A stretch of 64,000 bases of DNA from Acidimicrobiia bacterium (GCA_015488325.1 WFOA01000010.1:15945-79944), one strand, 5' to 3'. Shown: positions 1 through 64,000, counted from the first letter of the stretch. Made by a program: numbers and translations. Notes: generated by a model not told the origin, from the letters alone.

Positions 1-1413
1 CACCTCGGCGGTCCGGTCGTCGACCCACGCGAACAGCGCCTCGTCTCCCCGTCCCAGACCGTCGACGACGAACACGCAGGCCGACCAGCCTTCGGCGTAG
101 CGGGCCAGGTCGTCGGGGGTCGGGTCGCCGCTCGGGTAGCCGATGGCGGTGACGCCGAGCATCAGTTCGGTGACCGCTGGTTTCCGGGAGATGACCGGTT
201 CCGTCTCCACCCGTCCGGCGGCGTCCCGATGGGCCTGGTAGAAGTCGAGCTCCTTCGTCGAAGGGCCGATGCTCTGGACGAAGCCGGACAGCCCGGCCGC
301 CAAAGCGACGGCTGCCATCGTCGCCAGGATCCCGTAGACGACACGCCGCTTCGTCGCCGCCGAACGGACCCGGTCTGCGGCCAGGCCGCCGAGCCGGTCG
401 AAGGCCACCGCCAGTCCCCCGAGGAGGACCGGGGCGACGGGGACGACGAGGCGGACCGACTCGGTGACCCTGATCGGCCAGGCCAGCAGGAGGAGGAGGT
501 ACACGGCGGTGCCCGAGACGACATCCCATCGGAAGGGTCGGGAACGACCGAGCAGACCCCACGCCATCGCCGCCAGGGTGGCGGCGGCGAGGGCCGGGCC
601 GAGGGGTGTCGCCAACACCCGGTAGGGCCAGACCAGTCGGGGGACGCCGTACCGTCCGAAGGTGACGATCCCCGACCCTATCTGGCGGGCGACGGAGGCG
701 ACGGGGCCGGCGGTCGCCGCGTTGGCGTCGTAGATGCTCTCGGCGATCTCGACGTAGCTCGGGTCGGCGACCGGCCCGGTGGCGAAATGGGCTGCGGCGG
801 CGCCGAGGATCAGGACCAGCGCCACGATGGCGACCCGGAGCCGGCGGCGGAGGCGGAGCAGCCACAGGATCCCGAAGAAGGGTGCGACGGCGATGCGGAC
901 GGCGACGGCCGCACCGGTGATGGCCGCCGCCCACATCCCCCGGCGGTCGTCCGCCAACAACACGAGGGCGACGAAGGCGAGCACGACCGGTTCGGGGTTG
1001 ATACCCCGGAGGAACCCGAGTCCGGCCTGACCGAGAGCGAAGGCTGCCGTCACGCCCAGGGAGGCCCAGGCCGTCGCCCGGAGACGGACCACCCGGTAGG
1101 TGAGGGCCAGGGCCGCCACCGCCACCCCCACCGTGAGGACCTCGATGGCCACCGTCGCCGCCGCCGGGTCGCCTCCGGTCGCCCACAGGACCGGGACGAG
1201 GAGGATCGGCAGACCGGGGCTGTACCGGGACCGGGCGACGTCGCCTTCGGAGAAGGCGATGGCGTCCCGCAGGTAGTAGGTGCCGTTGCCGAGCTCCAGG
1301 TCGGGGCCGACCCGGGCCAGTTGGAGGAGGGCGAAGCCGACGAGGACGACGACCAGCCAGAACCGTTCGTCGAATCGGATGATGCGGCGTGCCGGCTCCG
1401 CCTCAGTCGTCAC
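1..1413 (-). CDS. Integral membrane protein, partial (runs off the window start); possible GT-C-type glycosyltransferase (DUF2029/PMT-like)
   Basis: The ORF track does not list it because its stop lies left of position 1. Reverse-strand translation from the GTG at 1413 gives a continuous, very hydrophobic multi-TM reading frame (e.g. ...RFWLVVVLVGFALLQLARVGPDLELGNGTYYLRD...IAFSEGDVARSRYSPGLPILLVPVLWATGGDPAAATVAIE...). The overlapping plus-strand ORF 229..1494 is D/E/G/R-rich antisense junk. The GTG start overlaps the stop of the upstream FAD-oxidoreductase gene, suggesting translational coupling. Confidence 0.5.
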   Translation of the reverse strand, partial: MTTEAEPARRIIRFDERFWLVVVLVGFALLQLARVGPDLELGNGTYYLRDAIAFSEGDVARSRYSPGLPILLVPVLWATGGDPAAATVAIEVLTVGVAVAALALTYRVVRLRATAWASLGVTAAFALGQAGLGFLRGINPEPVVLAFVALVLLADDRRGMWAAAITGAAVAVRIAVAPFFGILWLLRLRRRLRVAIVALVLILGAAAAHFATGPVADPSYVEIAESIYDANAATAGPVASVARQIGSGIVTFGRYGVPRLVWPYRVLATPLGPALAAATLAAMAWGLLGRSRPFRWDVVSGTAVYLLLLLAWPIRVTESVRLVVPVAPVLLGGLAVAFDRLGGLAADRVRSAATKRRVVYGILATMAAVALAAGLSGFVQSIGPSTKELDFYQAHRDAAGRVETEPVISRKPAVTELMLGVTAIGYPSGDPTPDDLARYAEGWSACVFVVDGLGRGDEALFAWVDDRTAEV

Positions 1414-2890
1414 GCACGGTCACCTTCCGAGGCACCATGCGGCCACCCGTGTCGTCGGCGGAGACCTCCTCCAGGTATTCGGCGTCCTGGTTGACCCGCC
1501 ACTGGTCCCATTCCTGACCCGCCAGGTTCCGGGCGGCCATGAGTCCGGTCATCATGGCATGGTCCTGGTTGTTGTATTTGTGCATGCCGTTGCGGCCGCA
1601 GAGCTGGAGGTTGTCGAACTCGGCGTCGAGGTAGCTGCGGATCACCGCCACGTTGGCGGCGTATTCCTCGTCGTAGACGGGGTACGCCTTGTGCACCCGG
1701 ATCACCGTGCCGTCGATCACCTTGTCCGAGTCGATGAGCCCGATGGAGGCGAGCTCGCGGGATCCCCGCTCCAGCAGCTCCTCGTCGGTGGCGTCCCACA
1801 GGTCGTCGCCTTCGTTGCAGAAGTACTCCAACCCGAGGGCGGTGTGCCGCTGATCGGGCACCATCTCCGGCGACCAGTTCTTGAAGTTCTGGACCCTGCC
1901 CACCCGGACGGACGGGTCGTGGATGTAGATCCAGTTGTCCGGGAACACGTCCGGGTCGTCGAGGACGAGGACGACGGTGAGGAAGTCCCGATAGCGAAGG
2001 GCCCGGGCGGCGTCGAGGACCTCCGACGGCGGTTTCGGGCGGAGACCTTCGACGAGGGCACGGATCGGCATCGACGACACCATGGCGTCGACGGCGACCC
2101 GGCGCGACTCCGTCGCCGTCTCCACTTCGAGGGCCACCACCCGCCCACCGTCGTGGTGGATCTCCGCGACGCGGGTTCCCAACTGGACCGACACGCCTCG
2201 GGCGGCGAGGTCTTCGGCGACCCGTTCCCACATCATCCCGGGGCCGAGGCGGGGGTATTCGAACTCTTCGATGAGGGTCTTGACGATCTCTCCCCGTTGA
2301 CCGAACAGCGCTTGTTTCACCGCTCGGAACAGGGAGAGCCCTTTGATGCGCTGCGCCGCCCAGTCGGCCGAGATCTCCGAACAGGGCATCCCCCACACCT
2401 TCTCGGTGTAGGTCTTGAAGAAGATCTCGTAGAGCCGGCGACCGAAATGGGCGACGACCCAGTCCTCGAAGGAGACGATGTTTCGTTTCGGACGAAGCGT
2501 CGACGCCAGGTAGGAGAATCCACATCGGGCGGCTTCGACGACCCCGAGCTTGCGGAGGGCGTCTTTGGCGTCGAGGGGGTAGCGGAAAAACCGGCCCCGG
2601 TAGTAGATCCGGGACATCCGCTGGCGGACCAGGAAGTCCTCGTCGGGCAGGAACCGATGCCACAGTTCACGGATCTCGTCGCTCTTGGTGAAGAAACGGT
2701 GTCCACCGATGTCGAAGCGGTACCCGCCGTAGCGTTCGGTTCGTGACAGCCCTCCGACGAGGCTCGGATGAGCCTCGAACACCGTCGGTCGCAGCCCCAG
2801 CCGGTCCAGCTCCCAGGCGGCGGTGAGCCCCGCCGGCCCGGCGCCGACCACCCCGATCGTCCCTGAAGATCCGTCGCCCATCGCTCCCAT
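1403..2890 (-). CDS. FAD-dependent oxidoreductase (HemY/amine-oxidase-like Rossmann flavoprotein)
   Basis: 495 aa. N-terminal dinucleotide-binding motif IGVVGAGPAGLTAAWEL; GGHRFFTKS motif; protein-like composition throughout. Same-strand operon with the membrane protein downstream. Confidence 0.8.
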   Translation of the reverse strand: MGAMGDGSSGTIGVVGAGPAGLTAAWELDRLGLRPTVFEAHPSLVGGLSRTERYGGYRFDIGGHRFFTKSDEIRELWHRFLPDEDFLVRQRMSRIYYRGRFFRYPLDAKDALRKLGVVEAARCGFSYLASTLRPKRNIVSFEDWVVAHFGRRLYEIFFKTYTEKVWGMPCSEISADWAAQRIKGLSLFRAVKQALFGQRGEIVKTLIEEFEYPRLGPGMMWERVAEDLAARGVSVQLGTRVAEIHHDGGRVVALEVETATESRRVAVDAMVSSMPIRALVEGLRPKPPSEVLDAARALRYRDFLTVVLVLDDPDVFPDNWIYIHDPSVRVGRVQNFKNWSPEMVPDQRHTALGLEYFCNEGDDLWDATDEELLERGSRELASIGLIDSDKVIDGTVIRVHKAYPVYDEEYAANVAVIRSYLDAEFDNLQLCGRNGMHKYNNQDHAMMTGLMAARNLAGQEWDQWRVNQDAEYLEEVSADDTGGRMVPRKVTVRDD

Positions 2891-2986
2891 CCCCTGTCGG
2901 ACGCCTCACGTTAGCCCAGATCGGAGAGAGCTCTATGGGTCGATCGACCTATGCGCCGGTGATGCTCCCCCGGGCTGCGTTCCGGC

Positions 2987-5200
2987 TCACGGGGCGAGGT
3001 AGGAGTGGAGGGCGTCCCCCACGGTCTCGGAGACGACCCCCGGACCTCCGAGGATGAAGATGCGGCGAGGGGCGAGCCGACCCAGCTCGGTGGCCGTCGC
3101 CCCCGGGATGGCGTCGGGACGGGTGAGGAGCACGGGACGTCCTCCGAGGCCTCCGGGGGGTCCGCCGGCGAGGGCGTCGGGATAGTCGAGACCGGTGGCG
3201 ACCAGGACTTCCTCGGCGGTGGCGAAGCTCCCCTGGGAGACCGCCGCCGCCGTGGCGTACCGGTCGGCGCCGGCCCTCCGCACGACGGTGTAGTCGGCCG
3301 CCAGGCTCGCCTCGACGTCCGAGGAGATCACCCCGGTTCCCCCGAGGAGCACCACCGTGGACACCCCCAGATCCGCCAGGGCCTGGCGGGTCACCGTCGG
3401 GACCTGATCGGTACGGGTGAGAAGCAGCGGCCCCGGGATCGAGCCGGCGGCGGGGGCACCGGCGAGGGCGTCCGGGTAGTTCTCCCCGGTGGCCAGGTAG
3501 GCGGTGGAGGCACCCGAAGGCCACTGGCCGGAGGCCACCGCCGCCGCCGTGGCGTACCGGTCGGGCCCGGCCCACCGCACCACCGCCGGGTTGGAAGGGA
3601 GCCCCGCCAACGCCGCCGCCACCGCGTCGGAGATCACCCCGGTCCCGCCGACGATCACCACGGTCTTCGGGGCGAGGCGAACCAGCTCCGCCAGGGTGGC
3701 CGACGGGACGGCGTCGGTGCGTACCAGCAGCACCGGGGCGGAGGCCGCCGCCGCCGCCGGTCCGGCGGCGAGGGCGTCGGGATAGTTGAGACCGGTGGCG
3801 ACGAACACGGTGGCGGCGCCGTCGGGGAAGAAATACGAGGAGACGGCCGCCGCCGTCCCGTACCGGTCGGCGGCCCACAGGCGGATGACGCTGAACGCCT
3901 CGCCGACGAAGACGTCGCCTTCGGCGTTGGTGTCGTCGCCCACCAGGTTCGACGCGAAGGAGTCGAAGGCGACGAACCGTCCGTCGTCGGAGACGGAAGC
4001 CGCCAGAGAGTCGCTGTTGGAGGGGGTGCCGTCGGAGGCCACCGACACCAGTTCGGCCCGGTTCGTCTGACGGTCGTAGACGAACACGTCCCGCCGGCCG
4101 TTGGTGTCGTCGGCCACCAGGTTCGAGGCGTAGGAGTCGAAGGCGACGAACCGTCCGTCGGCCGAGATCGAGGCGTCCTGGGAGGCACCGTCGGCCTCGG
4201 TGCCGTCGAAACCGACCGAGACCCGTTCGACGGTGTCGGTCTGGCGGTCGTAGACGAACACGTCCTTCGTCCCGTTGGTGTCCCCCGCCACCAGGTTCGT
4301 CGCCGACGACTCGAAGGCCACGTACCGGCCGTCGGCCGAGATCGAGGCGAAGAAGGAGTCGGCGTCCCCCTCGGTACCGTCGGAGGCGACCGAGACCCGT
4401 TCGACGGTGTCGGCCTGACGGTCGTAGACGAACACGTCGCGGGCTCCGTTGGTGTCCCCGGCCACCAGGTTCGAGGCCCACGAGTCGAACGCCACGAACC
4501 GTCCGTCGTCGGAGAGGACGGGAAGCACCGACGAGGCGTTGCCCTGCGTCCCTCCCGACGCCACCGACACCCGTTCGATGGTGTCGGTCTGACGGTCGTA
4601 GACGAACACGTCGGTGTTGGCGTTGGTGTCTCCCGGCACCAGGTTCGTCGCCGACGATTCGAAGGCCACGTACCGGCCGTCCCCGGAGATGGAGGGGAAA
4701 CGGGCCGGCCCGTTGCTCTCCGCACCGTCCCAGGCGATCGACACCCGTTCGACGGTGTCGGTCTGACGGTCGTAGACGAACACGTCCGAGATGCCGTTGG
4801 TGTCCCCCGCCACCAGGTTCGTCGCCGACGACTCGAAGGCCACGTACCGGCCGTCTGTCGACAGCGACGGATGGAGGGAACTGGCATCGCCCTGGGTGCC
4901 GTCCGAAGCCACCGACACCCGCTCCACCGCACCGGTCCAGCGGTCGTAGACGAAGATGTCGGCGGTGGCGTTGGTGTCCCCCGCCACCAGGTTCGTCGCC
5001 CACGACTCGAAGGCCACGTACCGGCCGTCCCCCGAGATGGACGCGAACAGCGAGTATCCGTCACCTTCGGTCCCGTCGCCCGCCACCGACACCCGGTCGG
5101 TCACTACCCGGGCGGCCGAGACAGGCCGCACGCCGACGACGCCGGCGACCAGGGCCACGACGCCGATCCCGGCGATCCACCGTCTCGTCTTCGAGGTCAC
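2987..5200 (-). CDS. Cell-surface protein: signal peptide/TM, about 7 PD40 (TolB-like beta-propeller) repeats, then 3 C-terminal CWB2 (cell wall binding repeat 2) domains
   Basis: Repeated ~58-aa units of the type SxSxDGRYVAFESxATNLVxGDTNGxxDVFVYDRQTDTVERVSV. C-terminal triple repeat with RxAGxDRYxTAAAVS ... ATGxNYPDALAG ... PVLLxR ... VxxLGGTGVIS, which is typical CWB2/PF04122. Proposed start is the GTG at 5200, preceded by GGAGGG plus a 5-nt spacer, giving VTSKTRRWIAGIGVVALVAGVVGV signal/TM. The track start at 5248 is an in-frame GTG extension. The two other overlapping same-strand ORFs (2949..5003, 3655..5064) are compositionally junk. Confidence 0.8.
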   Translation of the reverse strand: MTSKTRRWIAGIGVVALVAGVVGVRPVSAARVVTDRVSVAGDGTEGDGYSLFASISGDGRYVAFESWATNLVAGDTNATADIFVYDRWTGAVERVSVASDGTQGDASSLHPSLSTDGRYVAFESSATNLVAGDTNGISDVFVYDRQTDTVERVSIAWDGAESNGPARFPSISGDGRYVAFESSATNLVPGDTNANTDVFVYDRQTDTIERVSVASGGTQGNASSVLPVLSDDGRFVAFDSWASNLVAGDTNGARDVFVYDRQADTVERVSVASDGTEGDADSFFASISADGRYVAFESSATNLVAGDTNGTKDVFVYDRQTDTVERVSVGFDGTEADGASQDASISADGRFVAFDSYASNLVADDTNGRRDVFVYDRQTNRAELVSVASDGTPSNSDSLAASVSDDGRFVAFDSFASNLVGDDTNAEGDVFVGEAFSVIRLWAADRYGTAAAVSSYFFPDGAATVFVATGLNYPDALAAGPAAAAASAPVLLVRTDAVPSATLAELVRLAPKTVVIVGGTGVISDAVAAALAGLPSNPAVVRWAGPDRYATAAAVASGQWPSGASTAYLATGENYPDALAGAPAAGSIPGPLLLTRTDQVPTVTRQALADLGVSTVVLLGGTGVISSDVEASLAADYTVVRRAGADRYATAAAVSQGSFATAEEVLVATGLDYPDALAGGPPGGLGGRPVLLTRPDAIPGATATELGRLAPRRIFILGGPGVVSETVGDALHSYLAP
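3880..5060. repeat. Intragenic tandem DNA repeats (about 170-175 bp period, about 6-7 copies) corresponding to the PD40 repeats
   Basis: Recurring near-identical segment ggtctgacggtcgtagacgaacacgtc at about 4070, 4250, 4425, 4597, 4767 and 4940. Confidence 0.7.
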
Positions 5201-5287
5201 CGAAACCCTCCACTCGTCCCCGTCGACACCTGTCGGACAGCGATGCACTCTAGCTTCCGCGCCTCCCCGGTCGAGGCCCAGTTCGGG

Positions 5288-6130
5288 TCAGAGTCGGCGG
5301 CCCCAGACCGCCAGGTCGAGGGAGGTGAGTTCCGACAGGTTACGGACCGACGCGTCGAGGCGGGCCGTCACCGACCCGGGAAGCGGCTGGTCCCGGGATT
5401 CCGCCCGCAGCCGTTCGGCCATCGGATCCCGGCGGAGCAGGAGGGGACGTACGAGCTTGCGGATCGCCCGGGGGGTGACCGGTTCGAGGCGCCGCAGCAG
5501 GCGGCTGTCGTACAGGCGCCTCATGAGGGGCGTGTAGTCGGGTTTGTCGGCGGTGACGTTCACGGCGACCCGGGGGTGGGGACTCGGCGGCAGATCCAGG
5601 AACGCCAGCACCTCGCTCCAGGCCGGATGCTCGCCGTCGACCAGATGTTCCATCTGGACGACCAGGAGCGCCTCGGTCCCGAACCGTTCGAGGAAGGGAG
5701 CCAGGGCCAGGTCGTAGAGGCTGCGGCGAACGTAGGGGTTGTCGGGTTCGGAGACGGCCTGGAGGAACGGTCGACGTTCCCTCCCATGATGCACTTCGTG
5801 CCGATAGTGGCTCCGCAGCCGGGTCTCCGGCTCCCGAAGCACACAGATGAGCCGCACCGACGGGCACATCTCGGCGATCCGAGCGGCGACCTCGGAGGCC
5901 ACCTGGGGGTCCGAGTACGCCACCGAAGCCTCCCCGGCGAGACCGTCGGTCGGGAACAGCGACCGGTAGCGCCGGTGGGCCCGGGAACCTGGCCCGTTGC
6001 CGGTGAGGAAGAACTCGGGTTCTTTCTCCCTGCACAGGATCGAACCCGACGCCTGCTGGAGCCACCGGAACAGGGCGGTGGTTCCCGATTTCATGGTGCC
6101 GACGATGATGAACTCGGGGTCGCGGCTCAT
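5288..6130 (-). CDS. Sulfotransferase family protein (PAPS-dependent)
   Basis: 5'-PSB-like P-loop FIIVGTMKSGTTALFRWL close to the N-terminus when starting at the ATG at 6130 (the track start at 6157 is TTG). About 280 aa, a typical size. Confidence 0.75.
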   Translation of the reverse strand: MSRDPEFIIVGTMKSGTTALFRWLQQASGSILCREKEPEFFLTGNGPGSRAHRRYRSLFPTDGLAGEASVAYSDPQVASEVAARIAEMCPSVRLICVLREPETRLRSHYRHEVHHGRERRPFLQAVSEPDNPYVRRSLYDLALAPFLERFGTEALLVVQMEHLVDGEHPAWSEVLAFLDLPPSPHPRVAVNVTADKPDYTPLMRRLYDSRLLRRLEPVTPRAIRKLVRPLLLRRDPMAERLRAESRDQPLPGSVTARLDASVRNLSELTSLDLAVWGRRL

Positions 6131-6203
6131 CTCAGGCTGACGGCTCCGAGGACCCAAACCGTAGACGGACCGCCTCCCCCGGAACTCCGGGCGTCGGGAA
6201 ATC

Positions 6204-6227
6204 CGGCCCCGTCGTTCGACGGGGCCG
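6204..6227. promoter_or_regulatory. 24-bp perfect palindrome CGGCCCCGTCG-TT-CGACGGGGCCG in the divergent region between the sulfotransferase and ABC-transporter genes
   Basis: Read directly from the sequence. It shares the CCCCGTCG core with the 24390 palindrome. Confidence 0.45.
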
Positions 6228-6435
6228 TACGGTCGGCGGCGAACTCGGTCGGCGCGGGGGCGGGGCGGAAGGGATGTCGAGACACCTCCGTCGCGGTCTC
6301 GGTACGAGCCTAGCGGTCGCCCGATGGTGAACGTCGACGGACCCGGGACCGGACGAGTCCGGCCTCTGCGAACACCGTCCCCCTTTCCAGCATGAAGCCC
6401 CCGGGTAGCATGGGCGGTCGGTCAGACCAGCGGGA

Positions 6436-8226
6436 GTGATCATCGCCAGTCCAGGGCTTCGCCGAAGCCTCTCCGTCCTCCTCGAACCGGGACGCCGCGC
6501 CCGGTGGGGGTGGCTGGTGGTGCTCGCCGCCGTCAACGCCGCCGTCGAAGCCCTCGGCGCCCTCCTCATCTTCTTCGCCGTCAACCGGGTCACCCAGAGT
6601 CCGTCGACGACCCCCCTCGACGCCTGGTTCCCGCCCGGTTCAGACCGGGCCACCATGATGGTCGTGGCTGCGGTGATCGGCGGCTTCTTCCTCGCCCGTG
6701 CCGTCTTCACCGTCGGCCGCACGTGGTTCGAGCACCAGGTGATCCAACACACCGCCGCCCGCACCGCCGACCGCCTGTTCCGCCGCTACCTGGCCACTCC
6801 CTACCGTGTCCATCTGCGTCGAAGCTCGCCCGAGCTGATCCGCAACGCCATCACGTCGGTCGACGAAGTGGCGATGCGGTTCCTCACCCCCCTGGTGAGT
6901 GTCAGCGGCGAGGCCGTCATCGTCGTCGTGATGGTGGCGGTCCTCGCCGTCACGGCACCGGTGGTCACCGTCGTCGCCGCAGGAGCGATCGGCGTCGTCG
7001 GTTTCGCCCTCCTCCGGTTCGTGCGGGGACGCCTCCGGCAGGTGGGACGGCTGTCCGAGCGTTCCCAGCAGCGGTCCTTCGCCGCCATCCAACACGGACT
7101 CGGGGACCTGCGGAACATCAAGGTCTACGGCCGGGAACGGTTCTTCGCCGCCATCTTTCAGACCGAACGTCTCGGGTTCGCCCGGGCCCGCTACGAGATG
7201 GCCACCCTGTCGGTGGTGCCCCGGGTGGGGATCGAGACCCTCGTGTTCCTGATGGTGGTGGGGTTCCTCGCCGTCGCCTCCGCCGACGCCGCCGCCGAAT
7301 CCCTGTCGGTCCTGGGGCTCTTCGCCTACGCGGCCCTGCGGATCATGCCGGGCGTCAACCGGATCATCCACGGCCTCAACCGGATCCGGTTCGCCACCGC
7401 GGCCGTCGACAACGTGGTCGCCGACCTGAGCGGACCCGAACCGTCGCTTCCTCCCCTTCGCAACCGGGAGGCACCCCTCGAATGGTCGGCCGTCGTCTTC
7501 GAAGACGTCTCCTTCCGCTACGACGACGACGGACCGGAGGTGCTCTCGGGGATCGACCTGACCCTCCGCAAGGGGTCGTCGACGGGGCTGGTCGGTCCTA
7601 CCGGTGCCGGGAAGTCGACCCTCCTCGACCTGATCCTCGGTCTGTTGGAGCCGACCGGCGGGACGATCACCCTCGATGGACGTCCCCTCACCGACGTCCT
7701 CGACCGGTGGCAGGCGATGATCGGTCTCGTCTCCCAGGACATCTTCCTCCTCGACGACACCATCCGCCGAAACGTCGCCTTCGGGATCCCCGACGACGAG
7801 ATCGACGACGACAAGGTATGGAGGGCCCTCCGCCTCGCCCAGCTCGCCGACTTCGTGGAGCAGACCGACCGGGGTCTCGACACCCCGGTGGGCGAACGCG
7901 GGGTGTCGCTGTCGGGGGGACAGCGTCAGCGGGTGGCGATCGCCCGGGCCCTCTACCACGACCCCGAGATCCTCGTCTTCGACGAGGCCACCTCTTCGCT
8001 CGACCCCGTCACCGAACGGGACCTCCTCGACGCCATCGACCAGCTCGGACGAGACCGGACCGTCGTCATGGTCGCCCACCGGCTCTCCACCGTCGAACGC
8101 TGCGACCGGATCGTCGTCGTCGACGGTGGCCGGATCGTCGCCGAAGGGGACTTCGGGGAGCTGACCCGGGACAGCGCCCTGTTCCGCCGCCTCTCCGCCC
8201 CTACGAGGCTGCCCGAACCGACCTGA
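6436..8226 (+). CDS. ABC transporter, fused permease/ATP-binding protein (MsbA/PglK-like exporter)
   Basis: N-terminal 6-TM domain, then Walker A GPTGAGKST, signature LSGGQRQRVAIARAL and Walker B ILVFDEATSSLD. GTG start. Confidence 0.85.
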   Translation: MIIASPGLRRSLSVLLEPGRRARWGWLVVLAAVNAAVEALGALLIFFAVNRVTQSPSTTPLDAWFPPGSDRATMMVVAAVIGGFFLARAVFTVGRTWFEHQVIQHTAARTADRLFRRYLATPYRVHLRRSSPELIRNAITSVDEVAMRFLTPLVSVSGEAVIVVVMVAVLAVTAPVVTVVAAGAIGVVGFALLRFVRGRLRQVGRLSERSQQRSFAAIQHGLGDLRNIKVYGRERFFAAIFQTERLGFARARYEMATLSVVPRVGIETLVFLMVVGFLAVASADAAAESLSVLGLFAYAALRIMPGVNRIIHGLNRIRFATAAVDNVVADLSGPEPSLPPLRNREAPLEWSAVVFEDVSFRYDDDGPEVLSGIDLTLRKGSSTGLVGPTGAGKSTLLDLILGLLEPTGGTITLDGRPLTDVLDRWQAMIGLVSQDIFLLDDTIRRNVAFGIPDDEIDDDKVWRALRLAQLADFVEQTDRGLDTPVGERGVSLSGGQRQRVAIARALYHDPEILVFDEATSSLDPVTERDLLDAIDQLGRDRTVVMVAHRLSTVERCDRIVVVDGGRIVAEGDFGELTRDSALFRRLSAPTRLPEPT

Positions 8227-8237
8227 TCCGAACTGCC

Positions 8238-9140
8238 TCAGGCCGACGGCCCCGGCAGCGGCGGCGGGAACCTGAGGTGGCGGAGGTCGCTCCCCGCCAC
8301 CGCCAACCGGAGGTAGGCACCGAGCCGTTCACGTCCGCCATGCCATCCGATCCCCCGGAGGATCTGGATGGCTCGGAGCGAAGCCGGAGAGAACCAGATG
8401 CGGTAGTAGGTGGCCCGGCCCGACATCTGGCGGAGGGAACGGGCACCCGAGTCGTAGACGGCGCTGGTGGCCACCCCCTGGGTGTGTACGCACACGGCAC
8501 CGGGGACGCTGACCCGTCGATAGCCGAGGGCGGCCAGGCGCCGGCTCAGATCGATGTCCTCTCCATACAGGAAGAAGGCGGGATTGAATCCGCCGACTTC
8601 CCGCAGCAGGTCGGTGGGTCCCAGGAGGCACGCACCCACCAGCCAGGCGACGTCGTGGGGCTCCTCCGACGCCGGATAGGTGACGTCCGCCAGGCCGACC
8701 AGCCTCCGAAGCCGCTGCCACTCCTCCGACCATCCGGGGAACCGGTAGCGGGCGCTGGGTGCCGGGGTGCCGTCTTCCCCGACGATGCGGGGACCGACCA
8801 GACCGATCGTCGGATCCGACGAGAGGGTGTCGATGAGCAGACGGATCGAGTCGGTGTCGATGACGGCGTCGTCGTTCATGATCAGCGCCCAGGTGCCCCG
8901 GGCTTCGACGAGGCCTCGGTTCACGGCCCTGCCGAAACCGACGTTGTCGTCGTTGACGAGCACCCTGCCCCGCCGGAGGACCCTGCGGGCTTCGGAGACG
9001 GTGTCGTCGGAGGAGGCGTTGTCGACGACCAGCAGCTCGGCGTCGAAGGGCTCGAGCGCGGCCTCCATCGCCTCCAGGTTGGCGGCGATGTCCCGACCCG
9101 AGTTGTAGGTTACGGTGATGAAGGTCAGCTCTGTGGCCAT
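8238..9140 (-). CDS. Glycosyltransferase family 2
   Basis: Real start MATELTFITVTYNSGRDIA... (ATG at 9140). DxD-type motifs VVDNASSDDT and MNDDAV. The upstream in-frame extension to 9539 is R/P-rich junk. Confidence 0.8.
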   Translation of the reverse strand: MATELTFITVTYNSGRDIAANLEAMEAALEPFDAELLVVDNASSDDTVSEARRVLRRGRVLVNDDNVGFGRAVNRGLVEARGTWALIMNDDAVIDTDSIRLLIDTLSSDPTIGLVGPRIVGEDGTPAPSARYRFPGWSEEWQRLRRLVGLADVTYPASEEPHDVAWLVGACLLGPTDLLREVGGFNPAFFLYGEDIDLSRRLAALGYRRVSVPGAVCVHTQGVATSAVYDSGARSLRQMSGRATYYRIWFSPASLRAIQILRGIGWHGGRERLGAYLRLAVAGSDLRHLRFPPPLPGPSA

Positions 9141-9216
9141 GCCGAGCCCGTTCCGTTCCGCGACTCCGTCCCAACACGGTAGCCCACCGGAGACCCCCCC
9201 TTCCGTCGGCGAGGAA

Positions 9217-10404
9217 GCGGCGGTGAGTTCGACATCACGGCCGCGGGTGCTGTTCTTGGGGAACGTGTTCCCCGTCCCTGCCGACGACGGCACCAAGATC
9301 CGGATCCGGAATCTGGTCGAGGCGGTGGCGACGGTCGCCGACGTCGACGTGTTCACCCTGTACGGCCCCGACGATCCCCTCGGCACCGCGGCCGACCTCG
9401 GGGTGGCGCGCCTCGGCGGCGTCTCCCGCAACCGGGCGTGGAGACCTCGCTCCCCGCTCCGATGGCCGGTGTCGCCCCTGCCGCGACCGTGGGCCTCCCG
9501 GGACGTGTCGGCCGCCCGGGAGGCCCTGTCGGCCTTCACCCGAGGTTCCTACGACCTCGTCTGGTACTGCCGGGTCGAGACGTTCCTCACCTTTGGTCCG
9601 GTCCCGGCGTCCCGCCGCCTGCTCGACGTCGACGTCCTGGAGGAGGAGCGGATCGCCACCTCCGTCGAAGCGGGGAAGGGTTCACCGCTGCGGACCTTCG
9701 CCGCCTTCGTCGACCGGGCACGGTGGCGAAGGCTCGAGAGGCGGGTCGTCGACGCCGTGGACGTCGCCTTCGTCTGCAGCGACGCCGACCGGCGCCACCT
9801 GGGAGGCGACGGCGTGGTGGTCGTCCCCAACGGCTACGAGGAGACCCGGTCGCTGCCGGCCGTCACGCCGGAGCACCCAACCGTCGGGTTCGTCGGCTCC
9901 TTCGCCTACGGGCCGAACGTCGACGCCGCCCGGGTCCTCGTGGAAGAGGTGATGCCGCGGGTCCGGGCACGGGTGCCCCAGGCACGCCTCCTCCTCGTCG
10001 GCAAACACGGCGACGAGCTGTTCGGCGTCGACCGCCCCGACTGGGTGGAGGCCACCGGCTACGTCGACGAGGTGGAACCCTGGCTGGCCCACATCGACGT
10101 GATGGCGGTGCCGATCAGGTATGGGGGCGGCACCCGGATCAAGATCCTCGAAGCCCTCTGCCACCGGATCCCGTTGGCCGCATACCGGTACGCGGTGGCC
10201 GGGATCGACGTGGCCGACGGGGTCCATGCCCGCCTCGTCGAGGACGCCGAGGGACTCGCCGCGGCCGTGGTGGCGCTGCTGGAAGACGCCGACTCGGCGG
10301 CCCGGCTGGCGGAGGCCGGGCGACGACTCTTCGAGGAGCGCTACCGCTGGGCTGCCATCCGCACACAGGTCGCCGGCCTCGTCGCCGACCTCGTTCAGAG
10401 GTAG
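9217..10404 (+). CDS. Glycosyltransferase family 4 (GT-B fold)
   Basis: C-terminal GT4 motif region ...GYVDEVEPWLAHIDVMAVPIRYGGGTRIKILEAL. The start is uncertain (GTG at 9217 proposed; the track ATG at 9115 would overlap the divergent GT2 start). Confidence 0.7.
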   Translation, partial: AAVSSTSRPRVLFLGNVFPVPADDGTKIRIRNLVEAVATVADVDVFTLYGPDDPLGTAADLGVARLGGVSRNRAWRPRSPLRWPVSPLPRPWASRDVSAAREALSAFTRGSYDLVWYCRVETFLTFGPVPASRRLLDVDVLEEERIATSVEAGKGSPLRTFAAFVDRARWRRLERRVVDAVDVAFVCSDADRRHLGGDGVVVVPNGYEETRSLPAVTPEHPTVGFVGSFAYGPNVDAARVLVEEVMPRVRARVPQARLLLVGKHGDELFGVDRPDWVEATGYVDEVEPWLAHIDVMAVPIRYGGGTRIKILEALCHRIPLAAYRYAVAGIDVADGVHARLVEDAEGLAAAVVALLEDADSAARLAEAGRRLFEERYRWAAIRTQVAGLVADLVQR

Positions 10405-11324
10405 AGCACCCGGTACCGCACCGAACCGACGAGACGTCCCAGGCGCAGCCCCGCCCCTTTGATCCATTCCCGTCGGCGGCGGGAGGAGACGACGAGGGGG
10501 AGACGAGCGACGAGCGACACGTAGGCCCGGAGCGTCGACAGCACCCCCGGATGGGGCATGTACTCGGCGCCGTAGACCCGGCGGGCGAGAGCCTGCTCGA
10601 CGCCCCACCGTACCCGTTGCCGCCACAGGGACCAGGCGTCGTCCCGGATCCGGTACCAGATCTCGGCGTCGGGGACCGACACGTACGCGAGGCCTCCTCG
10701 CTGCAGCCGCCACGACAGGTCGAGTTCGGAGAGGTGGGACGGATAGTCCTCTCGGAACCCTCCCAGGGCCCTCCACAGGTCGGCCCGCATGGCGAAGTTG
10801 GCGCTGGAGGCGTGGGATGCGGCCGCGGGCGACCGTCCCCAGGGCTGTGTGTCACGGTCGGGATGGTCGGAGGGATGCATGGGACCCGCGCCCGCAGGCG
10901 CCGACGCCAGGGCCTCGACGAACGCAGAGATCCACCTGGTCGACACCCGGTCGTCGGCGTCGCAGAAACAGAGGATGTCTGCGTCGGTGGACTTGGCGCC
11001 GATGTTGCGGGCAGCCGGGGATCCGACCGGTTCGGGAACGGAGATCACCTGGAGGGCGGGGAGGCGCTCTCGGAAGCCCTCGGCGACGGCGCGGGTACCG
11101 TCGGTCGACCCGTCGTCGACCACCACCACCTCCCAGGGACCTTCGTAGTCTTGGGCTTCGAGGGCTTCGAGCTGCTCGGCGAGATGACGGGCCGCGTTCC
11201 GGGCCGGGATCACGACGGCGACCCTCGGGTTGGGACCCGGCGGGCGGCTCACCTCCGAGAGATCCGGCACATCCCAGGGGGCGAGGTCGTCGAGGCCCAT
11301 ACGGTGAGGATACCGAGGGTCCAT
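10395..11324 (-). CDS. Glycosyltransferase family 2 (paralog of 12876..13739)
   Basis: PRVAVVIPARNAARHLAEQLEALEAQ ... VVVVDDGSTDGT ... CDADD motifs. ATG at 11324 has GGGGA 5 nt upstream; an alternative ATG lies at 11300. The C-terminus RYRVLYL matches the paralog's RYRVLVL. Confidence 0.8.
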   Translation of the reverse strand: MDPRYPHRMGLDDLAPWDVPDLSEVSRPPGPNPRVAVVIPARNAARHLAEQLEALEAQDYEGPWEVVVVDDGSTDGTRAVAEGFRERLPALQVISVPEPVGSPAARNIGAKSTDADILCFCDADDRVSTRWISAFVEALASAPAGAGPMHPSDHPDRDTQPWGRSPAAASHASSANFAMRADLWRALGGFREDYPSHLSELDLSWRLQRGGLAYVSVPDAEIWYRIRDDAWSLWRQRVRWGVEQALARRVYGAEYMPHPGVLSTLRAYVSLVARLPLVVSSRRRREWIKGAGLRLGRLVGSVRYRVLYL

Positions 11325-11433
11325 GCGGGTCCCCGACCGCGGGCTAGCCTGCCCCGCAGTCGTGACCGAGGGTGGAGTGGCGGACAGGGCGGAGATCCCC
11401 AGAGGAGACGAGGAGGGGCTGAAAGCCGGCGCG

Positions 11434-12897
11434 ATGGCGGGCGGTCGCTGGTCGGCGACCTCCAGCATCGGCCGTCAACTCGTCACCACCCTCGCCACCG
11501 TCGTCCTGGCTCGGCTCCTCGCCCCCGCCGACTACGGGATCGCGGTGGCCGTCACCGTCATCCTCGGCGTCTTCGAGCTGATGTCACAGTTCGGAATCGG
11601 CCAGTCCCTGGTCCGTCACCGTCGACTCGACCCCTCGACCACGTCGACGACGTTCTGGGCCTCGCTGATCATCGCCGGGGTGGTCTCGACCAGCGTCGTG
11701 GTGTTCGCCGACCCGCTGGGGAGCCTCATCGGCCAGGAGGCTCTGGGGCCGTTCCTCCGGCTGGCGGCGGTCGGGTTGGCGGTCTCGATGGCGGCTTCGG
11801 TGCCTGCAGGTCTGCTCACCCGGCAGATGGAATGGTCGAAGCTGACGATGATCCAGCTCGCCGGGTCGATCGTCCAGTTCTCGGTGGCGGTGGGGTTGGC
11901 GGCGACGACGGCGCTCGGGGCGTGGGTCCTCATCATCGGACGGGTGGCCGGGTCGGCCTTCCAGTTCGTCGGCCTCTTCTGGGCGGCACGGTGGACCCCG
12001 ACCTGGGAGTTCTCCCCGGCGGTGCTCCGCCGGGACCTCTCCTTCAACCTGGGGTTCTGGAGCACCTACGTCACCTCGTATGTGGCGAAGAACCTGGACT
12101 ACTGGGTGGTGGGCCGGCTGTTGGGGGCTGCCGTGCTGGGCGTCTATTACATCGCCTACGTGCTGCCGGTGCTCGTCCGCCAGCGCATCACCCGGGTCCT
12201 GGAGGGTGTCTTGTATCCGGTCATGGCACGGGTCGCCGACGACCGCCGCCGTCTCGAAGCCGTGTACGTCGAAGCCCTCGGGTTCTCCACCTTCGTCACC
12301 CTCCCGGCGGTGCTGGGCCTGGTCGCCGTCGCCGACCTCGTCGTCCCCCTGTTCTTCGGTACCCAATGGTCCGGGGCGGTGGCACCGATGCGGATCCTGG
12401 CGCTGGCGACCGCCTTCGACGCCCTCCTCCCCGTCGGCACCGCCCTGTTCCTGGCCCTCGGCCTCCCCGGCCGCAACGCCGTCATCACCACCTCCCGGGT
12501 GGTGACGATGGTCGTCGTCTTGGCCGTGGTGGCCGGGTCCCGGGACCTCACCTCGATCGCGTGGGCGGTCGCCGCCGGGTCGGTGACGGCCGTCGTCGTG
12601 GCGTTCCGCCTCGTCGTCCGCCGGGCCGGCGTGTCGCCCCGCTCCTTCGCATCCGCGGTGCTCGCCCCGAGCGTCACCTCGGCGGCGATGCTCGGTGTCG
12701 TCGTCGCGACCCGCCAGTTCACCTTCGTCGGCGGCCTGGGCGACCTCCCCCAACTCGTCGTCGCCGTCGTCGTAGGGATCGTCGCCTACACGGTGCTCGG
12801 GATGGGACTGTTCCGCCGCCGATACCGGAAGTATTTCGCCGACCTCGCAACCCTGGTCGGCTTCGACCGGATCCGTCAGAGGACCAGCACCCGATAG
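11434..12897 (+). CDS. wzx: Wzx-type polysaccharide flippase (MOP/MATE-like polysaccharide biosynthesis protein)
   Basis: About 12 predicted TM segments; N-terminus MAGGRWSATSSIGRQLVTTLATVVLARLLAPADYGIAVAVTVILGVFELMSQFGIGQSLV typical of O-antigen/EPS flippases. The track start at 11323 would overlap the divergent GT2 start codon. Confidence 0.8.
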   Translation: MAGGRWSATSSIGRQLVTTLATVVLARLLAPADYGIAVAVTVILGVFELMSQFGIGQSLVRHRRLDPSTTSTTFWASLIIAGVVSTSVVVFADPLGSLIGQEALGPFLRLAAVGLAVSMAASVPAGLLTRQMEWSKLTMIQLAGSIVQFSVAVGLAATTALGAWVLIIGRVAGSAFQFVGLFWAARWTPTWEFSPAVLRRDLSFNLGFWSTYVTSYVAKNLDYWVVGRLLGAAVLGVYYIAYVLPVLVRQRITRVLEGVLYPVMARVADDRRRLEAVYVEALGFSTFVTLPAVLGLVAVADLVVPLFFGTQWSGAVAPMRILALATAFDALLPVGTALFLALGLPGRNAVITTSRVVTMVVVLAVVAGSRDLTSIAWAVAAGSVTAVVVAFRLVVRRAGVSPRSFASAVLAPSVTSAAMLGVVVATRQFTFVGGLGDLPQLVVAVVVGIVAYTVLGMGLFRRRYRKYFADLATLVGFDRIRQRTSTR

Positions 12898-13739
12898 CGG
12901 AACGCCCCTTCCAGGCGCCCCAGACGGAAGCCGAGCATCCAGGCGAAGCGGAAACGACCCGACCGGGAAGCGAGGAGGGGCAGGCCGGCGAACAGGCGTG
13001 CCCACCCCTTCAGGCCGGAGGTGAGCCGCAGCGGCGGCATCCCCTGGGGCTCGTAGCGGAGGTGCAGAGCGACGTCCGCCACCGCGTAGGCCCGGGCCTG
13101 GCGGAGGACCCCTCGGGTGTCGTGGCGGAGGCGGTAGTGGACCACGGCGTCGGCGGCGAAATGGAGTTCGTGACCGGCGAGCTGCATCCGCCAGCAGAAG
13201 TCGGTGTCGGGGAGAGAGGGAAGCGACTCGTCGAACCCTCCGACCGCCTGGGCCGCCTTCCGGTTCACCCCGAGGTTGGCTCCGGCCGCGTGGGGGAGGA
13301 AGCCGTATTTGTTCTGGGGACGGTCCGGTTGAGGGTTCGTACGGGTGGCCAGCACCCAGGGAGGGTTGAGTTCGGTGAGGTCGAGGGGTCCGGTGACGAG
13401 GGAGTGGGTGTCGAGGGCCCGGCTCATGGCGCCGACCCACCCGCGGCCGACGACGTCGTCGGCGTCGCAGAAGGCGATCTTGTCCGACGCCGCCTCGGCA
13501 AGACCCACGTTCCGGGCATGGGGTTCCCCTGCCCGCCGGAAGGCGTCGACGATCCGCAAGGGCAGCCGGGAGGCGAAGGCCTGGGCGACGTCCCGGGTCC
13601 GGTCGGTACTGCGGTTGTCCACCACCACCACCTCGAAGGACCCGGGATCGACCTGGCGGGTCAGGGCTTCGAGCTGGTCCGCCAACGTCGCCTCGGCGTT
13701 GAAGGCGGGGATGACGACGCTGAGCTCGGGTACCTCCAT
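12876..13739 (-). CDS. Glycosyltransferase family 2
   Basis: MEVPELSVVIPAFNAEATLADQLEAL ... VVVVDNRSTDRT ... CDADD; 287 aa; last gene of the long minus-strand operon. Confidence 0.8.
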   Translation of the reverse strand: MEVPELSVVIPAFNAEATLADQLEALTRQVDPGSFEVVVVDNRSTDRTRDVAQAFASRLPLRIVDAFRRAGEPHARNVGLAEAASDKIAFCDADDVVGRGWVGAMSRALDTHSLVTGPLDLTELNPPWVLATRTNPQPDRPQNKYGFLPHAAGANLGVNRKAAQAVGGFDESLPSLPDTDFCWRMQLAGHELHFAADAVVHYRLRHDTRGVLRQARAYAVADVALHLRYEPQGMPPLRLTSGLKGWARLFAGLPLLASRSGRFRFAWMLGFRLGRLEGAFRYRVLVL

Positions 13740-13754
13740 CTTCGTGTCCCGGCC

Positions 13755-14906
13755 TCAGCCGCCCCTCGGGTCGGGGCCGGCAGAGACGACCCTTCGGGCG
13801 ATGTCTCGCCACAGGTCCACGGCGAGGCTCTCGGGAAGGGAGACGTCGGCGGTCTGGAGGACGGCTCCGCGGGGCACCGGCCGTTCGACGACGGCGTCGC
13901 GAATCAGCCCGATGGGGACGTGCTCGGGATGGTCGACGATGCGGACCGCCCGGCCCCGGAGATCGAAGGATCCGATCCCCCGGTCGAGACGGTCGCCGGG
14001 ATGCAGGTCCCGTTTCGCCACGGCCGCCAGGGACAGCTCGGGGCGAGCCGAGTTGTCGAGGAGCACCCCGCCCCCTTCCGTCACCCGTCGGATCGTCTTG
14101 AGGATCTCCAGATGCACGAAGATGTTGGGTCGGACGAGGGTGTAGTAGGGCCCGTCGCCCATCTTGTAGTACCGCAGGGCCGGGGCCTGGTCGGGGTCGT
14201 GGGTGGCGACGATGAACACGCCGTGGCTGAGATGGGGTGAGACGACGAAGTCGGTCACCGGCCGCCCCACCTTCTCCGCCAGCGACGCCAGGCGGGCGGC
14301 GCCGTCGGACAGGTCGTCGACCGCCGCCCCTTCCATGCCGTCGGGCCCGATGGTGGCACCGAAACGGTTCCCGACGAGGACCTGTTCGGCTTCGACCTTG
14401 GTGCCGTCGGTGAAGGCGGTCACCATCGGGAGGCTGATGCCCTGACGCTCGGCCCAATACTCCATCTCGTCGGGGGTGGGATCCCGGTTGAGGAACCCTT
14501 TCATGTTCCCGTAGGCGACGGGCCGAAAGCCCATCGCCACTGCCTCTTCGTGCAGCTCGGCGAGACAGCCCGGCTGGTCGCCGGCGGCTTCGGTCACGAC
14601 CCCTCGGCCGACGAAAGCCGAGCCGGTGGTGATGTGGAACTCGGTGTTCATGGTGACGACCGGGACGCCGCGGTCGACGGCCGCGGCCACCACGTCGGTC
14701 GCCCAGATGGGATCACCCGAGCATTCGACGACGACGTCGGCGTGGTCGACGAGCTCGTCGATCGAACGGGTGACCAGGTCGTCGTCGAAGACGTCCACCG
14801 TCCGACGTCGGGTGAGCACCTTGACGATACGGGCCGTGTCCCTCCGCCGGACTTCGGTGGCGAAGTTCCGGGCGATGAAGCCGGTTCCGACCAGACCCAG
14901 GTTCAT
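13755..14906 (-). CDS. NAD(P)-binding oxidoreductase with C-terminal SAF domain (COG4091-like predicted dehydrogenase)
   Basis: Start [15 protein letters not shown] (Rossmann GxGxxA). ATG at 14906 overlaps the rmlA stop (ATGA). The upstream in-frame extension is Arg-rich junk. Confidence 0.6.
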
Positions 14907-15808
14907 CGGATCGGCCTCGACCGGGGTGCCCAGCCGCTGAAGGGCTGGTCCAACAGCTCGAGCAGGTACTGGCCGTACTGGGAGGAACGCATGGCACCGG
15001 CGAGCCGGCGGACCTGTTCGGCGTCGATGTAGCCCATCCGCCAGGCGATCTCCTCGGGGGCTGCGATCTGCAGACCCTGGCGGCGTTGGATCGTGGCGAT
15101 GAAGTTGGAGGCTTCGAGCAGGGCGTCGTGGGTTCCCGTGTCCATCCAGGTGGTTCCCCGGCCCAAGAGCTGCACCGACAGTCGGCCCTGTTCCAGATAC
15201 ACCCTGTTGAGGTCGGTGATCTCGAGTTCGCCCCGGGCCGACGGTTTCAGGCCTTTGGCGATGGAGGAGACGTCGCCGTCGTAGAAGTAGAGCCCGGTGA
15301 CGGCGAAGTTCGAACGGGGCCGTTCCGGTTTCTCCTCGATGGACAGCACCGTGCCCTTCTCGTCGAACTCGATCACCCCGTACCGCCGGGGGTCTCGCAC
15401 GTAGTAGGCGAACACGAGGGCCCCTTCGGTGAGGGCGGCGGCCTCCTGCACCCGGTCGGTGATGCCGTAGCCGAAGAAGATGTTGTCGCCGAGGATCAAA
15501 GCGACGGGGTCGCCGTCGACGAACCGTTCCCCGACGATGAAGGCGTCCGCCAGGCCCCGCGGTTCGGGCTGAAAGGCGTACGAGAAGCTGAGTCCCCACT
15601 GACTGCCGTCTCCGAGGACGTTGTGGAAGCTGGGGGCGTCGCCGGGGTTGGTGATGACGAGGATGTCGCGGATCCCGGCCAGCATCAGCACCGAGAGCGG
15701 GTAGTAGATCATCGGCTTGTCGAACACCGGTAGGAGCTGTTTGGAGACCCCCCGGGTGACGGGGGCCAGCCGGGTCCCCGAGCCGGCAGCGAGGATGATC
15801 CCTTTCAT
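14903..15808 (-). CDS. rmlA: Glucose-1-phosphate thymidylyltransferase
   Basis: [52 protein letters not shown] ... is near-canonical RmlA/RfbA. The ATG at 15808 overlaps the upstream gene's stop by 4 nt. Confidence 0.9.
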
Positions 15809-16842
15809 CCCTCCGGCTCCAGGTCGATGAGAGCTCCGTCGAGCTCCACTTCGGCGAGACGGCGGCGCCATTCGGTGAGCAGCCGGTACCACTCGAGGGT
15901 GATGGTGTCGGGGGTCCGGTCGGTGAGACCCGCCGAGAGGGCCTCCACCACCTCCTGGACCCCGTCGATGGCGGTGAGTTCCGCCTTGTACCCCCGGGAT
16001 TCGATCTTGTCGAAGCACACCCGGTAGGACCGGTGGTCGGGGTCTCCGTACCATTCGATCTCGACGTCGTCGCCCACCGTTTCGGCGACGAGCCGGCCGA
16101 GGGGCCCGATCTGGTACACGTTCGCCTCCGAGCCCACGTTGAAGATCTCCCCGCTCACGTCCGAATGGGGAGCTTCGATGGCCCAGATGAGGGCGCGGCT
16201 GGTGTCGGCGACGTGGACCATCGGGCGCCACTGGCTTCCGTCCCGCATCAGCGGGAGACGACGATGTTTCCACGCCCCGTACGTCATCCCGTTGATGGCC
16301 AGGTCGAAACGCATCCGCGGGGAGTAGCCGTACACCGTCGCCTGGCGGAGCACCACCACACCGAAGGTGTCGCAGGCCAGGGGCAGCACCCCCGCCTCGG
16401 CCCGCTCGTTGGCCTGGGCGTAGATGGTGAGGGGGTTGGTGGGATGGGTCTCGTCGGCCACCACGTCGGGGTCTTGGAACCCGTACACCGAACAGGAGCT
16501 CGGCAGCACGTATCGTTCCACCCCGGCTTCACGGGCCAGACGGGCGCATCGCACCCTCGCCTCGTAGTTGATCTGCCAGGTGGCTTCGGGGAAGAGGGCG
16601 CCGCTGGGGTCGTTGGAGATGGCGGCCAGGTCGATCACGTACCGGACCCCGGAGAAATGGTCGGGACGCAGGCGTCGGGTGTCTTCGGTGATCTTCTCCA
16701 CCCGGTCGTCGTCGGCGAGGCGGTCCCGCCCGAAGAAGAACCGGTCGATGACCCGTACCCGGTATCCCCGTTCGACCAGCATCGGGACCAGGGTGGTGCC
16801 GATGTATCCGCCGCCGCCGGTCACCATCACCAGATCACTCAT
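15805..16842 (-). CDS. NAD-dependent epimerase/dehydratase (SDR family; candidate dTDP-sugar dehydratase/reductase)
   Basis: [15 protein letters not shown] Rossmann motif, YxxxK region, 345 aa. ATGA-type overlaps on both sides (rmlC upstream, rmlA downstream). Confidence 0.85.
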
Positions 16843-17411
16843 GGGGTCTCCTCGTCGTAGGTGAAGTACACGGGCAGGTCGGCGAAGCGGGGCTGTCTCC
16901 GGTCTTTCTCGGAGACGATGGCCTCGTCGGGGGCCACCGGCCAGTCGATCCCGAGGTCGGGGTCGTCCCAGGCCACCCCCCGGTCCACGTCGGGTGACCA
17001 GTGACTCGTGACCTTGTACAGGACTTCGGTGTTGGGTTGGAGGGTGCAGAACCCGTGGGCGAAGCCCACCGGCACGTAGACCTGGTTCCAGGCCTCCGCC
17101 GACAGTTCGACGGCGACGTGCCGCCCGAAGGTGGGTGAACCTCTGCGGAGGTCGACGAGGACGTCGAAGACGGCTCCGGCGGTGACCCGCACCAGCTTGG
17201 ACGTGGCCGCCGGGGGGACCTGGAAGTGGAGACCGCGTACCACTCCGACGTCCACCGAGAGGGAGTGGTTGTCTTGAACGAAGTCATCGTGGATGCCCAG
17301 CTCGGCGAGGGTTCGGCGGTTGTACACCTCGGAGAAGAAGCCCCGTTCGTCTCGGTGACGGTCCGGTACGAACAGCCACGCCCCCGGCAGCTCGAGCTCG
17401 ATCGCTTCCAC
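16839..17411 (-). CDS. rmlC: dTDP-4-dehydrorhamnose 3,5-epimerase
   Basis: Cupin RmlC motifs ...FVPDRHRDERGFFSEVY ... RGLHFQ. Proposed GTG start at 17411 has GGAGG 4 nt upstream; the track start at 17429 is also GTG. Confidence 0.85.
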   Translation of the reverse strand: MEAIELELPGAWLFVPDRHRDERGFFSEVYNRRTLAELGIHDDFVQDNHSLSVDVGVVRGLHFQVPPAATSKLVRVTAGAVFDVLVDLRRGSPTFGRHVAVELSAEAWNQVYVPVGFAHGFCTLQPNTEVLYKVTSHWSPDVDRGVAWDDPDLGIDWPVAPDEAIVSEKDRRQPRFADLPVYFTYDEETP

Positions 17412-17500
17412 CTGGCCTCCCCTCCACACCCACGGTCATGTTACCCGCCGGCACCGGGCCGACAAGGTGCGTCTCGAACCCCGCCGGAGCGTTTCCCAGG

Positions 17501-18679
17501 TCACCGCCCCAGCACCTCGTGGTAGAGACGCTCCAACTCGGCGGCCACTCGGTCCGGGCGAAATCCCTGCTCCACCACCCGTTTGGCGGCGGCACCGAGG
17601 CGGGCCCGCAGCTCGGCGTCTTCCGCCAGCTCGACGATCGCCGCCGCCAGCGCCTCAGGGTCCTGGGGTGGGACCGTGAGACCGCTTTCGCGGTCGGTGA
17701 CGACGTCGCTCATCGGGGGAACACCGGTGACGACGACCGCGCATTCGGCGGCCATCGCCTGCAGCATCGCCACCCCGATCCCTTCGAACAGGGAAGGGAA
17801 GGCGAAGACGTCGGCGGCCGCCAACAGGTCGACGACGTCACGGCGGTGCCCGAGGAACCGCATTCGGTCGCCGAGACCGGACGCGGCGAGCCGTCTCCGG
17901 AGGTCGTCGCTGAGACTGCCCGGCGTGCCGGCGACCAGGGCCCGAGCGGTGGGGATCCGGTCCACCACGAGCCGCATCGCTTCGATCAGGTAGCGCTGAC
18001 CCTTCTGGGGGGCTTCCCGGCCGATGTTCACCACGAGGAAGGTGTCCTCTGCCCAACCCATCTCCCCGAGGATCCGCTTCCGGGCGGCCTCACGGCCGCC
18101 GACGGGGACGAGATCGGCCGGGTCGACCGCCCGGGGGATGACGGCGATCCGTTCGTCGGCGATACGAGCGGTGTCTCTCCACGACCGAGCCACCTCCCCG
18201 GAGATGGCATGGAAACGGGTGACCAGCCGCATGGTGGTGGTGTCCACCACCTGGTAGGCCCGCAGCTTCCACCAGGCCAACGGGTTGTCGAGGGATTTCA
18301 CCTTCTCGTTGGCGATGTTCACCAGGGTCTCCACCACAGGAACGCGGAGGCGACGCCCGGCGAACCGGGCCGCCAAGGCGGCGTCGGCGAGGGAGCAGTG
18401 GACGAGGTCCGGCTCCAGATCGCGAAGTACACGGATGAGGTCACGGGCCCGGGTCCAGGGCCCGGGACGGGCGACACCCTTCGGGTACAGGTGGACGACC
18501 GGCACGGTCGAAGGCACTTCGTCCCTTCGCGACGGATCGACTTCGTAGAGGCAGACGAGGCTGTGGCGCAGCTCGGGGTCGGTGAACGACCGGAGGTTGG
18601 TGACGAGTTGCTGTTCGGCCCCCCCGGTCGCCGCGATCGAGTTGATGACGTGGACGACATGCGCCCGTCTGCGCGTCAT
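17501..18679 (-). CDS. Glycosyltransferase family 4
   Basis: Real start MTRRRAHVVHVINSIAATGGAEQQ (ATG at 18679). C-terminal EGIGVAMLQAMAAECAVVVTGVPPMSDVV GT4 motif. The upstream extension to 19072 is junk that overlaps the deacetylase gene. Confidence 0.8.
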   Translation of the reverse strand: MTRRRAHVVHVINSIAATGGAEQQLVTNLRSFTDPELRHSLVCLYEVDPSRRDEVPSTVPVVHLYPKGVARPGPWTRARDLIRVLRDLEPDLVHCSLADAALAARFAGRRLRVPVVETLVNIANEKVKSLDNPLAWWKLRAYQVVDTTTMRLVTRFHAISGEVARSWRDTARIADERIAVIPRAVDPADLVPVGGREAARKRILGEMGWAEDTFLVVNIGREAPQKGQRYLIEAMRLVVDRIPTARALVAGTPGSLSDDLRRRLAASGLGDRMRFLGHRRDVVDLLAAADVFAFPSLFEGIGVAMLQAMAAECAVVVTGVPPMSDVVTDRESGLTVPPQDPEALAAAIVELAEDAELRARLGAAAKRVVEQGFRPDRVAAELERLYHEVLGR

Positions 18680-18846
18680 GGTTCGGTGCGCTCCCGGCTC
18701 GGTGTCCTCCTCCGCCTCGACGAACCCGGCGTCTGCGGGCACCGAACCGTTCGCGTCGCTCCCCCGTCCGGCATGGGTTCCCCTCTCGAACGTCCACCGC
18801 GCATTATCGGACGCCGACGGGTTCAGGACCAAGTTCCCCACCTCGG

Positions 18847-19629
18847 TCACGGGCCCCGGTACCCCGACACCAATGACCGCACCCGATCTTCCAGGCTGAG
18901 GCCGCCACGCACCCGGGGCCCGAAGAACACCCGGCCGTCGGCCGCCTGCACGGGGATGCGGGGGATGCGGTGGCGGTCGGTTCCGGGCCCGACCGGGCCG
19001 GGACGTCCCAGCACGGCCGTCTCGTATCGCCGCCGGACCACCCCGTCGGCCCCCTCCGACCAGTAGCCCCACGGGTAGGCGAAATGGCGGGGCCGGATCC
19101 CCAGGCGCCGCTCGATGAGCTCGTCGGAGGCGGCGAGCTCGGATTCGACCTGGTCGGGCGCCAAGGAGCGTAGGTCGACGTGTCGATGGGTGTGAGCGCC
19201 GATCGTGACGAGGCCCGACGCCACCATCTCCTCCACCTGTTCCCAGCGCAACGGGCGGCCGTCGGGGTAGAGGGGCGTTCCCGTCTCGACGGGTTCGGTG
19301 GTGAGGAACAGGGTGAAGGGCATCTGCAAGTCGCGCAGCAGCGGGAACGCGTGCTCGTAGACATCGACGTAGCCGTCGTCGAAGGTGATCGCGACCTCCA
19401 GGGTCTCGCCATGACCGCCATCGACGGCCTGTTCGAAGGGGAGCACCCGGGCGTGCTCCGCCAACCAGGCGACATGGGCGCGAAACACCTCGGGGGTGAC
19501 GTCCATCTGGCGGGCGGATCCGCCCCCCACCTGGTGGTAGATGAGGATGCGGGGCCCGGCGACAGGCGAGAGGAGTGGGTCGGCCACGACCGCGGCCATC
19601 TTGAGGAGTCGCCGGATGAGGTGCGCCAT
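18847..19629 (-). CDS. Polysaccharide deacetylase (NodB-homology, CE4)
   Basis: TFDDGY motif and His-containing motifs (IGAHTHRHVDL). Start ATG at 19629 lies immediately after the Wzc-like stop. Confidence 0.8.
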   Translation of the reverse strand: MAHLIRRLLKMAAVVADPLLSPVAGPRILIYHQVGGGSARQMDVTPEVFRAHVAWLAEHARVLPFEQAVDGGHGETLEVAITFDDGYVDVYEHAFPLLRDLQMPFTLFLTTEPVETGTPLYPDGRPLRWEQVEEMVASGLVTIGAHTHRHVDLRSLAPDQVESELAASDELIERRLGIRPRHFAYPWGYWSEGADGVVRRRYETAVLGRPGPVGPGTDRHRIPRIPVQAADGRVFFGPRVRGGLSLEDRVRSLVSGYRGP

Positions 19630-19633
19630 GGCC

Positions 19634-22429
19634 TCAGCGATGGGACATCGGGGGGCCGAGGGCGAGGAGCTCCTCGTCGGTGAGGACCGGCTGCGCCAGG
19701 AGCCCGAGACGCTGGACCGGCGCCAGGTTGGGGCGGATCCCCTCGGACCAGTCGGGGTCCCAGCCGAGGGGCTGCTCGTTGGCGGACCGCCACGGGTAGT
19801 AGATGCGGGCTCCGTCGATCGTCCCCTCGTAGAGCCAGCCGAGACTGATCTCGAAGTACCGGACCTCTTCGATCTGCTCTTGGAGGGCGGCGGCCGTCTC
19901 GGCCTGGTTCCGTTTCGCCGCCGCCCGTTGCTTGCGGTCCAGACGCTCGATCACGGCCTTCACGTAGTCGCCCGCCAGGTGGTCGAGGGCGTCACGGTCG
20001 AACCGGGGGGCGTAGACGAACACGTTGACGGCGCCCCGCTGGCTGGCCAGATGCCAGATCACCGGCGCCCGTTCGGTCGTGGCCACGTGGATCCGGAAGA
20101 AGTTGGCGACGAGCCACTCGTCGATGGTGGGGGCCTGCCCCCCTCCGACGGCCCCGATGATCCGGGTGATGTGACGTTCCAACTCGGCGGCGGCTTTGGT
20201 GCCGAGCTCGGCCCGCAACCCGGCGAGCAGGTAGGACCCCACCGTCCGGTATCCCCGAGCCTCGTCGAGGGGAAGGAAGTCCGGGATCTGGGAGAAACCG
20301 TGTTCGGTGGCGGCGACCGGCGAGGACATGAGGAGGTTCTCGACCCGGGAGACGAGGAAGTTGGCGACGGCCGGGTAGGCACGCTCCGGCTCGGCCTCCG
20401 CCAGACGCTCGACCAGCTCCAAGGCGACGGATTCGTCGACCGCGGCCGTTCCCGTCGGCGGCGGGATCGGCCCCCCGGCCGGAGGCTCGACGGTCGGTTC
20501 GACGACCTGGCCGTCACCGGTCTCGGCGTCGGCGTCCGCCGGGACCGCCGTGGCCTCCACGGTGGGCTCCGGCTCGGGTGTCGGCTCCGCCACCTCCCCT
20601 GGCGGGGCCTCGGTGTCGGTCACCGCTTCGACCAGGGTCCCCAGGTCGGCCTGGGCGGGCTCGAACGTGGAGATCCGGCGGGGACGGGGCGCCGGTGCAC
20701 GGGCGGGTTCGGCGGCCGGTTCCCGGGGGGCGACCGCCGGAGCGACCGGCCGACCCCGTCCGAGACCGGCCGCGGGCATGACGCCCCGCCGGTCCACGAA
20801 CACCGCTCCGAGGAACTTGGCTCCCCGATCTTCGAGATCCGCCACCCGGTCGGCGAGCTCGGTGCGAGAGACCCGACCCGGGACGAGGGTGACGACGGCG
20901 TAGTCGACCCGTTGCACCAGCTCCTGAGCGGTCGCCACGGTGAGGTCGTTGGCGGCGAACAGCACCAGGTCGAACCGGGCCGAAGCCACCCGGATGAGGT
21001 CGGCGAGGAGGGGGCGGGCCAGCAGCTCGGAGGGGTCTTCGGTGGGTGAGCCGGCCTGCACGGAGATGAGGTTGGGTCGGACCGGCCGGGCCTGCGCCAG
21101 TATCCGGGCGAGGGCGGCGTCGTCGCCTTCGGGGATCTCGAGCAGCGTGGCGAAGTCGACGTCGCCCCGGTACTCCACCATGTTGGTGTCGTGGGTGAAG
21201 TCGGCGTCCACCAACAGGACCGAACGCCCTGCCCGGGCGAACGCCACCGCCAGGTCGGCGGCGAGGGCGTGGACGTCCTCGGGTTGCGTGCCGAGGCCCG
21301 TGACCGCCACCGCCGCCCCCAAGCCTCCGATCCGACCCTGCAGCCCGGCACGGAGCCCCTGGACGGCACGTTTTCTCCGCCCCCCTTCTTCCGCGTCGTA
21401 CCAGATGCTCCGCCGTGACGGTTTGCGGATCGGTACGGCCGCGAGGAGGGGAAGCGGAGCCAGGTCGGCCCCGGTCCAGACCGGCTTGAACAGGCGGTCG
21501 ACGACCAGCAAGCCCGCCACAGCGAGGACGAGGCCGACCAGCAGGCCGATGGCTCCGGCCGCTCCCCGTGAGACGGGGTCCGGTGTCTGGTCCACGACGT
21601 CGATGACCTCGGACACGACCGGGCCCGACAGCGCCGCCTGACGGAGGAACAGCTCCTGGAACGAAGCCTCCAACTCTTCGTATTCCCGTTCGAGGGCCCG
21701 GCGCAGGGTCTGCTCCGCGCTGAACTCGGAGACCGTCGGCGGCGGGCCGAGCCGGTCGAGCTGGGCGTTGACGGTGGCGATCGCCAGGGTCGTACGGTCG
21801 AGATCCGCCTGAACTTCGTCTTCGGCTCGGTCGCTGCCGACCAGCAGCTCCTTTTGGTATTCGAGGGCGTCGGCCCGCAGCGACTCGAGGAGCGCCTGCA
21901 GTTCGGCCCGCTCCTCCTCGTCGGGGTCGACGGCGACAGGCGAGCCGATGGCCTCGATCCGGGCCCGCACGTCCGCCATCCGGGCGGAGATCTGTTCGAG
22001 TTGGGTCTGGATCTGCTCCAGGACGTTGGGGGGCTGGCCTTCGAGATACCGGGACCGCAGCTCGCCGGCCCGGGCCTGCGCCTCCTCGGTGCTCGACCCT
22101 TCGGCGACGAAGACGAGGGCGCCTCGATCGACGTCGCTGAAGATCTCCCAGGAGGGGTTGGCCTCGAGCAGGTCGGCGTTCACTTCGAGGGCGAAGGCGA
22201 GGGCCTCTTCGAGACGGGCCTGGGCGAAGTCTCGGGACACACCCGACGGGTTGTCTTCGCTCTCGACGCTGGCGACGACGGTGACCGGGGCCTCCGCCCG
22301 GATCACCGGGGTCAGGGAGGCGTTCCTCCAGGCGGCGCCGAACACGCCGGCGGCGAAGCCGAGCACGGCGAACACCACCACCCAGGGCCAGCGGGCCCGG
22401 AGGACACGAAGGGTGCGGGTCAGGTCCAA
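19634..22429 (-). CDS. Wzc/Wzz-like polysaccharide co-polymerase (PCP2a topology) with degenerate P-loop ATPase domain and a large unassigned C-terminal domain
   Basis: TM1 MDLTRTLRVLRARWPWVVVFAVLGFAAGVF, long coiled-coil-rich periplasmic segment, TM2 AAGAIGLLVGLVLAVAGLLVVD. The cytoplasmic BY-kinase-like domain has its Walker A replaced (VAVTGLGTQPEDV, no GKS) while Walker A' VLLVDADF and Walker B-like FDLVLFAAND are retained. There is no C-terminal Tyr cluster. Instead a Pro/Glu-rich linker is followed by a domain of about 340 aa that I could not assign. Likely TTG start. The other overlapping frame (20514..22643) is Arg-rich junk. Confidence 0.7.
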   Translation of the reverse strand: MDLTRTLRVLRARWPWVVVFAVLGFAAGVFGAAWRNASLTPVIRAEAPVTVVASVESEDNPSGVSRDFAQARLEEALAFALEVNADLLEANPSWEIFSDVDRGALVFVAEGSSTEEAQARAGELRSRYLEGQPPNVLEQIQTQLEQISARMADVRARIEAIGSPVAVDPDEEERAELQALLESLRADALEYQKELLVGSDRAEDEVQADLDRTTLAIATVNAQLDRLGPPPTVSEFSAEQTLRRALEREYEELEASFQELFLRQAALSGPVVSEVIDVVDQTPDPVSRGAAGAIGLLVGLVLAVAGLLVVDRLFKPVWTGADLAPLPLLAAVPIRKPSRRSIWYDAEEGGRRKRAVQGLRAGLQGRIGGLGAAVAVTGLGTQPEDVHALAADLAVAFARAGRSVLLVDADFTHDTNMVEYRGDVDFATLLEIPEGDDAALARILAQARPVRPNLISVQAGSPTEDPSELLARPLLADLIRVASARFDLVLFAANDLTVATAQELVQRVDYAVVTLVPGRVSRTELADRVADLEDRGAKFLGAVFVDRRGVMPAAGLGRGRPVAPAVAPREPAAEPARAPAPRPRRISTFEPAQADLGTLVEAVTDTEAPPGEVAEPTPEPEPTVEATAVPADADAETGDGQVVEPTVEPPAGGPIPPPTGTAAVDESVALELVERLAEAEPERAYPAVANFLVSRVENLLMSSPVAATEHGFSQIPDFLPLDEARGYRTVGSYLLAGLRAELGTKAAAELERHITRIIGAVGGGQAPTIDEWLVANFFRIHVATTERAPVIWHLASQRGAVNVFVYAPRFDRDALDHLAGDYVKAVIERLDRKQRAAAKRNQAETAAALQEQIEEVRYFEISLGWLYEGTIDGARIYYPWRSANEQPLGWDPDWSEGIRPNLAPVQRLGLLAQPVLTDEELLALGPPMSHR

Positions 22430-24360
22430 ACCGTCGAAACCTCGGGTTCTGGGGTGAGGACGATCGTCTCGTCGCCGCCCCCAGTATGCCGCGCCAGCGC
22501 CCGCAACATGTCGACGACGTCCTCCAACGCCCCTTTGCGGGCGGCCCGCTCCAGCATCTCGACCCCGTCGGAGAGGGTGGTGACCCCCGGCCGAGGCGGA
22601 TGGGCGATCGAGATCTTCGGGTGCTCCGACGGCTCGAGGGCACCTTCGGCGAGGACCTCCACCATCTTCTCGCCCGGCCGGACCCCGCTGACGACGACTT
22701 CGATGTCGCGGCCGGGGACGAGTCCGGCGAGGCGGATCAGACGCCGAGCCAGGTCGGCGATCCGGATCGGCTCGCCCATGTCCAGCACGAACACCTCGCC
22801 GCCTTCGGCGAGGGCGGCGGCCTGGAGGACGAGCTGGACCGCCTCGTCGACCGTCATGAAGTACCGGGTCATGCTGGGGTCGGTGAGCGTGACCGGCCCG
22901 CCCTTCTTGATCTGCTCGACGAAGGTGGGCACGACACTGCCGCGGCTGCCGAGGACGTTCCCGAACCGCACGGCGGTGTAGGTGCAGCCGTCGGCACGCA
23001 GGTCGGCGGCCTGGACGAGCATCTCGGCGACCCGCTTGGTGGCGCCCATCACCGAGACGGGATCCACCGCCTTGTCGGTGGAGATCAACACGAACCGCTC
23101 CGCCCCGACCTGGGTGGCGATGTCGATCATGTTCCGGGTGCCGATCACGTTGGTCAGCACCGCCTCGTCCGGGAACCCTTCGAGGATCGGTACGTGTTTC
23201 AGCGCCGCCGCATGAAAGATGACCTGAGGCCGGTACGGGGTGACACGTCGCGCCAACATGTCGGCGTCCCGCACGTCGGCGAGGATCGGCGTGATCTCGG
23301 CGTCGGGTCCGCAGCCCAGCACCGTCTCGTGGAGGTGGGTCTCGTCGTTGTCGAGCGCCAGCACCGTCTCCGGACCGAACCGGAGGACCTGACGGACGAT
23401 CTCGGAACCGATCGAGCCTCCGGCCCCGGTGACGAGGACCCTTCTGCCCCGCAAGAGGCCCGCCACCGCGGCCAGGTCCGTCGAGACGGTGGCTCGAGGC
23501 AGCAGGTCGGTGAGTTCGATGTCTCGGACATCGACCGCGCCGGCGGAACCTTCCATCACCCGATGGGCGACGGGGAGGATCCGCAGCCGCACGTCGACGT
23601 CGGTGCAGAGGTCGACGACCCTCCTGCTGAGGTAGTCGTCGTCGGCCACGACGATCACCTGCTCGGCTCCGTACCGCTCGATCACGTCGTGCAGTTCGTC
23701 GAGGTCCCCCAAGATGGGCAGTCCGGCCAGACGGCGGACACTGTCGGCGCCTCCGGTCGAGACGAACCCGATGATGTCGATCTCACCGCCGTTGCTCGTC
23801 ACCTCACGGACGAAATCCGCCGCCGCCCGGCAGGTGCCGACGACGAGGGTGGGGAGCGGCCGCCCACCGGTGATGGTCCGTTTGAACGAGAACAGCCGCG
23901 ACCGGAACCGCACCAGGCCCATCCCGGCGAGGGCGAGCAGCGGGCCCATGATCGCCACCGACAGCGGGATCGGCACCAGGCCGTCGGAGGTGACGTCCAC
24001 CCAGAGCACCCAGCCGGTGACGGCCATGCCGACGACGACGTTGGAGGCGATCACCTGTTTCGCCTCGGAGATCGAGGCGAACTCCCAGACGTGCCCGTAG
24101 GCGCCGAAGACGACGTTGGCCGCGAGGTGCAGCAACAACAGCAGGGGCATCGTCCGGGTGAGGCCCGTCCACCAGGTGAGGGGGTCGGTGATCCCGGTGT
24201 CGAGCATCCGCAGCCCCAGGGCGATCGTATAGGCGCCGACGACGATGGCCAGGTCGACCACGGCGAAGGCGATGTCCGCCCGCACCCTGGAAGCGGCCGC
24301 GGCCAGCGGCCTCCACCATCGTCCAGCCCTTGTCCCCAAAACAGATCCGGTGTCTGCCAC
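22420..24360 (-). CDS. Membrane-anchored nucleotide-sugar 4,6-dehydratase/epimerase (CapD/WbpM/PglF family)
   Basis: N-terminal 4 TM segments, then VLVTGAGGSIGSEI Rossmann motif and a CapD-like C-terminus. Proposed GTG start at 24360 is preceded by GGGAGG plus 5 nt; the track start at 24417 would make the 17-bp palindrome coding. Confidence 0.85.
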   Translation of the reverse strand: MADTGSVLGTRAGRWWRPLAAAASRVRADIAFAVVDLAIVVGAYTIALGLRMLDTGITDPLTWWTGLTRTMPLLLLLHLAANVVFGAYGHVWEFASISEAKQVIASNVVVGMAVTGWVLWVDVTSDGLVPIPLSVAIMGPLLALAGMGLVRFRSRLFSFKRTITGGRPLPTLVVGTCRAAADFVREVTSNGGEIDIIGFVSTGGADSVRRLAGLPILGDLDELHDVIERYGAEQVIVVADDDYLSRRVVDLCTDVDVRLRILPVAHRVMEGSAGAVDVRDIELTDLLPRATVSTDLAAVAGLLRGRRVLVTGAGGSIGSEIVRQVLRFGPETVLALDNDETHLHETVLGCGPDAEITPILADVRDADMLARRVTPYRPQVIFHAAALKHVPILEGFPDEAVLTNVIGTRNMIDIATQVGAERFVLISTDKAVDPVSVMGATKRVAEMLVQAADLRADGCTYTAVRFGNVLGSRGSVVPTFVEQIKKGGPVTLTDPSMTRYFMTVDEAVQLVLQAAALAEGGEVFVLDMGEPIRIADLARRLIRLAGLVPGRDIEVVVSGVRPGEKMVEVLAEGALEPSEHPKISIAHPPRPGVTTLSDGVEMLERAARKGALEDVVDMLRALARHTGGGDETIVLTPEPEVSTVWT

Positions 24361-24389
24361 CAGAACCTCCCAGCTCTCGCATCCCCACT

Positions 24390-24406
24390 TGACCCCGTCG
24401 GGGTCA
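24390..24406. promoter_or_regulatory. 17-bp perfect palindrome TGACCCCG-T-CGGGGTCA in the divergent promoter region between the capD-like operon and the epimerase operon
   Basis: Read directly from the sequence. It lies outside coding if the capD-like gene starts at the RBS-supported GTG at 24360. Confidence 0.5.
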
Positions 24407-24613
24407 GTCGGATACATCCTACCCGCGGACCGACATCATCAAATGGGCCGTCCGGCCCATTCCTGGGTCCCGGGACTCATTGTCGACCGCGACCGGAAAG
24501 TCCCACTTCCCGCCGCCCGATGCACCGTCTAGCCTGGCCCGGGGCGGCGCCGCATCGGCGCCAGTTCGCCACCACATCACGACTCGGTGCGAGCCAGGGA
24601 GGTTCGAAGAGCT

Positions 24614-25498
24614 ATGAAAGTGCTCGTCACGGGGGCAGCCGGTTTCTTGGGGAGAACGGTCGCCACCTATCTGAAGGAGCAAGGACATCACGTCGTCGGG
24701 TTCGACCTGAAAGACCCGGGAATCGACGGTCTCACGATGCAGATCGGTGACCTCACCGACCTCGATCAGGTCTCGGCTGCGGTCGAAGGCCACGACGCGG
24801 TGTGTCACATCGGAGCGATCGGCGACGTCTACCTGGCCGGGGAGGATCCCGGCCTGGCGGCGGCGGTCAACGTGTTGGGGACCGCCAACGTCGCCGAAGC
24901 GGCGGTGCGTCACGGCGCCCGGGTGGTCTACGCCTCCACGTGGGAGGTCTACGGTGAACCCCGATACCAGCCGATCGACGAAGACCATCCCTGCGCCCCC
25001 GACCACCCGTACAACATCACGAAGCTGGCGGGCGAGTCGCTGCTGCTGTCGGCTGCACGTCTCCGTGGGCTCGAGACGGTCGCCCTCCGTCTCGGCACCG
25101 CCTACGGGCCGGGTCTGCGCCCGAACTCGGTGTTTCGGATCTTCATCGACCGGGCACGCCGAGGCGAGCCGATCACCATTCAGGGTGACGGCTCCCAGGG
25201 GCGGCAGTTCACCCACAGCCGCGACATCGCCCGGGCCTTCGACCTGGCGCTCCGGTCCGACGTCTCCGGGGTCGCCCTGAACACGGTGGCGACACGGACC
25301 GTGACGATTCGTGAGCTGGCGGAGAAGGTGGTCGAACGGTTCCCCACCGAGCTCACCTTCGGACCGCCCCGTCCCGGCGACGTCCCTCCGGCGACCGTCT
25401 CGGCGGCCCGGATCGCCGACGTCCTCGGATGGGAGGCGCAGATCCCCTTCGAGGACGGGCTCGCCGACCTGATCGACCATGAGCTCGCCGGAGACTGA
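24614..25498 (+). CDS. NAD-dependent epimerase/dehydratase (UDP-sugar 4-epimerase-like SDR)
   Basis: MKVLVTGAAGFLGRTV start; YxxxK; 295 aa. Divergent from the capD-like gene. Confidence 0.85.
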   Translation: MKVLVTGAAGFLGRTVATYLKEQGHHVVGFDLKDPGIDGLTMQIGDLTDLDQVSAAVEGHDAVCHIGAIGDVYLAGEDPGLAAAVNVLGTANVAEAAVRHGARVVYASTWEVYGEPRYQPIDEDHPCAPDHPYNITKLAGESLLLSAARLRGLETVALRLGTAYGPGLRPNSVFRIFIDRARRGEPITIQGDGSQGRQFTHSRDIARAFDLALRSDVSGVALNTVATRTVTIRELAEKVVERFPTELTFGPPRPGDVPPATVSAARIADVLGWEAQIPFEDGLADLIDHELAGD

Positions 25499-26585
25499 CG
25501 GGCGGATCCTCGTTCTCGTCTACGGGCTCGGCCTCGGCGGCGCCGAGAAGCTCCTCGCCACCTCGGCTCCGCTGTGGGCCGAGTCGTCGTTCACCTACCG
25601 GGTCGCCTACGTGCTCCCCTGGAAGGACCAGCTCGTCGACACCATCCGGAGGTCGGGAGTCGAGGTGGACTGTCTCGGAGGGAGAGCCTCCGACCCCCGG
25701 GTCGCCTTCCGACTGCGACGCCTCATCCGGTCCTGGAGACCCGATCTGGTCCATGCCCACCTTCCGATCGCCGGGACCATCGCCCGGGTCGTCTCCCCCG
25801 TCCCCGTCGTGTACACCGAGCACAACCTCGCCGGCTCCTACCGGCCTCTGGTCCGCCTCGGCAACCGGGTGACCTACCGGGCGAACGCGGCGGTGATCGC
25901 CGTGTCGGACGCCGTGGCATGCTCCCTCGAGGGCTACCCGGGCCCGACCCCTCGGGTCGTGCCCAACGGCGTGCTCTGCGAGGTCGGCGCCGACGAGGCG
26001 GAGGCGGCGAGACACGAACTCGACCTCGACCCTGACGCCAGACTCGTCGTACACGTGGGCAACCTCCGCCCCCACAAGGGACACCGGAACCTGGTCGAGG
26101 CAGCGGCGGTGCTGGAACAGGCCGGATCGAAGGCGATCCTGGTCTCCATCGGTGGGGAGAAACACCCCGGCGACCTCGAACGCCTCCGAGCCGAAGTCGC
26201 CGCCCGGGGTCTCGAGCACCGGCTCAGATTCCTCGGCCGTCGCGAAGACGCCCGGGCGTTCATCGCCGCCGCCGACGTGTTCGTCAGCCCCGCCGACGTG
26301 GAGGGGCTCCCCGTGGCGATCCTCGAAGCCCTCGCCCTGGGCCGCCCGGTGGCGGCGACGGCGGTGGGGGGTGTCCCCAGCGTCGTCGTCGACGGTGAAA
26401 CCGGAATCCTGGTACCGCCGGGCGACCCGGAAGCCCTCGCCGAGGCCGTCGAACGCCTCCTCGCCGACGCCGAATGGGCGGCGCGGCTGGGCAAGGCGGG
26501 ACAGGCCCTCGTGGAGACCGAGTACGGCCTCGAGAAGATGGTGGACGCCTACGAACGGGTGTACCGAGAGATCCTCGGGACATGA
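25479..26585 (+). CDS. Glycosyltransferase family 4
   Basis: GT4 C-terminal motif EGLPVAILEALALGRPVAATAVGGVPSVVVDGETG. Confidence 0.8.
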   Translation: MSSPETDGRILVLVYGLGLGGAEKLLATSAPLWAESSFTYRVAYVLPWKDQLVDTIRRSGVEVDCLGGRASDPRVAFRLRRLIRSWRPDLVHAHLPIAGTIARVVSPVPVVYTEHNLAGSYRPLVRLGNRVTYRANAAVIAVSDAVACSLEGYPGPTPRVVPNGVLCEVGADEAEAARHELDLDPDARLVVHVGNLRPHKGHRNLVEAAAVLEQAGSKAILVSIGGEKHPGDLERLRAEVAARGLEHRLRFLGRREDARAFIAAADVFVSPADVEGLPVAILEALALGRPVAATAVGGVPSVVVDGETGILVPPGDPEALAEAVERLLADAEWAARLGKAGQALVETEYGLEKMVDAYERVYREILGT

Positions 26586-27526
26586 CCGGCCCGAGCATCC
26601 GCCTCGCCCGACCCGACGATCTCCCCCAGATCCTCGACGTCCTGCGGGCCGCCCTGGGCGAGACGCCCCTGTTGCGACGCACCCCGGAGCTGTGGCGTTG
26701 GAAACACGTCGAGAACCCCTTCGGGCCGTCTCTGGTCCTCGTCGCCGAAGCCGACGGCCGGGTCGTCGGGGTACGGGCCTTCATGCGTTGGGAGTTGGAG
26801 ACGCCCGACGGTGACACCCTCCGGTGCGTCAGGGCGGTCGACACCGCCACCCATCCCGACTATCTGCGACGGGGGATCTTCCGGCGTCTGACCGAGTCGG
26901 CGATCGAATACGCCCGGGACGAAGGGGTGGATCTGGTCTTCAACACCCCCAACGCCAAGTCGGGGGCGGGATACCTGAAGATGGGGTGGCGGACCGTCGC
27001 CCGACTCGGGGTGATCGTCCGATGGCGGACGGGTCGGGTCGCACCCCTCGATTCCGATACCGTGCCCCGCCTCGACGACCATGTGGCGGCGGTCGACCCG
27101 CTGGATCCGCTGCCCCCGGCCAGACGGGGACACGGTCTCAGGACTCCCCGCCGCGACGCCTACCTCCACTGGAGGTTCTCACAGCATCCGACGGCACGCT
27201 ACGGAGCCGTCCGGTTCGGATCCGGGACCGCCGTGGTGCGACCCAACGTCCGTGCAGGACGCCGGGAGCTGGTGGTGTCGGACGTCCTCGGTGACGCCAC
27301 CGCGGGGCTGTTCCGGGAGGTGGCGAAGAGGAACCGCTCCCGCTACGTGGCCACCTGGTTCTCCCCGGCGGCACCGGAACGGCGCATAGCCCGACGTGCC
27401 CTGTACGCTCCGGTTCCGGGACTGCGGACCCTCACCCTCGTGGCCCGACCGCTACGGTCCCTCCCCGTGGACGTCTTCGATCTGGGGAACTGGGATCTGG
27501 CGGTGAGCGACCTGGAGTTGCTGTGA
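26582..27526 (+). CDS. GNAT-family acetyltransferase with C-terminal extension
   Basis: Start ATG at 26582 overlaps the upstream stop (ATGA). Acetyl-CoA binding region VVGVRAFMRWELE ... RRGIFRRLTESAIEYARDEGVDLVFNTPN. The in-frame N-terminal extension to 26474 is junk. Confidence 0.7.
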   Translation: MTGPSIRLARPDDLPQILDVLRAALGETPLLRRTPELWRWKHVENPFGPSLVLVAEADGRVVGVRAFMRWELETPDGDTLRCVRAVDTATHPDYLRRGIFRRLTESAIEYARDEGVDLVFNTPNAKSGAGYLKMGWRTVARLGVIVRWRTGRVAPLDSDTVPRLDDHVAAVDPLDPLPPARRGHGLRTPRRDAYLHWRFSQHPTARYGAVRFGSGTAVVRPNVRAGRRELVVSDVLGDATAGLFREVAKRNRSRYVATWFSPAAPERRIARRALYAPVPGLRTLTLVARPLRSLPVDVFDLGNWDLAVSDLELL

Positions 27527-28869
27527 GACAGCAGATCGTCCTCGGGATCGGCGCCGGGTTGACGGCACTGGTCGCGTTCGTCCTCGCCGCCGGCGCCGTC
27601 CCCCTCCACCTCGTGGTGCTGGCGGTGGCCGGCCTCTCCGTCACCTACCTGGTGGGTCGGGCGATGGCGACGGACTTCGACCGGTCCTGGCTCCCCGGTC
27701 TCCTGGTGGCCGGACTGGCCGCGAAGCTGGTCGGGGCCTGGGTCCGGTACTTCGTCCTCATCGAGGTGTACGGCGGTGTGGGTGACGCCCTCGGATACCA
27801 CAGCCGAGGCCTCCGCCTCGCCGAGATGTTCCGGGCGTTCACGGTCCCCACCTTCGAGGACGCCGGTTTCGGGTCGACCGGCACCCGGTTCGTCTCCTGG
27901 TTCACGGGTCTCGTCTACACGCCGTACCAGCCCGAGCCCCTCGGCGGTTTCTGGCTGTTCTCGCTGATCGCGTTCGCCGGCACGGTTCTCTTCTACGCGG
28001 CGGTGCGACGCAGCCTGCCACCGTCGACGTGGCGGCGGTTCCTCATCATGCTGATGTTCTGGCCGACGCTGCTGTACTGGCCGTCGTCGGTGGGCAAGGA
28101 AGCCCTGATCCTGGGCTTCGGAGGGGTGGTGACCTACGGGGCGGCGCGGCTGTTCGAGCGGTACCGCCTGAGCTGGCTGCTCGTCATCGGCGCGGCGATG
28201 GCCGTCATAGGCATCATCCGGGTCCACGTCGCCGGCCTGTTCGCCGGAGCGATCGTCGTCGGCATGCTCGTCTCCGCCGCACCTCGCGGTGCAGGCCCGA
28301 AGAGTCGCCGCCTCCTCCTCATGGCGGCCGGGTTCGCGGCGCTCATCCCCCTGGCCGCCCTGGTCTCGAGGGAGTTCGGCATCGACCCCAGCGGCCCCCT
28401 CGACCCCTCCGCCCTCGAGCCGGTCCTGTCCGAGGTGGCCCGCACCACCGGCCAGGGAGGCTCGGCGGTGCAGGGCGGGGTGATCCGCTCCATCGCCGAC
28501 GTCCCGGCCGGTGTCCTCAAGGTGTTGTTCCGTCCCCTCCCCTACGAGGCGTCCAACATCCAGATGCTGGCGGCCAGCGTCGAGGGCGTGGCGTTGCTCC
28601 TGTTGATCCTCTCCCGCACCCCGTGGATGATCGGGAACCTGCGTCGGCTGCGCCGCTTCCCGTATCTGATCTTCGCCGCCACGTTCTCGGCCGGTTTCGT
28701 GGTGGCCTGGAGCGCGATCCTCAACCTGGGGATCATCGCCCGCCAGCGGGCCCTCGTCATCCCCTTCGTCCTGACCCTCGTCGCCGGCCTCGGCTGGCCC
28801 CTGGCCGCCGGCGAGGAGCCGGCTTCCGCTGCCGAACCCGACCGGGACGCCGCCCTCAACCCCACTTGA
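27523..28869 (+). CDS. Polytopic membrane protein, candidate Wzy-type glycan polymerase
   Basis: 448 aa, at least 10 hydrophobic TM segments and one large extracytoplasmic loop. Placed in the operon after GT4 and GNAT and next to wzx-pathway genes; no specific motif recognised. Confidence 0.5.
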   Translation: MRQQIVLGIGAGLTALVAFVLAAGAVPLHLVVLAVAGLSVTYLVGRAMATDFDRSWLPGLLVAGLAAKLVGAWVRYFVLIEVYGGVGDALGYHSRGLRLAEMFRAFTVPTFEDAGFGSTGTRFVSWFTGLVYTPYQPEPLGGFWLFSLIAFAGTVLFYAAVRRSLPPSTWRRFLIMLMFWPTLLYWPSSVGKEALILGFGGVVTYGAARLFERYRLSWLLVIGAAMAVIGIIRVHVAGLFAGAIVVGMLVSAAPRGAGPKSRRLLLMAAGFAALIPLAALVSREFGIDPSGPLDPSALEPVLSEVARTTGQGGSAVQGGVIRSIADVPAGVLKVLFRPLPYEASNIQMLAASVEGVALLLLILSRTPWMIGNLRRLRRFPYLIFAATFSAGFVVAWSAILNLGIIARQRALVIPFVLTLVAGLGWPLAAGEEPASAAEPDRDAALNPT

Positions 28870-29794
28870 GCGCGGCCCCCACGGCGCCGACCACCGCCAG
28901 CACCCCGGTGACCGCCGCCGCGCCCACCCCGGCCCACCACCAGGCGGCGACGACCGCGCCACATAGGAGCGCCTGCGCCCCGGCGGCCACGAACACGACC
29001 GTCGGCACGCTCCACCCCCGGTCGGCCAGCCGGTCGTAGAGATGGGACCGGTCCCCTTGGAACAGGGGCATCCCCGCCCTCCGCCGTCGCAGCACCGTCG
29101 AGACGAGGTCGACGAGGAACACGCCGAGCAACGAGCCGCCGGCGACCATCCCGACCACGTCTTCGCCTCCCAGCCGGACACCGGAGGCCACGAGCATCAG
29201 GCCGACCAGGTAGCTGCCGTTGTCCCCGAGGAACACCCGCGCCGGATGCCAGTTGAAGACACCGAACCCGACCAAGGCGGCACCGAGGGCGACTTCGGCA
29301 CCGAGATCCGCTCCCGACGTCGACCCGACCAGCCCCATCGCCACCAGCGTCACCAGGGCCACCGACGCGACCAACCCGTCGAGGCCGTCGAAGAGGTTCA
29401 CGGCGTTGATCCCCACCACCACGCCGGCGGCGACGAGGGCACCGCCGACGGGTCCGACCCCGAGAGCCCAGGCCACGAGCACCCCGGCGACGGCTTCGAC
29501 GGCGAGCCTGAGCACCGGGGGCAGGCCTCTGCGGTCGTCGACCAGCCCCAACGCGACCACCAGCCCTGCCGCGACCATCAGCCTCGGGGAGGGACGTCCG
29601 GTGAGTATCGACGAGACGACGAGGGCGCCGTACAGCCCCACCCCTCCGAGGGGCACCGCCGGGACCGTGTGGACTTTCAGGGCCTCCCCGGGTCGGTCGA
29701 CGATCCCCAGTCGGGGGCCGAGCGCCGGTGCGATCGCCGACCACCCGGCGGAGACGACTGCGGCGGCGAGCCCTCCGGCGATCAGGCCGACCAC
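28856..29794 (-). CDS. Polyprenyl-phosphate N-acetylhexosamine-1-phosphate transferase (WecA/MraY family, GT4 phosphoglycosyl transferase)
   Basis: Conserved INAVNLFDGLDGL and VFLGDNGSYLVG motifs. Proposed GTG start at 29794 has GGAGGT 7 nt upstream; the long Arg-rich extension to 30619 is junk overlapping the next gene. Confidence 0.8.
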   Translation of the reverse strand: MVGLIAGGLAAAVVSAGWSAIAPALGPRLGIVDRPGEALKVHTVPAVPLGGVGLYGALVVSSILTGRPSPRLMVAAGLVVALGLVDDRRGLPPVLRLAVEAVAGVLVAWALGVGPVGGALVAAGVVVGINAVNLFDGLDGLVASVALVTLVAMGLVGSTSGADLGAEVALGAALVGFGVFNWHPARVFLGDNGSYLVGLMLVASGVRLGGEDVVGMVAGGSLLGVFLVDLVSTVLRRRRAGMPLFQGDRSHLYDRLADRGWSVPTVVFVAAGAQALLCGAVVAAWWWAGVGAAAVTGVLAVVGAVGAALKWG

Positions 29795-31554
29795 ACCAGC
29801 ACCTCCGAGGTCTCGCCGCGGTGGACTTCGATCGTCCCCACCGGTTCGAACCCCATCTTCCGGTAGGCGGCGATCGCCGCCGAGTTGTCGGCGCCCACGA
29901 CCACCTTCACCTTCCCCACGCGGCTCATCGCGGTGAGGAGCTCCCGTCCCAGAACGGTGCCGATCCCTCGACCGCGCCGATCCGCCACCACCGCCATCGA
30001 CACCAGTTCGGCGTCGACGCCGACGTCGCCGCCTTCGTAACGGAAGGTCTCCCAGGCCCGCCGCAGCATCGTCGGGCGCAGCAACCGAGGTGCGGCCGCC
30101 ACGACCGCCCGGATCCCGAAGCGACGGACGAAGGAACGGTAGAAGGCGCCGATGTCGGCGACGCCGGCGACGAACCCGACCGGCCCGCACTCGTCCTCGG
30201 CGACGAGCACGACGGCGTCTTCGTGTTCCACGAGCGCACGGTAGAGGAGTGTCATGAACCGGCGTCCCAGACGGGGCAGGAAACCGGTGGAGATCGCTTG
30301 CGCGTGCAGGACGGCCAGGAAACGGGTGTCCCCTTCGTCGGCCCGCCGGACCCGGACCTCGCCGGAAGGTCCGTCGCCGAGGGCGGCCGCCAGCCGGTCC
30401 AGGCCTTTGGTGAGGGCGAGCTCCCGATAGGTGGAGAGGACGATCTCGACGACCCTGTCCTCGTCGAAGAGCCGTCTGGCCCGTTCGCGCCCGGCCCGGC
30501 CCATCCGAGAGGCCAGCTCCGGGTCGTCCCCGATGGTCCGGATCGCCCGGGCCAGGGACCGGGCGTCGGAGACGGGGACGAGGAGGCCGTTCTCGCCGTC
30601 GGCGACGACCTCCCGGCATCCCCGGATGTCGGTGGCGACGATGGGCAGGCCCATGGCGGCAGCCTCCATCGCCGCCCGGGGGAAGCCTTCACGGTGCGAC
30701 GGGAGCACGAACACGTCCATCGTCGGGTAGAGGGCATCGACGTCGGTGCGCATCCCCAGGAACCGGACGCCGTTCGCCTTCGCCCGTTCGATCATCGCGT
30801 CGCCGAGGTCGTCCGCCTTTTCGGGGTCCCGGGGCCCGATGCAGACCACCACGTACCGGTCGTCGAGGAGTCGGGCGGCCTCGAAGAGCTCCGGGTAGCC
30901 CTTCTCCGCCACCATCCGCCCCACCATGCCCACCACCACCGCGTCCGACGGGATGCCGAGCTCGGCACGCATCCGATCCCGATGGGACCGGTCGTACCGG
31001 GCGGGATCGAACCGGGCGAGGTCGACACCGTTGCCGAGATGCCGTGTCCGAGCCCGGGGTGCGAGACGCAGCCTGTGGGCCAGTTCGAGATCCTCCGCGC
31101 TCTGATAGAGCTCGGCGTCGGAGAACCGGGAGGCGACGAACTCCAGGGCGTAGACGACCAGGCGTTTCAGCGGTGGATCGTCGGGGGCCGCGTAGAAGCC
31201 GTGCACCGTGTTGACGACGACGGGCACGCCGGCCACACGGCCGAGGATCCGACCGTAGACGCCGGGTTTGGGGTTGTGGGTGTGCAGCACGTCCGGTCGG
31301 AGCCGCCTCAGCACCCTCCAGAGCTGGGCGGCTGCCCGCAGGTCGGCGCCGAGGCTCATCCCACGTGTCGACGCCGACAGTGCCACATGTTCGATGCCTG
31401 CCGCCTCCAGCTCGGCCACCCAGGGGCCGGGAGAGGAGATCCCCACCGACCGGATGTCCCTCTGGAGGGGTGCGAGGAGCTGGGGGAACACCAGGTAGCG
31501 GAGGGACAGGTCCACCGTCGTCAGGTGGGCGATCACCGGGCGCCGATCAGCCAT
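29782..31554 (-). CDS. Bifunctional glycosyltransferase family 4 / GNAT acetyltransferase fusion
   Basis: N-terminal about 380 aa GT4 (EGFPRAAMEAAAMGLPIVATDIRGCREVV). C-terminal about 200 aa GNAT-like (FLAVLHAQAIS ... GRGIGTVLGRELLTAMSRVGKVKVVVGADNSAAIAAYRKMGF). Confidence 0.8.
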   Translation of the reverse strand: MADRRPVIAHLTTVDLSLRYLVFPQLLAPLQRDIRSVGISSPGPWVAELEAAGIEHVALSASTRGMSLGADLRAAAQLWRVLRRLRPDVLHTHNPKPGVYGRILGRVAGVPVVVNTVHGFYAAPDDPPLKRLVVYALEFVASRFSDAELYQSAEDLELAHRLRLAPRARTRHLGNGVDLARFDPARYDRSHRDRMRAELGIPSDAVVVGMVGRMVAEKGYPELFEAARLLDDRYVVVCIGPRDPEKADDLGDAMIERAKANGVRFLGMRTDVDALYPTMDVFVLPSHREGFPRAAMEAAAMGLPIVATDIRGCREVVADGENGLLVPVSDARSLARAIRTIGDDPELASRMGRAGRERARRLFDEDRVVEIVLSTYRELALTKGLDRLAAALGDGPSGEVRVRRADEGDTRFLAVLHAQAISTGFLPRLGRRFMTLLYRALVEHEDAVVLVAEDECGPVGFVAGVADIGAFYRSFVRRFGIRAVVAAAPRLLRPTMLRRAWETFRYEGGDVGVDAELVSMAVVADRRGRGIGTVLGRELLTAMSRVGKVKVVVGADNSAAIAAYRKMGFEPVGTIEVHRGETSEVLVWSA

Positions 31555-33658
31555 CGATCGTGCTCCTCAGGACCTGCTCGTACCGGTCGATGCTCGCACC
31601 CATCGTGTACCTGCGGGCCAGCTCCCGGGCGGCGGCACCCATCCGGCGGCGACGCTCGGGATCCGCGGCGAGGTTCTTCAGGGCGGCGGCGGCACCTTCG
31701 ACGTCCCCGGGCCGGACCAGGATCCCCGTCGTACCGTCGGTCACCACTTCGGGGGTGCCTCCCACCCGGGTCGCCACCACCGGACGTCCCGCCGCCGCGG
31801 CCTCCAGCACGACGCCGGGGAGCCCTTCGGTGCGGGAGGTGGACAACAGCACGTCCGCCCATCCGAACAGCTCTTCCATCTCCGCCGCCGAACCGAGGAC
31901 CTCGATCCGGGGACCCGCCGCCGCCTCGACTTCGGTGCGCAACGGGCCGTCACCGGCGATCTTCGCCCACACGTCGGCGTCGGCCGCGGCGAGGTTGATC
32001 GCCTGCACCGCCGTCAGCGGGTCCTTCTCCGTGGACAGGGCGCCGGCCACCAGCACCCGCAGCTCGGGGTGCGGGAGGGGCGGGTCCAGCTCGAACCAGT
32101 GGTCGGGCACGCCGGTGGGCGCGACCGTGACCCGGTCGGGGGCCACACCCATCGAGTCGATGAGCTGGCTGCGGGTGGCCTCCGACACGGCGGTGATCCG
32201 GTCGCAACGTCCGAGGAGGTACCGCTGGATCCGAGCGTGCCACGGGCCCCGCACCCAGTACCGGGGTTCACCGATCGACGAGTAGACGACGCGGGGACGC
32301 CCGGGCATGAACCTGGTGGCGGCGACGACGGTCCGCAGGGTGGCTCCTCCGTTGGCCAGGACGACGTCGGGCCGGCGCCGCCGGAGGAGCCTGCGCAACA
32401 GCCGTGGCAGCGCCACGTCGGAGACGTCGGCTCCCCCGACGGCGTCGTCCACCTGGACCCGGGGGTCGGATCCGCCGGCTCTGAGGGCCACCAGGCTCGC
32501 CTTCCATCCCCGTGCCCGCAGGCCCTCGACGAGACGTTCACCGAACACTTCGGCGCCGCGTCGCCGATCGGAGCTGACCAGCACCATCACCGACCCGAAC
32601 CGGTCCCCCTTCGAGGCGACGACCCGCCGACGCCAGCGCGGGTAGGCGCGGGGGGCCCGCAGCGCCAGCACCGCCCGGTCGAGCCGTCGGTCGGCGTGGA
32701 GGGTGACCGCCAGGTTGAGGAGATGGGGCCTCTTCCCGTCGAACCGCACCAGGTCGGTGCGGGGGAGCAACTCCCGGGCGACCCGGAGGGGGAGACCGCC
32801 GGTGGAGGTCTCCGCCAACACCTCCCCGGGTACGGCGGCTCCCAGGGCGGAGGCGACGCTCCAGGCCAGATGCCCGAACCCGGCCAGGCCGTGGTCGTGG
32901 GCGAAGCGGACCGCCGTCTCCCAGTCGAGGCCGTGCCGGGCGACTTCGACGAGGTCACGGAACAGCACCAGCCGGAACCGATGATCCAAGAGGGCGTGGG
33001 TACACAGGAACGCCGCCACGACCTCGTCGGGCAGCAGCCACCCGAGGTGGGTCTGGTCCGGCTCGGGGGGACGTGCCCGCTCCCACGCCTGCTCGGTCGC
33101 TCCGGCGGCGCGGCCGCGGAGTTGACGGTACGAGAAGAGGTCCCAGTGCAGGTCGACGTTGAAGACCACCCCGGAGGGGTCGCGGAACGGGATGTCCCGT
33201 TTGTCGGCTCTCGGTCGCTTCGGTGGAATCCCCAGACATTCGGGGTCGGAGGCGACGATCTCAAGGGTGCGACCGAGTTCGGCGGACGGGACGACCAGAT
33301 CGAGGTCGGTGAAGATCCGCTGGCCCGGGGTCGGGTAGAGCCGGTCCGCCAGCGCGGGCCCCTTCACCACCGCCGCTCGGATGCCGGCGGCGGCGAGGCG
33401 TTCCATGAGGCGACGGAGGCTGCGGCGCATCACGATGCCCAGGGCGACCGCCCGGGTCTGCACGGTGGACAGCTCGTGGCGATCGACGACGTCGCCGGGG
33501 GTGAGCAGGCCGACCAGACCGTGGCTACAGGCGAGTTCGAAGACGGCGCCGTCGACCGACCCGGCCGGGCGTTCCCATCCTGCCGCCACCGCCGCCAGCA
33601 CCCGTTCGGCGGGATCGGCCGCGAACAGCCATCCTTCGTTCGGTTCGGTGCCCCTCAC
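31547..33658 (-). CDS. Fusion protein: N-terminal uncharacterised nucleotidyltransferase-like domain (NTP_transf_5-like) + C-terminal glycosyltransferase family 4
   Basis: N-terminal region with FTDLDLVVP-type motif. C-terminal GT4 motif EGLPGVVLEAAAAGRPVVATRVGGTPEVVTDGTTG. First gene of a 3-gene minus-strand operon; stops overlap downstream starts. Confidence 0.75.
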   Translation of the reverse strand: MRGTEPNEGWLFAADPAERVLAAVAAGWERPAGSVDGAVFELACSHGLVGLLTPGDVVDRHELSTVQTRAVALGIVMRRSLRRLMERLAAAGIRAAVVKGPALADRLYPTPGQRIFTDLDLVVPSAELGRTLEIVASDPECLGIPPKRPRADKRDIPFRDPSGVVFNVDLHWDLFSYRQLRGRAAGATEQAWERARPPEPDQTHLGWLLPDEVVAAFLCTHALLDHRFRLVLFRDLVEVARHGLDWETAVRFAHDHGLAGFGHLAWSVASALGAAVPGEVLAETSTGGLPLRVARELLPRTDLVRFDGKRPHLLNLAVTLHADRRLDRAVLALRAPRAYPRWRRRVVASKGDRFGSVMVLVSSDRRRGAEVFGERLVEGLRARGWKASLVALRAGGSDPRVQVDDAVGGADVSDVALPRLLRRLLRRRRPDVVLANGGATLRTVVAATRFMPGRPRVVYSSIGEPRYWVRGPWHARIQRYLLGRCDRITAVSEATRSQLIDSMGVAPDRVTVAPTGVPDHWFELDPPLPHPELRVLVAGALSTEKDPLTAVQAINLAAADADVWAKIAGDGPLRTEVEAAAGPRIEVLGSAAEMEELFGWADVLLSTSRTEGLPGVVLEAAAAGRPVVATRVGGTPEVVTDGTTGILVRPGDVEGAAAALKNLAADPERRRRMGAAARELARRYTMGASIDRYEQVLRSTIDG

Positions 33659-33812
33659 CCCGGCCTTCCCTCGTCTCGATGCCTGCCGGGGCGAACGATG
33701 GCGTCACCCGCCCCGGTGCCTCCTTAGAGTACCGGCGGGCAGCCGGCCCGAAAGGGGGTACCGGGCGGCCGCCGCCCAGACGACCAGCGGACGACCAGGA
33801 GGATCCCAGCCC

Positions 33813-34409
33813 GTGACGACCCTCACCGCCGCCGACGGGACGGTGTTGGAGGCCCGATGGGACGGCCCCGCAGACGCCGGGATGGCGGTTGTGTTCTGCC
33901 ATCCCCATCCCGGTTACGGGGGGACCATGACCGCCCCCCTCATGAACGGTGTCACCGACGGGCTCACGGCGAGGGGTTTCGCCGTCCTCCGCTTCAACTT
34001 CCGTGGTGTCGGCGAGTCGGGCGGGCACCACGACGACGGCGAAGGAGAGGTCGCCGACGTCGCCGCGGCGGTCGCCGCCGCCGAGGCCCGCCACCCCCGG
34101 GTCTCGGTGTGCGGCTGGTCCTTCGGGGCGGCGATGGCCCTGGGTTGGATGGCCCGGTCCCGACGGGCTCTCCCCTTCGTCGGGATCGCCCCGCCCCCTC
34201 AGCTCTGCCCTCCGCCCGACGAGGTACCGCCCGGTCCGAAGCTCATCGTCGTCGGCGACCGTGAACAGGTGATCGACCTCGACGCCCTCCGCGCCTACGC
34301 CGCCGCCATCGGGGCGACGGTCGAGACGCTCGTCGGCTCGGACCATTTCTTCGTGTTCCGCCACACCCAGGTGGCGGAGATGGTGGCCGGTTTCCTCAGC
34401 GCGGAGTGA
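33813..34409 (+). CDS. Alpha/beta hydrolase (COG2945-like)
   Basis: GTG start with AGGAGG 10 nt upstream. HPHPGYGG motif and nucleophile elbow GWSFG. The track's long N-terminal extension is Arg/Ser-rich junk. Confidence 0.7.
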   Translation: MTTLTAADGTVLEARWDGPADAGMAVVFCHPHPGYGGTMTAPLMNGVTDGLTARGFAVLRFNFRGVGESGGHHDDGEGEVADVAAAVAAAEARHPRVSVCGWSFGAAMALGWMARSRRALPFVGIAPPPQLCPPPDEVPPGPKLIVVGDREQVIDLDALRAYAAAIGATVETLVGSDHFFVFRHTQVAEMVAGFLSAE

Positions 34410-34599
34410 ATCCGCGGTTTCGAGCCTCGGCGAGCTCGTCCGGTCCGAAGGACGCCAACAGGTTCCGCCCGAGCAGGTCGTCGGCTTCCACCCTGGCCTC
34501 GAGCAGCTCGTACTGTCGGGGATCGTCGGTGTCATAGACCACCATGTCGTCGCGGGTTCCCACGTAGCGGTGGTGCTCGAACCTCCGCAGCCGGGGCAT
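34396..34599 (-). CDS. Small hypothetical protein (67 aa)
   Basis: MPRLRRFEHHRYVGTRDDMVVYDTDDPRQYELLEARVEADDLLGRNLLASFGPDELAEARNRGFTPR. Its ATG overlaps the zinc-ribbon stop codon (GTGATG). The rest of the long ORF in this frame is Arg-rich junk. Weak support. Confidence 0.35.
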   Translation of the reverse strand: MPRLRRFEHHRYVGTRDDMVVYDTDDPRQYELLEARVEADDLLGRNLLASFGPDELAEARNRGFTPR

Positions 34600-34901
34600 C
34601 ACTCCTCCCCTCCCCGACCGGTCGGCACCTCGGCTCCGCAGTTCGGGCAGGTGGCGACGGCGATGTCGCCGACGATGAAACGGAACTCGCATTCGGGACA
34701 CTGCACCCGGGGCGATGGCGGTTCGGGCCGCGGAGGAGGCGGAGGCGACGTGTATCCCGGGGGTGCCCCGGCCGCCTGGCCCGGTCCGGGCCGAGCTCCG
34801 GCGGCCCTCACCGCGTTCACCGACCCGCAGGCCGGACAGGAGAACTTCCCGGGACCGGGCACCTCGAACTGCGTGTGGCATGCTCCGCACCGTACGATCA
34901 T
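34599..34901 (-). CDS. Double zinc-ribbon protein
   Basis: Two CxxC...CxxC pairs (CGACHTQF...CPACG and CPECEF...CPNCG) separated by a Pro-rich linker. Confidence 0.6.
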   Translation of the reverse strand: MIVRCGACHTQFEVPGPGKFSCPACGSVNAVRAAGARPGPGQAAGAPPGYTSPPPPPRPEPPSPRVQCPECEFRFIVGDIAVATCPNCGAEVPTGRGGEE

Positions 34902-35338
34902 CCTTCACCTCCCACCGGCTCGCCGACCGCCCCGATCGCCGCCAGATACTCGGCCTCCAGGGCCAGCACGGCGACGACGTCGTCCCGAGGGTAGGAGACG
35001 CCGTGACGGAGGGCGATCTGGTCCATGATGTACTCGACGGCCGCCGGGGCGCCGCCGGCCGTGACCTCCACCGGGGTGCGTCGACGCCTCTGGGCGAGCC
35101 CCTGGAGGTAGTAGACCTCCCATTCGATGATCCGGCGGATGTCGGAACGTCTGAGACGTGCCGCCAGCTCGGAGTCGAGCCGCTCGTGGATGAAGGCGAC
35201 GGCGTCTTCCACGACGTACACGGGTTCGATCGGACCCGAACTGCGACGTTTGGCCTCCTGGTAGACGAGGGCGGCGACGATGAAGAAGAAGATCGCCGCC
35301 AACAGACCGGCGAGGGCGACGGTGGTGACCCCGGACAT
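34898..35338 (-). CDS. Hypothetical membrane-anchored protein (single N-terminal TM)
   Basis: MSGVTTVALAGLLAAIFFFIVAALVYQEAKRR, then a soluble domain of about 110 aa. Its stop overlaps the start of the zinc-ribbon gene (ATGA). Confidence 0.55.
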   Translation of the reverse strand: MSGVTTVALAGLLAAIFFFIVAALVYQEAKRRSSGPIEPVYVVEDAVAFIHERLDSELAARLRRSDIRRIIEWEVYYLQGLAQRRRRTPVEVTAGGAPAAVEYIMDQIALRHGVSYPRDDVVAVLALEAEYLAAIGAVGEPVGGEG

Positions 35339-35370
35339 GGTCTGAACTGTAGATGTCTTCCGGCCGGATC

Positions 35371-36480
35371 TCAGAGCCCGATCCGGTCGGCCAGGAGCCG
35401 CCGATGGTGGGCGGGGTCCCCGAACATGAGCTGGGTGCTCTTGGCCCGGCGAAAGTACAGGTGGGCGTCGTGTTCCCAGGTGAAGCCGATGCCGCCGTGG
35501 ACCTGGATGTTCTCACCGGCGCAGAACAGGGCCGCTTCGGAACAGTACGACTTGGCGAGGGGGGCGAGCTCGTCGAGTTCGTCGTCGCCTGCCGCCAGGG
35601 CGACGGCGGCCGCGGAGGCGGCGGCGCGGGCCGACTCGGCCTGGACCAGCATGTCGGCGCAGGTGTGCTTCACCGCCTGGAAGGACCCGATCGGCCGCCC
35701 GAACTGGTGTCGTTCTTTGGCGTAGGACACCGCCATGTCGAGGCAGCGTTCGGCGAGGCCGACCTGTTCGGCGGCGAGGGCCACCGACCCGACCTTCACC
35801 GCCCGTTCCAACAGGTCCTCACCGGCCGCCGGGAGCCGGGCGTCGTCGGGGACCTCCACCCCGTCGAAGCGGACATCGGCGAGGGCCCGGGTGAGGTCGA
35901 GGGCGTCGAGACGGCGGCGTTCGGCCGCCGCAGCCGGGACGACGAACCACGAGACCCCGTCGCCGGTCCGGGCCGCCACCAGGTAGTCGTCCGCCACGTG
36001 CCCGTGGGCGACGTAGCGCTTCGTCCCGGTGATGACCCATCCGTCGTCGGCGGCGACGGCTTCGGTGGCGACACCTGCGGGTTCCCACTCCCCCGTCGTC
36101 TCGGTGACGGCGGGAACGACGATCCGTGTCCCGTCGGCGATGCCGGGGAGCAGGGATTCCTTGTGGGCGTCGGAACCGCCGGTGAGCAGAAGGTCGGCGG
36201 CGAGTACCGCCGAGAACAGGTAGGGGGTCGGGTCGAGGGCACGACCCATCTCTTCGATCAGCACCGCCGCTTCGAGGTGTCCGAACCCCGCCCCTCCGTA
36301 CTCCTCGGGGATCAGCATCGCCTGCCATCCCATGGCAGCCATCTCGTCCCAGTGGGCGCGGTCGAACCCTTCGGGGAGGTCGATGACCCGCCGCAGCTCC
36401 GCGGAGGGGAGGCGTTCGGAGAACCAGCGCCGGGCGACGCGCGCCAGTTCCTGTTGTTCCTCGCCGAAGGCGACTCCCAT
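35371..36480 (-). CDS. Acyl-CoA dehydrogenase
   Basis: Real start MGVAFGEEQQELARVARRWF (ATG at 36480, GGAAGGAG upstream). ACAD C-terminal motifs QVHGGIGFTWE. Confidence 0.85.
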   Translation of the reverse strand: MGVAFGEEQQELARVARRWFSERLPSAELRRVIDLPEGFDRAHWDEMAAMGWQAMLIPEEYGGAGFGHLEAAVLIEEMGRALDPTPYLFSAVLAADLLLTGGSDAHKESLLPGIADGTRIVVPAVTETTGEWEPAGVATEAVAADDGWVITGTKRYVAHGHVADDYLVAARTGDGVSWFVVPAAAAERRRLDALDLTRALADVRFDGVEVPDDARLPAAGEDLLERAVKVGSVALAAEQVGLAERCLDMAVSYAKERHQFGRPIGSFQAVKHTCADMLVQAESARAAASAAAVALAAGDDELDELAPLAKSYCSEAALFCAGENIQVHGGIGFTWEHDAHLYFRRAKSTQLMFGDPAHHRRLLADRIGL

Positions 36481-36530
36481 GTCGGCTCCTTCCCCGGGGC
36501 CAGCACAGGTTAGCGGTCGTTCACCGCCCT

Positions 36531-38321
36531 TCAGAACGCCTCGACGGCCAGCTCCATGATCCGTCCGTCCTCGGATTCGGCTGCACGCCGGCGGGCGGCG
36601 ACCTGGGGTGCCACCGACCGCACGAAGAACCGGGCCGACTCCACCTTGCCGGCGTAGAAGGGGTCGTCGGCGACCTTGGGGGCGGCGACTTCGGCGTGGC
36701 GCAGGAGCAGCCACGCCACCACGACCTCGGCGAGGCTGAACAGAAGCGGAGTCGCGTGGAGGCCCGTCAGGTAGATCTCGGCCGGTTCGGTCTGGGATGC
36801 GACGAGGTGGCCGACCATCGCGCCCACATGGGCCTGGGCGTCGTCGAGCATCCGCCCCAACAGCTCCCGCTCGGCCGACACCGGGTCGTCGGCGCCTCCG
36901 GCCTTGACGAACTCGGCGATCTCGGCGGCGAGGGCGGCCACGGCCTGGCCCTGATCCCGTGCGATCTTGCGGAAGAACAGGTCGAGACCCTGGATGCCGG
37001 TCGTGCCTTCGTAGATGCTGTCGATCTTCGCGTCCCGGATGTACTGTTCCAGCGGGTAGTCCTTCAGGTATCCGGAACCTCCGAGGGTCTGAAGGGACAG
37101 GGAGAGCAGCTCGTACCCCTTCTCCGACGAGTACCCCTTGACCAGGGGCAGCAGCAGATCGTTGCGCCGCCGCCAGGTGTCGTCGTCGGGATGGAGGTGG
37201 ACCTGATCCTGCACCCAGGCCGTGTAGGCGACGAGGGCGCGCAGCCCTTCGGCCCAGGCCTTTTGGATCATCAGCATCCGCCGGACGTCGGGGTGGGCGA
37301 TGATCGGGACCCGCGGGGACGTCTTGTCGGCGGCCCTGGTGAGATCCGGACCTTGGATCCGCTCCTTGGCGTATTCGAGGGCGTTGAGGTAGCCGGTCGA
37401 CAGGGTCGCCATCGACTTGGCGCCGATCATCATCCGGGCGTGCTCGATGACCCGGAACATCTGGCGGATCCCGTCGTGAACACCCCCGACGAGGTATCCG
37501 ACTGCGGGACGGTCCATCCCGAGGGTCAGCTCGCAGGTCGCCGACCCGTTGATGCCCATCTTCTTCTCCAGGTTGGTGGCGACGATCCCGTTGCGTTCGC
37601 CGAGGGTTCCGTCGGGGTTCACCAGGAACTTGGGGACGATGAACAGGGAGAGCCCCTTCGTTCCGGGTCTCGCACCTTCGGGTCGGGCGAGGACCAGGTG
37701 GATGATGTTCTCGGCGCCGTCGTGTTCGCCTCCGGTGATGAACCGCTTCACCCCTTCGAGGTGGTACACGTCGCCGTCGACGTGGGTCGCCTTGGTCGTT
37801 CCGGCGCCGACGTCGGAGCCGGCGTCGGGTTCGGTGAGGACCATCGTCGCGGCCCAGCCCCGCTCGACCATCGTCCGGGCGAGGTCACGCTGGGCCGGCG
37901 TGCCCTCCTCCCACAGCACCCGGGCGAACAGTGGACCCGACGCGTAGAAGGTGATGGCCGGGTTCGCTCCGAGCAGGAACTCCTGGGTCGCCCAGAAGAT
38001 GGTGGGGGGCACCACCATGCCGCCGAGCTCTTCGGGGATCCCGAGCCGGTCCCAACCGGTTTCCCGCAGCAGCGCCAGGGCTCCCTTCACCTCGTCGGGG
38101 AGGTGGATCTCGCCGTCGGTCAGCTCGAGGGGGGTACGGTCGGCGAGGGCGAACGACCGGGCCCATTCCTCGCGGGCGAAACGTTCGACCTCCCGGAGGA
38201 TGTCGCGGGCCGTGTCGAGGTCGAGGTCGGAGAACGCGTCGAGGTGCTCTTGGATGCCCAGCACCTCGAACAGGTTGAATTCCAGGTCCCGCAGGTTCGA
38301 CCGGTAGTGGGTCATGGCCAT
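36531..38321 (-). CDS. Large acyl-CoA dehydrogenase (FadE-like, about 600 aa)
   Basis: MAMTHYRSNLRDLEFNLFEVLG N-terminus and ACAD middle/C-terminal domains (YEGTTGIQGLDLFFRKI). Confidence 0.85.
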   Translation of the reverse strand: MAMTHYRSNLRDLEFNLFEVLGIQEHLDAFSDLDLDTARDILREVERFAREEWARSFALADRTPLELTDGEIHLPDEVKGALALLRETGWDRLGIPEELGGMVVPPTIFWATQEFLLGANPAITFYASGPLFARVLWEEGTPAQRDLARTMVERGWAATMVLTEPDAGSDVGAGTTKATHVDGDVYHLEGVKRFITGGEHDGAENIIHLVLARPEGARPGTKGLSLFIVPKFLVNPDGTLGERNGIVATNLEKKMGINGSATCELTLGMDRPAVGYLVGGVHDGIRQMFRVIEHARMMIGAKSMATLSTGYLNALEYAKERIQGPDLTRAADKTSPRVPIIAHPDVRRMLMIQKAWAEGLRALVAYTAWVQDQVHLHPDDDTWRRRNDLLLPLVKGYSSEKGYELLSLSLQTLGGSGYLKDYPLEQYIRDAKIDSIYEGTTGIQGLDLFFRKIARDQGQAVAALAAEIAEFVKAGGADDPVSAERELLGRMLDDAQAHVGAMVGHLVASQTEPAEIYLTGLHATPLLFSLAEVVVAWLLLRHAEVAAPKVADDPFYAGKVESARFFVRSVAPQVAARRRAAESEDGRIMELAVEAF

Positions 38322-38349
38322 CCCTTCTCTTTTCAGCACCCAGTCTAAT

Positions 38350-38365
38350 TTGAGTAATAGCTCAA
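38350..38365. promoter_or_regulatory. Candidate TetR operator: inverted repeat TTGAG-taatag-CTCAA in an AT-rich fadE/tetR divergent intergenic region
   Basis: Perfect 5-bp arms with a 6-bp spacer inside the only AT-rich stretch (38341..38380) of this intergenic region. Confidence 0.45.
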
Positions 38366-38403
38366 GAACATTCGACCTCCGGGAACCTGGTACGGTCGCC
38401 ACC

Positions 38404-38949
38404 ATGAGGAACCGCGCCGGTATCGAGACCCGGGAGCGAATCCTGGAAGCGACCCGCACGCTCCTCTCCGAGCGAGGTCTGGAGGGCACCACCGTCAAGG
38501 CGATCTGCGAGGTCGCCGGGATCCTGGCCGGGAGCTTCTACAACCTGTTCGACTCGAAGGAGCAGGTGGTGCTGTCCGTCGTCGCCGAGGCGATCGCGGC
38601 CGTCGACCCCGACGGCCCGGGCCCCGAGAGCGTGGCCGAACTCGTCGAGGCGTACGTCCGGTTCGTCACCGAGGAACAGACCCTGGCGAGGGTGTACCTG
38701 GCCGTGGCGGTGAGCAAAGGCCTCCAAGACCCCGAGATGGCCCGACGGGTGCTCCGACACCACGAGCAGCGGGTCGAACGGTTCCGACGTGCCCTGGCCG
38801 CCGAAGGACTCGGCGAACCGGAGGCCTCCCTGCGGGCGGAGGCCGTCGCCGCCACGTTGGAGGGGTATGCCCTCCATGCCCTGTTGGACCCCGGCTTCGA
38901 TCTGGCCGCCCACGCCCTCAGGTTGGTGAACGAGACGGTGGGAGCATGA
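38404..38949 (+). CDS. TetR-family transcriptional regulator
   Basis: HTH RERILEATRTLLSERGLEGTTVKAICEVAGILAGSFYNLFDSKEQ. Divergent from the fadE-like gene. Confidence 0.8.
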   Translation: MRNRAGIETRERILEATRTLLSERGLEGTTVKAICEVAGILAGSFYNLFDSKEQVVLSVVAEAIAAVDPDGPGPESVAELVEAYVRFVTEEQTLARVYLAVAVSKGLQDPEMARRVLRHHEQRVERFRRALAAEGLGEPEASLRAEAVAATLEGYALHALLDPGFDLAAHALRLVNETVGA

Positions 38950-39557
38950 AGGTGGAGACGCTGCGGGACGACGACACCCTCGTCGTTCGACGGGTACCGT
39001 CGATCGGCCCCTTCGACAACAACGCCTACGTCGTCGGTACCCCCGGCGGGGCAGCAGCGGTGATCGACGCCGCTGCCGAACCGGAGCTGATCATCGAGGC
39101 CTGCGCCGGCCTGACACCGCAGATGATCGTCACCACCCACGGCCACCTCGACCACATCGGCGCCCTCGACGCCGTCCAAGAGGCCTTCGACATCCCGTTC
39201 CTCCTCCACCCGGCCGACACCGAGATCGCCCAACGCTCCCCCGACGCCCCCCTCGGCGACGGCCAGGAGATCGTCCTCGGCGACGTCGCCCTCCACGTCG
39301 TCCACACCCCGGGACACACCCCGGGTTCGGTCTGCTTCGTCGTCGAGCCCTTCCTGTTCTCCGGCGACACCCTCTTCCCGGGCGGTCCCGGCGCGACCCG
39401 GTGGGAGTACTCGAGCTTCGGCCAGATCATGGATTCGCTGGAACGGCGTCTGTTCACCCTCCCCGATCCCACCTTGGTCTACCCGGGCCACGGCGATCCG
39501 ACGACCATCGGCGCCGAACGTCCCCATCTGGACGAGTGGCGGGCGCGAGGTTGGTGA
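38946..39557 (+). CDS. MBL-fold metallo-hydrolase (glyoxalase II-like)
   Basis: HxHxDH motif TTHGHLDHIGAL; 203 aa; ATGA overlap with the tetR stop. Confidence 0.85.
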   Translation: MKVETLRDDDTLVVRRVPSIGPFDNNAYVVGTPGGAAAVIDAAAEPELIIEACAGLTPQMIVTTHGHLDHIGALDAVQEAFDIPFLLHPADTEIAQRSPDAPLGDGQEIVLGDVALHVVHTPGHTPGSVCFVVEPFLFSGDTLFPGGPGATRWEYSSFGQIMDSLERRLFTLPDPTLVYPGHGDPTTIGAERPHLDEWRARGW

Positions 39558-39582
39558 CCCCGAGGCGATAGGCTCGGGCGTC

Positions 39583-40506
39583 ATGGACTACGCCCTCATG
39601 ACCGAGCCGCAGATCGGCGGCACCTACGAACAGCTCCTCGAACTCGCCCGCTGGGCCGAGGCGGCCGGGATGGTCGCCTTCGCCCGTTCCGACCATCTCT
39701 ACTCGTCCCGGGAGCCTCGCCCCGACGCCACCGAGGCCTTCACCACCCTCGCCGGCCTCGCCCGGGAGACCGACCGGATCCGGCTCTGCGTGTTGGTGAC
39801 ACCGATCACGTTCCGTCACCCGGCGATCATCGCCAAGGCGGCCGCCACCATCGACCAGATGTCGGAGGGCCGCCTCGACCTGGGGATCGGAACCGGGTGG
39901 ATGGAGCTGGAACACGAGGCGTTCGGACTGACGTTCCCCCCGGAACGAGAGCGGTTCGAACGGCTGGAGGAGGCGATCCGCTACGTCCGCTCTGCCTTCG
40001 GAGACGACCACGCCCGCTTCGACGGACGCCACTATCACCTCGACGCCGAGGTGCGCCCCCGACCGTCGGGGACCCGCATCGTCGTGGGAGGCTCCGGTCC
40101 CCGCCGCACCCCCACCCTGGCCGGACGTTTCGCCGACGAGTACAACCATTTCCTCGCCCCACCGGAGACCATCGCCCCCAAGGTGGCGACGATGCGCCGG
40201 GCGGCAGAAGAGGCAGGTCGCGACCCCGAGGGGATCTGCGTGTCTGTGATGGGTCCCGTCGTGGCCGGCACCGACGAGGCGGACTACGCCGAGAGGCTGG
40301 CCCGGAGGGCGGCGAGCCGTGACCTGTCCCCGGCCGAATACGAGGAACGGCTGGTCGCGGCGGGCGTCCCGGTGGGCCCACCCGACCGACTGGCCGAGGC
40401 CGTCGGGGGTCTCGAAGCCGTCGGTGTCTCCAAGCTCTACCTGCAATGGGTCGACCTCGACGACCGCGAAGGCCTCGAAGCCACCTACCGGGCCCTCACC
40501 GGGTGA
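39583..40506 (+). CDS. LLM-class (luciferase-like) F420/flavin-dependent oxidoreductase
   Basis: TIM-barrel LLM signatures (RLDLGIGTGW, TRIVVGGSGPRRT). Confidence 0.8.
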   Translation: MDYALMTEPQIGGTYEQLLELARWAEAAGMVAFARSDHLYSSREPRPDATEAFTTLAGLARETDRIRLCVLVTPITFRHPAIIAKAAATIDQMSEGRLDLGIGTGWMELEHEAFGLTFPPERERFERLEEAIRYVRSAFGDDHARFDGRHYHLDAEVRPRPSGTRIVVGGSGPRRTPTLAGRFADEYNHFLAPPETIAPKVATMRRAAEEAGRDPEGICVSVMGPVVAGTDEADYAERLARRAASRDLSPAEYEERLVAAGVPVGPPDRLAEAVGGLEAVGVSKLYLQWVDLDDREGLEATYRALTG

Positions 40507-40548
40507 CGGCGAACCGAGACCGACGACGCCGTCGACACCCCCAAACCC

Positions 40549-41040
40549 TCAGCCGGTGCCGGGACGTTCCGCCACCTCGGCCACCACCGCCCCCGAGACC
40601 CGCAGGAGGTCGGCGACGGAGAGGGGGAACACCGTGTCCGGCGTCCCCGCCGCCACCCACACCGGATCGTGGCGGGCCAGCAGCGGGTCGGCGAACACCC
40701 GGAGCGGCTCCGGGAAGCCGAAGGGGGCCGTCCCGCCCGCGGCGAACCCCGTCGCCTCCCGCACCTCCTCCAAGGTGGCTCTCCGCACCTCGGTCCCCCC
40801 GGCGGCGACCGCCAGACGCTCGGGATCGAGCCTCCTGTCGCCGGGGACCAGCGCCACGACCGGCTCATCGTCGACCATGAACACGAGGGACTTCACGATC
40901 GCCGCCACCTCGCATCCGACCGCCCGAGCCGCCTGCTCCGCGGTCTTCGTCCCCTCCGGGAAGCGGTGGACCTCCATGGCCAGCCCGAGCTCCGAGGCGA
41001 CGTGTTGGAGACGACGGGTGGCGGCGGGGAACTCGGTCAC
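40549..41040 (-). CDS. YbaK/ProX-type aminoacyl-tRNA deacylase domain protein
   Basis: The C-terminal 163 aa of the track ORF (VTEFPAATRRLQHVASELGLAMEVHRF...KSLVFMVDDEPVVALVPGDRRLD...) is protein-like; GTG start. The upstream part of the same ORF is antisense junk over the lipoprotein gene. Confidence 0.65.
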   Translation of the reverse strand: MTEFPAATRRLQHVASELGLAMEVHRFPEGTKTAEQAARAVGCEVAAIVKSLVFMVDDEPVVALVPGDRRLDPERLAVAAGGTEVRRATLEEVREATGFAAGGTAPFGFPEPLRVFADPLLARHDPVWVAAGTPDTVFPLSVADLLRVSGAVVAEVAERPGTG

Positions 41041-41109
41041 GGCCCCCGAGACTAATGATTGCTCCGGAAACGGCCGATACTGGAGGGGATCCACGAGAGG
41101 GGAACGACC

Positions 41110-42201
41110 GTGAAGACCCGCCTGCGCATCCTGGCAGCCGTGTTCGCCCTGACCGCGGCAGCGTGCGGCGGTGGCACACCCGCCGCCACCGACCCGGCCG
41201 CCCCGGCCGACGACACCACCTCCCCACCTGCGTCGGGGCCCCAGATCGCGCCGGCGTCGTTCCAGTACCACTACGACGACGTCGTCGAATACGCGTTGAC
41301 CCTCGACCAGACCCTGACGATGCGCGCCGACGGCGACGCCTCGGGTTTCGGCGACGGCCGGTACGAGCTGCCCGTCGAGATGGAAGCCGATGTGCGGGCG
41401 GACCTGACGCTGCGCTACGAGACGAGTCCCGGTCCCGACCCGGGCACCACCACCGTCCGCCTCACCTCCGAGGTGACGAACCTGGTCGTCGAAGGGACGA
41501 TCAACGGCGAGCCGGCGGCCGACACCGACATGGCCCAGCTCGGGCCGACCACCCTGCCACCGGTGGACGTCACCGTCATCGTGGACGAACGGGGCAACGT
41601 GGTGGAGATCGAGAGCTCCGGCGAAGATCTCGGAGCCCTCTTCGGCGGGCTCGGGAGCCTCGAGAACCTCGGCACCTCCCGGCTCGGCCGCCCCGTCGGC
41701 CCGGCCTTCCCCGAAGAGCCGGTGGGGGTGGGCGACACCTGGACGGAGACCACCGAGACGGAAGGCCCCGAAGGGCCCATCGTCACCCGGGCCACCCACA
41801 CCGTCGTCGGCACCGACGTCGTCGCCGGGCGGGACGTGCTCGTCGTCGAGAGCGTCTACGAGACCGACGGGTTCTCGTTCGACTTCACCGACTTCCTCCG
41901 AGGGTTCCTCGAAGGCTTCAGCGACGCCGCCGGCGAGGCCGGGGCACCCGACGAGGGGGAGCTCCAAGACATGCTCGAACAGCTCGTGTTCCGCATCGAC
42001 GTGGCGCCGACGACCAGCACCGTGACCTCCTGGTTCGATCCCGAACGGGGCCTCGTCGTCGAGGCCGACGGCAACGACGACACCGGAATGGCGATGCAGT
42101 TCCAGGGCCCCAACGAGGAGACGGGGGCGATGGAACGCCTCGACGTGGACATGTCGATCACCCAGTCGGTCTCCTACCGCCTCCTCGGCCCGGGCGCCTG
42201 A
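41110..42201 (+). CDS. Putative secreted lipoprotein, function unknown
   Basis: GTG start with GAGAGGGGA upstream. Signal peptide VKTRLRILAAVFALTAAACGGG (lipobox-like LTAAAC), then an acidic, Thr/Gly-rich domain of about 340 aa. Confidence 0.6.
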   Translation: MKTRLRILAAVFALTAAACGGGTPAATDPAAPADDTTSPPASGPQIAPASFQYHYDDVVEYALTLDQTLTMRADGDASGFGDGRYELPVEMEADVRADLTLRYETSPGPDPGTTTVRLTSEVTNLVVEGTINGEPAADTDMAQLGPTTLPPVDVTVIVDERGNVVEIESSGEDLGALFGGLGSLENLGTSRLGRPVGPAFPEEPVGVGDTWTETTETEGPEGPIVTRATHTVVGTDVVAGRDVLVVESVYETDGFSFDFTDFLRGFLEGFSDAAGEAGAPDEGELQDMLEQLVFRIDVAPTTSTVTSWFDPERGLVVEADGNDDTGMAMQFQGPNEETGAMERLDVDMSITQSVSYRLLGPGA

Positions 42202-42202
42202 G

Positions 42203-42229
42203 CGCGTCGACCTCGCAAGGGTCGACGCG
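42203..42229 (+). terminator. GC-rich hairpin immediately after the lipoprotein stop (stem cgcgtcgac / gtcgacgcg, 9-nt loop)
   Basis: 9-bp perfect stem seen in the sequence. No clear U-tract (followed by gcgcctgcattt), so the intrinsic-terminator call is tentative. Confidence 0.4.
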
Positions 42230-42238
42230 GCGCCTGCA

Positions 42239-42264
42239 TTTCCACTATCACGACCGTGGAATTT
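42239..42264. promoter_or_regulatory. Inverted repeat TTTCCAC-N10-GTGGAAT upstream of sufC(1)-sufS-sufU
   Basis: 6-bp perfect core arms TTCCAC/GTGGAA with partial flanking matches, located 12-37 nt upstream of the sufC GTG. Confidence 0.4.
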
Positions 42265-42275
42265 AGGCTGGGGCC

Positions 42276-43037
42276 GTGCGCACCGAGACCCCCCTCCTCC
42301 AGATCGAGAACCTCCACGCCGGGGTCGATGACGTCGAGATCCTCAAGGGCGTCGATCTCACGGTCGAACGCGGCCGCATCCACGTGCTGATGGGTCCCAA
42401 CGGCTCCGGCAAGTCCACCCTCGCCAACGTCCTCATGGGTCACCCCTCCTACGAGGTGACCGAAGGTCGCATCCTCTTCGACGGCGACGACGTCACCGAG
42501 ATGGCCCCGGACGAACGGGCACGGCGCGGCATGTTCCTCGCCTTCCAATACCCCGAAGCCATCCCCGGGGTCTCGGTGATCCAGTTCCTGCGCCAAGCCC
42601 TCTCCAACCGCCACGGCATCGACTACACGGTGCTGGAGCTGCGGCTCAAGGTGATGGACGCGATGAGAGAGCTGGGGATGGACTCCAGCTTCGCCGACCG
42701 CTACCTCAACGAGGGATTCAGCGGCGGTGAGCGGAAACGCAACGAGGTCCTGCAGATGGCGATCCTCGAGCCGACCCTCGCCATCTTGGACGAGACCGAC
42801 TCCGGTCTCGACATCGACGCCCTCAAGACCGTCGCCGAGGGGATCGACAAGCTCCGCCACCCGGACCGTGGTTTCCTCATCATCACCCACTACCAGCGGC
42901 TGTTGGACTACGTCACCCCCGACGACGTCCACGTCTTCATGGACGGCCGGGTCGTCGAGACCGGCGGCCCCGAGCTGGCGAAGCGACTCGAAGAGGAAGG
43001 GTACGAGGCCTTCCGCCGAACCGAGGTCCCCTCATGA
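42276..43037 (+). CDS. sufC: Fe-S cluster assembly ATPase SufC (copy 1)
   Basis: [10 protein letters not shown] Walker A, FLAFQYP, LNEGFSGGERKRNEVLQM signature, [17 protein letters not shown] start. Confidence 0.9.
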   Translation: MRTETPLLQIENLHAGVDDVEILKGVDLTVERGRIHVLMGPNGSGKSTLANVLMGHPSYEVTEGRILFDGDDVTEMAPDERARRGMFLAFQYPEAIPGVSVIQFLRQALSNRHGIDYTVLELRLKVMDAMRELGMDSSFADRYLNEGFSGGERKRNEVLQMAILEPTLAILDETDSGLDIDALKTVAEGIDKLRHPDRGFLIITHYQRLLDYVTPDDVHVFMDGRVVETGGPELAKRLEEEGYEAFRRTEVPS

Positions 43038-44263
43038 GCGGTCTCGAGCACCTCCGGGCAGATTTCCCGGTGCTCCAACGGGAGATCGGGGGCAAGCCGG
43101 TGCATTTCCTCGACTCCGCCGCCAGCTCCCAGAAGCCGACGAGCGTCCTGGAAGCGATGGACGACTTCTACCGGTGCTGTTACGCCAACGTCCACCGGGG
43201 GGCGTACGCCCTGTCGGTGGAGTCGACCGAACGGTACGAGGCGGCCCGGAGCAGGGTCGCCTCGTTCATCAACGCCTCCGATCCGACCCAGGTGGCCTTC
43301 GCCCGAGGTGCCACCAGTGCGCTGAACCTCATCGCCCACGGCTGGGGTGGCGAACACCTCCGCCCCGGTGATCGGGTGCTGCTCACCGAGATGGAACACC
43401 ACGCCAACCTGGTGCCTTGGCAGATGGTCGCCGCCCGTACGGGAGCCCGCCTCGATTTCGTCCCCCTCACCGACGACTACCGGCTCGACCTGGAGGCGTT
43501 GGAGCAGAAGCTGGACGACGACGTGGCCGTCGTCGGCGTGACCGGGATGTCGAACGTCCTCGGCACCATCCCCCCGATCCCCCGGATCGCCGAGGCGGCC
43601 CGGACCGTCGGTGCTCTCCTGGTCGTGGACGGAGCCCAGCTCGTACCCCACCAACCCGTCGACGTCCAGACCCTCGGAGCCGACTTCCTCGTCTTCTCGG
43701 CCCACAAGATGCTGGGTCCGACCGGCATCGGGGCCCTGTGGGGTCGCCCCGAACGTCTCGAGGAGATGGAACCCTACGAAGGGGGCGGGGAGATGATCGC
43801 CGACGTCCAGCTCCACACCTCGACCTGGGCGGCGATCCCCCACCGTTTCGAGGCGGGGACACCGCCGATCGCCGAAGCCGTTGGTTTCGCCGCCGCGGTC
43901 GACTACCTCGACAAGGTGGGGATGGACCAGGTCGCCGCCCACGACGCCGACCTCACCGCCTACGCCCTCCAGCTCCTCGCCGAGATCCCCCACGTCACCG
44001 TGTACGGACCCGCCGACGTCGACGCCCGGGGAGGGGTGATCTCCTTCACGATGGCGGACGTCCACCCCCACGACCTGGCCACGATCCTCGACCAGCAGGG
44101 CGTGTCGGTGCGGGCGGGACATCACTGTGCCAAGCCCCTGATGCGCCGTCTCTGCGTGCCCGCCACCGCCCGGGCCTCCTTCTACGTGTACAACACCCGG
44201 ACCGACGTGGACGCCCTGGTCGAGGCCCTGGGGGTCGCATCTCGGATCTTCGGGGTCGGGTGA
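43034..44263 (+). CDS. sufS: Cysteine desulfurase SufS
   Basis: Class II aminotransferase V: PLP lysine region SAHKMLGPTGIGAL and catalytic Cys loop RAGHHCAKPLM; ATGA overlap with sufC. Confidence 0.9.
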   Translation: MSGLEHLRADFPVLQREIGGKPVHFLDSAASSQKPTSVLEAMDDFYRCCYANVHRGAYALSVESTERYEAARSRVASFINASDPTQVAFARGATSALNLIAHGWGGEHLRPGDRVLLTEMEHHANLVPWQMVAARTGARLDFVPLTDDYRLDLEALEQKLDDDVAVVGVTGMSNVLGTIPPIPRIAEAARTVGALLVVDGAQLVPHQPVDVQTLGADFLVFSAHKMLGPTGIGALWGRPERLEEMEPYEGGGEMIADVQLHTSTWAAIPHRFEAGTPPIAEAVGFAAAVDYLDKVGMDQVAAHDADLTAYALQLLAEIPHVTVYGPADVDARGGVISFTMADVHPHDLATILDQQGVSVRAGHHCAKPLMRRLCVPATARASFYVYNTRTDVDALVEALGVASRIFGVG

Positions 44264-44274
44264 GGGAGGCGGAG

Positions 44275-44730
44275 ATGTCACTCGAAGAGCTGTATCGAGA
44301 GGTCATCCTCGACCACTACCGCAACCCGCGTCATCGCAAACCCCTCGACCGGGCCGACGCCCACGCCGAAGGCGTCAACCCGCTGTGCGGCGACGAGGTG
44401 ACGGTCGAACTCGCCGTCACCGACGGGAGGATCAGCGACGTCGCCGCCATCGGCCAGGGATGTTCGATCAGCCAGTCCTCGGCTTCGATGATGACCGACG
44501 CGATCCTCGGCAAGACCGTCGAAGAGGTGCGGGACCTCATCCAACGGTTCAAGGCCATGATGGACATCGACCACGAAGCCGACCTGGGTCTCGACCCGGA
44601 TCGTCCGGGGGCGGTGTTGGGGGACCTGGAAGCCCTCCAGGGCGTGCGCCGCTACCCGGTCCGGATCAAGTGCGCCAACCTCCCCTGGACCACCCTCGCC
44701 CAGGCTCTCGACCAGCTCTCCGCCTCTTAG
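44275..44730 (+). CDS. sufU: SUF-system NifU/IscU-like scaffold SufU
   Basis: MSLEELYREVILDHYRNPRHRKPL...NPLCGDEVTV...GQGCSISQSSASMM. GAGGGAGG upstream of the ATG. Confidence 0.85.
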   Translation: MSLEELYREVILDHYRNPRHRKPLDRADAHAEGVNPLCGDEVTVELAVTDGRISDVAAIGQGCSISQSSASMMTDAILGKTVEEVRDLIQRFKAMMDIDHEADLGLDPDRPGAVLGDLEALQGVRRYPVRIKCANLPWTTLAQALDQLSAS

Positions 44731-44816
44731 GCTCTTCTTGACCTCCTGCTGATGCGCCCCTGAGTCGCATCCCGGCACGATGTCCACAGAACCGAGGGAT
44801 CAGTAGGAGGTCTCAC

Positions 44817-45692
44817 ATGGAACGAAAGATCTGGACCACGGCGGCGGCGCTCACCGTCGTTCTCGCCGTGACCGGCGTCGCCTGGGCAGGGCTGCCCCGC
44901 GCCGCCGAGACGAGCACCACCGTGACCGTGGAGAACGAGCTGGTGGCCCCGGCAGCCGACGCCGGCACCGTCACCCTCCGGAAAGTCGCCGCCGGCCTCG
45001 AGGTCGTGTCGGTGAGCCCGGCCGACGGCTGGGAGTACACCGTGAAACGTGCCGCCGGCCGGGAGGTCGAAGTCGACTTCCGAGCGATGGACGGGACGGT
45101 CGAGTTCGAGGCCGAGATCGACAACGGCCAGGTTCGCATCAAGGTGAAGGTCCGCGTGGACGCCGGTGCCTCCTCCACGACGACCGTCGATTCCACGTCC
45201 TCGACGGTGGACAGCACCTCCACCTCGGTGGCCGCCGGCCCCTCCACCACCGAGGCGGTGACGTCGACCACCATCGACGACAGCCCGTCCACCACGGTCG
45301 ACGATACGTCGCCGACCACCATCGACGACGACCGCACCACCTCGACCACGGTGTACGACGACGACGATGACGACGACCACACCACCTCGACCACGGTGTA
45401 CGACGACGATGACGACGACCGCACCACCTCGACCACGGTGGCGCAGGGCGATCCGGCCGACTTCGGCACCAAGGTCTACGACGTCGACGGCATCGGCACC
45501 GTCACCGTGGAACGGGACGCCGACGGCCTGACCCTCATCGCCGTCGTCTCCAACCCCGACTGGACGATCAACGTCGAGAAGGCCGGTCCGAAAGAGATCG
45601 AGATCGAGTTCAGGAACGGAGAGCTCGAGGTCAAGTTCGAAGCCGAGCTCGAGTACGGGGAGCTCCGGATCAAGATCGAGCGGGGTTCCTGA
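44817..45692 (+). CDS. Secreted protein with two PepSY-like beta domains separated by a Ser/Thr/Asp-rich low-complexity linker
   Basis: GGAGG 7 nt upstream. Signal peptide MERKIWTTAAALTVVLAVTGVAWA. N-terminal and C-terminal domains of about 80 aa each share the pattern ...VEVDFRAMDGTVEFEAEIDNGQVRIKVKV / ...EIEIEFRNGELEVKFEAELEYGELRIKIE. The PepSY assignment is by pattern only. Confidence 0.6.
   Translation: MERKIWTTAAALTVVLAVTGVAWAGLPRAAETSTTVTVENELVAPAADAGTVTLRKVAAGLEVVSVSPADGWEYTVKRAAGREVEVDFRAMDGTVEFEAEIDNGQVRIKVKVRVDAGASSTTTVDSTSSTVDSTSTSVAAGPSTTEAVTSTTIDDSPSTTVDDTSPTTIDDDRTTSTTVYDDDDDDDHTTSTTVYDDDDDDRTTSTTVAQGDPADFGTKVYDVDGIGTVTVERDADGLTLIAVVSNPDWTINVEKAGPKEIEIEFRNGELEVKFEAELEYGELRIKIERGS
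45334..45441 (+). repeat. Intragenic tandem repeat (about 42-45 bp unit, about 2.4 copies) encoding RTTSTTVYDDDDDDD-type peptide
   Basis: accacctcgaccacggtgtacgacgacgacgatgacgacgacc repeated nearly exactly. Confidence 0.7.
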
Positions 45693-45696
45693 CCGG

Positions 45697-46974
45697 TCAA
45701 TCCTTCCCGAACACCACCCGGAGAACCGCCCCGCCCTCGGGGCGGTTCTCCGCGTCGAGGTGGCCGCCCGTCCGCGCGGCGGTACGGGCCACGATGTCGA
45801 GTCCGAGACCCGTCGACCCGGCCCCGCTCTCCCCCCGGCGCAGGGGATCGACCCCGTCGGGGAACCCGGGTCCCTCATCGGCGACTTCCAGGACGGCACC
45901 ACCGGCGCCTCTATCGACCTTCACCGTGAACCCGGTCCCCGGAGGGGTGTGGGCGAAGACGTTGCCGACGAGGGCGTCGACGGCGGCTGCGACGTCGCCC
46001 GGAGGGAGCGGCACCGGCGTGGGATCGTCGGTGATCTTCACCTCCAGGGCGCGGTCCTGGTCTTCGGCGGCGACCGCCCAGAAGGCGATCCGGTCTCGGA
46101 CCACCGTCCCCAGATCGCAGGAGGCGGGCCGGTCGTCGGGCCTGGACCGGGCCTCTTCGATGAGCAGGTCGACTTGGCGCTGGAGGCGATCGAGCTGGGC
46201 GAGGAGGGACTCCCGCTCGGGGGATGCTTCGAGCCGCTCGACGCGCAAGCGGAGGGCGGTGAGGGGGGTGCGAAGTCGATGGGAGAGGTCGGCGACCGAT
46301 TCCCGCTCGGCGGCGAGGAGGTCGTCCAACCGCCGTGCGAGCCAGTTGAACGACCGGGCGACCTCCTCGATCTCGACCGGACCTTCCAGGGGAACCCGAA
46401 CCTGCAGATCGCCGGCTCCGAGACGGCGGGCGGCCGTCGCCAGGCGAGTGACGGGACGAACGAGGGACGTTCCCAGTCGGTCGGCCACCAGGACGGCAGC
46501 GACGATCATCCCCAACCCGAGCAGCGCCAAGAACACCCAGGCGGTGGCCACACCCGACCGCAACTGGTCGTCGGTGACGAAGGCCGTGACCACGATCGGG
46601 CCTTCCCGGGTCACCACCGGGAGCGCCACCTGCCAGCCCCCGTCGACCTCGTCGGCCACCGCACGTTGCTCATCGGCGGCGAGGCGGGTCACCGCGCTGG
46701 GCAGGGCGGACCCGATCAACCCTCCGTCGGGGAGGATGACGCTCACTCCGGGAGGTAGGGGCCCGAGGAGGTCGGCGAGGACGTCGACGTCGAGGCGGTC
46801 CACCTGGGCGAGGGCGAGGGCGACGAGGCTCCCCACCTCCTGAATGTCCCGTTCAGCGGCGACCCGGGCTCGGGTCTCCGCCTGGTGGCGGACCAACAGG
46901 GCCAGGGGCACGGTGAAGGCGATGACGACCAGGGACGTCACGGCGGCGGAGACGAGGACGAATCGGCGTCTCAC
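45697..46974 (-). CDS. Two-component sensor histidine kinase (HAMP-HisKA-HATPase)
   Basis: Two TM segments, HAMP, H-box ESVADLSHRLRTPLTAL and G-boxes GTGLGLDIV. GTG start overlaps the response-regulator stop (GTGA). Confidence 0.85.
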   Translation of the reverse strand: MRRRFVLVSAAVTSLVVIAFTVPLALLVRHQAETRARVAAERDIQEVGSLVALALAQVDRLDVDVLADLLGPLPPGVSVILPDGGLIGSALPSAVTRLAADEQRAVADEVDGGWQVALPVVTREGPIVVTAFVTDDQLRSGVATAWVFLALLGLGMIVAAVLVADRLGTSLVRPVTRLATAARRLGAGDLQVRVPLEGPVEIEEVARSFNWLARRLDDLLAAERESVADLSHRLRTPLTALRLRVERLEASPERESLLAQLDRLQRQVDLLIEEARSRPDDRPASCDLGTVVRDRIAFWAVAAEDQDRALEVKITDDPTPVPLPPGDVAAAVDALVGNVFAHTPPGTGFTVKVDRGAGGAVLEVADEGPGFPDGVDPLRRGESGAGSTGLGLDIVARTAARTGGHLDAENRPEGGAVLRVVFGKD

Positions 46975-47654
46975 GATTCGGGTTCGACCAGCTTCACCCC
47001 CACACCGTGAACGGTCCGCAGGTAGCGGGGCTGCTGCGCAGACTCGCCCAGTTTCTTGCGAAGCCACGACAGGTGCACGTCGACGGACCGCTCACTGCCG
47101 CCGTACGGCTCCCGCCAGACTTCGGCCATCAGCTCCCGCTTCGACACCACTTCGCCTGCACGTTCCGCCAGCACCCGCAACAGGTCGAACTCCTTGGGAC
47201 TGAGGTCCAGGGGTTCACCGTCGAGGGAGGCTTCCCGGGAGGACGGGTCCACCACCAGGCCGCCGATGACGATGGGTCCGTCCCGCCGACCCGACTCGGC
47301 CCGGCGAAGCACCGCCCGCACCCTCGCCTCGAGCTGGGCCACCGAGAAGGGCTTCACGAGGTAGTCGTCGGCGCCGGCGTCGAGGGTACGGACCACCGAC
47401 TCGTCCCCTTCCCGGGCGGTGATGACCACGACGGGCACCTGCGACACCGCTCGGATCATCCGGAGCAGCTCCGAGCCGTCGAGGTCGGGCAGGCCCAGGT
47501 CGAGGATCACCAGATCGGGCGACGATCCGACGACCTGGCGGAGACCCTCCATGGCGGTGGCCGCCGATTCGACGTCGTGACCCTGGCGGGCCAGCGTCTC
47601 GGCGACCAGGTGCCTGATCTCGAAGTCGTCCTCGACGACGATCACACGGGACAT
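46971..47654 (-). CDS. OmpR-family response regulator
   Basis: Receiver domain MSRVIVVEDD...DLVILDLGLPDLDG plus winged-helix output (trans_reg_C) ...VDVHLSWLRKKL. Confidence 0.85.
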   Translation of the reverse strand: MSRVIVVEDDFEIRHLVAETLARQGHDVESAATAMEGLRQVVGSSPDLVILDLGLPDLDGSELLRMIRAVSQVPVVVITAREGDESVVRTLDAGADDYLVKPFSVAQLEARVRAVLRRAESGRRDGPIVIGGLVVDPSSREASLDGEPLDLSPKEFDLLRVLAERAGEVVSKRELMAEVWREPYGGSERSVDVHLSWLRKKLGESAQQPRYLRTVHGVGVKLVEPES

Positions 47655-47694
47655 CGGCCCCGAGCATATCGGCCGTGCCACCCCGGAGATCGGA

Positions 47695-47723
47695 CCTTGA
47701 CGAAACCTTGACTACCCCTTGAC
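47695..47723. promoter_or_regulatory. Three direct repeats CCTTGAC spaced 11 bp apart in the intergenic region between the response regulator and the PepSY-like gene
   Basis: ccttgacgaaa-ccttgactacc-ccttgacttcc. Helical-turn periodicity is typical of OmpR/PhoB-family binding sites. The last TTGACT could also serve as a -35 element. Confidence 0.5.
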
Positions 47724-47757
47724 TTCCGAGTGCGCGGATCTCGGGGAGAATGACGGT

Positions 47758-48405
47758 ATGCGCCGGCTCGTACTCGTCGTCGCCTGGATGGGCGCCACCG
47801 TGATCGTCACCGCCACCGCCTGGGCGGTGGTCTCCGCGGTGGAGGACCGGGTCAGCGACCGGCCCCTCACCCCCCTCATCGCCACCACCTTGGCGGTCGA
47901 CGAGACCACGACCACCACCTTGCCTCCGGTGACGGACCCGTCGGCCGAGACCCCGCCGCCGGCGACCGGCGACGAACCGACCACGACCACGGTCGGAGCC
48001 GAGACCGACGACACGGTGGCCTCGACGGGAAACACCGGAGGGGGCACCGTCCCCACCACCGCCGCCCCGACCACCACCACGACCTTGGTGACCACCACGA
48101 CGACCGTCCCGACCACCACCACGACCGTCGCGACCACCACGACCACCTCGACGGAGCCCTCCGGCGAGTGGCAGACGAAGACGATCGTGACGCCGGGAGG
48201 CAGCCTCACCATCAAGCACCGCCCCGACGAAGTCGTCTTGACGTCGACGACTCCGGCCGCCGGCTTCGTGGTCGAGATCAAAAACGCCGGTCCACCCGAA
48301 GTGGATGTCGAGTTCGAGACGAACGACGACACCGTCAAGATCGACGTGCGGGTCCGCTACGAGAACGGCGTCCTCATCGAAGACATCGAAGAGGAGCGAA
48401 GCTGA
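47758..48405 (+). CDS. Membrane-anchored/secreted protein with Thr/Pro-rich linker and C-terminal PepSY-like domain (paralog of the 44817..45692 domains)
   Basis: MRRLVLVVAWMGATVIVTATAWAVVSAV anchor, poly-Thr linker, then a domain GEWQTKTIVTPGGSLTIKHRPDEVVLTSTTPAAGFVVEIKNAGPPEVDVEFETNDDTVKIDVRVRYENGVL matching the pattern of the other protein. Confidence 0.6.
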   Translation: MRRLVLVVAWMGATVIVTATAWAVVSAVEDRVSDRPLTPLIATTLAVDETTTTTLPPVTDPSAETPPPATGDEPTTTTVGAETDDTVASTGNTGGGTVPTTAAPTTTTTLVTTTTTVPTTTTTVATTTTTSTEPSGEWQTKTIVTPGGSLTIKHRPDEVVLTSTTPAAGFVVEIKNAGPPEVDVEFETNDDTVKIDVRVRYENGVLIEDIEEERS

Positions 48406-48408
48406 ACC

Positions 48409-49800
48409 TCAGAGGATGCCACCCTCGGTCATCTTCTTGATGTCGAGGGCGGCGTCGACCTCTTCGGCGCTCATCAGCCCCTTCTCGAGGACCACCTCCC
48501 GCACGGTCCGCCCGCTGGCGAATGCCTCTTTCGCCACGGCGGCTCCGGCGTCGTAGCCGATGTGGGGGTTGAGGGCCGTTACCACGATGACGTTTTTCTC
48601 GACGAGTTCACGGGCCCGTTCTTCGTTCGCCTCGATCCCGGTGACACACTTCTCGGCCAGCACCCGCGACGCGTTGCCGAGGATCGTGATCGCCTGCAAC
48701 AGGTTGTGGGCGATCAACGGCATCATCACGTTGAGCTCGAAGTTGCCGTTGGCTCCCCCCCAGGTGATGGCGGCGTCGTTGCCCATCACCTGCGCCGCCA
48801 CCATCATCACCGCCTCGGGGATGACCGGGTTCACCTTGGCGGGCATGATCGACGAGCCGGGTTGGAGTGCCGGAAGCCGGATCTCGCCGATCCCGGTGAC
48901 CGGACCGCTCGACAGCCAGCGGAGGTCGTTGGCGATCTTGAACAGTGACGTGGCGACGGTCTTGAGGGTGCCGGCCGCCTGCACCGTGGCGTCCTTCGCC
49001 GCCTGCGCCTCGAAGTGGTTCGTGGCTTCCCGGAACGGGATCCCGGTCCGCTCGGAGATGACGTCGATCACCTTCGCGGCGAAGCCTTCCGGACAGTTGA
49101 TCCCGGTCCCTACGGCGGTTCCCCCGAGGGGGAGCTCCTCGAGTTCGGGGAGGACCTTCTCGACCCGTTCGATCCCCTTGCGGACCTGGGTGGCGTAGCC
49201 GGAGAACTCCTGGCCGAGGGTGACCGGCGTGGCGTCCATGAGGTGGGTCCGTCCCGACTTCACGACCCGTTCGAACTCCCGGGACTTCTCCTCCAAGGCG
49301 AGGGCCAGCGCCGACAGTCCCGGGATCAGCACTTCCCGCACCTCGGCGGCGGCGGCGACGTGGATCGCCGTGGGGATCACGTCGTTCGACGACTGACCGA
49401 AGTTGACGTGGTCGTTGGGATGTACGAGTTTGGACCCCAGGGCTCCACCCAGGACCTGCGAAGCGCGGTTGGCGATCACCTCGTTGGCGTTGGTGTTCGT
49501 CGACGTCCCCGATCCGGTCTGGAAGATGTCGACCGGGAAGTGCTCGTCGAAGTCGCCCCTCGCCACTTCGGCGGCGGCCTGCTCGATCGCCTTCGCCTTC
49601 TCGGCGTCGACGTACCCTTCGGGTCCTGCGACGGCGGCCACCGCCCCTTTGATGACGCCGAGGGCCCAGATGAACCGACGGGGGAAACGGATCCCCGAGA
49701 TCGGGAAGTTCTCGATCGCCCGTTGCGTCGAAGCTCCGTAGAGGGCGTCGGCCGGGACCCGGACCTCGCCCATCGAGTCTCTCTCGGTGCGGTACTCCAC
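48409..49800 (-). CDS. fumC: Class II fumarate hydratase
   Basis: [11 protein letters not shown] signature, [40 protein letters not shown]. These align better with FumC than with aspartase. GTG start with GAAGGAG 7 nt upstream. Confidence 0.9.
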
Positions 49801-49873
49801 GATGGTGCTCCTTCGTCGACAGCTCCAGCGTACGCCCCGGCCGCCCCGGCCGCGACCGCTGAAAGTCCATCCG

Positions 49874-50674
49874 TCAGAAGTCGAAGGGAGTGTCGGTGAA
49901 GAAGTCCGACGGCCGGCGTTCCGACGGGGTGGGTTCGGGCTGGAGACCGAGACGCTCCCGCAGGCCTTCGTATCCTTCTGCCTCCAGCTCGTCGGCCAGC
50001 TCGGGTCCTCCCGAACACACGATCCTGCCGTCCATCATCACGTGGATCCGGTCGGCCCGCAGGTAGCGGAGGATGCGGGAGTAGTGGGTGATGAGCAGCA
50101 CCCCGAGGTCGGGGCCTCGCATCTCCTCCACGGCGGCCGCCACCTCCCGGACGGCGTCGATGTCGAGTCCGGAGTCGATCTCGTCGAGCAGCGCCGCCTT
50201 CGGACGGAGTACGGCCATCTGGAGGATCTCGGAACGCTTCTTCTCCCCGCCGGAGAGGTCGTCGTTGACCGACCGGTCCAAGAATTCGGTGGCGCCGAGG
50301 CGTTCGGCGAGCTCCCGGGCCCGGGTCAGTGTCGCCTCCGGGTCGGCTCCCCACTCTTCCGCCGCCTCTCGGAGCAGCTCGGACAGTTTCACCCCGGGGA
50401 TCTCCACGGGATACTGGAAGGCCTGCAGGAGCCCCAACCGGGCCCGCTCGTCCACCTCGAGGCCCAACACCTCCGTCCCGTCGAGGAGGGCGGATCCCGA
50501 GACCTCGTAGCCGTCTTTTCCGGTGAGCACATGACAGAGGGTCGACTTGCCCGAACCGTTCGGGCCCATCACGGCGTGGACCTCGCCGAAACCGATGTCG
50601 AGGTCCACGCCACGCAGGATCTCGACGGAACCAACCGAGGCGTGGAGGTCGCGGATCTGGAGGGCGAGGCTCAT
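49874..50674 (-). CDS. sufC: Fe-S cluster assembly ATPase SufC (copy 2) with about 25-aa C-terminal tail
   Basis: [15 protein letters not shown]...[10 protein letters not shown]...LQAFQYP...[17 protein letters not shown] at 50674 overlaps the Rieske gene stop (ATGA). The upstream extension is Arg-rich junk. Confidence 0.9.
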
Positions 50675-50985
50675 GACGGCTCCACGGACAGGTAGACGTC
50701 GCCGTCTTCCACCTTCACCCGGTAGGTGGGCACCGGCCGGGTCGCCGGAAGGGTGAGGGGTTTGCCCGTCTTGAGGTCGAAGACGGCGCCATGGCGGGGA
50801 CATTCGATCTCGTGGTCCACGACCTCTCCTTCGGCGAGGGACGCCTCGGCGTGACTGCATCGATCACCGAGGGCGTAGACGTCGTCTCCGACCCGGACGA
50901 GGGCGATCCGGTGCCCGGGAAGGTCGACCCGCACCGGGGCGCCCGGGACCAGATCGTCCATCGACGTCACCTTCACCCAGCTCAT
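50671..50985 (-). CDS. Rieske [2Fe-2S] domain protein (suf-operon associated ferredoxin-like)
   Basis: CxH...CxxH boxes DRCSHAEASL and ECPRHGAVF; 104 aa; sits between sufD and sufC, as in actinobacterial suf operons. Confidence 0.85.
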   Translation of the reverse strand: MSWVKVTSMDDLVPGAPVRVDLPGHRIALVRVGDDVYALGDRCSHAEASLAEGEVVDHEIECPRHGAVFDLKTGKPLTLPATRPVPTYRVKVEDGDVYLSVEPS

Positions 50986-52247
50986 CCCAACCTCCCTGCG
51001 GCCTGAGCGGCACCGAACCGTTCGTCCACTTCCCGCCGGAGCGGATCGGCCATGGCGTCCGACGGGAGGCGTTCGATGACCTCTTCGAAGAACCCGTGCA
51101 CCAGGAGGCGTTCGGCCCGGTCACGGGAGAGACCCCGGCTCATCAGGTAGTACAGATGTTCGGCGTCGAGGGGCCCGACGCTGGAGCCGTGCCCGCAGAC
51201 CACGTCGTCACAGAGGATCTCGAGGTTGGGGACCGAATGGGCCTTCGCCCCGTCGGAGAGGACCAGGTTGCGGTTGGTCTCGAACGCCGATGTGCGGGCG
51301 GCGGTGGGAGCGATCCGCAACAGACCGGTGAACACCGACTGGGCGTGATCTTCCACCGCGCCTTTGAGGAGGACGTCGGAGCTGGTGGAGCGGCCCACGT
51401 GGTCGATCACCATCCGGTAGTCGAGGACCTGGGTGCCTTCACCGAAGTACAACCCGACGACCTCGGCGGAGCTACCGTCGCCTTCGAGGCGCACCCCGAG
51501 GTCGAGCCGGGCCGTCGACCCCCCGAGGCCCGCCTCCCCGACCCGCAGGGTGGCGTCCCGGGCGAGTCGAGCCCGCTCGTGGGCGACGAGGACGGTGGCG
51601 TCGCCGAGGAGCTGGACGGTGGTGAACCGCAGCCGGGCCCCCTGGGCGACGTCGAGTCCGAGCAGCGGAGCGACGACGGCGTCGACGCCGTCGGGGCTGC
51701 GGTAGACGACCACCACGTTCGCCTCGGCGTTCTCACCGACCTCCACCGTCACTTCCGGGAACGAGATCGTGCCGCCGGCGGTGGCTTGGAGTTCGACCAC
51801 CACCGGACGGACCTCGACCGCACCGGCCGGGACGCCGACGAACACCCCGTCGCCGCCGAAGGCGAACCCGGCGGCGGCGAACTTGTCCACCGAGGGGTCG
51901 ACGAGGGATGGGACCGCTCCCCGCTCCCACCGTTCCGCCCCCCGGCCGATTCGCACGGTGTCCCCACCGTCCACCGACACCGTGTACCCGTCCACGACCA
52001 CGACCCGGCCGGCAGCGTCGCCGATCGCCGACACGAAGGGGCCGGGCTTCAGCGGTTGTCCGGGTTCTTCGGGGAGGGCGAGGGTGTCGAAGTCGACGTC
52101 GAGGTCGACGTATCTCCAGGCCTCGTCGGTGTCGGACGGAGGGGGGATCTCGCGGTAGAGGTCGAAGGCTTCGAGTCGCCGCCGAGCGAGGGGCTCGGGG
52201 GCGTCGCGATTCAGGACCTCGACGGTCGTGGCGTTCAGGGCGAGCAC
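50982..52247 (-). CDS. sufD: Fe-S cluster assembly protein SufD
   Basis: SufBD-family beta-helix C-terminal region (...NLEILCDDVVCGHGSSVGPLDAEHLYYLMSRGL...). GTG start; ATGA overlap with the Rieske gene. Confidence 0.85.
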   Translation of the reverse strand: MLALNATTVEVLNRDAPEPLARRRLEAFDLYREIPPPSDTDEAWRYVDLDVDFDTLALPEEPGQPLKPGPFVSAIGDAAGRVVVVDGYTVSVDGGDTVRIGRGAERWERGAVPSLVDPSVDKFAAAGFAFGGDGVFVGVPAGAVEVRPVVVELQATAGGTISFPEVTVEVGENAEANVVVVYRSPDGVDAVVAPLLGLDVAQGARLRFTTVQLLGDATVLVAHERARLARDATLRVGEAGLGGSTARLDLGVRLEGDGSSAEVVGLYFGEGTQVLDYRMVIDHVGRSTSSDVLLKGAVEDHAQSVFTGLLRIAPTAARTSAFETNRNLVLSDGAKAHSVPNLEILCDDVVCGHGSSVGPLDAEHLYYLMSRGLSRDRAERLLVHGFFEEVIERLPSDAMADPLRREVDERFGAAQAAGRLG

Positions 52248-52287
52248 GGTCTCTCCGCAGGCAGGGACGGCCCGAATCGTATTCTCA

Positions 52288-52977
52288 CTACCGCCGTATT
52301 GGAAATTCGTCGAGCAGCGACCGCGCCCGCTCGAACACGGCGTCGAGCATGGCCTCGGTGAGACGCCCTGTGAAGGTGTTCTGCTGGGACGGATGGTAGG
52401 AGGCGAGGAGGGTGGCGGCCCCCACCCGGACCTCGACCCCGTGGCCGAAGCGGGGACGGGGACGGGGGACCTCCCGCCCCAGGTCGCTCAACACCCGCAG
52501 CACCCCCCGGAAGGCGACACCGCCCAGGGCGACGACCACGGAAGGGTCGAGGAGTTCGAGTTCTTCGGCGAGGAACGGGCGACATGCCGCCTCCTCGGCC
52601 CCGACCAGGCGGTTCTGGGGCGGCGCGCAGCGGGCCACGGCGGTGATCCAGCAGTCGGTGAGCACGAGACCGTCGTCACGGCCGACCGACTCCGGCCGGT
52701 CGGCGAACCCGGCCCGGTGCAGCGCCCGGTACAGCCAGTCGCCGGACCGGTCTCCGGTGAACATGCGCCCCGTACGGTTGGCGCCGTGGGCGGCGGGGGC
52801 GAGGCCCACCACCACCATCCGGGCATCCGGGTCTCCGAATCCGGGTACGGGGCGCCCCCAATAGGTCTCGTCCCGGTAAGCCGCCCGTTTGGTCCGAGCG
52901 ACCTCCTCCCGCCACTGCACCAGACGGGGACATCGCCGGCACTCGACGATCTCGGCTTGGAGGTCGGCGAGCCTCAC
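52288..52977 (-). CDS. Uracil-DNA glycosylase, family 4-like (4Fe-4S UDG)
   Basis: ECRRCPRL...GDPDARMVVVGLAPAAHGANRTGRMFTGDRSGDWL...YHPSQQN motifs. Proposed GTG start at 52977 overlaps the upstream gene stop (GTGA). The track's long N-terminal extension is Arg/Pro-rich junk. Stop coordinate taken from the track (my own reading places it 1 nt lower). Confidence 0.7.
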   Translation of the reverse strand: MRLADLQAEIVECRRCPRLVQWREEVARTKRAAYRDETYWGRPVPGFGDPDARMVVVGLAPAAHGANRTGRMFTGDRSGDWLYRALHRAGFADRPESVGRDDGLVLTDCWITAVARCAPPQNRLVGAEEAACRPFLAEELELLDPSVVVALGGVAFRGVLRVLSDLGREVPRPRPRFGHGVEVRVGAATLLASYHPSQQNTFTGRLTEAMLDAVFERARSLLDEFPIRR

Positions 52978-54500
52978 TCCCGACCCGCCGGATCCAGGGC
53001 CTCCACCGTCACGTTCGACAGTGCGTTCCACAGCATCCATCCGAACCCGAACCCTTCGGCGGCGTCGATCTGTGCTCGGACCTGTTGGGGGTCGTAGCCG
53101 AAATCCTGGAGCCAGGGACGGATGACCGTCCCCGAGTCGAGCCGCTCCACGCCGTCGGCGAGGGCCCGGGAGACCACCTCGGCCGGGTAGTCGTTGGGGT
53201 TGTCGAACCCGAACCACCCGCGGCCGTAGTGGCTCGGGTACAGCATCGGGGAGATCACGTCGACGACTTCGGCGACGGCCGGCCAGAGCTGGCCGATCCC
53301 GCCGTCGTCCAGGGCGGTAGTGGTGAACCCGAACACGTCGGCGGCCACCGCGCATCCGAGGGGATGGAGCTGGTCCCGGGCGCGGCCGAGGAACCCGACG
53401 ATGGTCCGTACACGGGTCTGGGGGTCGGATCCCTCGTCGAACACGGTCGACGGCCCGAAGCCGTCCGGATAACGCACGTAGTCGAACTGGATCTCGTCGA
53501 CGCCCCGGGTACAGGCCTCCCGGGCGATCTGGAGTGCGTAGTCCTGGGCGGCGGGATCGGTGGGGTCGAGGAACCACTGCCCGCCCTTGCGGTACGGGGC
53601 CCCCCGGGCCGTGTCCCACACCGCCATCTCCGGGGCACGGCGGGCGGCGATGGGATCCTGGAAGGTGACGATCCTGGCCACCACGTAGAGGCCGGCGGCG
53701 TCGGCCTGGCGAACCACCTCGTCCAGCGAGTACGGCTCCGCGACGATGGTCCCGAGCCGCAGCGCCGTGGCGACGTTCGAGTCGTACCAGATGAGGCCGT
53801 CGTCGTCTTTCAGGTCGATCATCAGAGCGTTGAGCTCGGTCGTCTCCGCCATGCGGAGGTATTCCTGGCGGCGGGATTCGTCGGCGAGGACCTCACCGCC
53901 GATGTGCACGGCCTTCACCACCCGGGGGACCACTTCGATCTGGCGGAACCCGGGGCCTCCGTCCCAGTCGAAGGCGGTGTTCTCCCATGCCGGGCGCCAG
54001 ACGTCCACCGGCCCCGCCTCCGCTCGCCGCAGCAGGAACCGTCCTGTCTCGTCGGTGACCGTCGAAGCACCACCAGCCGTGATCCGTACCGCCCCCACCG
54101 GCCGGCCTTCGGGGTCACGTACCTCGCCCCGGAGCATCCGGGCCTGGACCCGGAAACGCACCGGCCCGTCGGGACGTCGAGGGATCGACATGGTCCGGGG
54201 CAGGTACCCGGGGGCGTCGAAGGTGAGCTGGGTCCCCGGCGGTCGCCACGCGAGCAGCACGGTTCCCTCCGGGTCGGTCACCCCCAGGGAGTCGCCGTCG
54301 GCCAGGACCTCGACACCGACCACCGGGACTCCCTCCTCGTCTACGACCAGCACGGCGACGTCGGCGCTGCCGGCCGCCACCCGCCATCCGGCGAGTGCCG
54401 CCCACAGGAGGGTGACGAAGAGGAGCAGCCGGAGCTGTCTGGGTCGGGACACCGACGTGGAGGATACCGACCGCCCGGGGGTGCGCACCCCGGCGACCAT
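52974..54500 (-). CDS. Secreted TIM-barrel-like protein, putative glycoside-hydrolase-like (GHL/DUF4015-like)
   Basis: Signal peptide after MVAGVRTPGRSVSSTSVSRPRQLRLLLFVTLLWAALAGWRVAAG, N-terminal beta-rich region, then KAVHIGG...NALMIDLKDDDGLIWYDS...WFLDPTDP...FDYVRYP. The functional assignment is tentative. Start is ATG 54500 or 54515. Confidence 0.55.
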   Translation of the reverse strand: MVAGVRTPGRSVSSTSVSRPRQLRLLLFVTLLWAALAGWRVAAGSADVAVLVVDEEGVPVVGVEVLADGDSLGVTDPEGTVLLAWRPPGTQLTFDAPGYLPRTMSIPRRPDGPVRFRVQARMLRGEVRDPEGRPVGAVRITAGGASTVTDETGRFLLRRAEAGPVDVWRPAWENTAFDWDGGPGFRQIEVVPRVVKAVHIGGEVLADESRRQEYLRMAETTELNALMIDLKDDDGLIWYDSNVATALRLGTIVAEPYSLDEVVRQADAAGLYVVARIVTFQDPIAARRAPEMAVWDTARGAPYRKGGQWFLDPTDPAAQDYALQIAREACTRGVDEIQFDYVRYPDGFGPSTVFDEGSDPQTRVRTIVGFLGRARDQLHPLGCAVAADVFGFTTTALDDGGIGQLWPAVAEVVDVISPMLYPSHYGRGWFGFDNPNDYPAEVVSRALADGVERLDSGTVIRPWLQDFGYDPQQVRAQIDAAEGFGFGWMLWNALSNVTVEALDPAGRE

Positions 54501-54571
54501 CCCAGGATTTTCCATTGTGGTTGTCCGTGGGTGGTGATAGCGTTGCCTTCCAAGGGGACAGAGGTGATGAG

Positions 54572-55504
54572 GTGGCAGAGCACCGCGGGTCCGGTGCATC
54601 GGTGGCGGATGCCGTAGGCCTCTACCTCGACGAGGTGGCGGATCACTATCTGCTCACCGCCGAGGACGAGGTTCGGCTGGCCAGGGCGATCGAACAGGGA
54701 CGACGCGCCCAGAGCCGTCTCGACGGTGACACCGAACTCGATCCCGCCGAACGGGCTCGTCTGGAACAGCTCGTAGAAGAAGGCCACGACGCCAAACTCA
54801 CCTTCATCCGGTGCAACCTGCGGCTCGTCATCTCGATCGCCAAGCGGTACACGGGCCGCGGCCTCGACCTCCTCGACCTCATCCAGGAGGGCAACCTCGG
54901 GTTGATCCGGGCGGTGGAGAAGTTCGACTGGCGGAAAGGCTTCAAGTTCTCCACGTACGCCACCTGGTGGATCCGTCAGGCCATCACCCGGGGACTGGGG
55001 AACAACGCCCGGACGATCCGCCTCCCGGTGCACATGGTCGACGTCGTCCGCACCGTCCACGACACCCACCAGCAGCTCGCCGAAGAGTTCCACCGGGCAC
55101 CGACGGTGGACGAGATCGCCGCCGTCTCCGGGCTCGACCCCGACCGTGTCGAAGCAGCCCTGTCGGCCCCCACCGACACCGTCTCCCTCGACCGGCCCGT
55201 CGGTGACGACGGCGACGCCGAACTCCACGAATTCATCTGCGACGACGACACCCCCGACCCCTTCACCACCGCCGTCGAACGGATGCGGGACGCCGAGATC
55301 CAACGGGCGCTCTCGATGCTCAGCCGGGAAGAGCGGGTCGTCCTCACCCTCCGGTTCGGGCTCGACGGCCGCGACTCGTGGACGCTGTCGGCGGTGGGCA
55401 AGCTGTTGGGCATGACCCGGGAACGGGTCCGCCAGATCGAGAGTCGGGCCCTCGCCAAGCTCCGCCATCCCTCGGCCGCCGTCCAACTGGAGTCGCTCCT
55501 GTAA
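54572..55504 (+). CDS. RNA polymerase sigma-70 family factor (group 1/2-like, SigB-type)
   Basis: Regions 1.2 through 4: DAVGLYLDEVADHYLLTAEDEVRLARAIE, FSTYATWWIRQAITR, LSREERVVLTLRFGLDGRDSWTLSAVGKLLGMTRERVRQIESRALAKLRHP. Start uncertain (GTG 54572 with AGAGGTGA upstream; ATG 54515 would collide with the divergent gene start). Confidence 0.8.
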   Translation: MAEHRGSGASVADAVGLYLDEVADHYLLTAEDEVRLARAIEQGRRAQSRLDGDTELDPAERARLEQLVEEGHDAKLTFIRCNLRLVISIAKRYTGRGLDLLDLIQEGNLGLIRAVEKFDWRKGFKFSTYATWWIRQAITRGLGNNARTIRLPVHMVDVVRTVHDTHQQLAEEFHRAPTVDEIAAVSGLDPDRVEAALSAPTDTVSLDRPVGDDGDAELHEFICDDDTPDPFTTAVERMRDAEIQRALSMLSREERVVLTLRFGLDGRDSWTLSAVGKLLGMTRERVRQIESRALAKLRHPSAAVQLESLL

Positions 55505-55563
55505 CGGCCCTTCGGGGTCGAGACCCTGGCCATCGGCGAACCCTGCTGTAGCCTGACCCTCCG

Positions 55564-55836
55564 ATGGAAGCCATCAGCAGCGAAATCGTCGACGCGTTCA
55601 TCCGGATCGCCGTCGCCGGCGGCATCGGAGGCCTCTTCGGAGGGTTCATCGGAGGTCGGGGGAAGAACCTGATCGGCTCGATCCTGTTGGGAATCATCGG
55701 CGGGATCTCGGCTTCGGCGATCCTCCGGATCGCCGGGGTGCCCGCCATCATGAACGCCGGCGAAGGATTCGGACTGGTCTACGGCTTCGTCGGTGGTTTC
55801 ATCCTGGCGTTCGTCGTGGGAGCCTCCAATCGCTGA
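55564..55836 (+). CDS. GlsB/YeaQ/YmgE-family small membrane protein (transglycosylase-associated family)
   Basis: 90 aa, Gly-zipper rich (AGGIGGLFGGFIGGRGKNLIGSILLGIIGGI). Confidence 0.55.
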   Translation: MEAISSEIVDAFIRIAVAGGIGGLFGGFIGGRGKNLIGSILLGIIGGISASAILRIAGVPAIMNAGEGFGLVYGFVGGFILAFVVGASNR

Positions 55837-55900
55837 CCTGCCCCGCTCCGGAGTCACCAAGCTCGACATCGCCCGGGACTGGCTGCCCCGGTACACGGGT

Positions 55901-56623
55901 ATGCCGGTCGAGGATTTCGGCGACTACATCCTGCTGACGAACTTCGGCTACTACGTGGAGCGGTTCGCCGAGCGTTTCGACTGCCCGATCACCGGCACCG
56001 ACCGCCCCATGCAGGCGGCCACCAACGACGACGGCCTCACCATCGTCAACTTCGGGATCGGCACCGCCAACGCCGCCACGATCATGGACCTGCTCACCGC
56101 CCGCCGGCCCGCCGGGGTCCTGTTCCTCGGCAAATGCGGCGGGCTCAAGCATTCGACCGAGATCGGGCATTTCATCCTCCCGATCGCCGCCATCCGGGGA
56201 GAGGGCACCTCCAACGACTACTTCCCGCCCGAAGTCCCCGCCCTCCCCTCCTTCAAGCTCCACAAGTTCGTCTCCGACCGCATCGTCGCCCGGGGCCTCG
56301 AATACCGCACCGGCGTGGTCTACACGACCAACCGCCGGGTGTGGGAACACGATCAGGAGTTCCTGGCCCGGCTCCGCCGGCTCACCGCGATCGGCATCGA
56401 CATGGAGACCGCCACCCTGTTCATCGTCGGGCACGCCAACCGGATCAGCCGCGGGGCGCTGCTGTTGGTCTCCGACGTGCCCTTTCATCCCCAGGGGATC
56501 AAGACCGAGGAGAGTGACGCGCGGGTCACCGCCCAATGGTCGGACACCCACCTCGACATCGGTATCGAGGCGATGAGCCAGATCGCCCGGGAAGGCGAGC
56601 CGATCAAACACTTCACCTTCTGA
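55901..56623 (+). CDS. Nucleoside phosphorylase family-1 protein (AMP-nucleosidase-like catalytic domain)
   Basis: ...VLFLGKCGGLKHSTEIGHFILP...IGIDMETATLFIVGHANRISRGALLLVSD... Start uncertain (ATG 55901; the track start at 55793 overlaps the previous gene). Confidence 0.55.
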   Translation: MPVEDFGDYILLTNFGYYVERFAERFDCPITGTDRPMQAATNDDGLTIVNFGIGTANAATIMDLLTARRPAGVLFLGKCGGLKHSTEIGHFILPIAAIRGEGTSNDYFPPEVPALPSFKLHKFVSDRIVARGLEYRTGVVYTTNRRVWEHDQEFLARLRRLTAIGIDMETATLFIVGHANRISRGALLLVSDVPFHPQGIKTEESDARVTAQWSDTHLDIGIEAMSQIAREGEPIKHFTF

Positions 56624-56645
56624 GCGGCCCGGTAGAGTCCCCGGG

Positions 56646-56903
56646 GTGTTCGGGTTCCTGTTCTCGCTGGTCGTCGCCGCCTTCGCCGGGTGGCTGGGAG
56701 CCCGTCTGGCGGGCCGTGACGAACCCCTCGGGTGCCTGTCGTCCATCGTGTTGGGGTTCATCGGATCCCTCTTCGGGTCGTGGCTGGCCCGCACCCTCGA
56801 CCTGCCCCTCCTCTGGACGGTCCGGGGCTTCCCGGTGATCTGGGCGGTGGTGGGCGCGGCCCTGTTCGTCGCCCTGCTCAACCTCGTCGGCGGGCGACGC
56901 TGA
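56646..56903 (+). CDS. GlsB/YeaQ/YmgE-family small membrane protein (paralog)
   Basis: 85 aa, two hydrophobic helices with GxxxG repeats; GTG start. Confidence 0.5.
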   Translation: MFGFLFSLVVAAFAGWLGARLAGRDEPLGCLSSIVLGFIGSLFGSWLARTLDLPLLWTVRGFPVIWAVVGAALFVALLNLVGGRR

Positions 56904-56927
56904 ACCCGAAGGCGGTCGGTTCCGACC

Positions 56928-58340
56928 TCAGCCGACGGCGCCGGCCTCCGCCATGTTCAGCTCGATGAGCCGGTTCATCTCGACCGCGTACTCCATCGGG
57001 AGCTCCTTCACGATCGGTTCGATGAACCCGGCCACGATCATCGAGGTCGCCTGGTCTTCGGTGAGGCCGCGACTCATCAGGTAGAAGAGCTGCTCCTCCC
57101 CGACCTTCGAGACGGTCGCCTCGTGGCCGATCTCGGCGTCGTTCTCTTCGATCTCCATGTAGGGGTAGGTGTCCGACCGGCTCTTCTCGTCGAGGATCAG
57201 GGCGTCGCAGCGGACGAAGCTGCGCGAATCCTCGGCGTCCGGCTCGACCCGGACCAGACCCCGGTACCCGGCCCGACCTCCGTCCTTCGAGATCGACTTG
57301 GAGACGATCGTCGACGTGGTGTGGGGGGCGGCATGCACCATCTTCGCCCCGGTGTCCTGGTGTTGGCCTTTCCCGGCGAAGGCGATCGACAGCACTTCGC
57401 CGTGGGCCCCGGGCTCCATGAGCCACACGGCCGGGTATTTCATCGTCAGGCGGGAACCGAGGTTGCCGTCGACCCACTCCATGGTGGCGTCGGCGTAGGC
57501 CATCGCCCGTTTCGTCACGAGGTTGAACACGTTCGACGACCAGTTCTGGATGGTCGAGTAGCGGCAGCGTCCGCCCCGCTTGACGACGATCTCGACGACG
57601 GCGGCGTGGAGAGAGTCGGTCGAGTAGATCGGAGCCGAACACCCTTCGACGTAGTGCACGTAGGCGCCCTCGTCCACGATGATGAGGGTCCGTTCGAACT
57701 GACCCATGTTCTCCGAGTTGATCCGGAAGTAGGCCTGGAGGGGCTGTTCGACGTGGACCCCGGGGGGCACGTAGATGAAGGACCCTCCCGACCAGACCGC
57801 CGAGTTGAGGGCGGCGAACTTGTTGTCGTTGGGCGGGATCACCGTCCCGAAGTACTGGCGAACCAGCTCTTCGTACTCCCGCAGGGCGGTGTCCATGTCG
57901 GTGAACAGCACCCCTTGGGCTTCGAGCTCCTCCCGGTTGCGGTGGTACACCACCTCGGATTCGTATTGGGCGGTCACCCCGGCCAGATATTTCCGTTCCG
58001 CCTCCGGGATCCCGAGCTTCTCGTAGGTCTCTTTGATCTCCTCGGGCACCATGTCCCAGGACTTGGCCTGACCCTCGGTGGGTTTGATGTAGTAGTAGAT
58101 GTCGTCGAAGTCGATGGTGTCGAGGAGCCCACCGCCGCCCCAGGTGGGCATCGGCTTGCGAAGGAAACGCTGATAGGCGCGCAGACGGAAGTCGAGCATC
58201 CAGGCGGGCTCGCCCTTCATGTCCGACATCTGGCGGATGATGTCCTCGGACAGCCCCTTCTGGGGCTTGAAGACGTACTCCTCCTCGGAGTCCTTCCAGC
58301 CCAGCTTGTAGGCACCCAGGTCGATGTCAACGGTTGCCAT
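56928..58340 (-). CDS. sufB: Fe-S cluster assembly protein SufB
   Basis: Highly conserved SufB sequence (…[50 protein letters not shown]...). ATG with GAGGAG 7 nt upstream. Confidence 0.9.
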
Positions 58341-58411
58341 GCGGCGTCTCCTCGAGGGTCTCGACGAAGCGAATTTCTACTACGCAGATAGTGTATAGGA
58401 CTCGGGCGGGT
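58341..58411 (-). promoter_or_regulatory. Relatively AT-rich gltB-sufB intergenic region, likely sufB promoter/regulatory region
   Basis: gaatttctactacgcagatagtgtataggactcg stands out against the about 70% GC background; no specific operator identified. Confidence 0.3.
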
Positions 58412-62830
<4,419 letters not shown>

Positions 62831-62913
62831 GGGTGGGCACTCCCCGGTCGGCGGAACGGCGATCTTACCTGGTGACGACGGTGCCCAAACCCGCCGGGTA
62901 CCCTGAACAGCCC

Positions 62914-63357
62914 ATGCCCGTCATCGTCGTCGGAGCCGACACCCCCGCCGGGGAGGCCGTCATCGGCGCCCTCCTCGCCCCCGGACGTGAGGTCCGGGCG
63001 TTCGTATCCGACCCCGGCGCGGCCCTCCGACTGAAGAAGGCCGGGGTGAAGGTGGCCCTCGGCGACGTCTCCGACGCCTCCCACCTCGCCGGTGCCGCCC
63101 TCAACTGTTTCAGCGTCGTGTTCATCGAGGCCGCCGCCACCGACGGCCGGGACCGGGCCTTCGCCGCGGACCGGGCCGCCGTGTTCGAAGCCTGGGCGGA
63201 GGCCGCATCCGACGCTTCGGTGCGGAGGGTGATCTGGGTTTCCAGCGTCGAACCCCCCGCAGGTGCCGCCCCCGAGTCGGCTCGGGTGGATCCGGGTCTC
63301 GCCCTCGACGAGCTGGCACGGCGGGTCGCCGAGCTCGACGACGCCGTCGAGCTCTGA
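62914..63357 (+). CDS. Small NAD(P)-binding Rossmann-like protein (NmrA/SDR-like, possibly truncated)
   Basis: MPVIVVGADTPAGEAVIGALLAPGREVRAFV; Ala-rich; only 147 aa; weak support. Confidence 0.4.
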   Translation: MPVIVVGADTPAGEAVIGALLAPGREVRAFVSDPGAALRLKKAGVKVALGDVSDASHLAGAALNCFSVVFIEAAATDGRDRAFAADRAAVFEAWAEAASDASVRRVIWVSSVEPPAGAAPESARVDPGLALDELARRVAELDDAVEL

Positions 63358-63389
63358 ACCGGGCGACCGGACCCCGCCGAGGGTTGACC

Positions 63390-63995
63390 TCAGTCGAGGG
63401 GGATCGTCGCCAGCCAGGCGAGCCGGGCGGCGAGGGCGGCCCGCTCGTAGGCCGGGGCGAGATAGGGGTAGGGGTCCACCGCCTCGCCCCGGTAGCGAAG
63501 CTCGAAGTGGGTGTGCGGAGACGAATCCTCGGTGTTCCCCGAATCCCCGACGTAGGCGATCACGTCGCCTGCCCGGACGAAGGCGCCCACTTCGATCCCC
63601 GGGGCGTATGTGTATCGGTAGTCGGCGGCCCCGTCGTCGGTGCCGGGGGTGTCGTTGTTGAGGTGCAGATACCAGGTCTCCCACCCGCCGGCGTGGGTGA
63701 CGACCAGATACCTCCCGGCGTTCCCCGACGTCCGGATCCTCGTCACCACGCCGTCGGCGGCCGCGTAGACCGGTGTCATCTTCGGGGCGAACAGGTCGTT
63801 GCCTTGGTGACGATGGTTGTGCCGGGGGTCACCGAAGGTGGACCGGAAACGGGTCACCGCCTGATCTTGGGGGAAGACGAGGACCAGCTCCGGGATCTCC
63901 ACCCCGGTGTCGGGCACCGCCGTGCCGGCGACGGCCGGTGTCGCCGGCAGGATCCCGGCCAGGGCGAGGACGATGACGATGATGCGGCGCGGCAC
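63390..63995 (-). CDS. M23-family (LytM-type) metallopeptidase, secreted
   Basis: Signal peptide MPRRIIVIVLALAGILPATPAVAG; HxxxD (HQGNDL) and HxH (HTHFE) zinc motifs. Confidence 0.8.
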   Translation of the reverse strand: MPRRIIVIVLALAGILPATPAVAGTAVPDTGVEIPELVLVFPQDQAVTRFRSTFGDPRHNHRHQGNDLFAPKMTPVYAAADGVVTRIRTSGNAGRYLVVTHAGGWETWYLHLNNDTPGTDDGAADYRYTYAPGIEVGAFVRAGDVIAYVGDSGNTEDSSPHTHFELRYRGEAVDPYPYLAPAYERAALAARLAWLATIPLD

Positions 63996-64000
63996 GACCA

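Follow-up and report, generated by a model that had tools for sequence, protein, structure and literature searches.

A predicted autoregulated two-component system flanked by two exported acidic beta-domain proteins, recurrent in Acidimicrobiia

Regulatory systems resembling the locus

PhoP of Mycobacterium tuberculosis recognizes 7-bp repeats separated by 4 bp (PMC4832192), PhoP of Streptomyces coelicolor binds 11-nt repeat units (PMC2275107), and the operators of the PhoP-PhoR systems often contain three or more repeats in phase, adjoining or replacing the -35 element (PMC4832192, PMC2275107). The locus analyzed here shares with them a response regulator (RR) composed of a receiver and a winged helix, as well as 7-bp direct repeats with 4-bp spacers (PMC4832192, PMC2275107). 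The similarity of the regulators is, however, at the family level only (179 bits with the NCBIfam PhoB model, against a cutoff of 296), and the local regulon predicted for this locus consists of two exported beta-domain proteins (P1 and P2), not of phosphate genes. The repeat units of PhoP are of the GTTCACC or TCACAGC type, in contrast to CCTTGAC found here.

In the HbpS-SenS-SenR system of Streptomyces, a secreted accessory protein is encoded beside a histidine kinase (HK) and RR pair, and the system is autoregulated (PMC4991794), which for our locus is a prediction; one difference is that there are two accessory genes in the latter, not one. As in systems of this type, the exported accessory genes adjoin HK-RR and are conserved together with it (P2-like genes in 61/65 and P1-like genes in 45/65 related loci). 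In CseA-CseB-CseC, LpqB-MtrA-MtrB, and YycH/YycI-WalRK, too, the kinase has a genetic link to a protein located in the envelope. The accessory proteins of those systems are, however, unrelated in sequence to P1 and P2, the RR (about 180 bits) is far under the equivalog cutoffs for CseB and MtrA (350 and 300), and the gene order is different, P1 and P2 being transcribed from the opposite strand as units of their own, with one predicted operator array for each.

The four-gene module and its predicted wiring

The locus was re-derived from the 64-kb window (i.e., the whole 64,000-nucleotide stretch of DNA that was analyzed), and the gene coordinates of the initial annotation proved correct. The P1 gene (44817-45692, + strand) encodes 291 aa and is followed by the HK gene (45697-46974, - strand; 425 aa), for which the gene call in the 99.5% identical contig L001 agrees, the RR gene (46971-47654, - strand; 227 aa), for which the ATG start aligning with the orthologues was chosen, and the P2 gene (47758-48405, + strand; 215 aa). 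The GTG start of HK overlaps the RR stop codon (GTGA), so the start of the former is coupled to the stop of the latter.

The description of the minus-strand genes as an OmpR-type response regulator and histidine kinase pair was upheld, as all their Pfam domains exceed the gathering scores. RR contains a receiver domain (PF00072, Response_reg; 96.8 bits vs. the cutoff of 30.2) and a C-terminal winged helix (PF00486, Trans_reg_C; 88.7 bits vs. 26.2), and inspection of the translation revealed the receiver residues E8-D9-D10, the phospho-acceptor D52, and the lysine of YLVKPF; it thus combines both domains typical of the OmpR/PhoB family, i.e., a receiver with Asp and Trans_reg_C. The nearest proteins of solved structure are KdpE, PrrA, M. 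tuberculosis PhoP, RegX3, and MtrA (full-length matches, E 1e-38 to 1e-43), while the best-scoring NCBIfam models, CseB, MtrA, and PhoB, remain below their equivalog cutoffs (181.5 vs. 350, 180.2 vs. 300, and 178.8 vs. 296.2 bits, respectively). RR orthologues in related loci show 53-77% identity. HK, in which two TM segments enclose an extracytoplasmic loop (about 120 aa; aa ~28-150) and are followed by HAMP (53 bits), HisKA (33.8 bits; H-box SHRLRTPL), and HATPase_c (46 bits), is a transmembrane HisKA-type (EnvZ-like) sensor kinase; its hydrophobic segments (aa ~5-27 and ~145-170, by inspection) are conserved in 46 orthologues, and it reaches no NCBIfam equivalog cutoff.

About 60 genomes, almost all from Acidimicrobiia, have the same four genes together with the 11-bp-spaced repeats. 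A genome scan with a P2 profile yielded 70 loci, nearly all in Acidimicrobiia MAGs, most of which keep the order P1-like(+)/HK(-)/RR(-)/P2-like(+). Clustering of the ORFs placed HK/RR in 65 loci, whereas the next most frequent neighbor was present in only 22, and the genes flanking the four vary between genomes. P2-like genes are divergent from RR in 61 of 65 related loci, and P1-like genes are convergent with HK in at least 40-45 of about 60-65. We consider it likely, with a probability of roughly 70%, that the locus is a self-contained four-gene signaling module, P1(+)/HK(-)/RR(-)/P2(+), typical of the class Acidimicrobiia and wired as described below. Such a module gives a clear, testable wiring diagram, though nothing fundamentally new.

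Judging from the sequence, the module is probably an autoregulated two-component system, whose local regulon would comprise its own operon and the two exported acidic beta-domain proteins. The membrane HK, with its small extracytoplasmic loop, would phosphorylate the OmpR/PhoB-family RR, which in turn would bind, as head-to-tail protomers, to 7-bp units CCTTGA[C/G] placed every 11 bp. Two targets are predicted, i.e., a three-unit array between the divergent RR-HK and P2 promoters, and an array of four units preceding P1. The orientation of the units is identical in the P1 and P2 promoters, and in each a unit occupies approximately positions -41 to -35 relative to the inferred start of transcription; as this unit adjoins the -35 position of promoters devoid of a recognizable -35 element, RR most likely acts as an activator of P1 and P2. 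The three-unit array, read in the opposite orientation, would autoregulate the RR-HK operon. P1 (secreted) and P2 (anchored or secreted, with its domain on a Thr/Pro-rich stalk) would then constitute a local output in the cell envelope.

P1 and P2 might serve as outputs or, alternatively, act back on the kinase, and the constant association of their genes with that of the kinase makes an effect on its sensor loop conceivable. A stronger version of this idea, in which the two proteins are primarily co-sensors or feedback modulators, making a four-component system of the HbpS-SenS-SenR, CseA-CseBC, LpqB-MtrAB, or YycHI-WalK kind in which they are not mere outputs, is the alternative that survives best, and we regard it as possible although not favored. 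Its arguments are the linkage to the kinase operon (P2 in 61/65 and P1 in at least 45/65 loci), the strong conservation of the hydrophobic/juxtamembrane motif at the N-terminus of P2, a four-domain relative adjoining another RR-HK pair in a different arrangement, and the precedent of a secreted accessory protein whose gene adjoins that of its kinase (PMC4991794). On the other hand, members of the beta-domain family are also encoded away from two-component systems, and genes of plain outputs would be under RR control just as well. It is rather doubtful whether P1 and P2 represent a new class of extracytoplasmic co-sensors, whose amphipathic beta domain would dock on the HK loop or pair with another copy of itself, and whose acidic linkers would capture a cationic signal (e.g., a divalent metal); if true, the module would sense cations or the envelope through four components wired with feedback, and would be specific to Acidimicrobiia.

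Phased repeat arrays and promoters

The three CCTTGAC direct repeats initially annotated in the RR/P2 intergenic region were confirmed at exact 11-bp spacing (47695-47701, 47706-47712, and 47717-47723, + strand). The adjacent RR is predicted to use this array as its operator; relative to the P2 start the array extends from about -63 to -35, relative to the RR start from about -41 to -69, and both divergent promoters share it. The 64-kb window contains seven copies of CCTTGAC (6.7 expected by chance), and it is their clustering that is unusual: apart from CCTTGAC, no 7-mer in the 64 kb has three copies with 11-bp spacing, and a triple 7-mer of this spacing appeared in 0 of 200 dinucleotide-preserving shuffles of the window. 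The likeness to OmpR/PhoB-family operators is also justified, as the 7+4 bp geometry matches the published PhoP sites (PMC4832192, PMC2275107).

For the comparative analysis, 48 RR/P2 intergenic regions, selected only by RR identity (at least 64%) and blind to the motif, were aligned. This revealed four conserved blocks, comprising the three units and a pair of -10-like hexamers, with unconserved sequence in between, and with the position and phase of the array kept in most of the regions. The pattern TTGA-N7-TTGA-N7-TTGA was found in 38 related loci, always on the + strand and 40-47 nt upstream of the RR start, a distance fixed across loci, and has no other occurrence on either strand of the 641 kb that the related loci comprise. 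Among 42 distinct motif-anchored arrays (consensus cCTTGAg-gaaA-CCTTGAy-N4-CgTTGAs), the TTGA cores are invariant or nearly so (40-42/42), and a matrix trained on other genomes had its unique top match in the window at 47695. The conservation of the array (48 regions, 38 loci) strongly backs the earlier suggestion that RR would regulate its own operon and the flanking gene.

On the minus strand, the -10-like hexamer of RR-HK (TATGCT, 47663-47668; block cAGGtTAtc, + strand, in the 48-region alignment) is located 8 nt before the ATG in the window and 6 nt in most loci (consensus TAACCT). The P2 hexamer (GAGAAT, 47746-47751, + strand) lies exactly 6 nt before the ATG at 47758 and belongs to the block cCtGgGA(g/c)AATg; this block follows unit 3 at a distance of 21-22 nt, and nearly all aligned loci have it 6 nt upstream of the start codon; the window lacks the T of the conserved cCtGg part. 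Because of these short distances (6 nt, or 8 nt for RR in the window), the P2 mRNA is probably leaderless and that of RR-HK probably leaderless or near-leaderless.

It should be stressed that the units contain TTGAC, the core of the sigma-70 -35 consensus, and are located upstream of -10-like hexamers, which could be taken to mean that they are stacked -35 elements or sigma-factor sites and not RR operators. We consider this improbable. The nearest TTGAC is 21-22 nt from the conserved -10-like hexamer, i.e., outside the 16-19 nt range, and a sigma-70 consensus scan indicated no classical -35/-10 pair in the RR/P2 region; moreover, the conservation reaches the flanking CC and the A-rich first spacer, and three or four units are kept in strict 11-bp phase. 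In diverged RR lineages, which have the wing T[KR]RGVG instead of TVHGVG, the units are of the GCTTAGC type but keep the 11-bp spacing, and such a change of unit with retained phase is unexpected for a housekeeping -35 element.

A second array, absent from the initial annotation (as were the probable leaderless promoters), was found upstream of P1 (44725-44764, + strand). It comprises four in-phase units, TCTTAGG (44725-31), TCTTGAC (44736-42), TGCTGAT (44747-53), and CCCTGAG (44758-64), of which the first shares nucleotides with the stop codon of the sufU-like gene upstream, and the first, third, and fourth are degenerate. The consensus of 29 other P1-like upstream regions is cCTTGAg-N4-TCTTGAk-N4-cGCTGAt-N4-tcATGAc, and a 58-nt matrix trained solely on these regions gave a single top match in the window, at 44725 (+ strand) with 37.9 bits, the next one scoring -5.5. 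In about 27 loci, CTTGA-N6-CTTGA is present approximately 85 nt upstream of the P1-like genes, within a conserved promoter block. The P1 -10-like hexamer is CACGAT (44776-44781, + strand; family consensus GACACT), and the corresponding block GAcacTgGg is located 22 nt after unit 3 in 29 loci. From the inferred start, the P1 transcript would have a leader of about 29 nt that includes a strong ribosome-binding site, AGGAGG; in the family, AAGGAGG is found ahead of the start codon.

As binding by the adjacent RR is a prediction and many OmpR/PhoB-family regulators use 11-bp-phased direct repeats, the arrays might alternatively be operators of a regulator encoded elsewhere, e.g., a global OmpR-family regulator. 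This seems still less probable, since the arrays accompany RR-HK in about 40-50 genomes while the flanking genes change, and no further array was found in the rest of the 64-kb window or in the related loci (about 640 kb). The sequence of the unit also changes together with the wing of the adjacent RR, a co-variation confined to one or two lineages and phylogenetically confounded. Operation of both arrays by the adjacent RR remains the preferred reading.

The exported proteins and their beta domain

The export signals of P1-like and P2-like proteins were assigned by inspection. P1 consists of a Sec-type signal peptide (aa 1-24, ...VAWA/G), domain 1 (aa ~31-114), a linker (~115-203), and domain 2 (~204-290); the mature protein has a pI of 4.05. 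In the full-length AlphaFold2 model both domains have pLDDT above 90, while much of the Ser/Thr/Asp-rich, disordered linker is below 50. P2 is built of an N-terminal hydrophobic segment, a Thr/Pro-rich linker, and a single C-terminal beta-meander domain (aa ~141-212). The family motif of its N-terminus is (A/T)W(Q/A)(I/V)VSA(A/V)(D/E)xxVSDRP, of which the hydrophobic and juxtamembrane part is strongly conserved; the segment could act either as a signal anchor or as a signal peptide that is cleaved off. The two domain copies of P1 share 39% identity (E ~5e-12), the P2 domain is a third, more distant copy (24% identity, E ~3e-5, in window-sized searches), and one family profile covers all three. 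These data bear out both the domain duplication within P1 and the P1/P2 paralogy, and, with the Pfam results for RR and HK, the original picture of a two-component system flanked by two exported paralogues.

Low-complexity linkers with tandem DNA repeats, noted earlier in both genes, were also found. The Tandem Repeats Finder indicated a repeat in the P1 linker (45324-45440, + strand; period 42, 2.7 copies, 93% matches), encoding (R/H)TTSTTVYDDDDDD(D), and a 21/42-bp repeat in the Thr-rich tract of the P2 linker (48053-48147, + strand; period 21, 4.5 copies). In agreement with their hypervariable look as described earlier, the linkers vary in length and sequence between orthologues, and those of P2 differ widely among 20 of them. 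Inside the P1 repeat, the near-identical contig L001 has one extra GAC codon, i.e., a one-codon difference, and a 100-N scaffold gap. In some genomes, the acidic Asp/Ser/Thr-rich linkers are replaced by Asp/His-rich DDNSGHG repeats.

The isolated beta domain was modeled by AlphaFold2 (pLDDT 97.7) as an up-and-down meander of seven beta-strands with zero helix. A profile search with this domain gathered 1,992 clusters, and neither P1 nor P2 has a detectable match above the cutoff to any curated family of Pfam or NCBIfam. The domain defines a previously uncurated family of about 2,000 clusters, and is small, strongly acidic, and all-beta.

The model has no close solved relative. The match to Lmo2686 of Listeria monocytogenes (PDB 4k15, function unknown; 7% identity, Foldseek E 0.21, TM-score 0.46) suggests a related up-and-down beta topology, not homology. 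The amphi-Trp domain (TIGR04354) is of similar size (about 67 aa) and weakly matches aa 53-101 of P1 (E 6.5e-4). Like the P1 domain, it has a conserved Trp in a stretch where charged and hydrophobic residues alternate. However, P1 scores only 20 bits against the cutoff of 31, and a single one of 58 family members gives a match at E ≤ 0.01; any relationship would be remote at best.

PepSY proteins have an alpha/beta fold, with a helix packed against a small beta-sheet. The initial annotation of P1 and P2 as PepSY-like, i.e., as proteins modulating extracytoplasmic sensing or protease activity, drew on a loose likeness (small exported domains of beta character, encoded beside a two-component system) and is now hardly tenable, being refuted at the sequence-profile level with nil supporting tool results: the profile search proposed along with it, a failure of which had been named beforehand as refuting, was negative (zero PF03413 matches in P1 and P2 even at E ≤ 1; 0/58 family members at E ≤ 0.01), the predicted helix-free, seven-stranded model led us to reject the PepSY fold, and protease modulation and other inferences derived from it have no basis here.

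It is also worth mentioning that beta-domain proteins were found away from any two-component system (P0018); as they are not always encoded beside one, the function of the domain need not be tied to signaling.

The conserved four-gene module

The locus encodes an OmpR-type two-component system, predicted to be autoregulated, together with two exported proteins that are conserved alongside it and share an uncurated beta domain. It comprises the genes of an exported protein, P1 (44817-45692, + strand, 291 aa), a sensor histidine kinase, HK (45697-46974, - strand, 425 aa), a response regulator, RR (46971-47654, - strand, 227 aa), and a second exported protein, P2 (47758-48405, + strand, 215 aa), within a window of 70% G+C. 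The RR stop codon and the HK start overlap in GTGA, and a 103-bp intergenic region separates RR from P2. The two-component system proposed in the initial annotation was confirmed by Pfam, in which RR is assigned to the OmpR/PhoB family (Response_reg, 96.8 bits; Trans_reg_C, 88.7 bits), with KdpE, PrrA, PhoP, RegX3, and MtrA as its nearest solved relatives, and HK contains HAMP, HisKA, and HATPase_c domains. None of the NCBIfam equivalog cutoffs was reached by either protein (CseB, MtrA, and PhoB gave about 180 bits versus cutoffs of 296-350), which makes the pair an uncharacterised representative of a thoroughly familiar kind of system. Literature searches on CCTTGAC with response regulators and on the amphi-Trp domain retrieved nothing relevant to the system, which is undescribed within the literature searched.

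The same gene order was found in the metagenome scaffold L001 (ENA REYS20-1), which is 99.5-99.7% identical to the window. A genome scan with the P2 profile yielded 70 loci, nearly all from Acidimicrobiia MAGs and a few from Nocardioides and Propionibacteriales, and tblastn revealed the order P1-like(+)/HK(-)/RR(-)/P2-like(+) in the great majority of them. Clustering of their ORFs placed HK/RR in 65, P2-like genes in 61, and P1-like genes in 45 loci, while the next commonest neighbour, encoding a cNMP-binding protein, was present in only 22. A conserved wider neighbourhood was rejected, as each other neighbour (suf and fumarase genes in the window; genes for the cNMP-binding protein, a GNAT acetyltransferase, an ECF sigma factor, and a GATase elsewhere) occurs in at most a third of the loci. 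The module is widespread in Acidimicrobiia, and the flanking suf and fumarase genes of the window do not belong to it.

P1-like proteins share the signal peptide M-F/A-RKMxGVFTAVAAALLLVGVAWAS, followed by a Ser/Thr/Asp-rich region and 0-3 beta domains. In some of the genes, Asp/His-rich repeats (DDNSGHG, GDDNGGHGGDD) replace the beta domains; the family member P0018 combines the domains with the repeat tail. Several genomes carry two tandem P1-like genes, each with its own regulator-box array; genes that end in such repeats or stand in tandem were located in L002 (815-1315), L007 (1449-1916 and 2040-2660), L012, L014, and L034. The P2-like proteins are built of an N-terminal hydrophobic/juxtamembrane motif (TWQIVSAADxxVSDRP), a variable Thr/Pro/Ser stalk, and a C-terminal domain.

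Regulator-box arrays and promoters

The three CCTTGAC repeats noted earlier between RR and P2 start at 47695, 47706, and 47717, i.e., at exact 11-bp steps. The word itself is no commoner than chance in the window (7 copies versus 6.7 expected); it is, however, the sole 7-mer tripled at 11-bp spacing in the 64 kb, and such a triple appeared in 0 of 200 dinucleotide-preserving shuffles. These repeats are real and not due to chance. A 7-mer tripled at 12-bp spacing (55625) was dismissed as ordinary Gly-rich coding sequence.

To define the conserved elements, 48 RR/P2 intergenic regions, picked only by RR identity of at least 64% with the motif ignored in the choice, were aligned, which revealed conserved blocks with unconserved sequence between them. 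The three-unit consensus, cCTTGAg-gaaA-CCTTGAy-N4-CgTTGAs, begins about 38 nt upstream of the RR start. The block cAGGtTAtc (+ strand), read as TAACCT on the minus strand, is a TANNNT-type -10 hexamer located 6 nt before the RR start codon (in the window the hexamer is TATGCT, 8 nt from the ATG), and the block cCtGgGA(g/c)AATg follows unit 3 at a distance of 21-22 nt and precedes the P2 start codon by 6 nt in nearly all aligned loci. Such a distance would place the start of transcription at the first base of the codon, so that RR and P2 are probably leaderless. Alternative starts, GTG at 47681 for RR and TTG at 47719 for P2, were rejected, as orthologues align from 47654 and 47758, respectively, with a conserved -10-like hexamer just upstream of each. 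Leaderless genes are common in Actinobacteria.

The pattern TTGA-N7-TTGA-N7-TTGA was present in 38 related loci, where it invariably lies on the + strand, 40-47 nt upstream of the RR start; a search of both strands of 641 kb of related loci gave no other occurrence. Its TTGA cores are invariant or nearly so (40-42 of 42 distinct motif-anchored arrays), and a matrix trained on other genomes picked 47695 as its single best match in the window, with 44 bits.

A further array, of four units, upstream of P1 had been overlooked in the initial annotation. In about 27 loci, CTTGA-N6-CTTGA occurs about 85 nt upstream of P1-like genes, as part of a conserved four-unit, in-phase block (cCTTGAg / TCTTGAk / cGCTGAt / tcATGAc), and a GACACT -10-like hexamer 22 nt after unit 3 is followed by a strong AAGGAGG ribosome-binding site. 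The orthologous region of the window contains TCTTAGG (44725-31), TCTTGAC (44736-42), TGCTGAT (44747-53), and CCCTGAG (44758-64), with CACGAT (44776-81) as the -10-like hexamer; a P1-array matrix trained only on other genomes gave a single top match there, at 44725 (37.9 bits versus -5.5 for the next). The units face the same way in the P1 and P2 promoters, and each has a unit at about -41 to -35 relative to the inferred start. No further operator sites were found in the 64-kb window at up to 3 mismatches or by the matrix scan, and a consensus scan of 44600-48600 gave no classical sigma-70 promoter.

In the two Nocardioides loci (L049, ~2030-2070; L068, ~2175-2215), a palindromic site stands upstream of the P1-like position, with an inverted pair of units (TCAAG…TCAAG) and then a direct pair (CTTGAG-N4-nCTTGAC), in contrast to the purely direct arrays of Acidimicrobiia.

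The beta domain of P1 and P2

The paralogy of the two flanking proteins was borne out, since a domain of about 70 residues occurs twice in P1 (39% identity, E about 5e-12) and once, in a more distant form, in P2 (24% identity, E about 3e-5). Their assignment to PepSY, in turn, fails: neither PepSY (PF03413) nor any other Pfam family matched P1 or P2 even at E<=1, and among 58 relatives compared with Pfam and NCBIfam, PepSY was found in none and no consistent family emerged. The scattered weak matches (DUF1775/YcnI in 3/58, amphi-Trp in 1/58, Glyco_hydro_49N, MliC, and others) were treated as noise. The amphi-Trp domain (TIGR04354), which scores 20 bits on P1 versus a cutoff of 31, is the sole, faint lead on the family. 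Among PDB sequences, the profile matched only de novo designed beta proteins and, weakly, YcnI (E 0.14), and cluster look-ups gave no name but "hypothetical protein".

AlphaFold2, applied to a 61-sequence domain alignment, predicted seven consecutive beta-strands and no helix (pLDDT 97.7). The full-length P1 model has two such domains (aa about 31-114 and 204-290, pLDDT >90), and the linker between them is largely of low confidence, with much of it at pLDDT <50. The domain is therefore an uncurated family, all-beta by this model. When 1.84 billion cluster representatives were searched with the domain profile, 1,992 clusters were retrieved at E<=1e-3, against 440 at E<=1e-10, and tandem arrangements of 2-4 copies were frequent. 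The family, of about 2,000 clusters at 50% identity, is new and lies outside the coverage of Pfam and NCBIfam.

A word-indexed protein search found only 7 matches, against the roughly 2,000 clusters of the exhaustive profile search, because gene callers fragment these proteins; they often truncate them on account of the low-complexity linkers. Fragmented public calls include L001 9319-9828 (-) and 10001-10300 (+), L002 3276-3638 (-) and 3643-3879 (+), and proteins P0001-P0007. The public call of P1 is a 99-aa C-terminal piece accompanied by a spurious 169-aa antisense ORF, and P2-like calls are pieces of 64-78 aa with an antisense ORF over the low-complexity linker.

Predicted wiring, variable linkers, and neighbouring genes

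OmpR/PhoB-family proteins bind 7-bp repeats with 4-bp spacers as head-to-tail protomers (PMC4832192, PMC2275107). The 7-bp units, 4-bp spacers, and conserved position across loci uphold the operator geometry and local regulation suggested before, so that of the initial annotation these two elements and the two-component system stand, and PepSY does not. In the best-supported reading of the sequence data, phosphorylated RR would bind the arrays as head-to-tail protomers, activate P1 and P2 from promoters without a -35 element, and autoregulate its own operon via the shared array, which has the reverse orientation for the RR promoter. RR lineages with a T[KR]RGVG wing (versus TVHGVG) have GCTTAGC- or CTTA(A/T)C-type units in the same 11-bp phase; the diverged lineages, with RR about 53-57% identical, are those of L052, L065, and L066 (with arrays roughly 57-60 nt ahead of the RR start) and of L046 and L048. 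This covariation looks like co-evolution and is supporting, but confounded, evidence.

P1 and P2 would constitute the envelope-located output of the system. They may also feed back on the kinase, in parallel to HbpS acting on the kinase SenS (PMC4991794). Their tight linkage to the kinase and the conserved anchor motif of P2 favour such feedback, as does the four-domain relative P0009 (513 aa; L074 380-4146), which immediately follows another RR-HK pair in the same orientation, in another arrangement of the association and with no CTTGA array visible in that region; one relative that has no two-component system nearby counts against it. The mature forms of P1 and P2 lack cysteine and are strongly acidic, with a pI of about 4.05; this acidity, together with the Asp- or His-rich repeats, might speculatively hint at cations as the stimulus.

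Acidimicrobiia are abundant in soils and waters and mostly uncultured, and to our knowledge almost none of their regulation has been characterised. From sequence alone, the locus gives a complete, falsifiable wiring diagram in which a kinase-regulator pair is linked, by way of a predicted operator (CCTTGA[C/G] every 11 bp), to three target promoters and two exported target proteins; two of the promoters are probably leaderless. The locus also brings to light a sizeable domain family outside Pfam/NCBIfam. The diagram is clean and testable, and established concepts are neither overturned nor challenged by it. In practice, it offers better annotation of the class, a ready-made pair of inducible promoter and regulator for high-GC hosts, and a defined target for studies of structure and ligand binding.

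The linkers of P1 and P2, 43-46% Ser+Thr, contain real tandem repeats, a 42-bp one in P1 (45324-45440) and a Thr-coding one in P2 (48053-48147). Among orthologues, linker length and sequence differ widely and the domains still align; "fast-evolving low-complexity linkers" is a fair description, whereas the data do not establish programmed hypervariability. Compared with the window, L001 has a 100-N scaffold gap and one extra GAC codon in the repeat region of P1. HK and RR have 6 and 2 nucleotide differences, respectively, with no amino-acid changes, and the intergenic region has none. In P2 (L001 12366-13013), 6 nucleotide differences cause 4 amino-acid changes (L45V, N92D, A103V, and R214Q) at an overall identity of the two sequences of about 99.5%, which may point to relaxed or diversifying selection, the numbers being small.

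Two groups of Suf iron-sulfur assembly genes, facing in opposite directions, enclose the module and a class II fumarase gene (48409-49800, -) in the window. Directly upstream of the first sufC-like gene, an ORF (41059-42201, +, 380 aa) encodes a protein whose N-terminus resembles that of a lipoprotein (…LTAAACGGG) and for which Pfam gave no match at E<=1e-3. The + strand group (42276-44730) is sufC-sufS-sufU-like and the - strand group (49874-52247) contains a SufD-like gene and the genes of a Rieske protein and of another sufC-like ABC ATPase, which brings the sufC-like copies in the window to two.
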